A stretch of DNA of 53,593 nt from a virus (Duplodnaviria > Caudoviricetes): the IMG/VR virus record IMGVR_UViG_3300023108_000037, positions 1-53,593 of that record, one strand, 5' to 3'. Shown piece by piece: positions 1 through 53,593 of the stretch. The notes beneath the pieces were generated by a model, which worked only from the letters and a program-made list of their open reading frames with translations, did no database searches and was not told the DNA's origin. The first letter of the stretch is position 1; each line of letters opens with the position of its first letter. The position numbers were made by a program, and so were the translations under genes.

Positions 1-243
1 ATATTCATATCCCATCTCTTCACAGAACTTGACTACCTTGTGAAGGAGACCAACGTAGATTTCTCCACTAGACTGGTTGAACAATCTAATCTTTCCATCC
101 CAATACTTGCTCCTGTATTGTGGCATAAACTTTGCCCCAGGAACTTCAAACGTAAAAGTATCAGACAGTTCCATGTACACATGGGGTTCTGCCTTAATTC
201 GTAGATATACTTCGTTCTTTTTGGAAATGGAAACAGTGTTCAT
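1..243 (-). CDS. uvsW: UvsW DNA helicase, N-terminal part (runs off the window edge)
   Basis: Manual translation from ATG at 243 (TGATG overlap with the uvsY stop): MNTVSISKKNEVYLRIKAEPHVYMELSDTFTFEVPGAKFMPQYRSKYWDGKIRLF, a typical UvsW N-terminus; gp3-uvsY-uvsW synteny. Confidence 0.92.
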   Translation of the reverse strand, partial: MNTVSISKKNEVYLRIKAEPHVYMELSDTFTFEVPGAKFMPQYRSKYWDGKIRLFNQSSGEIYVGLLHKVVKFCEEMGYEY

Positions 244-671
244 CAGAAACCTCGTTGGAAGTTCTGCCACTCAATAGCGTTCTTGATTTGGTAGGTTCTG
301 TTGTTAATTTGTTTCAGAATACTCTCAAGATAATTGAGCATGGCATCATGATAGTCAATCTTCAGACGAATCTTAGATAGTTGTTCGTCTGCGTCTAAAT
401 GGTAGTTAAGAGAATCTTTCTCTCTTACTTTGTATGGAAAGGGGTCGTCTTCATAGACTTCTGGATCTGCCTTTCCGTTATAATAATTTCTGCGTTCAAG
501 GTATTTGGTTTTATAAGTTTGTTCTTCCTTCTTTTTCATCAGAAGAACTGTATTATATAGTTCGTGATATTTGGCGTGTAATCTGGGAACCTTGATTGAT
601 TCGTCGTGGAGATTGTCTGGGTCAAGGATGGAGTCTTTCGACCACATCTCATTAATAATGTCTAGATTCAT
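243..671 (-). CDS. uvsY: UvsY recombination mediator
   Basis: 142 aa; LHAKY, YY-G-A and RTYQIKNAIEW motifs; lies between gp3 and uvsW. Confidence 0.93.
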   Translation of the reverse strand: MNLDIINEMWSKDSILDPDNLHDESIKVPRLHAKYHELYNTVLLMKKKEEQTYKTKYLERRNYYNGKADPEVYEDDPFPYKVREKDSLNYHLDADEQLSKIRLKIDYHDAMLNYLESILKQINNRTYQIKNAIEWQNFQRGF

Positions 672-1222
672 GAAGTAGTGGAGACTGTTTCAATATTATA
701 AATGGTATATTTGAATGTAGCTGTTGCCGTTATTGTTTGATAATCAGTGTTTGTTGCATCAAATTGAAGTCCAGAGAGAGTATATGGAAACAATCCATTA
801 AACTTCACTCTTGCAATACTATTGAACTGATTGTTCAATACTACTAGAGTACCATCACTATACTGACGATCCATGTCTTGAACACCATCTGGATCAGTCA
901 CCAGATCTTTGAAATCCTGAATGCTATTTGGAAAACCTAGTCCCCTCATCCAGTTATGCACTGTGAGATAGTTTTCCATTTTTTCATCTACAATGAACTG
1001 TAGAGTCAGATCCTCAAAAACTAATCTGTCACCAGCAAGTGGCAACTCTTTCAAATAGTTGGGTGCGTTGACTGTTCCAAGTGTCAGACCAGGCAGATTG
1101 GCAGTATTGGAAAAGAAATCTACCTTTGGGAATCTGGCAAGCGTAAAATTAAATCCTACATTGGATAGGTAATTTCTATTTTGAATTTGCCTATCAAAAG
1201 GATCTCTTCTAGGAGCAGCCAT
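668..1222 (-). CDS. gp3: Tail tube terminator / tail completion protein gp3
   Basis: 184 aa; NYLS..GF.F, ANLPGLTLG, F.VDE.MENY...HNW and ATF.Y motifs; synteny. Confidence 0.88.
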   Translation of the reverse strand: MAAPRRDPFDRQIQNRNYLSNVGFNFTLARFPKVDFFSNTANLPGLTLGTVNAPNYLKELPLAGDRLVFEDLTLQFIVDEKMENYLTVHNWMRGLGFPNSIQDFKDLVTDPDGVQDMDRQYSDGTLVVLNNQFNSIARVKFNGLFPYTLSGLQFDATNTDYQTITATATFKYTIYNIETVSTTS

Positions 1223-1244
1223 GATTTGCCATAGTTTACTAGTC

Positions 1245-1251
1245 TATTTAT
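1245..1251 (-). promoter_or_regulatory. T4-type late promoter for gp3
   Basis: ATAAATA on the minus strand about 23 nt upstream of the gp3 ATG. Confidence 0.7.
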
Positions 1252-1257
1252 TGGCAT

Positions 1258-1283
1258 AAAAAAGAGGAGTCCTAAGACTCCCC
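1258..1283 (-). terminator. Rho-independent terminator
   Basis: GGGGAGTC-TTAG-GACTCCTC followed by TTTTTT on the minus strand. Confidence 0.85.
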
Positions 1284-1302
1284 AACACTTCCTTCACACG
1301 GA
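1258..1302 (-). ncRNA. Candidate ~45-nt small RNA (or functional 3' UTR)
   Basis: Extended -10 TGaTATAAT (1308-1316), then single-stranded CCGTGTGAAGGAAGTGTT, then the terminator; no ORF. Confidence 0.4.
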
Positions 1303-1313
1303 TTACTATTATA

Positions 1314-1487
1314 TCACATTAGAATACTCCTGCAAACACGCTTACAAGATGTTTCGTTGATGGAATCGCATTCAATCAGACACTCATAATAGTCATTGAT
1401 TTTTTGCTGTTCCAGATCGGATTCATCTACATCGGTTTCTACATGCCTCCATTCGTCTAACTGGGCTCTTGATAATAGATTGTGCAT
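1314..1487 (-). CDS. 57-aa twin-Cx3C small protein (not in ORF track)
   Basis: Manual translation MHNLLSRAQLDEWRHVETDVDESDLEQQKINDYYECLIECDSINETSCKRVCRSILM; SD AAGGAG at 1494-1499; own upstream -10 box and downstream terminator. Confidence 0.85.
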   Translation of the reverse strand: MHNLLSRAQLDEWRHVETDVDESDLEQQKINDYYECLIECDSINETSCKRVCRSILM

Positions 1488-1556
1488 TTCAAACTCCTTT
1501 TTGTGGACAATAACAAAGGAAGTTCATTTACTGCATTGGACTATTCCCAATTCTGT

Positions 1557-1606
1557 ATTATATAGTCTACTTTGTGTTAATTCACTAACATTTGTGTCAT
1601 TGTTAC
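1557..1606 (-). promoter_or_regulatory. Sigma70-type -10 box with upstream palindromic operator-like site
   Basis: TATAAT at 1557-1562; TGTTA-N6-TAACA at 1575-1590; direct repeat TTTGTGT at 1571 and 1591. Confidence 0.5.
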
Positions 1607-1614
1607 ATAAAGAC

Positions 1615-1639
1615 AAAAAAAGAGACCCTTTCGGGTCTC
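1615..1639 (-). terminator. Rho-independent terminator after gp23
   Basis: GAGACCC-GAAA-GGGTCTC-TTTTTTT on the minus strand. Confidence 0.92.
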
Positions 1640-1663
1640 AATGTTAAGTATGTGAAATATGGA

Positions 1664-3106
1664 TCACATAAGGTTGGCAACCTTGACTCTCTGGTAGTAA
1701 CGGTTGACACCAGGATAGACACGACCCAGACCTTGGTTATCGACATTGCCTTCAGCGAAGGGGTTGGAGATAAGACCATAACGGGTCTTAAAGCCAATCT
1801 TGGGCTGGAAGGTGTTCTCACCAACGGCACGAACCATCTGCAGGGGAACGTAGGGGCAGTAGAAGAGACCAGCATCATAGGGGCTGGAACCTTTGTAACC
1901 GACAACGTAGTACTGGTTAGCAGCACTGTTAGCAGCAAATGGGTCAATGTAGACTCTGTACTTACCGTTGATAGTACCAGCAAAGGTGTTGCCAGTGTCA
2001 TCAACGTTCAGGTTTGCGTTCAGAGCAGGGGTGTAATCAAGTACACCAGCCATGGTCAGAGCGGAAGCAACATCAGCAGAAGTCAGGATGATGTTACCCT
2101 TCCCTCTACGAGTTCTTTGTGCGATGCGGTTGGCATCTCTCTCGATCTGGAACAGAAGTCCTTTGAACTTCTCAACGGACCAACGACCGTTGGAGTCAAC
2201 GTCGAGGTCAAATGTACCTGCGGTGGCAACGTTTGCCTGAGCACCGTTCTCAGCAACCTTATAGATGGTTCTGATGACTTCACGGTTGATCTCAGCAAGA
2301 ATCTCAGTGCTGAGGATGTTTGCCAGTTCGGCTTCGGCATTCAGACCGTGGATAGCACGAAGGTCTTGTGCCAGTTCCAGGGAGTATTCTGCCTTCAGAG
2401 CACGGGACTTAGCAGTAACGGTAACTTTCTCGATCGAGAAAGCCATCTGGTTGAAGTCTTCGTTGGTGCCGTCGCCCAGAGCTTCAGCATCACCAGTCTC
2501 CATGCCTTGACCGACATTGTACTGAGTACCAATGCCTGTGGTTGTACCAGTACCAGACAGAACCGAAGGATTGGTTCCACGCTGATCACCAGTTGTACCG
2601 AAACCAACCAACTCACCGTCAAGAACTTGACCAGAGTAGTTACCACCAGTTCTGCCAGAAGCAAAGTCTCTGGTGGAGGAGAATGCGGTATCGGGCTCGT
2701 CGAACAGAGCTTCGGTGCCACTCTGAGTGGAGTAGCGGGAACGCATTGCGAAGATCAGTCCAGTGGGACCGTTCATTGGTTGAACACCAGCCAGGTCATA
2801 AGCAACCAGGTTGGGCATAGAACGTCTGATCAGGGAGATCAGAACGGGGTCGAAACCAGCAACAGGACCTGCGGCAGCGGAATCAGCACCGAAACCACCA
2901 GAAGCACCAGCAGCGTTAGCAACGTTGGTGGGAGCCTCAGTCAGCATTCCACCGTTTTCGAAGGCAGACTGCTCACGCAGGAATCTCTCTTGGTTTTCGA
3001 GCAGAACGGCAGTAACAGCCTTTCTGTGGGAATCTTTAATAGGATCGCAGGACTCTGCATTAAGCAGAGGACCCCACTTCTCCATAAGTTTTTCGGAATT
3101 AAACAT
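1664..3106 (-). CDS. gp23: Major capsid protein gp23
   Basis: 480 aa; KWGPLL, AVLLENQE, GVQPM.GPTGLIFAMR, KSRALKAEYSLELAQDL, FQPKIGFKTRYG motifs. Confidence 0.99.
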   Translation of the reverse strand: MFNSEKLMEKWGPLLNAESCDPIKDSHRKAVTAVLLENQERFLREQSAFENGGMLTEAPTNVANAAGASGGFGADSAAAGPVAGFDPVLISLIRRSMPNLVAYDLAGVQPMNGPTGLIFAMRSRYSTQSGTEALFDEPDTAFSSTRDFASGRTGGNYSGQVLDGELVGFGTTGDQRGTNPSVLSGTGTTTGIGTQYNVGQGMETGDAEALGDGTNEDFNQMAFSIEKVTVTAKSRALKAEYSLELAQDLRAIHGLNAEAELANILSTEILAEINREVIRTIYKVAENGAQANVATAGTFDLDVDSNGRWSVEKFKGLLFQIERDANRIAQRTRRGKGNIILTSADVASALTMAGVLDYTPALNANLNVDDTGNTFAGTINGKYRVYIDPFAANSAANQYYVVGYKGSSPYDAGLFYCPYVPLQMVRAVGENTFQPKIGFKTRYGLISNPFAEGNVDNQGLGRVYPGVNRYYQRVKVANLM

Positions 3107-3148
3107 TGTTCTCCTTAAGGATTTAAGTTTGTGGTTTACAATTTATAA

Positions 3149-4204
3149 TCAGTTATTCATCGACAGGGCTCTCATGTAAGCAGCCATGGCATCAGAGGAA
3201 ACCTCTGGCTCAGGATCACTTACACCCTCCGACAAAGTTTCAGAAGATTTTACGTCTGTGCTCTTAGAAGTTGGGAAATACGACTCTCTAAGAGTTTCTA
3301 ACTTACCACGGTATTCTTCTTCACCCGCAAACTCAACACCTTCAGCCAGAGAAGCAAGCTTTTCCTTCTGTGTATCAGCCAGACCTTCAGTTACCTTACC
3401 GAAAATTCCTTCGGCAGTAGCTTCAGCCAGTCTGTTAGTAAGGGAAATATTCTTCTCAACTTGCAGGTTGAGTTTTCCTTCCATTTCATCAAGTTTATCT
3501 ACCATGCTCTCAAGAACATCATACTTATCATCAGGGATAGTTACATAATGATCTTCAAAGAGACCCTTCATTCCTTGCAGGAACGATTCGGTCATTTCGG
3601 TCTTCAGACCATGCTCAACTTCGATGGCATTCTCAGTAAGCCACTCATCAGCGACATACTCCAGATATGAATCGAGTCTTTCGACGAGCTCTGCCTTAAC
3701 CGATTCGAGATTCTCAGAAAGAGTTTTCTCGTACTCAGCAGCAAGAGCTTCTTGGATTTCACTGACCTTAGCAGTCAGAGCAGCTTCGAAAATTGTCTTT
3801 GCCTTTTCTTGGAACTCTTCACTGAGTTCCTCACCACCGAACAGAGCAGCAAGATCTTCCTCAACATTCAGTTGGGGTTCTTCTTGTGTTTCTTCGGCTT
3901 CCGCAACAACCTCTTGACCTTCCTCAGCCTCGGTCTCCTCAGCATACTTAGGAGCCTTAGGCATTGGTTCTGCAGGCTTAGCACCCTTATTTACGATGTC
4001 CTTTACTGTTGCCAGTGAAGGAGCCTTAAGGGCAGCCGACATATCATCGGGCTTGTAGTTTTCAGGGGTTGGACCTCCAAGATCTTCAACTGTGCCTTGG
4101 GCAGCAGTATAAGAAGCTTTCTTAGATGCATCCATTGGTTCAGCGGCTTTCGCACCCCTAGTTACGGGATTTTCCATTTCTTGTAAATCTTTACCAGCGG
4201 ACAT
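3149..4204 (-). CDS. gp22: Prohead core scaffold protein gp22
   Basis: 351 aa, acidic coiled coil; LSEEF..KA.TIFEAA, YLEYV..EW..EN motifs; between gp21 and gp23. Confidence 0.95.
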   Translation of the reverse strand: MSAGKDLQEMENPVTRGAKAAEPMDASKKASYTAAQGTVEDLGGPTPENYKPDDMSAALKAPSLATVKDIVNKGAKPAEPMPKAPKYAEETEAEEGQEVVAEAEETQEEPQLNVEEDLAALFGGEELSEEFQEKAKTIFEAALTAKVSEIQEALAAEYEKTLSENLESVKAELVERLDSYLEYVADEWLTENAIEVEHGLKTEMTESFLQGMKGLFEDHYVTIPDDKYDVLESMVDKLDEMEGKLNLQVEKNISLTNRLAEATAEGIFGKVTEGLADTQKEKLASLAEGVEFAGEEEYRGKLETLRESYFPTSKSTDVKSSETLSEGVSDPEPEVSSDAMAAYMRALSMNN

Positions 4205-4243
4205 TTTTCGATTTCTCCGATTGATTGATCTAGTGATAATCTG

Positions 4244-4250
4244 TATTTAT
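4244..4250 (-). promoter_or_regulatory. Late promoter for gp22-gp23
   Basis: ATAAATA (tandem copies) on the minus strand upstream of gp22. Confidence 0.75.
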
Positions 4251-4258
4251 TTATTATT

Positions 4259-4909
4259 TCAAAGATTTGATAAGAACTGATTGAACAGATTTAACTTCTG
4301 TTCTTCCAGTCTTTTCTGATCAACGAGAGTGTTGATCGTCTTATATGTTTTTTCTGCGAGTTTTTCACGGAGAATTCCTCCATCCCAAACCCACTCTTTT
4401 CCTTCCATAATTCCGTTGACAAATGCATCGGGTGCGGAAGGATCGGCAACGATATCAGCAGCAGTTGCTAACATGAAATCTTCACCGACAACCTTGATAC
4501 CATTACGATCTTCTTTCAGAGAACCAAGTCCTCTAGAAGAAACACCAAGTTTGACACCTTCATCAAGAAGAGACTTGGCAATGCTACCCATAGGAGTAGA
4601 GAGGATTTGCGCTCTACCAATAAAATTGGAACCTTCTTGTCTCAGAGAAGTAATCTTGTGCGAAACACGATCGAGATTGATGGTGGGACCATCGGGATGA
4701 CCGAGTTCACCAAGAGCACGACCTTTGCCAACAAACTGTTCGTTATAACGACCAACTTCTTTGGCAAGAGTCTGGGAAGGATACATTCTTCCATTACGAT
4801 TCTTGATGTCTCCTTGCAGGAATACACCTTCAATATAGAGGTTCTTTTTACCGTTGCGTTGTTCAACGATAACCTCTACTTGTTCGATTTCTTCTCTGAT
4901 AAGTTCCAT
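4259..4909 (-). CDS. gp21: Prohead protease gp21
   Basis: 216 aa; IEGVFLQ, NRNGRMY, ALGELGHP, GVSSRGLGSL, DIVADPSAPDA motifs. Confidence 0.98.
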   Translation of the reverse strand: MELIREEIEQVEVIVEQRNGKKNLYIEGVFLQGDIKNRNGRMYPSQTLAKEVGRYNEQFVGKGRALGELGHPDGPTINLDRVSHKITSLRQEGSNFIGRAQILSTPMGSIAKSLLDEGVKLGVSSRGLGSLKEDRNGIKVVGEDFMLATAADIVADPSAPDAFVNGIMEGKEWVWDGGILREKLAEKTYKTINTLVDQKRLEEQKLNLFNQFLSNL

Positions 4910-4913
4910 TTTT

Positions 4914-5186
4914 TTATGCGGTAAATCCTACTTTTGCTGCTCTAACATTAGCACTCAGTGCATAAACACAATGAGTTGGTCTCTTTTCAAGATATTCGAC
5001 AGCACCCGATGGTAATGTCATTGAACCAATGCCCGTGCCGCTTCTTGTTTCTACAACATAAACAGTGTGGGATGAAGAACCATCATTGTTAATTAAACGA
5101 ACAACAGTAGCCTCACTAAGGCTAGATGCTGTTCCAGTTGTTGTGGGGAGAGCAATTTCATCCCCTAAAAGCAAAGTTCTTGCCAT
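4914..5186 (-). CDS. Hypothetical protein, 90 aa, probably structural
   Basis: Compact ORF coupled between the gp20 and gp21 genes; beta-rich. Confidence 0.75.
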   Translation of the reverse strand: MARTLLLGDEIALPTTTGTASSLSEATVVRLINNDGSSSHTVYVVETRSGTGIGSMTLPSGAVEYLEKRPTHCVYALSANVRAAKVGFTA

Positions 5187-5380
5187 TAGTTTTCTTCCTG
5201 TGTTTCGATCTCAACGGTTTCTTCTTCAGTCTCAGTCTCTCCACCAAAGAGAGAATTAGCAACCACGGGTCTCAAAGCATCGACTCTTTCAGCAGCTTTG
5301 CTGTAAAGAGCATCTTTGATTTTGTCACTAATTTCAGACGCAGAAGAATCAGTGGCAATAAGGTCAATAACGTCTTCCAT
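5186..5380 (-). CDS. Small acidic prohead core protein (gp67-like position)
   Basis: 64 aa, Glu-rich tail, directly after the portal gene and behind a late promoter. Confidence 0.7.
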   Translation of the reverse strand: MEDVIDLIATDSSASEISDKIKDALYSKAAERVDALRPVVANSLFGGETETEEETVEIETQEEN

Positions 5381-5406
5381 TTTTAAAAATACTATTGTCT
5401 AACGAT

Positions 5407-5414
5407 TATTTATA
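5407..5414 (-). promoter_or_regulatory. Late promoter TATAAATA overlapping the gp20 stop codon
   Basis: Perfect T4 late consensus. Confidence 0.8.
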
Positions 5415-7062
5415 TGACGCCAACATCCAGATCAGTATCCGTCATATCGTTTCCTCTTTGACGGAGATTTTCTTCTGGTGGTTGTTGACCCATGGGATCC
5501 ATTCCAGGTTCCATTTCAAGCATCTGCTCATTAGGATCTGGAATAATTCCTCTTTCAATTTCATCCTCAATTTGAGCATCAATCTCAAGAATTTCTTGAT
5601 CCTTCTGCTGCAGAACTTTTCTGCGGACATACTCTGTAGAGTAGTATCTACCGACATAAGGTTCTACTTGGGCAAGAAGAGCGAGTCTTCCTTCCATCAA
5701 TTCTTTTTCTTTGAGTTCAGCAAAATGATTATCATAGAGATAATCGAACTGAATATGCTCAGACATTGTTTCCCAATCTTCGGGAGTAACAATATTCTTA
5801 AGCAAAAGTTGAGTCTTCAGCATATCAAGGAATACATTGCTGAATCTCTTGCGAAGTCTTCCTACAAACTTACTGAATGAAAGTTCGTCACGCAGAATTT
5901 CAGAAGAACGTCCAAGGTTGAAACCATCACCAGAACCAGGCATTCTAGATTCGGGAACACCCAGAGATCTATAAAGTTTCTTCTGGAAATATTCGATATC
6001 AGAGAGTTCACCTAAGTTCTGACCACCAGGCAGAGTTGTGATTTCTGTGCCACGACCACCTTCTCTTCTAGGAAGCCAGAAGTCTTCCAGCATGGACATG
6101 TATTTTTTATCGTCACGAATTTCACCAGTGTTGGCATTATAGACAAGCTTGTTGCGATAACGATTCATTACGTCACGCAGATATTGCTCTGCCTTTACCT
6201 TAGGAAGATTACCAACATCGATGTAGAAGATTCTACGCTCAGGTGCTCTACTCAAACGATAGATGACCAGAGAGTCTTCAATCATTCTAAGTTGATTGAG
6301 AGACTTGATTGCTTTCTGCAAATAAGAAAGAACAGAGTGACGATTTCTATCTACCAGACCAGATGTGCAATATGTGATAGCGTCTTTTGCAATCTTAACT
6401 CCTTTGGTTCCACCACCATAACTTGGAACTGTGGTTGGATAGTTAATCTTAGGAGTATACATGAAATACTCTTCCATCTCAGGAAAAATCACTCTTTGAT
6501 TTTCTGAGACTTGAGTATTGTTAAACAGATCAGATCTATCTTTGTTCTTATCTTTTTCTTTTCTGATATAACGCATCTTCAATGCGTCAATATATCTTAC
6601 TTCTTGAATACCGTCTTGTGGTCTCTTTAAGTCAATTACCTTATGATAATAGATTCTACCATCAACATACCAGTTGCGGAAAATTTCATGTGCCTTCTTA
6701 TCAAAATCTAGAAGGTCTTTGATGTGTTTGAATTCTTTGCGAATTTTATCTTTGATACCATCACTAGCATTGAGATTGTTAAGATCAATCTCAACAGGAG
6801 AATCATCAAGGTCACTAACAATAGCCTCGTTAACTACGTTTTCAATTGCTTGGTCGCACTCTGGATGGAGTGCCATTTCACGATATCTACGAATGAGTTC
6901 ATACTCACTTTTGTAGACACCTTCGAGGTCAATCGACTGACTACCAAAAGCGGTAGAGACGTAAAAATCAGCCCCGTCCTCGTTTGTCGGAGGGACGGGA
7001 CTGACTATACCTTTAGATTTATCCTCGTTGTCCTCAATAGAGAAACCAAAGAGCCTAGCCAT
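5410..7062 (-). CDS. gp20: Portal vertex protein gp20
   Basis: 550 aa; WYVDGRIYYHK, RAPERRIFYIDVGNLPK.KAEQYL, EDFWLPRREGGRGTEITTLPGG motifs. Confidence 0.99.
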   Translation of the reverse strand: MARLFGFSIEDNEDKSKGIVSPVPPTNEDGADFYVSTAFGSQSIDLEGVYKSEYELIRRYREMALHPECDQAIENVVNEAIVSDLDDSPVEIDLNNLNASDGIKDKIRKEFKHIKDLLDFDKKAHEIFRNWYVDGRIYYHKVIDLKRPQDGIQEVRYIDALKMRYIRKEKDKNKDRSDLFNNTQVSENQRVIFPEMEEYFMYTPKINYPTTVPSYGGGTKGVKIAKDAITYCTSGLVDRNRHSVLSYLQKAIKSLNQLRMIEDSLVIYRLSRAPERRIFYIDVGNLPKVKAEQYLRDVMNRYRNKLVYNANTGEIRDDKKYMSMLEDFWLPRREGGRGTEITTLPGGQNLGELSDIEYFQKKLYRSLGVPESRMPGSGDGFNLGRSSEILRDELSFSKFVGRLRKRFSNVFLDMLKTQLLLKNIVTPEDWETMSEHIQFDYLYDNHFAELKEKELMEGRLALLAQVEPYVGRYYSTEYVRRKVLQQKDQEILEIDAQIEDEIERGIIPDPNEQMLEMEPGMDPMGQQPPEENLRQRGNDMTDTDLDVGVI

Positions 7063-7086
7063 ATTAAAGTGTGCGTTCTATTCTCC

Positions 7087-7093
7087 TATTTAT
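7087..7093 (-). promoter_or_regulatory. Late promoter for gp20
   Basis: ATAAATA on the minus strand immediately after the gp19 stop. Confidence 0.7.
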
Positions 7094-7725
7094 CAGGCAA
7101 TAGTACCACCGTTTCCAATAGCCTCCCACCACTGAACCTGAAGTTCAACGGTGAACTCTTCGATAGCATCAGTGTTATCGTAAGAAAGTTCAATAGCAGA
7201 GACGTTTGTTGGCCAAATTCCGTGGAACTGATAGCTTCTGAGAATGGGTTGATCAACACCACTTTCTTGAGCACCAGCACCACCACTTACAGGAGCACGT
7301 CCAAGTTGGTGAACAATCGCATCAGTCTGATAATCCAGGGGATCTGTGTTACCAGCATTGGTGGATACCTGAGCAATAGAGTTCATCCATCTTTCGAAGG
7401 AACCTCTGAGAGCAAAGTCGGTATCGTTGATGATTGTAACAGTCCAAACATCAAACGTTCTATCACCAGCAATCTTGAGGTTGCGTCCTCTAAAAGGAAT
7501 GGTGATTGGTGTTACTGTAGAAGCAGGAAGGTTTGCACCTTTGACCAGGAATCTTGCTTTAGTGTCAAGGTCATTAACACTAGGATCGACTACATCTTCT
7601 GGGAAAGTCAGAACAACCTCAAACAGATTAGGTCTGGCGATACCGCCAGACAATCTGCTCTTAAATCTATCAATAGTTCGATCAGCTGTCTTCGGGGGAT
7701 TTTGTTGTTGAATTAAGTCCGCCAT
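7093..7725 (-). CDS. gp19: Tail tube protein gp19
   Basis: 210 aa; GG.ARPNLFEV, FRGR.LKIAGDRTFD.WTVTIIND, IEEFTVE motifs. Confidence 0.98.
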   Translation of the reverse strand: MADLIQQQNPPKTADRTIDRFKSRLSGGIARPNLFEVVLTFPEDVVDPSVNDLDTKARFLVKGANLPASTVTPITIPFRGRNLKIAGDRTFDVWTVTIINDTDFALRGSFERWMNSIAQVSTNAGNTDPLDYQTDAIVHQLGRAPVSGGAGAQESGVDQPILRSYQFHGIWPTNVSAIELSYDNTDAIEEFTVELQVQWWEAIGNGGTIA

Positions 7726-7745
7726 CGGTTTGTTACCTCTTTAAA

Positions 7746-17627: not shown

Positions 17628-18454
17628 TATCCGATAAGATCAAGGGGAGGAATTTCGTATTCTGAGAGCATTCTATTCTTGATGTCCAGAATTTCTCTTT
17701 CGGCATCGTCGTAGATTTCTCTACCATTAAGTTCAATACCACCAGGAAGTTTTGCTCCCTTGAACTTGATGAGGTTCTGACCCCACTGTCTCTTAATCAA
17801 AGCAGTTAGATATAACTTTACGAAAGAGTCGTTATATACGTTAGTAAAATCATCTGGATTAATAATTCTGTAGCAATCCAATACAATGTAATCACCAGAC
17901 ACAGCACTTGCCCAGTCGATGTCCATGTACAATCTATTTTGTCTCTTATTAAATCTTAATTGCTTATCAGTTGTCAGAAGGAAGTCAATATCTTCAAGAT
18001 AACTCTTTGTCATTGCATAGGAAAGAAGACCCTGATATCCAAGGTCAAATGCAATGTCATTCAAGAATAACTGATACTTGACACTGAACATTCCATTGGA
18101 AATAGAACTGGAGTCAAATTTAAATACTTTTTCGATTCCAATAATCGAATCTGGAACTTGAATATAGTTACCGTTTTCGTACCAAGTGAAATTAGTCGTT
18201 ACACCAACAGCAGTCTCGCTTGAAATACCTGTTCCACCAGGACCAGCTCTTCCACGGTCTTTGTCTTCTTCAGTAATTTGATACTTTAAGAAAGTTCTTA
18301 CAACACCATCAAAATGCCTTTCATGAAACAACTGAAGAGCGTCGTCTACGGCATCATCAATCTGTTCATCGGCAACGTTGATTTCCAGAACAGGGGCACC
18401 AAGTTTTCTAAGACAATAATCAATGAGTGATTGTCTACTATTCGGTTTTGCCAT
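17627..18454 (-). CDS. gp13: Neck protein gp13
   Basis: 275 aa; YCLRKLGAPVLEINV, KRQWGQNL.KF, LPGG..LNG motifs. Confidence 0.97.
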   Translation of the reverse strand: MAKPNSRQSLIDYCLRKLGAPVLEINVADEQIDDAVDDALQLFHERHFDGVVRTFLKYQITEEDKDRGRAGPGGTGISSETAVGVTTNFTWYENGNYIQVPDSIIGIEKVFKFDSSSISNGMFSVKYQLFLNDIAFDLGYQGLLSYAMTKSYLEDIDFLLTTDKQLRFNKRQNRLYMDIDWASAVSGDYIVLDCYRIINPDDFTNVYNDSFVKLYLTALIKRQWGQNLIKFKGAKLPGGIELNGREIYDDAEREILDIKNRMLSEYEIPPLDLIG

Positions 18455-21400
18455 CAGAAGGAGCCTCCGTCAAATACGTCTGTCCACACTGGAACACCAG
18501 ATGCGTTAGTTGTGAGAAGATAATTAGAAGTTGTAATACCACTAGTTGTCGCACCACTGCTGACGATTAATCCGTCACCATCAAAGAATGCGATTCCATT
18601 AGGACCATTGTAATCACCAGAATCATAATAAATGCCATCCGTTGCGGAAAGGAATCCGACAATGTTGACGTGAGTGCTGATGGCAACATTGCTACCAATC
18701 TCAGAGTTTAGAGTCAGAGCACCCGTCTTGCTATTTATTGTGTTATTGCTAGCAGAACCAATCTCGATGTTAGCTGCTGTTGTAATACCAGAGACTTGTA
18801 ATGTGTCAGTCTCAGTATGACCTGTTACATCAATACCATCAGCAGTGGTTTCAAATGTCTTGGTGTTGTCGTAGTAGAGTTCTACCGCTCCATCTGTAAT
18901 GAATTTAGCTTTAGTTTCGGCACCATTTATATTGCCAATAATTACTTCACTATCTCCCCAGATGTTTAGATTTCCAGGTCCAATATCTTGAATAACAGAT
19001 CCAACTGCAGGATCTGAAGAATGATAAATCTGTAAATCTATATCATCACCAAAAGTTAATTTGAAATCATCAATAATTTCAACTGAATTTTGGAATGTAG
19101 AAGCAGCAGAAACAAGAACACCGCCAGTAATCGTTACACCATGAGTAGTGGTTTCAAATTTCTTGACGTTATCAAAGTAAAGATCTACTGAACTATTCTT
19201 GTTAAATTGTCCATATACTTCATTACCACCAACATCAGTAATCCTTACATCGGAATCTCCCTGAAGGAAAAGAACACCAGTTCCTTCATCTCTAATGACT
19301 GAGTGTGATCCATTATGGAAGATTTTTAAGTCATCAGAGTTACCAAAGTTCAGAACATCGTTGTCACCGAAGTAAACATTATCTTGGAATGTGGCAATAC
19401 CAGAGAACGTGAAGTTGGTAGCAAAACCAGAACTAATGTTGATGGTATCAAACTCACCGAGAGGAGAATCGACTTGAGTGAGAGTAGCAATTCCACTGGC
19501 ATTGATGTTTTCAACTAGAGTGTCACCGACAACATCCAGTCTAGATCTTGGTGAGGCTGTTCCAATTCCAAGGTTTTGGTTGTTATCCAACCGCATTCCC
19601 TCAGTGCCATCAGTATTGAATCTGATAGTTCCGTCAGAACCAGAATCATCAAGAGCGATCGAAGTATCACCTCTTTGGAAAGCATCAATCTGAACGACCT
19701 GTGCCGTCAAGATACCAACAATATTCACATCACCGATAATATTAACCTCACCAGAACCAGCTGGGTTGATGTTTAGATCACCAGAAAGTGTCTCAATGTT
19801 GTTTCCAGAAATCGTGACGTTTCCGAACTGACCACTAGTTGGTGTGATAACACTGCTGTTAGTGCCATCAGTAATCGTCAGGGAAGAAAGTGCTTGAAGA
19901 CTTGTTACCTGGTTGGTAAAGGATACTGTTCCGTTTTCTTGGTCAACGAAGAATGCTTCACCAACTCTGAAGTCACCTTTGTGGTCAATACTGACATAGG
20001 AAACTTCACCGTTGTTCAGTTCTGTAACTTCGTTTGCTTGAATAGCAAGGTTGGGATCGTTAGAGAAATCTCCACCAGAACCGATGAAGTTGAAATTAAC
20101 TGCGAAGAATCTCAGAGTAACACCGTCACCATCAGCGACGACACCCTTCTGACCATACTCAAGAGCACAACCAACAGAACGCATGTCAGCACCAAACTGA
20201 CTAAAGTCTGCCAATGTGAATTTGGTTGCGGTTCCGATTCCACCACCAGCTTGAGTAATGCGGATATCCTGATTGACGATGATGTCATCAGACGTAGTGG
20301 TTACACCAGCAGCACCATTGAAGTGAAGGAGAACAGAGGTATCTCTATCACCCAGAAGTTCTGCTACTGGAGCAGTAAAGTTTGATGTATACTTGCTGAC
20401 ATCTTTTTCAACTCTGAACTCATCAATGTATCCCTTATAAGCACCTGTAGCACCGTCATATTCGGCACCAAGGACCATTGGCTTGGTGCTTCCATAGTCA
20501 TTGCTATCCGAGTAAGTAGAACCCTCTTGTGTGCCGTTAATGAATAGTTTTGTAGATGTAGACTCTCTGGCAAGAGCAATGTGATAATAAGTTCCAGTGC
20601 TCAATCCAGTGTTACCAAGAATGGCAGTCGTAGCACCTACTTGTACACCGATACTAGCACCAACGGAAACGATGTTAAGAGCAGTATCAGATGCTGACCC
20701 ATTTCTTAAGTCAAAGATTGTTTTCTTACCAGTGATTTCATCTGGTCTAATGAAGAACTCAACGGTGAAGTCATTCGCTCCGAAACCGAATCCACCAGCA
20801 GTCTCAGCACTAATAGAATCATTTGTACCGTCAAGATACAGAGATGCTGTCCCAAACTTAGGGAAATTGGTGGAAAGTTGTGCATCACCATTGAAGGTAA
20901 CTGCCTGAGCAGTTCTATTTGGAAGAACTTCAAATCCCTCGCTCTTACCAGAAATTCTGAAATAAGTGGCATCGGCACTAGCAACAATACCAGTTGCCAG
21001 ACCAGTTACACCGTCAGTATCAAAATAGGTAACGGTGTTGCCGACTCCAACGTCTGTCGTAAGACCAGTTGCTCTCAGTCTTGTCTTACCATCAGAAGCG
21101 AGTCCAACAGTGCCAGACGTACCTTCAATACCAGTTGCAGCAAAGTAAGAGAAGCAGTTTAGGAACTCAACACGAGCTCCGTTTGTCATTTCAATACCCT
21201 TACTGTTTGGTACAATAAAAGTACACTCATTGAATAGGAAACCTGCCTCCAGAGAATCACTGGTTACTTCAGAACCATCAATATAAGCACCACCACCAGC
21301 AATGTAAGAGGATGGTGGGGAATCTGCTGAACTATAACCATATGGATCATCAGCAGTGGTGTTACTACCAAAGTTCAGAACGGTTACTCTCTGAACATAT

Positions 21401-23493
21401 GGAGATCTCTGCGTAATACCAATTCCAGGAGCATACTTGAATGCATAACCTTGATTACCAGCAGTATCAAAATACTGACCACCAATGGTAAGGTCTTCAA
21501 CAACAGTTCTGTTGTTCATCAAGAAACCATCTTTCTGCTGAGTAGCAGTGGTGGGCACAATCTTCGTAGCACGAAGACCAGCACCTTTAACTGTCAGTCC
21601 CTCTGGAACTGTCAGTGGGAATGTTTCTTCATATACACCAGCTCCGATATTCAGAATATCATTTTCACCAATGTCACTGATATTTGCTAAAGCGTATCCA
21701 ATTGTTCTCCAGGGTCTTTCTGCTCTGTTTCCTTCATTTGCGTCACTTCCATTTTCGGCAACAAAATAAGTGCTGCCAGGAGCAAACGACGTGGAGATGT
21801 TTGCTTCTTGAGGATTTTGCCAGATTAACTTACCACCAGAAATAGTCAGGATGGAGTTAGCGGCACCTACATTGTTGTTGCTGTCATAGATGGCAGTATC
21901 AACTCTTACAATCTCACCAGTGACCGTTGTAGCACTGACAATACCACTTCTGAAGGTAATTGCCGTTCCTACGGTTAACGTGTCTGTAATCGTGGCATAG
22001 GTGCCAGTCAGAGACGTTACAATACCAGTTGTAATCTTGGCATCAAGAGCATCAAGATTTTCTACATCCAGAGTTGGGATTGTAGATACACCAGTCGTGA
22101 TGAGGTTGGCAATGGTGCCAACACCAGTGATATTGATATTTCTACCACTTACCTCATCATATACAACGTCACCAATGACGTTGAGGTTACCAGCAACGTA
22201 AACATCATCTTGGAATGTTGCTACACCTACTACTGTAGAGGCACCAGATACTTGAATGTCAGTGACAATACCAGCAGTAATGTAGGCACTGGTAATCATG
22301 CCAACGTTAATGTTGGCAGCAACTAGATCAGCAGTATTAGCATCAATCGTAGTAATTGTAGCGGCAGTACCGACAATATCAGTAATGATGCCAGCTGTGA
22401 TCTTGACATCTTTTGCGTCAAGAACTTCGATATCTACTGTATTAATCGTCGCATAAGTACCAACCTGACTGGTTATAATACCAGACGTGATTTTAACATC
22501 ATTAAGATCAGCAGTTTCAGAATCAAGAGTGGTGATTGTACCAAGACCACTATTGAAATTGGCAATAGTACCAACACCACTAATATTGAGATTACGACCT
22601 CTTACCTCATCATATACAATATCACCAGTTACATTTAAATCACCAAGGACATAAACATCGGATTCAAACCTAGCGTCACCAACTACGGTAGATGCACCAG
22701 ATACTTGAATATCAGTGAAGATGCCAGCTCTAAGTGTAAGATCTGTAGCAACAAGATTAGTTACATCAACAGTGGTGATAGTGGCAGCAGTACCAACAAT
22801 ATCGGTAATGATACCAGCAGTGATCTTAGCATTAACGATATCACCTTCTGTAGCATCAATCGTCGTGATGGTAGCAGCAGTACCAACAATGTCTGTGATA
22901 ATGCCAGCGGTGATATTAACATCTCTGGCATCAAGAGTCTCAATGTCTACAGTCGTGACTGTGGCATAGGTGCCAACCAGAGAAGTTACGAGACCTGCCG
23001 CAATGTAAGCGTTAGGTACATCAAGATTTACACCAATAGACAGAGAATCGTTGACGGTGCCAACACCAGTTACAACAATCTGTCTTGCAGTGAATTCGTC
23101 AAAAGACAAATCACCTGTAATATCTACGTCTCCTTCGAATACTACATCATTTTTGAATGTAGAAATACCAGAAACCGACAGTCCACTTCCTACTTGGATT
23201 CTATCGATTAAAGCGTTCTCGTTTGCAGAGAGAACCTTTCTGGGTAGCAGAACACCTTCCTGAGTAAGATCATCAGGAAGTCTCTCCATGTAGTACTGAC
23301 CACCTACAGGATAAGGCAGTGTGCTTACACCAGCAGCACTACCAATGTAGAGTTTCCTGTAGGTGCCACCAGCACCAATATTATTAATATCGTAAACGTA
23401 TACTAGTTCACCATCTGTCGCACCTGTGCCTACTGGAGGTAAATCAGGTAAACCAATACCAAACGTTCTTTTTAACTGAATCTGACTGGGCAT
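18454..23493 (-). CDS. Long fibre / structural protein with repeat shaft and LamG-like domain
   Basis: 1679 aa; N-terminal IQLKR..GEL, repeated G/T/I-rich shaft, LamG-like DFTVEFFIR...YHIALAR...GYIDEFR, C-terminal DGGSF. Confidence 0.85.
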   Translation of the reverse strand: MPSQIQLKRTFGIGLPDLPPVGTGATDGELVYVYDINNIGAGGTYRKLYIGSAAGVSTLPYPVGGQYYMERLPDDLTQEGVLLPRKVLSANENALIDRIQVGSGLSVSGISTFKNDVVFEGDVDITGDLSFDEFTARQIVVTGVGTVNDSLSIGVNLDVPNAYIAAGLVTSLVGTYATVTTVDIETLDARDVNITAGIITDIVGTAATITTIDATEGDIVNAKITAGIITDIVGTAATITTVDVTNLVATDLTLRAGIFTDIQVSGASTVVGDARFESDVYVLGDLNVTGDIVYDEVRGRNLNISGVGTIANFNSGLGTITTLDSETADLNDVKITSGIITSQVGTYATINTVDIEVLDAKDVKITAGIITDIVGTAATITTIDANTADLVAANINVGMITSAYITAGIVTDIQVSGASTVVGVATFQDDVYVAGNLNVIGDVVYDEVSGRNINITGVGTIANLITTGVSTIPTLDVENLDALDAKITTGIVTSLTGTYATITDTLTVGTAITFRSGIVSATTVTGEIVRVDTAIYDSNNNVGAANSILTISGGKLIWQNPQEANISTSFAPGSTYFVAENGSDANEGNRAERPWRTIGYALANISDIGENDILNIGAGVYEETFPLTVPEGLTVKGAGLRATKIVPTTATQQKDGFLMNNRTVVEDLTIGGQYFDTAGNQGYAFKYAPGIGITQRSPYVQRVTVLNFGSNTTADDPYGYSSADSPPSSYIAGGGAYIDGSEVTSDSLEAGFLFNECTFIVPNSKGIEMTNGARVEFLNCFSYFAATGIEGTSGTVGLASDGKTRLRATGLTTDVGVGNTVTYFDTDGVTGLATGIVASADATYFRISGKSEGFEVLPNRTAQAVTFNGDAQLSTNFPKFGTASLYLDGTNDSISAETAGGFGFGANDFTVEFFIRPDEITGKKTIFDLRNGSASDTALNIVSVGASIGVQVGATTAILGNTGLSTGTYYHIALARESTSTKLFINGTQEGSTYSDSNDYGSTKPMVLGAEYDGATGAYKGYIDEFRVEKDVSKYTSNFTAPVAELLGDRDTSVLLHFNGAAGVTTTSDDIIVNQDIRITQAGGGIGTATKFTLADFSQFGADMRSVGCALEYGQKGVVADGDGVTLRFFAVNFNFIGSGGDFSNDPNLAIQANEVTELNNGEVSYVSIDHKGDFRVGEAFFVDQENGTVSFTNQVTSLQALSSLTITDGTNSSVITPTSGQFGNVTISGNNIETLSGDLNINPAGSGEVNIIGDVNIVGILTAQVVQIDAFQRGDTSIALDDSGSDGTIRFNTDGTEGMRLDNNQNLGIGTASPRSRLDVVGDTLVENINASGIATLTQVDSPLGEFDTINISSGFATNFTFSGIATFQDNVYFGDNDVLNFGNSDDLKIFHNGSHSVIRDEGTGVLFLQGDSDVRITDVGGNEVYGQFNKNSSVDLYFDNVKKFETTTHGVTITGGVLVSAASTFQNSVEIIDDFKLTFGDDIDLQIYHSSDPAVGSVIQDIGPGNLNIWGDSEVIIGNINGAETKAKFITDGAVELYYDNTKTFETTADGIDVTGHTETDTLQVSGITTAANIEIGSASNNTINSKTGALTLNSEIGSNVAISTHVNIVGFLSATDGIYYDSGDYNGPNGIAFFDGDGLIVSSGATTSGITTSNYLLTTNASGVPVWTDVFDGGSF
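21950..23200 (-). repeat. Nested coding repeats in the fibre shaft (approximate limits)
   Basis: ~30-aa units (ITAGIITDIVGTAATITT.D three times, plus variants) inside three longer units each with DV...GD...GD...DE...R....GVGT. Confidence 0.8.
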
Positions 23494-23717
23494 TAGTAAA
23501 CACCTCCATCAACATTTAATTCAGAAGCGGTAGAAGCGTTAACCCACCTTCCAATCGAACTTTGATACACCAAAATTTGACCGTCTTGTTTATTTGTAAT
23601 ACTTGTGTCGGTTAGAGATTCTAAGGAACCACCTCCACCTCCACCACTGCCAGTAGCACCCGTGGTTAAAACCTTAACCGCTGGTTGCTGACCAACACGA
23701 ACTTTTACCCTTGTCAT
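23493..23717 (-). CDS. Small fibre-associated protein, 74 aa
   Basis: Gly linker, DGQILVY....RW.N motif, C-terminal DGGVY; TAATG-coupled on both sides. Confidence 0.75.
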   Translation of the reverse strand: MTRVKVRVGQQPAVKVLTTGATGSGGGGGGSLESLTDTSITNKQDGQILVYQSSIGRWVNASTASELNVDGGVY

Positions 23718-24055
23718 TACCTGGTAACTCCTCCTCTGACAAGAACGGTTCCCTCTACTACTCGTGTTCTGGTCCCACCAGTTTCAATTACCAAATCATA
23801 AACATATCTTCCAGGTTTTAATGTCGAAGTCAAAGTCGATCCCATTGAGACACTGATGACACCACCAGCAGCATCGGTCACGGTTGTTTGGAATGGTGTG
23901 CTAGTTGTTGCGAGAAAATGTTTTCTCAAAGCAGCACTATGTGCATAACCAGTCAAATCCAAAGCACTGTCAGATGATGCATCTGCCAATGTGAATGATT
24001 GGTCAAAAGTTGCACCAACGTTTACACTTAGATTTGATATGTATACGGCAGCCAT
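23717..24055 (-). CDS. Ig-like virion adaptor protein, 112 aa
   Basis: GATF, LDLTGY, L.PGRYVYD, RVVEG.V.V..GVT motifs; behind a late promoter. Confidence 0.8.
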   Translation of the reverse strand: MAAVYISNLSVNVGATFDQSFTLADASSDSALDLTGYAHSAALRKHFLATTSTPFQTTVTDAAGGVISVSMGSTLTSTLKPGRYVYDLVIETGGTRTRVVEGTVLVRGGVTR

Positions 24056-24079
24056 TTAACGAAAAGCACCCTATAGAGG

Positions 24080-24086
24080 TATTTAT
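24080..24086 (-). promoter_or_regulatory. Late promoter
   Basis: ATAAATA upstream of the 112-aa gene. Confidence 0.7.
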
Positions 24087-24298
24087 CTACCTAATAAGTC
24101 ATGAACTAATCTTTTCAATTCATTTACTTCTTCGTGAAGATCAGAGAGTTCTTTTTCCATGTCTCTCTTTTCTTCTTTTTGTTTTTTTAATGTATTTCTT
24201 TGACGGACATATTCTACATATGCCCGTCTATCTGTGTTGACTATCGCTCCAGTATTTGGGTCACGATAGAGATTTTGATGTCCCTCTACCTTTATCAT
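24083..24298 (-). CDS. Small coiled-coil protein, 71 aa
   Basis: KVEGH.NLYRD..TGAIVN followed by a coiled coil; coupled to the VrlC-like gene. Confidence 0.8.
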   Translation of the reverse strand: MIKVEGHQNLYRDPNTGAIVNTDRRAYVEYVRQRNTLKKQKEEKRDMEKELSDLHEEVNELKRLVHDLLGR

Positions 24299-27200
24299 GC
24301 AAGAGCCAGTGTTCTGATATCTCTGAACATTGGAACCTTAGATTGATTAGTTGTTGTACATACAATCTTGATCACATATCCAGTGAACTGTTCCAGATTA
24401 TCAGCAGTGAACTGATATTCTAGATAATCATTAGGTGTCAAACTTGGTGGGACAATTGCATCTGGATGTCCAGTGTTTGCAGCAATATTTTGAACTTGAT
24501 CACCGAATCCATCACCGTCAGTATCAATGAGATTCTCATATCCAGGGAAGAGTTCGTATGTTTGATCAATCTCACTGGAGTCTGCTCTAACCAACTTATA
24601 CAGAACTCTGAAGTCGGCTTCAGATGGTCTGACAGCAGTAAGAAGAACTTTCAACGAACTAGCAGGTTGCTGGAGATCAATTCTCTGAGAAACATAGATC
24701 GCAGAATGTGGATCTGCATCATCAGAATTGACTCTAGGATCAGTTGCATAATTCATTCCAGGATTATCAATTCTGCTAGAGAGAAGTTGCAGAGATGCCT
24801 GATCAAGATTGATATATGGTGAAACGTAACTATCTGTCGTTTGAAGTTCTACACCAAATGTGAGAGACTTGCTACGAGGAAGATCAGTTGTTCTAGCGTC
24901 TTCATTGACTTTAGAAGCAATCAATCTTGGTGTCTCAAGTTCGTTGATGGTATTGATACCAACAGATTCAAATCCCTGATCAAGGAATGATACCTCTGTT
25001 CCGTTAATGCTGGTTCCAGAGACTGTTCTTACTCTTGCAGAAACACTGGTTCCTTCTCCAGGTGTGACAACATCAAACTGAGGAGCAATGTAGTTGAACT
25101 GAATGTTTTGAGTTGCCTCAGCAATTCTTCCACCTACGAGAGCATTCGTTGTGAATGAAAGTTGTGGTTCCTGATTGGTGTTGTCATCGGTGTCTCTGTT
25201 GGATCTATCGATTTGAATATAGTAACCATCAATGGTTCTATCAACAGAACCCATGTCATGAGTCTTGTTAATTCTTCTCAAACCAACTCCGTTCAATTCA
25301 TACTTACGAGCTTGATCATTGGTTTGGTGTGCAATAGTCAGAGTGTTATCAACACCTCTTTGAAGAACACCAACGGTTCCAACACCAATGGAATCATAAG
25401 CAATGATTTCTTCATTGAGAACCAGATATCCAGTGTTTGCAGCACCAACAGCGATTCCTTCATAAGTAAGCAATCCAGATGTATTTCCGAGAGAGATTAC
25501 GGCATCATCAACACCAAGAGGTGCAGAGAGGACATTGATTGCTGTATTTGGTTCAATCTTGGAGAGGGTTACCTTATTGTTATCGGCATACATTCCGTGA
25601 TTGTAGTGATCAACATGGAACCAAGAACCGTCATTAACATCTCCTGTGGTTAGGCTTGAAGATGTAACATCGACCGAAAGTAACGTGGTGGATGAAGCAC
25701 CTTTGATGTTTCCAGAACCATCATAGTAAGAGAGTGCGGCACCTACCTGCATGTCCTCACCTTGAACGTTGGTCAGATACAGGGTATCGATACCCCAAAG
25801 GTTGTCGATGTTGATAACAGCACCGTCACCAAAACCACCCATCTGAGAGGTGACAAGTCCTACAGTATCTCCAACAACATATCCAGTACCAGAAGAAGCG
25901 ACGGAAACTGCAGTTACATTACTAATTCCCATTCCAACAGTGACGTTAAGTTGTAGTCCTGTTCCATTGCTATTAATATTAAAGGTATCAACAGTTGCAT
26001 CGGGTGTTCCATACCCACTACCACCAGTGAATACTCCGACTCCATTTGTGGGAGAAAGAGGACCACCCTGTTGCTCAACAAATCCAAAGGTATATCCCTT
26101 AGCAGATGTTGTTACTTTTCTTCCAATAGCAAGAGTTGTAATTCCTGCTTGTCCATTAGCATAGGTTTCAATACCAACAGTAAGTTTTCTTGGATAGGTT
26201 TCAATAGGATCTTCACTGAGAATTCTAGTTCCAGCGTTACTAGTATCAAGTTTTGGATTATAGAAGAATGCAGTTCCAGCATTAGTTGTGAAGTTCGCAC
26301 GATAAAGTTTGAACGTCATGTCTTCATACTGATTAGCAGTCCAAATAGACCCGTTCTGAGACAAGAACAAGGAACCCATGGAATATTGTGTTGCGTAGAC
26401 AACACCAGTTGCAGCGGGTAGATCACTGGCATTAACGGTCTTTTGACCCATCTCAGCGACCCACACTTCATACTGATCTGTATCAGCAAGAAGAACAACA
26501 GCAAATTCTCTATTCGGTTCCAGATAAATTGGTGATGGGAACTTGATATTTGTCGCAACGCTAGCATCACTAGACGTTGTAATATCACCTGGTTTTACGA
26601 GAACCCTAGCAGCTGGTGAGACAAGAGTTGTTGTCGGTGTGCCAAGTTCCATGGTGCGAAGTTGGACTTCACAAGGAATATTTCCACCGTCTTTATTAGC
26701 AAAGAAGACATCAACAGAAGTAATGAATGCTCCCTCATCTTCAACCAGGAAAGATTGTGCCAGAGGATCATAGAAGATCGTCTGTACTCTCTGTCTAACA
26801 ATGACACGTCCATTTGCAGTGTAGTTTGTAACTGCTGTGGAAATCAACTTACTACCTGGCAGTGGTTCTGCGTTGGTAGCACTAGTTGTGAGTTTATATT
26901 CTTTGGTTCCTGTGGTAATTCTGACCGCAGGTGGTGGATTTGTAAGTGGATTTCTAAGGAAGAATGTGCCTTGGAGATCACCACCATTATCAGCAATCAA
27001 CTTAATATCAGATACATCTGCCTGAGCACCACTGCTAAGACCTCTCAGTCTCGCACCAACCTCAAGTCTTCCAGAGAAAGCACCTTGAGCTTGTGCTGCA
27101 AGTGCTACGATATCAACGTTAAGAACTGTAGAAGCAAGTGAGTATTGTGTTGGTAATGTAGTTGTATTGTCATATGGGTTAATTGTATAAGCTACTGTTG

Positions 27201-30200
27201 GAGTAGCAAAAGCACCAGACTTATGATCTGGTCTTGCAAGTCTAAATCTGATGATGTCAACACCATCTACAGATCCAACAACTGTTTCACCAACTTGGAA
27301 TACACCTGTTACACCTTCAACTTCAACCAGTTTGGGAACAACATCAACACCACCGTTTCCATCAAGGAATTGGTAGTATCTTCCATATGGTTTGTTTCCT
27401 ACAGAATCAAACGCTACGTTTCTAGACCTCATGAATTGATCAGGTCTATTAGATACAACTCTTACTCCACCAGAACTGCTTCCTGCTCTGCCTGGGTTTG
27501 GAATCCAAGAAATTCTTGCAGCCCGCCAGAGATTTCTAACCCAGAAGTCAGACTTTGGTGTAAGATCAACACTTCCATTGTATAGAACAACATTAAATGG
27601 GTTTACGTTCTCAACCTTAGTGGCATGTGGTTGACTCAGATACTCAACTTCATCATAGTTGAGTGTAATCATTCGACCAGTCTTAGTGACATTTGGATCT
27701 AAGAGATCAAAATCAACACCTAGATCGATCTCATTATCTGGAATATTAACACTAGATGAAACAAGAGCATCTAATGAAATTGCATCCAAGAATGGTTTTA
27801 ACTCATTATCTTGTGGAAGCATTACCGATCTGGGATCGATAAAGTTGGCATTTCTAAAATTATCAACAAAGAAACCAGACTTGAATCTATTAAGTCCAGT
27901 GGCATCTTGAACCTGAAGTGATTGGGTCTCCAATTCCAAAAGATTCAAAGAGGTTATTTCTTCAAGACTTTCAATTCTATCCTCAAGTTTCCCGATATCA
28001 CGCATGGTGTATCTTCTATTATCTTCCATCGTGATGGAAACATTATCAAGATTATAAAGATAGGCAGGAAGTTCAAGAGTCGCTAGAAGCATTGCTTCAC
28101 TGATCTTATCAGGTGCCTTTGGATTTCTATCGGGAACACCCTCTACATATACGAATTTACCAAGTGTATCAACGTACAGTCTATCAATTCTAGGAGCGTA
28201 GAACTTATACCCAATTACAGAACTTTCATTCGCAGAAAGAATAATTTTGGGTTGATCTGTGAATACTCTTGATTTGAAATCAAATGGTGATGCTGATGCA
28301 CTGCTGGGATCAAAGATAGCAACTCTAGGTCTAAAATCTAAAGTATCCGAAGCTCTTTGCTGCTGATTTCCAATGAGTGGGACATCTTCAGAGAATCTCT
28401 CTGCATCGTAACTATCTACGGTGAAGATATCACCCTCATCGTTGGAAGGCACAGTGTAATGATCAAATACAACGAAAAGCCTTCTAGTTGGTTCGGAGTA
28501 ACCATCATTTCTTACCAATCTAGCATAATCATAATATTGACTCTTTTGACCTTTATCTAGGGAAAATCTATTGGTAACATCAGTGTATCTTCCAGATACG
28601 ATTGATTGAATTTTTCCAATTACATTTGATTCTCTAAACAATACATTTTCTTGAGTAGTAAATTTACTCTCAGTGAGATAGACAAATGTAATTTGATTGG
28701 CACCTTTTGTCACTACTTTTGCAATGGCACCTGAACTTGATCCAATCAAGTTTTCACCAAGAATCACGCTATCATTGATGTCGGGATTTGTGAAGAAGTT
28801 GAGAGTATCTAAGGTTACTCCAGTTTCATCAATTGCTTGAAAAACAGCAAATATATTTGCTACATCTGGATAGTTTAGGCAGATTTCTTTATCCTGCACT
28901 CTCAGTCCATAAAAAGTGCTCTTTTCGAGACCGTCATTGATGCTGCTGTTTGCATCAGTTCCAGAATTACTATATTTGGATCTGGTTACCTCAAGAGTTC
29001 TTACTCTATTGTAAACTTTCTGTTTATTTTGAACTGCAGTTTTTCTGACTGTAGCAATAACATTTACGTTAGATTGACTTGCTCTAAGACCATTGATAGT
29101 AACAACATTCGAAGAGATTGATACTTGATCGTCACGAAGTGGTTCAACATCACCATCACTATAAATGACAGAATATCTTTCCTCATCAAATGCTTCAAAA
29201 AGAATATCTGTGAGACCAGTGATATCTGTAGCAGAGAGTGTAAGAACACCTGCTGCATTGGTAGTTTTTCCAGTTGCCTCAACAGTTGCTTTCAGAGTAG
29301 AACCAGTAAAATCAACTGTAGCAATGTTTCCATCATCTAACTGTGCATACAGGAATCCTTCTTCTTCATTTCTGATGGAGGATCTTCCTCTTCTAAACTG
29401 TACTGTTGTGGTAGAAGTTGGAAGGGCACCATCATTAACGTTATTAACAGTGTGTACCGCTTGCAGGTTCATAATCAAACCATCAGCAGTAATAGAACTT
29501 ACTCTATTAAATGTTGCTGTAGAGAATCCAGGTCTTTGATATCTAATGATGTCACCAACCTTAAAATTGGTAAAGTCATTTCCAGCAGAAGTTGTGACAC
29601 CAGCGTTATTGATTGTGATTGTATCAGCAACAGTGAATCCATTAGGGACGGTAAAGTCTAAAACTGTGTCTGCGGTAAAATCAGTGGTATATCCAGCTAA
29701 AGCACTGCTATCTTGGAAAACCATCCTGATATCACCAGAGCCATAAGACTTGACGTTATTTACGGTTCTGGGTGTTGTAGAGATACCGTTGATACTAATA
29801 GATTCTCCTTGAATAAAACTGCCAGCAGTTTGCCTCAGGAAGACGTTAGAACTGCCTGATCCTACAGTTGTGGCATATCCAGTTGCACCACTACTCAGAC
29901 CTCTAATGAATGAGGTATCTGGAAGTTCACCAGCACTGAGAGTGTTATTTAATTGAATTCTAGTATATGTTTGAACATCATATAGATAGCAATCGTAAAT
30001 TGTTGTCTCTGTTCTAGCAATACTTACTTGAGATTCTGGTTTTACTGTATATACTCTTGCTTCACCAATCTGAGTTCCATTGCTACCACCACCATTATCT
30101 CTTCTCTCATCATAGAGTTGAACAGCGTCCTTAAATTTAGGAATTCCAGTAACGTTGTTCAATTTAAGAAGGTTACCCATCTCAAAGTCAACGGCAGAAG

Positions 30201-31359
30201 ATTGGACTTCTTTAGTTGCTCTAGTTTTGTTTACATCAAGAATTGTAGTTCCATTCTTTTCTACATCATATCCTCTGACATACGCAACACCTGGTCCTAC
30301 TTTTAAACAGGCAAGATCGTCATTAGGAATGCTTCCCTGAGATGTAGCTTGGTTAGAGAAGTAAAGTCCGTCATTGCCAAGTCTATCATTCAAAGAATTA
30401 AAAAGACCAATCTCAAAATCTTCTACAGAGTAATCTCCAGATTCATCATAAGTTCTCTTAGCGAGATAGTCACGAATCTGACTGTATTGAGTGCTCTTAA
30501 TAATTTTTCTGATTTGACCGTTCTCAACCCTGAGAAGTTCAATGAAGTTTACATCGACTGTATCGGTGATGCTCTTCTTACCAAGAACGAGTTCAATCTT
30601 TAATCTATCAGCACCTGGTGCAGTATAGTTAGAGAACCCTTTAGCATTATCATACAGAGTTCCATCTTCTTTTGCTGTAGCGATGGTTTCTGCAATAATC
30701 AAACCAACCCTAAGAGATGGTTGATTTGTATATTGATCAAGAAGAATGGTCTGCTTTGTTACTCTGACAAAAGTTCCTCTAAGGAACATGATGCCTTCAC
30801 CAATGTGAGCGGCAGAACCAATGGATGTTGCATTTTCAGAGATACAGGTAGCAAATGTATTACCTGCAGGAATAGTTGTATTACCGTAGTCTACTGCCTC
30901 TAAAGTCTCTAAATTTTCTCCATCAGTAAAAGAGGCTTTTGCATCATTTGAGTTACCAGAGTCAATATATTTAACGTATAGAGTTACATTATTTCTTTCA
31001 GAAAGTGTCTCTGCAAGAACATATTGAACTTGGGCAGTGACATTAGATTCCTGACCAACAATTCTTTTACCGACGAAATTATCAATGTAAACACTTACGT
31101 CTGTACCTAAGTGTGTTGCATTGATTTCTACAGCATAAAATTGGTCATCATATGTTACGTTTCCAGGGATGACAATAGATCCCTCTTTAAAAATATGACT
31201 GCCGAACTGTTCAATCTGATTCTGAAGAATCGATTGTAGAGTTGTCAGTTCTCTTGCCTGAATTGGGAATCCAGGTTTGAACAGCACACGATGATAATCC
31301 TTAGCAGGATCAAAATCATCATAGTAAGGATTGACATTGAGATTTGTCTGCTGTGGCAT
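24295..31359 (-). CDS. VrlC-like (DUF4815-type) large baseplate/tail structural protein
   Basis: 2354 aa; NLNVNPYYDDF, VLFKPG.P.QARELT.LQS.LQNQ, RTYDESGDY, RFKSGFFVDNF, DPLAQSF motifs. Confidence 0.92.
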   Translation of the reverse strand: MPQQTNLNVNPYYDDFDPAKDYHRVLFKPGFPIQARELTTLQSILQNQIEQFGSHIFKEGSIVIPGNVTYDDQFYAVEINATHLGTDVSVYIDNFVGKRIVGQESNVTAQVQYVLAETLSERNNVTLYVKYIDSGNSNDAKASFTDGENLETLEAVDYGNTTIPAGNTFATCISENATSIGSAAHIGEGIMFLRGTFVRVTKQTILLDQYTNQPSLRVGLIIAETIATAKEDGTLYDNAKGFSNYTAPGADRLKIELVLGKKSITDTVDVNFIELLRVENGQIRKIIKSTQYSQIRDYLAKRTYDESGDYSVEDFEIGLFNSLNDRLGNDGLYFSNQATSQGSIPNDDLACLKVGPGVAYVRGYDVEKNGTTILDVNKTRATKEVQSSAVDFEMGNLLKLNNVTGIPKFKDAVQLYDERRDNGGGSNGTQIGEARVYTVKPESQVSIARTETTIYDCYLYDVQTYTRIQLNNTLSAGELPDTSFIRGLSSGATGYATTVGSGSSNVFLRQTAGSFIQGESISINGISTTPRTVNNVKSYGSGDIRMVFQDSSALAGYTTDFTADTVLDFTVPNGFTVADTITINNAGVTTSAGNDFTNFKVGDIIRYQRPGFSTATFNRVSSITADGLIMNLQAVHTVNNVNDGALPTSTTTVQFRRGRSSIRNEEEGFLYAQLDDGNIATVDFTGSTLKATVEATGKTTNAAGVLTLSATDITGLTDILFEAFDEERYSVIYSDGDVEPLRDDQVSISSNVVTINGLRASQSNVNVIATVRKTAVQNKQKVYNRVRTLEVTRSKYSNSGTDANSSINDGLEKSTFYGLRVQDKEICLNYPDVANIFAVFQAIDETGVTLDTLNFFTNPDINDSVILGENLIGSSSGAIAKVVTKGANQITFVYLTESKFTTQENVLFRESNVIGKIQSIVSGRYTDVTNRFSLDKGQKSQYYDYARLVRNDGYSEPTRRLFVVFDHYTVPSNDEGDIFTVDSYDAERFSEDVPLIGNQQQRASDTLDFRPRVAIFDPSSASASPFDFKSRVFTDQPKIILSANESSVIGYKFYAPRIDRLYVDTLGKFVYVEGVPDRNPKAPDKISEAMLLATLELPAYLYNLDNVSITMEDNRRYTMRDIGKLEDRIESLEEITSLNLLELETQSLQVQDATGLNRFKSGFFVDNFRNANFIDPRSVMLPQDNELKPFLDAISLDALVSSSVNIPDNEIDLGVDFDLLDPNVTKTGRMITLNYDEVEYLSQPHATKVENVNPFNVVLYNGSVDLTPKSDFWVRNLWRAARISWIPNPGRAGSSSGGVRVVSNRPDQFMRSRNVAFDSVGNKPYGRYYQFLDGNGGVDVVPKLVEVEGVTGVFQVGETVVGSVDGVDIIRFRLARPDHKSGAFATPTVAYTINPYDNTTTLPTQYSLASTVLNVDIVALAAQAQGAFSGRLEVGARLRGLSSGAQADVSDIKLIADNGGDLQGTFFLRNPLTNPPPAVRITTGTKEYKLTTSATNAEPLPGSKLISTAVTNYTANGRVIVRQRVQTIFYDPLAQSFLVEDEGAFITSVDVFFANKDGGNIPCEVQLRTMELGTPTTTLVSPAARVLVKPGDITTSSDASVATNIKFPSPIYLEPNREFAVVLLADTDQYEVWVAEMGQKTVNASDLPAATGVVYATQYSMGSLFLSQNGSIWTANQYEDMTFKLYRANFTTNAGTAFFYNPKLDTSNAGTRILSEDPIETYPRKLTVGIETYANGQAGITTLAIGRKVTTSAKGYTFGFVEQQGGPLSPTNGVGVFTGGSGYGTPDATVDTFNINSNGTGLQLNVTVGMGISNVTAVSVASSGTGYVVGDTVGLVTSQMGGFGDGAVINIDNLWGIDTLYLTNVQGEDMQVGAALSYYDGSGNIKGASSTTLLSVDVTSSSLTTGDVNDGSWFHVDHYNHGMYADNNKVTLSKIEPNTAINVLSAPLGVDDAVISLGNTSGLLTYEGIAVGAANTGYLVLNEEIIAYDSIGVGTVGVLQRGVDNTLTIAHQTNDQARKYELNGVGLRRINKTHDMGSVDRTIDGYYIQIDRSNRDTDDNTNQEPQLSFTTNALVGGRIAEATQNIQFNYIAPQFDVVTPGEGTSVSARVRTVSGTSINGTEVSFLDQGFESVGINTINELETPRLIASKVNEDARTTDLPRSKSLTFGVELQTTDSYVSPYINLDQASLQLLSSRIDNPGMNYATDPRVNSDDADPHSAIYVSQRIDLQQPASSLKVLLTAVRPSEADFRVLYKLVRADSSEIDQTYELFPGYENLIDTDGDGFGDQVQNIAANTGHPDAIVPPSLTPNDYLEYQFTADNLEQFTGYVIKIVCTTTNQSKVPMFRDIRTLALA

Positions 31360-31363
31360 TTTA

Positions 31364-32947
31364 TTAGAACTCTAATACGATTTTAACATCTTCCTTCTGT
31401 CTCTCATTCCTGGTAACAGAAGGTCTATTGTCAAGGTAGATGACTTCACCTTTCCTTTTATTTATTTCTGGACTTGCAAGACCATCTGTGAAGTTTACAC
31501 CAAGATTGACAACCTTTCCGTTGTTAAGTGTGGTTGTAATTCCACTGAAGTTTTGGTCCACATTCACACTAAAAGAACCACCGCTCTTTGTAATTGCGTT
31601 AGAACTTGAGGTAAACTCAAGTACGGGTGCTCTAGATCTTACATCGGTTGCATCAGTTTCATCACCAGTAGAAGCATTGTAATACAGACTTCTGTCTTGA
31701 TAATATCTAATAATTTTGGTTTCAGTGTCGTAAGAAGCAACGATTCCTTTAGCCGTAGATCCTACACCAACAGTCTGCTCAATAGTATCACCAATTGCCA
31801 AATCTTGAGCAGCACTCTGAGTCTCATATTTAATAGAGAACAATGCAGAGAATTGATTATCAGTAAAGATTGTATTGGAATTTAAAATGGTTGGATTCTT
31901 TACAATACCCACTTGTGCAAAGATTGTATCATCGGAAAAATCATAAGATGAATTATCAAATCTTGCATACATCAGAACTTTGTCCGCACCAAGTTCTTTG
32001 TAAACATTGAATCCATGTCCTCTAGATGGAGGAATAATTGCTGTTAATTTAGCAAATGCAGATGTCGCTGTTTGAACACCAGCATTTTCACTAGAAAGAT
32101 CAACTCTTCCAAAAGAATATCCACTACCACCCGAAGTTACTTGAGTCTCAATAATTTGACCAAGAGAATTTGTGGTTAGTCTTACTCTACCACCTTCACC
32201 ATCACCAAGAATTGGAAATTCTTTAGCAGTAAACTGAGGATATCCAAGACCTGGTTCGTCAATAGCAACAATTTTTATTTGGTTATTATTGACTTCAGAA
32301 TCAGCATTATCTCTGACAGCCTGAATTCCAGTATTAGTTGTAGTCAACCAATCATTGGGAACAGTAATATACTCAGTAGAGTCAAACTTAACAATGTCAC
32401 TGGGGTTAATAGTGTAGAGATATTTCCACAAATATCCATCACCACTAGTTCCTGCTCTACTAGGTTCAACATCAGTAAATGTTGGCTCGTCCAAAGAAGC
32501 AGATGGTGTAGTGGAAATGCCAGTGGCAGTTCCATTATCTAAGCAAATATAAACACGGAACTCACTATTTACAACATAATAGTTGGAATCATATAATCTG
32601 TTCGAGTTTGTTACCTGAGCTGCATTACTGCCACTGTAATCATGCCTATAATAGTCATAGGTAGAACCCTGAACCCAATTCACCTTTCTAATTAACCTTC
32701 TTGTGTTAGAAGAAGTGACACGCTTGCCAAAAAGCATGGTGTCATACACATGATTGGAATAGTTTATATTATCGGTGGGAAATGGTGGTCCACCAAGATC
32801 ATTCCAAGTCGATGTTCTACCATATCCAGATCCAGTAGGATTGGATAAACTCATAAAAGCATAATAAGAGTTAGCTGTATTTGCGACAGATGCCACAAAG
32901 TTCTCAGCATTCAAAATCCTAAATTGATCTGTAATAATCGCAGACAT
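31364..32947 (-). CDS. gp8: Baseplate wedge subunit gp8
   Basis: 527 aa; AIITDQFRI.NA, YVVNSEFRVYICL.N, DGYLWKYLY, Y.DNR....R...QKED.KI..EF motifs. Confidence 0.95.
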   Translation of the reverse strand: MSAIITDQFRILNAENFVASVANTANSYYAFMSLSNPTGSGYGRTSTWNDLGGPPFPTDNINYSNHVYDTMLFGKRVTSSNTRRLIRKVNWVQGSTYDYYRHDYSGSNAAQVTNSNRLYDSNYYVVNSEFRVYICLDNGTATGISTTPSASLDEPTFTDVEPSRAGTSGDGYLWKYLYTINPSDIVKFDSTEYITVPNDWLTTTNTGIQAVRDNADSEVNNNQIKIVAIDEPGLGYPQFTAKEFPILGDGEGGRVRLTTNSLGQIIETQVTSGGSGYSFGRVDLSSENAGVQTATSAFAKLTAIIPPSRGHGFNVYKELGADKVLMYARFDNSSYDFSDDTIFAQVGIVKNPTILNSNTIFTDNQFSALFSIKYETQSAAQDLAIGDTIEQTVGVGSTAKGIVASYDTETKIIRYYQDRSLYYNASTGDETDATDVRSRAPVLEFTSSSNAITKSGGSFSVNVDQNFSGITTTLNNGKVVNLGVNFTDGLASPEINKRKGEVIYLDNRPSVTRNERQKEDVKIVLEF

Positions 32948-32968
32948 TATTAGCCTTTGTTTTTTCTG

Positions 32969-32976
32969 TATTTATA
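32969..32976 (-). promoter_or_regulatory. Late promoter TATAAATA for gp8
   Basis: Perfect T4 late consensus 22 nt upstream of the ATG. Confidence 0.8.
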
Positions 32977-32985
32977 AGTTGAATT

Positions 32986-35900
32986 TTACTTTCGACTCAG
33001 AGCACCAGTCGATCTTAGTCCAGCGTCTCTTCTTTGGATAGTTGGATAAGTTGTCATTCCAACCTCAAAGCTGTTTCCATCAACAGCAATTTCAATAGGA
33101 TCATCCGATCTAGTTATGTTGGAAATTCTACCCCAAACAATTTTACCTGCTGGTTCTAGATAAGTACCAGTGGTTGCAACACCAACCGTATTGGTGTCTG
33201 GATCAACCTGACAGGTAAGAATTCCAACTGTTCCAGAGAACTGAGTATAATATGCTTCATAGATGTTATCCAACTTATCGGTAGAAATTCCGATAATGTT
33301 AGTTGTACCGATTCCAACTGAAGTTGCAGATCCAACAAGTGTTGTAAGACCAGTTCCAACACCAGTGTCAAATACCAGAACTCTATATCCCTGAACTAAT
33401 TGCTGTCTCTCGGCAAGAGTTGGAACATCACGGAGGTCCAATTCAAAGGTGAGTCCAAGACCAGCTGGTGGAATACTAAAGTGGTATTGTGATCCAACTC
33501 CAGAAAGGTTGAGAACGTAGGCTCTCTCACCATCTGGTTTGGCAGTCATGGAAACTGTTGCTCCTGCACCAACACTCAATGTGGACGTGGTGGCAACCCC
33601 TACTGTGGTTACATCATAAGGTGTGGACAAATCATATTCAATAATTTTCTCAGAATCACCACCAAGAACAATCATCTTATCGCCAGCAACACTCATGACA
33701 AAATCAGTTGTTGCAGCATCGTCATCTGTCAATGCTTGACTACTAGCAAAAGAAACACTAGTGATGTCAAAAGCACTAGCCATGTCATACTTATAAAGTG
33801 CTGAAGAATTAGGAGAAATCGTAATAATTGCAGATCCAGTATCAACAACCTGCAGACCTCTGTGGTTTTGGGTTTGGTTAGCAATGGTGGTTGAAGTTTC
33901 AACACCAGCTTGTGTATCACTAGTCAAGTCCCAAGCTGAGGAAAGACTAAACTCATTAAACTGTGTGACAAATGGTGCTTGAGCACCACGACCCAGAGTA
34001 AAGAGTTTTGTTCCATCATCACGGAAATAGAGGTCATAAATGTTTTGGACTTGAGTGCTGATTCCAAGTTGGTTGCTGTTATTTACAGTTGCCGTATCAA
34101 TCTCAAAAGGAGTGGCAAGTTGCCATTCTGTAATTGTCAAAGTATTTTGATCAGCGACATACATTCTAGTTCCATCAGGTTTCAGGAAGATTGCCTGAAG
34201 ATCATTCTTAGAACCATCAACAAGACTTATACCTTTTCTGTAGATGAGTTTTTCAGCATCAAATGGATAGAACTCCTCCAATCTTGCATATGCGGTAGTA
34301 ATACCAGTTACGACACCAGCATATCCAGTGACATTAGTGTCAAGAATACCAGAGACCCTTTCTGTATCAACTGTAGTTGTAGATCCAATTCCAGAAGTAG
34401 GAATTCCTGCAACGAGTAGTCCACCAAAATTACTATCTGGATCACCAGATGGATCAACACCTAGGAACAGGGAAGTATCCTCAACAAAGAAAGTAGTGGT
34501 ATCTCTCTCAACACTCTTAAGGAGTTTTGCTGTTGGGTAAATTTGTGCCTCAATTGAATCTCTCGCTTTAGATACAAATTCTCCACCTAGAACTTTATCG
34601 ACCTTTTGCTTAGTCCAAGCAAGAAGTTTTGGTTCTGTGGTGCTTACACCGTCACCACGATACAGTGAAGTTTCTATTTCACTTGCAGAAGTAATACCAA
34701 CAATCGCACGATTGGTCTCTTGAGATAGATTGTCGAAGGTGCGTGAAATTTCATTCAATTCAATGCGTGGAGATCTTCTCAGTTGAACATCATCACCAGG
34801 TTTGACTGTTTCAGTAGTTGCCTGAAGGAAACTATCTACACCTACCTTTCCTCTATAGAAGAAGATAGAAACGTTATCTTCTGGTGCTGGAGGTTCAACA
34901 AAAGTAATTGAAGTGCCACCTTCAAAATCATATGCCTCACCTGGTTCTTGAATGATACCGTTGATAAAGACAAGGAGCAGAGAATTAAGATCGATAAGAG
35001 CAGAATCTGCGTCTTGCTTGTCAACCTCAAAACTAATCAGTTGATCATTATACGCAAGTGGGAATCTAGATCTAGTTCCATCTTGGAATGGTTTTACGCT
35101 ATCGATATAATCCAATTCACCAAACTGCCATGATGAGAAAGCATCTTCAAAGGTATCAACGACTTCAATTTCAAATTCTTGGAAGTCATCTCCAGCAAGT
35201 GGATCGGTTGTCATACCAACAACTCTAACCCTATCACCTCTTCTGAATGAATATCCAGGTTTGGTAATTTCAAACTTCTGAACCTCAAACAGAGTTGCTC
35301 CAATTCCAGTTCTTACTACACCACCAGCACCAATATAATTGTATTTTACTTGAGTTGTGGCAGCACCGATATTAATGGTGAAGTTGCCATCATCAATTAC
35401 TGATAGAACAATATAGTTACTAGTAGAATATCCAGGGAAGAAGTCACCAGCATCTCCAACTGGAGCGTATGGTTCAAACTCCACATTACTTACTTTAATA
35501 ACATCACCTGTGGTGAATCCATGTCCAGCAACGCTGACTGTGGAAAGACCAAGAATTTCATCATAAACAAAGTTAGTGATTGGTTTTGAATTGTAGACTG
35601 TGTTAATACCCAGAACACCAATAGTAACTGACATTCCAATACCAGTGATGGTTGTTGCTCCTGTAGCAAGTCTGGAAACACCCTCAATCACCAGGTTATC
35701 GTAACTTGGTTCTTGGATATTGATAGTTGGATTGGTGTATCCACTACCAGCAGCAACAATGTTGAACGCCAAAGTGCCACCAGCACCTACAGTAGCAGTG
35801 ATCTCTGCAGGAGTTCCAGTATGTCCAGATTCAGTAACTGCGATGGCTGGTGCAGTGACTGTAGAGTATCCACTACCAAAGTCAGCAATTGTCCATTTAG

Positions 35901-38900
35901 CAAATGTACCACCAGACTGATATGTGTGAGCAAATGTCACAACACCTACTTGAGTTTCAAACTTATTGCTGGACAAAATACGATTCGCATAGTATGGACC
36001 ATATGGTTTTACTTCGTATGCGTCACCAGCAGTCGCTCCAGCTCCAGCATAAACGTGGGTGATAGTCGAAACACCAACGTCAATGACAAAAGTATTAGTT
36101 CCACCAATACCAAGAATGGGATATCTATTGGTGTTGACACCGACTGCTTTTCTTCCCGAACTTCCGTCTGGGAAGATGGAGTTAGTAATTCCCGTATGGG
36201 GAGTAGAGCAAGCCATTCCAATATTGGCAAGATCAACTAATCTACCAACTCTAAAGTTGTGAGCAGATGTCAGTCCAACTGTTGCAATACCAGTTAAATT
36301 GTCATAATCAAAAGAACTAATCTTAAAGTTTACACCGATTTCACTTGGGAATTGATAGACGTTAGTAAATGGACCATCAGCAGGACATGCAAATGTCAAG
36401 GACTTTAATTCAATCTTATCACCAGTATTAAGTTCGTGATCAGATGAAGTTGTTACTGTCAGAATACCAGTTGCATTATCATATTCAGCATCTGAAATTG
36501 CCGAAAATACTCCAGTTGTTGGTACACCAGCGATATTAGTAATTTGACCAAGAGTGACTGTTGGTTCAGCAACTGCCTTTCTAAGAGGTGCATACCCAAG
36601 TCCATTTGTAGATCCAAACGAAATGGGAACACCACCTCTTGGTAATTGATTCAAATTAATATCAGAAGGATCAACAATTTGATCACCACCTACAGATGTG
36701 ATTCCAGTGAAAATTACGCTACTGATACCACTGACTTCAGTAATTGCAAAATTATTTTCTGTATTATTTGGAGTAGATGGTGCTTGGAATACCCCATTAA
36801 TGAATACTAAACCATTACCACCAGTACTACCAATTCCAGTTACGTTGTTTCCATCTGAAGTCAACGTAAAGTCAGCAGTTACACCATCAAACTTATCGGA
36901 AATATCATCAAAGATGAGGTTAGTTCCATAATCTTTTCTGAGATAAACTCTACCATTAAAATTAGATCTTGGAATGGTTAATCCTCTACTGTCAAGATCC
37001 TCTCTACCAGCCCCCATTGGTGCTTCTGTGAAGTGGATCTTACTATCGACGATATCAAATGCACCTCTGAATACAGAGACCGCACCAAATTGACTGTGAG
37101 CAGTTACAGAAGATCCAACAAATCCACGTTCTACTTGAACGATTGGTAATGTTCCAATGGCACCGACACCTGCAGCAATTGTTGTTCCCAATCCAACGAC
37201 GGAAACTTTCATCAGTTCATTATCTACTTTAAGCAAGTCAGCGGGTCTGATTGAAGAAATACCACTTAATTGAATGATCGTTGTTCCAGCACCAACGTCA
37301 TGCATAATTTGCTCTGAAAGTGGAGTCTTAGACAGAGGGGATTGAACAATACCATCCAATGTTATGAGTGCCTTCTCTGCTCTCTTCTGCATGGCAAAGA
37401 CATGCTTGTTTCCAGCACCAAGTGCTGCAAATGTAACAGCAGTTCCAGAGAGTGCGTTAGCACTGCTGATGGCAACTCTAAACTGAGCCTGGTTGTCTCT
37501 GATAGCATAAACAGTGTCTGGTAATCTTTCGGTTGCACCAACACCAGTATAGTAAACCATACCTGTGCCAGCGACACCAATCAAATTAGAACCAGCAACG
37601 TAATCAAGAGGTTCTGCAGTTGAGAAGAAATGGTCTAAAGTAAAGATTCCAGTTGTAGTGCTAACAACACCAGCTTGTGTTGGGTTGAATGTTTTTGCAA
37701 AAATGTCAACACCATTAAACTTAGCATCAAATTCTAAAATTTCTCTTTGGTTAATACCATAGTAAACAGATTGAGATACGTTCTGATTTACGTTACCGTA
37801 TATCAAATCACCAATACCAGTAGCATCACCATTGTTGTCAAGATCTCTATTCAAGATCTCACTGAAAGATTGTACCAGAATATCTCCAGAGTAATCTGGA
37901 TGGAATTTCAGATCAACACCATCATTAGAATAATCAGCAGAGAATGTACCAATTCCATTATTATCATTGACAGAAAGGAATGGATAACTCAAAACATAGA
38001 GGTTCTTTCTATCCTTCTCATCGTTGAGAATATAAACCTGATGAATAGCTTGAGTGTCACCAATACTAACTCTAACAGTGGCTTTCATTCCACCATCAGT
38101 GATGCTGTTGATTCCCGTGATTACTGTTGGAGTTCCACCAGTAACTTCAGCAAAATCAGATTCGAATCTACCTGTTCTCTCTGTGCCATCTTCTGTTCCA
38201 GTAAACTTAAATCTATAAGTTCCAATTCCAGCAGCGGTTGTGCCGATACCAATTGTTTGAGTTCTTACTCTTACTTCATTAGATCCATTATTGTTGTAGA
38301 TCAAACTTACAACACCAGAATCAATAGAAGATGTAAATGATCCAATAAATGGACCAGAAAGACCATTCAAACCGACTCTGTTATTGAAAGCTGCCAGTTC
38401 TGACAGATAAGTATCGGTGCCATCATGTGTGAGAATGAGTTCTGTGTAATCTACATCCTGCTCAAATTCATCAAAGATCTCAACACTTGTGTAGAAGGTA
38501 TCTGTAACAGAAGTGCTAAATCCAAGAACTGTAGTGCCAACACCAGCACTTACATTTTGAGTCTTGGCGATAACATCAACAAATCCAATACTCTGAGATC
38601 CAAGTCCAGAGATATCATTATCAAAGAATGTTTGAAGAAGTTTTACTTCGTAATCGGTATTGAACTTCTCAACAGGAGTAAATCTCAAAGAATACTGGTT
38701 GGTATCCTCGTCAAAGAATCCATCCAGTTCACCAATAGAATCACCAAGACCAACCTTTTCAAATAAGAAAGTATCTTCATTATTGTTGATGAGGACAATT
38801 TCCTTAAGACTCATTTCAGCATCATTTGTGACATCAACAATTTGTGTTAAGAATTTGTTAGTTTTTCTTCCATCACCAAAAATAGCAACATCCTTGAACT

Positions 38901-41900
38901 CCAAAAGTTCATCCGCATCTTCGTTCAAGAATTGCGAACTGATGTCATCAATAGTAACTACTCTGTTTGATTTGTTTAGAATAAAATCAGTGATTGGAAC
39001 ATTCAGAAGTTCAATGGATTTTGATGTGTTTTCGGTTGCATCAACATCAAGAGCGAAATCAAAATCATTGATCGTATCTACTCTCTTAGCACCGTCATAG
39101 ATGTCTAATACAAGGAATGGATCTTCCTGTGCCGTGGTAAACGACAGACCTACATTGCCTTTAGGACTGATTTGAGTGTCAGCAAAATTACGATATCCAG
39201 CTGGATGAACATTATCATTTACGAAACTAATAATATCATTGAATGCCTTTTCACTCTGAATAGAATAAGACATTCTCTGATAATAGTCATTGTCACCAGT
39301 TACCTGATAGTCTTCACTTAGTTTTCCAATGTCATCGCTCCACCCCTTAATAAACTTAGATGTAGAATCAATTTCAAATCTACCAACCTTAGTAGAGATA
39401 TTTGAAATTGTGCATTTAGCACCACTAACAGCACCAGTCAAAGTATCACCACTCTGAATAGGTGTCGTTCCATTTATGTTGAGTTTTCCAGTCAGTGCGT
39501 TAAAACTACTTACGGTGAGGTTAGTAGATCCAATAACTTCTACACCATTTAAGAATAAAATTTCACCTGGTTCAAATAGTGAATTCTTCTTGATTACTTT
39601 GAATTCTGGAAGATCATCTTCCTTAACAACGTTGGAGAACAGTCCTGGGTTTGTCACTGCAATTCCAGTGTTTGTAGTAACAAAGCTACTCAAATCATAT
39701 GAAAGTTGATTTGGGTTTACACTGGCATTATAAGAAGAAACGGTGAAGTATTGATATCCATAATCGGAAGAATTATGTCCCTGACCATCAGTAGAAGCAA
39801 GACCAATACCTTCAACAAAAATCTTATCACCAGATCTGAATGGTGCTGTCGTAAATCCCAAAATAGGTGTGGAAATACTAAGAGTTACCTGATTATCTGT
39901 ACTGGAAGCGACACTAACAATAGAAATTCCATTATCGTTACCAACAGTAGCAGCACCATAAACAACATCGTCTTTAAGACCAACTGGATTTCTATCAATT
40001 CTTACACCAGCGGTTTCTTCACCATCAACAAGAGTCGTTGGACTTACTGCACTTCCAGATAATTCTGTCGAACCTTGGAAATCTGTAACCACATCTCCAG
40101 TAGATGAATCATAGAGAACCAATCCTGGTGGTGTCAGATAATTTTTACCACCACTCTCAACAATAATGGTATCAATGGTTTGGAAGTTAGTTACAGACAG
40201 TTCATTTGGAACATTAGCAGTTGGTGTTAATGTTTTATCTGAAGGATAAGAGAATCCAGGTGTGAGAAGTCTTACATCTTCAAGTTTTCCAATTGTTGAA
40301 GAATTAAGTCTCAATATAGAATCTACGCCCTCTGCAGAAGTAATACTGGAAATACTTGGTACAGTTTCATATTTAAGTCCACCAAAGACAAGTTTTACAT
40401 TGGCAATAGATCCAGTAGCCGTTGTAGATGTCGTGGTGTATTCAAGAGAATCAGACTCAGAAAGATTATAAGTTATTTTTTCAGGAACCTGAGTAAGGTT
40501 GACATTAAATGTGGTACTGGTAACACCCGTGACTTTGTAAGTCCCACTAAACTTACTATTAGAATATTTTAATTGATTATATGCGTTGACATCTTTATCA
40601 GATGTACTAATAAATCCACCTTTATCAAAATTATAATAAAGAATTGATGGGAAGTTTGTAGAGAATCCAATAGTGGCACCAGCACCAGCTGTACCATTGG
40701 TGCCAAATGTAGAAACTAAGAAGTTAGTAGTCTTTCCTGTCGATACCACAGGATTTTGATATTCATCATCATAGTAAACTTGCAAATTATATCCAGACAA
40801 AGTTGGATCTTCAAGATTAAATACGACATCATTATTTCTGAAAATCTCAATGGGTGGATTGACAAGAGACAGTGTTTGTGATGTTCCACCAACTGATGTA
40901 AGACTTACAAAAGTTGGAGGTGAAGAAATAGCGTCCAGTCTAGTCTCAGTTAGTCTGAAATTATCCTTATCAATGGCAAAGACATAGTAGCTACCAGTTG
41001 ATAGTCCACCAATTACTTCACTGGATTCATAGTATACTTTAACACCAGTAGTGTAATCGTGATCGGACAATGTAATAATATTTGTACTTGTGTTAACTCC
41101 AGCAGAACTAATAGCAACTGGATTTACAAGAATTTTTTCCTCAGCAATTTTGAAAACAACAGTTGAGGCAGCACCAACACCAGTGCTCAATCCAGATTTC
41201 ACTGACAGTTTAATAATATCATTATCAGCAAGACCATGAGTTTCACCAGTTGAGACTGTCGCTGTTATTTTCTTAACATCTGCAGTTATTTGCTCAAATC
41301 TAGATGCAAACTGGTAATCATACAGATTTGTGTAAGATACATCTCTAAAGAAAACTTGGTCTCCGTTCAAAACGGTTGCCAGACCAATCGTGTCTTTAGA
41401 GTTCTTGACGGCATAAACCAAGTCTGGCAAATAGAAGACAGTTCCTGTTGGGCTTGTTGATACACCAATTGATGTGGTTCCCAAACCAACAGAGAAAGTA
41501 ATTGGTTGGTTAGTTTGGAATGGATGGTTTTCTAAGAAGATATTCTGAGTTGGAATAGTTCTTGTTTCAATTCTATTATTAAATCTATAGGATCTAGATG
41601 TTGTAAATCCTGCGGTTATTCCAATACCAACAGCTTCAAATGGATTAAAGTTAACAGTATCTTGTTCTTTAGATTCGAAATATGGTGTCTCTACCGAAAT
41701 ATGAAATCGTTGTGGTGGGTATGTAACTGTCTCACCAGCGGTATGTCCTACACCACCACTTGCGGTTTCAGATGGAAATCTTTGAACTCGGATAATACCG
41801 TCACCAGAAAAAACATTCAGAATACCAAAAGTTTCATTTGAAAGTTTAACAGAACTTCCAACGGAAATAGGAACATTCGTAACAGTAATATCGGTTGTCA

Positions 41901-50162: not shown

Positions 50163-50926
50163 CAGATAACCCTCATCTTTTCGTGACCGACACGAATGCG
50201 TGGGTCACACCAGATTTCATATCCTGCATCGATGGCATCGAGACAGAAAGATACGTCCTCACCACACATGTCCTGAACTTCACCAGAGTTGAAGCGTTGC
50301 ATCTTAGGTGCGAACCAGGGATACTCCATCTTCTCATTCTCAAACACACCGTGCTTGATCAGAACCCAACCAAAACCAGTGTAGTCAACAGTGAAAGGTT
50401 TACGACGCTTGGACATCGTATCACCAGTTTCGTGGTTCATGACACCACCATTGTTCTTGAAGTCATCTTCTTCAAGCCAGTGAGCAACGGAAGAAGTGCT
50501 ACCGTCTTCGGTCAGATACCAACCACAGGCAATCTCTTTCTCCATCAGAACCAACTGATAGAACTTGTCAGTATTGAAGACGATATCAGAGTCAATCCAG
50601 AGTTGATAATCATACTTCAGTTTCCCATCCCAGGGAATCTGATTGGGACCACGCAGAACGTTTGCACCGAGGCACTTGCAACGGGCAAAGTTCACCATGG
50701 AACTGTAATCTTGTGAAATTTGAATTTGAGCACCAGCACCGACCAAATCAAAACACATCTGAGTGAATGATTTCAAGAATGCGAAAGAGCAACCACGACC
50801 AGGCATACAGAAGACAATTGACTTGCCCCTGATCATTTCTTTTGCCTTGTCGTAATCCCACTCTCCACCTTGTTGTGCAGCAGGTCGTTCTGGGGCTTTT
50901 GCTTTAACAGTGAATCCTTTAGCCAT
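50162..50926 (-). CDS. GT-A fold glycosyltransferase-like protein
   Basis: 254 aa; DxD motif WIDSDIVF, TGFGWVLI, GEDVSFC and C-terminal VGH motifs typical of GT2-like folds. Confidence 0.75.
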   Translation of the reverse strand: MAKGFTVKAKAPERPAAQQGGEWDYDKAKEMIRGKSIVFCMPGRGCSFAFLKSFTQMCFDLVGAGAQIQISQDYSSMVNFARCKCLGANVLRGPNQIPWDGKLKYDYQLWIDSDIVFNTDKFYQLVLMEKEIACGWYLTEDGSTSSVAHWLEEDDFKNNGGVMNHETGDTMSKRRKPFTVDYTGFGWVLIKHGVFENEKMEYPWFAPKMQRFNSGEVQDMCGEDVSFCLDAIDAGYEIWCDPRIRVGHEKMRVI

Positions 50927-50973
50927 AACCTAGAAAATCTACATCAGTATTCTAACAAAGTATATATCGTTTG

Positions 50974-51645
50974 TCAAACGAACCATTTAGTATCATAAGT
51001 TGAGTCTACACAACCATATTGACCAGTCGGTACAAAATTAAATGCCAACGAGTAACGAGGTTTTTTGCCACGGTGTAATCCGACACGATGCTGCAAATAA
51101 GCAGGAAAAAATACAACCTGACCGTGCTTCGGACGATACCAACTAGAACCAGCGGTATACTCATTGTCATTTACTACGGGATGAATAAAGAAACTTCCAA
51201 GATGATCGAGTGGAGAGAAGAAACCTAAATCTCCTCCGTCTTCCTCATAGTCATCAAAGTAAAGAACTCCAGCATAGTAGCAGTTCTTATGAAAGTGTCT
51301 TTCAGAAAATCCACCAGGAAGCGTCTTCGTAATCCATGAGGTGGTGATACGAAACTCCTCCTCATACCGAAAGAAGTCTTCAGTAATCTGATTGAATCTA
51401 AACTCAATCTCTTTCTTTACTTCTGGATAGAACTCTAAAATCCTGTGATTGATAGTCGCATAAGATTTTGCGACATGACCAATCTCTTCACGATATGAGT
51501 TATCTTCTGTATAGAATTCTGGGAATGATTCGTTGTCAATATAATTGTACTTTTCGGGTTCAATCAAAGAGCACAGTTCATCCTTTACATCTGAAACAAA
51601 CAGATTTGAAGGAAATAACGGTACTGCATCATAAGTTTTGTTCAT
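50974..51645 (-). CDS. 2OG-Fe(II) oxygenase (TIGR02466-like)
   Basis: LFP start, SW....PGG....HFH, AGVLY, FPAYL.H.V and RYSLAFN motifs; ATG at 51645 preferred. Confidence 0.85.
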   Translation of the reverse strand: MNKTYDAVPLFPSNLFVSDVKDELCSLIEPEKYNYIDNESFPEFYTEDNSYREEIGHVAKSYATINHRILEFYPEVKKEIEFRFNQITEDFFRYEEEFRITTSWITKTLPGGFSERHFHKNCYYAGVLYFDDYEEDGGDLGFFSPLDHLGSFFIHPVVNDNEYTAGSSWYRPKHGQVVFFPAYLQHRVGLHRGKKPRYSLAFNFVPTGQYGCVDSTYDTKWFV

Positions 51646-51817
51646 AAAGTAATCTTGCCTCCTCGACAATCATATCGACATGTTCGTCAATGTTATCTTC
51701 ATTGAGCGTAGAAAAAATTTCATCGAGTCTATCCATAGAGATATACCCAATACTATTATAACCTCTTTCAATTGTAATAGCTTCGGCACGTTCTAATGCC
51801 TGCATTGAATAGTCCAT
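51629..51817 (-). CDS. Hypothetical protein, ~62 aa
   Basis: ORF fills the gap; ATG at 51817 just after the upstream stop. Confidence 0.6.
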   Translation of the reverse strand: MDYSMQALERAEAITIERGYNSIGYISMDRLDEIFSTLNEDNIDEHVDMIVEEARLLYEQNL

Positions 51818-51822
51818 AAAAT

Positions 51823-52563
51823 TTACTGAAAGATTTCTTCCCACCAAAAGGTGCTTACGCCATATTCATAGTTAGTTCCAGTCGAAGCCACTGCTCTGTT
51901 CAGTCTATAAGTGTTGGCACTATTGCCATTGGCACCAAACATGATTGTATATGTTCTTTCATCGGTGCTATTTGGTTTGTCAACGTAAACAAAATTACTC
52001 ATTCTAGGAGTGCTAGAATCATCAGCATCGTAGAAATCACTAATGTAATGATTGTATTCTACAAGACCTTCTGCTGCATTCCGATTATATCCTTCATATC
52101 CAGTACGTCGGATAATGGTAGGAACCATATTACCACTCTCATCTTCAATTAACTCGGCAATCTTAAATCCAGTATTATGAGTATTTGGTTCACCAAATAT
52201 ATTCCAATGAATGACAATTAGACTATTTGTAAAATATGGAGTAATCGTTGCTCTTACAGGACTAATCTCTACAAAGTATTGTCCAAAAACGGTATCATCC
52301 GATGACCAGTTAACACCATTTGATGCTGCCGCTGTATAAGTGAAGTAACCATTTGTCATGCCATCTGCACGACCATAACCCCTTTGAACTACTTGACCTG
52401 TACGATAGTCAGATGCTTGAATACCAGCGTTAGGATCAGGTTTTCTTTGATATCTGGCTTCTACCTCATCCTTACTATAGACATCGGAGATTTGACCAGT
52501 TACTACTAGATTACCTTCGACCGTACTGAACTTACTATCTGTAATACCAGATTCTATTTTCAT
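51823..52563 (-). CDS. Fibre-tip-like beta-sandwich protein, 246 aa
   Basis: GQVVQ, ATITP...NS.I.I, D.PNST...TY and terminal S....EI pattern seen in cyanophage fibre-associated domains. Confidence 0.7.
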   Translation of the reverse strand: MKIESGITDSKFSTVEGNLVVTGQISDVYSKDEVEARYQRKPDPNAGIQASDYRTGQVVQRGYGRADGMTNGYFTYTAAASNGVNWSSDDTVFGQYFVEISPVRATITPYFTNSLIVIHWNIFGEPNTHNTGFKIAELIEDESGNMVPTIIRRTGYEGYNRNAAEGLVEYNHYISDFYDADDSSTPRMSNFVYVDKPNSTDERTYTIMFGANGNSANTYRLNRAVASTGTNYEYGVSTFWWEEIFQ

Positions 52564-52733
52564 GACTTTCTCAGAATTAAGCAGTTGTCTTCTTCGTCAA
52601 TAATCCATTCTAAATCATCCCCTTCTTCCCATCCGAGATCTAAAATCATCCACTCGGGAATTACAATCATAGGATCCCCAGTTACAGGATCGACCTCTAC
52701 GGGTACAATTTCATGCCCATAATTTTTGTCCAT
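52560..52733 (-). CDS. AbrB/SpoVT-like small protein
   Basis: IVIPEWMILDLGWEEGDDLEWIID....LILRK matches the swapped-hairpin pattern; ATG at 52733 with GAGG SD. Confidence 0.7.
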   Translation of the reverse strand: MDKNYGHEIVPVEVDPVTGDPMIVIPEWMILDLGWEEGDDLEWIIDEEDNCLILRKS

Positions 52734-52938
52734 ATAGTTGATCCTCACACTGTTTTTATATATGGGAAAAAAATTTTGAAAACAAGTGAAATCGTTATAG
52801 CGATCTCGAATTGGGTCGTTTATAGCTTAGGAGGACCCATTAAATTATAAACCCCCATCGCAGGCACGAACGGCACAACGAAGGGGGCATAATACTGGCG
52901 AGACACTGATAAGAACTGCCAACGGATTCACTGCCCTC

Positions 52939-52967
52939 ATTATAACATAAGGACTGCCAGTTGTCAA
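52939..52967 (-). promoter_or_regulatory. Consensus sigma70 (early) promoter
   Basis: TTGACA (52962-52967), 17 bp, TATAAT (52939-52944): perfect consensus. Confidence 0.9.
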
Positions 52968-52974
52968 CACTTAG

Positions 52975-53118
52975 TCACGCATAATACCTGACAGCTAACT
53001 GCTCATATTGGTCCTGCTGTGTATACTCATCGTCCTGCCAGTAGTCATCAACAACCTCACCCAAATCATAGGACTCGATGACACTCTCATAGTCGTCGTA
53101 AGTATACTCGTCCCCCAT
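52975..53118 (-). CDS. 47-aa highly acidic, Tyr-rich peptide (not in ORF track)
   Basis: Manual translation MGDEYTYDDYESVIESYDLGEVVDDYWQDDEYTQQDQYEQLAVRYYA; promoter directly upstream. Confidence 0.65.
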   Translation of the reverse strand: MGDEYTYDDYESVIESYDLGEVVDDYWQDDEYTQQDQYEQLAVRYYA

Positions 53119-53146
53119 AAGAACTGCCCCTGAGTAACACTAACGT

Positions 53147-53176
53147 ATTATACCATATTTATCAGAAGACTGCCAA
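53147..53176 (-). promoter_or_regulatory. Sigma70 extended -10 promoter with nested late-type TAAATA
   Basis: TTGGCA, 18 bp, TATAAT with TGn extension; TAAATA at 53156-53161 inside the spacer. Confidence 0.65.
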
Positions 53177-53212
53177 ATTATCGGGGTTTTCTGATATTTC
53201 TGGTCCTGGGGG

Positions 53213-53241
53213 TTGACAACACTCGCTCTTCATAGTACACT
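53213..53241 (+). promoter_or_regulatory. Divergent sigma70 promoter
   Basis: TTGACA (53213-53218), 17 bp, TACACT (53236-53241). Confidence 0.6.
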
Positions 53242-53308
53242 CACTAAACTCACAACAACCCCGCACATTATCAAACATTAAAGTATATTTAATTAAACCT
53301 TTTTTAAT

Positions 53309-53452
53309 AGTGGAAAAATATACCAAACCTGTTATTTATTTGTGTTTCTGAAGAGGTCAAATTACATCACATCCCTGTCTACAACTGGATGCGGAGTTTT
53401 ACATACTTTTTCCACAACTCCTGTGGAAAACTATCAATTAACCTGTGGAGAA
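53309..53452. promoter_or_regulatory. Cluster of cyanobacterial-type DnaA boxes
   Basis: TTTTCCACA at 53408-53416 (+) and 53422-53430 (-); one-mismatch copies at 53444-53452 and 53309-53317 (both -). Confidence 0.55.
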
Positions 53453-53593
53453 AACATACACTTTTACCCCCAAATTACTTCGTTATTTCTCTAATTTTGT
53501 GCAAGTCCTCTGGGAATATCACGACCCGACATTGACAGGACTTATGTAACAAGTCCTCCTGGACGGTTTCTGATATACAGAGAGAAATGTATG

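Follow-up and report, generated by a model that had tools for sequence, protein, structure and literature searches.

A predicted 44-nt RNA unit of Synechococcus T4-like cyanophages begins with an antisense match to the anticodon arm of host tRNA-Val(CAC)

The window analyzed here, by which we mean the whole 53,593-nt stretch of phage DNA, carries a compact series of minus-strand features between the genes for the major capsid protein and a gp3-like tail protein (Table 1). A UvsY-like ORF also belongs to this neighborhood, and none of the ORFs around the unit described below encodes an integrase. Two intrinsic terminators bracket the interval, as an earlier note on this DNA had described, against 0.4 expected from shuffled versions of the same region. 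The 57-aa protein encoded between them is marked by twin CX3C motifs (CLIEC...CKRVC); it finds no match in a Pfam search and has homologues in 361 phage records (tblastn). The -10-like box ahead of its gene was not called by our promoter scan because it lacks a good -35 region; homologous loci possess TATAAT there too, with ...ACAGAATT behind it. The Syn9 counterpart of the downstream gene is annotated as T4 gp3-like. We label the box in front of this gene late-promoter-like on account of its resemblance to the T4-late consensus, and CTAAATA or TAAATA lies downstream of the terminator in most related units.

Table 1. Coordinates of the features in and around the gp23/gp3-like interval of the window
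Feature	Position	Strand	Basis and remarks
gp23 major capsid protein gene	1664..3106	(-)	480-aa ORF; Pfam Gp23 PF07068, E = 1.7e-147; upstream neighbor
Intrinsic terminator after gp23, GAGACCCGAAAGGGTCTC + T7	1615..1639	(-)	Terminator scan; hairpin 1639-1622
TATAAT, -10-like box before 57-aa gene	1557..1562	(-)	Read from sequence; putative promoter
Leader of 57-aa gene	1488..1551	(-)	Small hairpin, ACUUCCUUUGU, vestigial upstream ORF, SD
Leader hairpin arms ATTGG / CCAAT	1551-1547 / 1539-1535	(-)	
ACUUCCUUUGU in leader	1523-1513	(-)	
Vestigial 12-codon upstream ORF in leader	1527-1489	(-)	
SD AAGGAG	1499-1494	(-)	ATG of 57-aa gene at 1487
57-aa ORF, Syn9 gp134 family	1314..1487	(-)	phrog_665, E = 1.9e-27
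Predicted small-RNA promoter, sigma70-type, TTTGCA-17-TGaTATAAT	1308..1336	(-)	Promoter scan, 10/12 matches + TG
Extended -10 TGaTATAAT	1316-1308	(-)	Overlaps stop codon of 57-aa ORF
Conserved 16-nt 5' seed CCGTGTGAAGGAAGTG	1286..1301	(-)	At predicted start site
GUGAAGGAAGU within seed	1297-1287	(-)	Read from sequence
Terminator hairpin GGGGAGTCTTAGGACTCCTC + T6	1258..1283	(-)	Scan; 8-bp stem, 1283-1264
AATAAATA, T4-late-promoter-like box before gp3-like gene	1245..1252	(-)	Read from sequence
gp3-like tail completion / sheath stabilizer gene	668..1222	(-)	phrog_45, E = 9.7e-40; downstream neighbor

The earlier note had interpreted this interval as a self-contained cassette, in which an anti-SD strand of the leader buries the SD of the 57-aa gene until a 3' RNA, or long-range 5'-3' pairing, opens the hairpin and allows translation. 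Its building blocks are all in place on the minus strand, at the coordinates that the note gives: the leader hairpin, ACUUCCUUUGU and the SD lie where the model needs them, the extended -10 overlaps the stop codon of the 57-aa gene, and 1287-1297 can form 8 Watson-Crick and 3 G-U pairs with 1513-1523. The anti-SD helix likewise appears in the minimum-energy folds of the leader, but the fold as a whole is no better than that of shuffled sequences (86 nt, -14.2 kcal/mol versus a shuffle mean of -13.15; z = -0.35; 61 of 200 shuffles as good). The duplex of seed and leader in the window amounts to -12.0 kcal/mol, a value reached by a fraction of 0.05 of shuffled leaders, and ACTTCCTT occurs four times in the window where 2.55 occurrences are expected.

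The model fares poorly in the comparison with homologous loci, where a lack of conservation of the leader/3' RNA pair had been named beforehand as the outcome that would speak against it. Among 34 distinct homologous leaders (from 44 distinct loci, ten of which were dropped as their leaders did not fit our start-codon pattern), the leader word ACTTCC is found in three, namely the window and the near-identical contigs L039 and L121, and the duplex with the seed beats 95% of shuffles in a single leader. Other leaders possess a strong GAGGTGG-ATG upstream ORF instead. In a sample picked by the 57-aa protein alone, 60 of 66 distinct loci end in a bare terminator, with no motif within about 110 nt downstream; S-CAM1 is one example of a phage with a 57-aa-type gene and no unit. 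Conversely, the unit is common at sites that lack the 57-aa gene, among them the stretch behind gp23 and tRNA clusters. The leader fold and the leader-seed pairing are at chance level, and the 57-aa gene is, judging from these loci, an independent module that merely shares a terminator with the predicted small RNA; the hairpin at 1258..1283 is the predicted 3' end of both this RNA and the mRNA of the 57-aa gene. The notion of a dedicated 3' activator RNA is thereby largely refuted on the measure that the earlier note had itself chosen, and we regard it as very improbable in its general form. A local, lineage-specific effect on the 57-aa gene could nevertheless exist in the phage from which the window derives.

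Unlike the leader part, the 3' unit stands, from the comparison of its relatives, far above chance. The earlier note had proposed an RNA of about 45 nt running from the extended -10 to the second terminator, and this prediction is backed by 96 distinct units in which we could compare promoter, CCGTGTGAAGGAAGTG and terminator, in this order, with a predicted RNA of about 44 nt. The unit recurs in at least 115 IMG/VR contigs, and the 16-mer in at least 119; because contigs entered this set through an exact 16-mer match, the degree of seed conservation cannot be gauged from it. The 16-mer is identical in Syn9 and S-RIM2. A sigma70-type -10 precedes the motif in 52 of the 96 units (37 with TG), in some as part of a perfect TTGACA-17-TATAAT consensus, and a T4-late-type TAAATA ends 5-7 nt upstream of it in 23 others; six units start 1-2 nt after the 3' end of a tRNA-Thr or tRNA-Asn gene, and 15 have only weaker promoter boxes. 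Promoter boxes are found at fixed spacing in 75 units, with the six others adjoining a tRNA 3' end. The spacing is sharp: in 50 of the 96 units a -10-like hexamer has its end 6-8 nt ahead of the motif, whereas any other offset in the range 0 to 30 accounts for 0-7 units. The nucleotide at position -1 is a T in 73 units and an A in the remaining 23. The predicted 5' end of the transcript is placed by the promoter within about 2 nt of CCGUGUGAAGGAAGUG.

Behind the seed, 88 of the 96 units continue into a hairpin with an energy of -8 kcal/mol or lower, and in 75 of these a T-run accompanies it; the hairpins comprise 71 distinct sequences. The 12 tRNA-cluster units within the 96-unit count have no hairpin with a T-run and continue into the next tRNA. 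The median predicted RNA length is 44 nt, and the seed is predicted to be mostly unpaired (median 0.76; at least 0.7 in 58 of 84 units). Two hallmarks of base-pairing small RNAs, a Rho-independent terminator (in the window, an 8-bp stem with T6) and an accessible, conserved seed whose complementary target is likewise conserved, are present. These data depict 1258-1336(-) as a self-standing gene for a predicted RNA of about 44 nt that occurs in many Synechococcus T4-like phages. In four metatranscriptome runs, the low-depth contig X1 covers 1298-1541, and contig X8 joins the end of gp23 (1686) via 39 other letters to position 1302 and onward down the unit and represents a relative without the 57-aa gene; both are assembled contigs, in which transcript starts and ends are not visible and uncovered stretches mean nothing. 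Rfam 15 yields no family at gathering score for this region of the window, only chance-level matches (E >= 1.1), and only tRNAs for four related loci. A search covering the full texts of published papers found no description of the small RNA. A Syn9 transcriptome with start-site mapping was reportedly produced by Doron and colleagues in 2016, and its tables may include a start site at this locus.

Read as its reverse complement, the 16-mer matches nt 25-40 of tRNA-Val(CAC) without a mismatch, and it does so for the tRNA of Synechococcus WH7803 as well. The matched stretch starts with the final D-stem base and nt 26, takes in the anticodon stem's 5' strand and the entire anticodon loop, and ends two bases into the 3' strand. 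Among 119 matches to the 16-mer in bacterial genomes, 92 are the antisense strand of tRNA-Val(CAC) genes. Each of five picocyanobacterial genomes contains exactly one perfect site, and the next-best site has two mismatches and is a word found in tRNA-Val(GAC) genes. In most units the pairing reaches 17-20 nt, and the identity with the tRNA is limited to nt 25-40, or at most about 24-43. The predicted dimer of small RNA and tRNA has an energy of -62.1 kcal/mol, compared with -16.0 and -27.2 for the two RNAs alone, in a model that ignores the tertiary structure and the modifications of the tRNA. By our own arithmetic, the chance that a given 16-mer is antisense to a stretch in one of about 41 host tRNAs is roughly 1e-6. 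In WH7803, a dedicated tRNA-Val(CAC) exists in addition to the isoacceptors with GAC and UAC anticodons. When the 41 WH7803 tRNAs were compared with 1.27 Mb of cyanophage DNA outside called tRNA genes, a sample biased towards unit-type loci, nothing convincing emerged beyond tRNA-Val(CAC); the remaining matches are all single, being words of 14 nt plus two stretches, 15 and 19 nt long, that resemble T arms.

The core of the seed, GAAGGAAGUG, resembles an SD, and the motif might instead be a ribosome-binding or leader module, be it a 5' leader or standby site that serves genes downstream, or a decoy to which the 16S rRNA 3' end binds. A few loci lend themselves to this interpretation, as the motif stands there before an ORF and not a hairpin: in S-WAM1 it lies 4 nt before an ATG, in L011 and L120 an ORF with its own SD begins a few nucleotides behind it, and in L362-type loci TATAAATA is followed by an incomplete copy of the motif, GTGTGAAGGA, located 8 nt upstream of the start of the gp3-like gene. 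The great majority of units, however, run straight into the hairpin described above with no ORF, and the duplex with the 3' end of WH7803 16S rRNA reaches -8.3 kcal/mol against -29.9 for the tRNA arm. An SD-like role would also fail to account for CCGUGUG, the seven bases at the 5' end, and for the two positions at which a CAC tRNA and an anti-SD match differ. We consider it quite unlikely.

Could the conserved block serve as DNA, with no RNA target at all? It might be a mobile promoter-terminator cassette, a tRNA-Val relic or recombination patch, or an attP-like block. Of the 118 units that remain after removal of four chance hits, 45 follow gp134-like genes and 24 follow gp23; 13 are found in tRNA clusters behind a promoter, six adjoin a tRNA 3' end and 30 lie elsewhere. 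Such a spread over module borders, variable regions and many genomic settings, the many copies within tRNA clusters and the 16-bp identity with a host gene would suit a DNA-level element. Among the exact matches that we set aside, that of L054 lies inside a tRNA-Val(CAC) gene, and those of L073, L095 and L108 are GC-rich chance hits. Composites of promoter and stem-loop, the PeSLs (promoter-early/stem-loop), have been described as shuffling points of T4-like phages (Arbiol et al., 2010, PMC2839356; Comeau et al., 2014, PMC4122927). They are described as forming sets of terminator-then-promoter repeats, preferentially in hyperplastic regions (PMC4122927). Like them, the unit combines a promoter, sometimes with a perfect sigma70-like consensus, with a stem-loop at the border of variable small ORFs in a T4-like genome. 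The unit differs in being defined by its 16-mer, in the order promoter, 16-mer and hairpin, and in its copy number: the window contains the motif exactly once, with no further site in these 53.6 kb even when up to three mismatches are allowed, and Syn9, S-RIM2, the complete 207-kb IMG/VR genome G001 and a 100-kb contig likewise have a single copy apiece. We therefore rejected an identity with PeSLs as these are described there, since there is one copy per genome checked and the order of stem-loop followed by promoter is not found.

Identity blocks shared with host tRNA genes are known from attP sites; the cyanopodovirus P-SSP7, for instance, matches a host tRNA-Leu gene. Exact identity with part of a host tRNA gene is what the DNA of the unit has in common with such blocks. 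The shared segment, however, spans only 16-20 bp, from nt 25 to about nt 41-43, and stops short of the tRNA 3' end, which an integration core would have to reach; to either side of this segment, the DNA bears no resemblance to the tRNA. Moreover, the unit keeps a strict distance to promoters, has a terminator behind it and lies near no integrase. An integration core was rejected on the grounds of the limited identity and the absence of an integrase among the neighbors. Unless an RNA begins here, it is difficult to account for the fixed spacing both to two types of promoters and to the 3' ends of tRNAs, and a function at the DNA level strikes us as improbable.

Among phage isolates, the unit is present in 12 of 18 from Synechococcus and in none of 10 isolated on Prochlorococcus (one-sided Fisher p = 0.0006, a test that overstates independence as the phages are related; three records of the panel give no host). 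Since six of the Synechococcus phages lack it, the unit is dispensable. Five of the 12 positive isolates carry seed variants that keep 13-15 of the 16 positions: the first two nucleotides are changed in S-SM2 and S-SKS1, the last two in S-B05 and one internal base in S-WAM1, and S-RIM12 has a deletion. The two-mismatch match of S-CAM1 is the antisense strand of its own tRNA-Val(UAC) gene, and matches with two or three mismatches in P-SSM2, P-SSM7, P-HM1/2, S-PM2, S-RSM4 and S-SM1 (second site) were counted as absent because they have no promoter/terminator context. On the host side, the tRNA site is found in 122 of 201 genomes of the family of WH7803 (up to one mismatch, nearly all exact); by hand count, these are 108 of the 117 genomes of at least 2.0 Mb versus 14 of the 84 below this size. 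Five small low-GC relatives of WH7803 possess only tRNA-Val(GAC) and tRNA-Val(UAC). As far as can be judged from these genome sequences, the distribution of the unit follows that of tRNA-Val(CAC).

This coincidence bears on whether the small RNA, while real, might be an ordinary trans-acting regulator of mRNAs that uses a shorter part of the seed (e.g., CUUCCUUCAC sites), the tRNA match being incidental or secondary. Its 5' seed, terminator and length of about 44 nt would be the classical anatomy of a base-pairing small RNA, the seed variants of the isolates tolerate changes, and the leader in the window offers a partner with 8 + 3 pairs. Yet the sole perfect site in WH7803 is the tRNA and the sole two-mismatch site the tRNA-Val(GAC) word, three-mismatch sites number 19 versus 21 for a reversed control, and the window holds no further site. 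A regulator of mRNAs would also not be expected to match a tRNA against the odds given above, to extend its complementarity to 17-20 nt in most cases, or to occur where the tRNA does. We judge this explanation unlikely.

Codon usage provides a further contrast between phage and host, in counts that are based on crude ORF picking: GUG accounts for 46.4 per 1000 codons and 61.5% of Val codons in a WH7803 sample, against 3.6 per 1000 and 4.6% in the window, and ranks fourth among the compared sense codons by host/phage ratio and second by absolute difference. G-ending codons are scarce in the phage in all four-fold families (2.5-7%, except CUG with 25%), so the low use of GUG is not special to valine.

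From these data we infer that the RNA accumulates and pairs with the tRNA in infected cells. The best reading of 1258-1336(-), and one to which we give about an even chance of being right, is a gene for an anti-tRNA small RNA of about 44 nt directed against host tRNA-Val(CAC). Its largely single-stranded 5' seed would pair with the mature or precursor tRNA and open the anticodon arm, and the tRNA would thereby be sequestered or marked for cleavage. Decoding of GUG, the main Val codon of the host and one almost unused by the phage, would be selectively weakened. The wider proposal is that in Synechococcus T4-like cyanophages the RNA, made interchangeably from an early promoter, a late promoter or by tRNA processing, invades the anticodon arm and disables the tRNA, such that translation of the GUG-rich host is handicapped and that of the GUG-poor phage is spared; we offer it tentatively, as somewhat more likely to fail than to hold. 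Since the promoter class varies between sigma70-type and late-type, the timing would not be uniform, which is a poor fit to an early host shut-off. A folded and modified tRNA is a hard target, tRNA-Val(UAC) of WH7803 could read GUG by wobble, and the SD-like core of the seed also counts against an anti-tRNA function.

DapZ and MicL of enterobacteria are type I small RNAs derived from 3' UTRs, each transcribed from a promoter of its own that lies within the end portion of the preceding gene. The predicted RNA resembles them in that its promoter overlaps the end of the upstream ORF (the stop of the 57-aa gene here, gp23 in relatives), in its terminator shared with an mRNA and in its short, conserved and unpaired seed. 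It departs from them in the position of the seed at the very 5' end, in its predicted partner, a tRNA and not an mRNA, in its occurrence behind late-type promoters or at tRNA processing sites, and in its setting, a virus-infected cyanobacterium. Small RNAs are also released from tRNA transcripts, as exemplified by 3'ETS-leuZ of E. coli and the stable species 1 and 2 RNAs of the T4 tRNA cluster. At least 19 of the 118 units similarly reside in tRNA clusters, some directly after the 3' end of a tRNA and others with a promoter on one side and the next tRNA on the other, so that cuts by RNase Z/E and RNase P would define their ends. Elsewhere, in contrast, the unit is a free-standing transcription unit, and it is antisense to the body of a mature tRNA instead of a spacer-derived sponge for small RNAs. 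Among non-coding RNAs of cyanophages, two reports name the CfrI antisense RNA of S-PM2 and the Rfam motifs wcaG, manA, glnA and PhotoRC (PMC9964418; PMC12197685). The unit is, like these, a non-coding RNA element of T4-like cyanophages; as described there, they are, unlike the unit, cis-antisense RNAs or cis-regulatory structured leaders.

T4-like cyanophages are among the most abundant marine viruses, and their take-over of the host at the RNA level is poorly understood. If our reading is true, the unit would be the first case of a virus encoding an antisense RNA against a tRNA of its host, and tRNAs would join the list of small-RNA targets. A seed that mirrors one host tRNA would link the codon usage of the phages, their own tRNA genes and their host range, the latter because Synechococcus possesses tRNA-Val(CAC) and the small low-GC relatives that we searched do not. 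It thereby raises the question whether phages manipulate the tRNA pool of their hosts by base-pairing, beyond supplying or cleaving tRNAs. Even if the link to the tRNA were incidental, the unit would be a clean marker of module borders and promoter use in these phages.

The window, an entire IMG/VR record (53.6 kb; estimated completeness 25%) whose gp23 is closest, among isolates, to that of Synechococcus phage S-B05 (77.9% identity), carries on its minus strand, in this order, gp22, gp23, a terminator, a 57-aa ORF, a second terminator, a AATAAATA box and gp3-like, UvsY-like and UvsW-like genes. All features listed by the earlier note were found where it had placed them, including the two terminators bracketing its proposed cassette, both recovered by a scan (2 found versus 0.4 expected).

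Features of the window in the interval between gp23 and the gp3-like gene
Feature	Position	Strand	Remark
gp23	1664-3106	(-)	Pfam Gp23, E = 1.7e-147
Upstream-ORF remnant	1489-1527	(-)	12 codons
57-aa ORF	1314-1487	(-)	between two terminators
Sigma70-type promoter	1336-1308	(-)	TTTGCA-17-TGaTATAAT; promoter scan
AATAAATA box		(-)	between second terminator and gp3-like gene
gp3-like gene	668-1222	(-)	

The proposal that a 3' activator RNA opens an anti-SD leader of the 57-aa ORF fared less well. The anti-SD helix is present in the minimum-energy folds, but the fold is no better than that of shuffled leaders (z = -0.35; 61/200 shuffles as good), and the 8-mer ACTTCCTT occurs four times in the window versus 2.55 expected. 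Among units following a gp134-like gene (a homologue of Syn9 gp134, in the window the 57-aa ORF), 34 distinct leaders could be delimited, after ten of 44 distinct loci to which the start-codon pattern applied did not fit had been dropped. The complementary ACTTCC is restricted to three of them, those of the window and of the near-identical loci L039 and L121, and the seed-leader duplex beats 95% of shuffles in only 1/34. A second sample, picked by the gp134-like protein alone (80 loci, 66 distinct), separates the 3' RNA from the peptide gene: downstream of 60 distinct loci stands just a terminator, and the 16-mer follows exactly in 4/66 and with one change in 2/66. It is also absent behind the gp134-like gene of S-CAM1. 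The bare terminators and the rarity of ACTTCC thus mark gene and motif as separate modules, and, judged from sequence, the riboregulated circuit is not conserved.

The 57-aa protein is a member of the Syn9 gp134 family (phrog_665), which has no assigned function, and it has no match in Pfam; it carries two CX3C motifs (CLIEC, CKRVC) after a conserved LDEWRH segment. Its gene, present in 361 phage records by tblastn (16 of named Prochlorococcus phage), lies after gp23 in Syn9 and S-RIM2 as in the window, and at a different place in S-CAM1. Most family members are preceded by an out-of-frame upstream ORF with a strong SD, GAGGTGG. The ORF begins some 53 nt ahead of the gene's ATG, which it overlaps; its peptide begins MIP... 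in many loci (Syn9, L001, 2435-2534; L003, ~2410-2540; many IMG/VR leaders). This ORF may serve translational coupling or encode a leader peptide. The window retains a remnant without SD, MNFLCYCPQKGV, with 1 nt between its stop and the gene's ATG, and the pyrimidine stretch of its leader is the decayed counterpart of the GAGGTGG-ATG upstream ORF of other leaders.

Between stop codon and terminator, the window, Syn9 and S-RIM2 share the same 16 nt, CCGTGTGAAGGAAGTG, despite diverged ORFs, whose DNA identity is only about 68-74% (the S-RIM2 alignment takes in part of the unit of promoter, 16-mer and terminator hairpin). The exact 16-mer occurs in at least 119 IMG/VR contigs, four of the matches listed being chance hits. 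The other matches listed, with the window and two isolates included, give 118 units for analysis; the IMG/VR set was selected by exact match and is hence conditioned on the motif. Of these units, 45 follow gp134-like genes and 24 follow gp23 directly; 13 lie inside tRNA clusters behind a promoter, 6 lie 1-2 nt behind the 3' end of tRNA-Thr(UGU) or tRNA-Asn(GUU), and 30 lie elsewhere. Since the unit is single-copy in each genome checked, a dispersed repeat of the PeSL type, the promoter-early/stem-loop composite motif of T4-like phages, was ruled out. The RNA-library contig X8 joins window position 1686 (gp23 end) to 1302 (seed plus terminator) via 39 other letters, and shows a co-occurring relative without the 57-aa gene that has the seed in its gp23 3' end region.

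Ninety-six units are distinct. A sigma70-type -10 precedes 52 of them (37 with TG), -10-like hexamers ending 6-8 nt upstream of the 16-mer in 50/96; in 23 a TAAATA, which we take to be the T4-type late box, ends 5-7 nt upstream; six abut a tRNA, and the boxes of the other 15 are weaker. At any offset other than 5-8 nt, only 0-7 such hexamers occur. A hairpin, of which there are 71 distinct sequences, follows the 16-mer in 88 units and has a T-run in 75 of these; the predicted RNA has a median length of 44 nt and a mostly unpaired seed. As rivals, one might regard the unit as a DNA-level cassette or a tRNA relic; a functional RNA is argued for mainly by the three routes that would lead to the same 5' end. 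Rfam holds no family for it. Copies in tRNA clusters have a hairpin without T-run and then the next tRNA, and the 3' end of their RNA would be made by RNase P, by analogy with established tRNA processing. In eight such copies (L043, L049, L062, L071, L086, L112, L129 and L402, which is S-SKS1) ACCA-like letters (ACCAC, ACCAT, ACACT), reminiscent of a tRNA acceptor end, follow the hairpin, and the next tRNA, in most cases tRNA-Gly UCC, begins a few nt further on. In seven other loci (L362, L363, L366, L376, L377, L380, L384) a TATAAATA box lies behind the terminator of the gp134-like gene, and then, 8 nt ahead of the gp3-like gene start, comes a partial motif, (A/G)GTGTGAAGGA; part of the seed would thus double there as a late 5' leader with SD.

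On the best-supported reading, the unit is a phage gene in its own right that encodes a small RNA, and the seed of this RNA, the 16-mer, putatively pairs with tRNA-Val(CAC) of the host. When one genome per prokaryote species was scanned, the 16-mer turned up at no fewer than 119 loci, and 92 of the matches listed are tRNA-Val(CAC) genes, in which its reverse complement forms nt 25-40; that of Synechococcus WH7803, host to many phages of this set, is among them. The S-CAM1 near-match and one exact IMG/VR match are likewise antisense to tRNA-Val genes. Five picocyanobacterial genomes hold a single perfect site apiece, the next-best being a word of tRNA-Val(GAC) genes with two mismatches. Targeting of mRNA by the small RNA is a rival reading; three-mismatch sites are as frequent as for the reversed control. 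In most units the complementarity to the tRNA extends to 17-20 nt, and position -1, which would pair with A41, is T in 73/96 distinct units. The predicted dimer of unit RNA and tRNA reaches -62.1 kcal/mol versus -43.2 for both RNAs apart. Were the seed instead an SD-like leader, its partner would be the 16S 3' tail, for which the predicted duplex energy is -8.3 kcal/mol, versus -29.9 for the tRNA arm. Several phages encode their own tRNA-Val(UAC) (records of Syn33, S-RIM12, Syn1 and S-CAM1; L004 and L052, where the unit lies about 100-120 nt upstream of it); its anticodon arm differs at two positions from the seed's complement (CACCTCCTTTACACGG) and would thereby escape the RNA. In L054, a 7.6-kb viral IMG/VR contig, there is a tRNA-Val(CAC) gene whose anticodon arm is exactly the targeted one.

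The site is present, nearly always exact, in 122/201 genomes of WH7803's family; a hand count by listed genome size gives 108/117 at 2.0 Mb or more versus 14/84 smaller ones, and five small low-GC genomes have tRNA-Val(GAC) and (UAC) only. In whole-record scans of 28 isolates, seven of 18 Synechococcus phages carry the exact unit (Syn9, S-RIM2, Syn19, Syn33, S-SM1, S-SSM5, ACG-2014d), five a variant in proper promoter context (S-SM2, S-SKS1, S-B05, S-WAM1, S-RIM12) and six none (S-CAM1, S-PM2, S-RSM4, Syn1, S-SSM7, ACG-2014f), versus 0/10 phages isolated on Prochlorococcus (one-sided Fisher p = 0.0006, which overstates independence as the phages are related). The isolate variants suggest a 14-nt seed core, GUGUGAAGGAAGUG.

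WH7803 has valine tRNAs CAC, GAC and UAC, and under the standard decoding rules a tRNA with C34 decodes the G-ending codon only. GUG makes up 61.5% of valine codons in WH7803 (46.4 per 1000; 160-kb sample) and 4.6% in the window (3.6 per 1000). Among the sense codons compared, it comes fourth by host/phage ratio and second by absolute difference. Low GUG use is part of a general trait of the phage, which avoids nearly all four-fold codons ending in G. In the literature covered, we found neither this RNA nor any other phage antisense RNA directed at a host tRNA described. Although the varied promoter timing fits uneasily with it, the most economical consequence of pairing between the small RNA and tRNA-Val(CAC) would be a codon-selective handicap on host translation.
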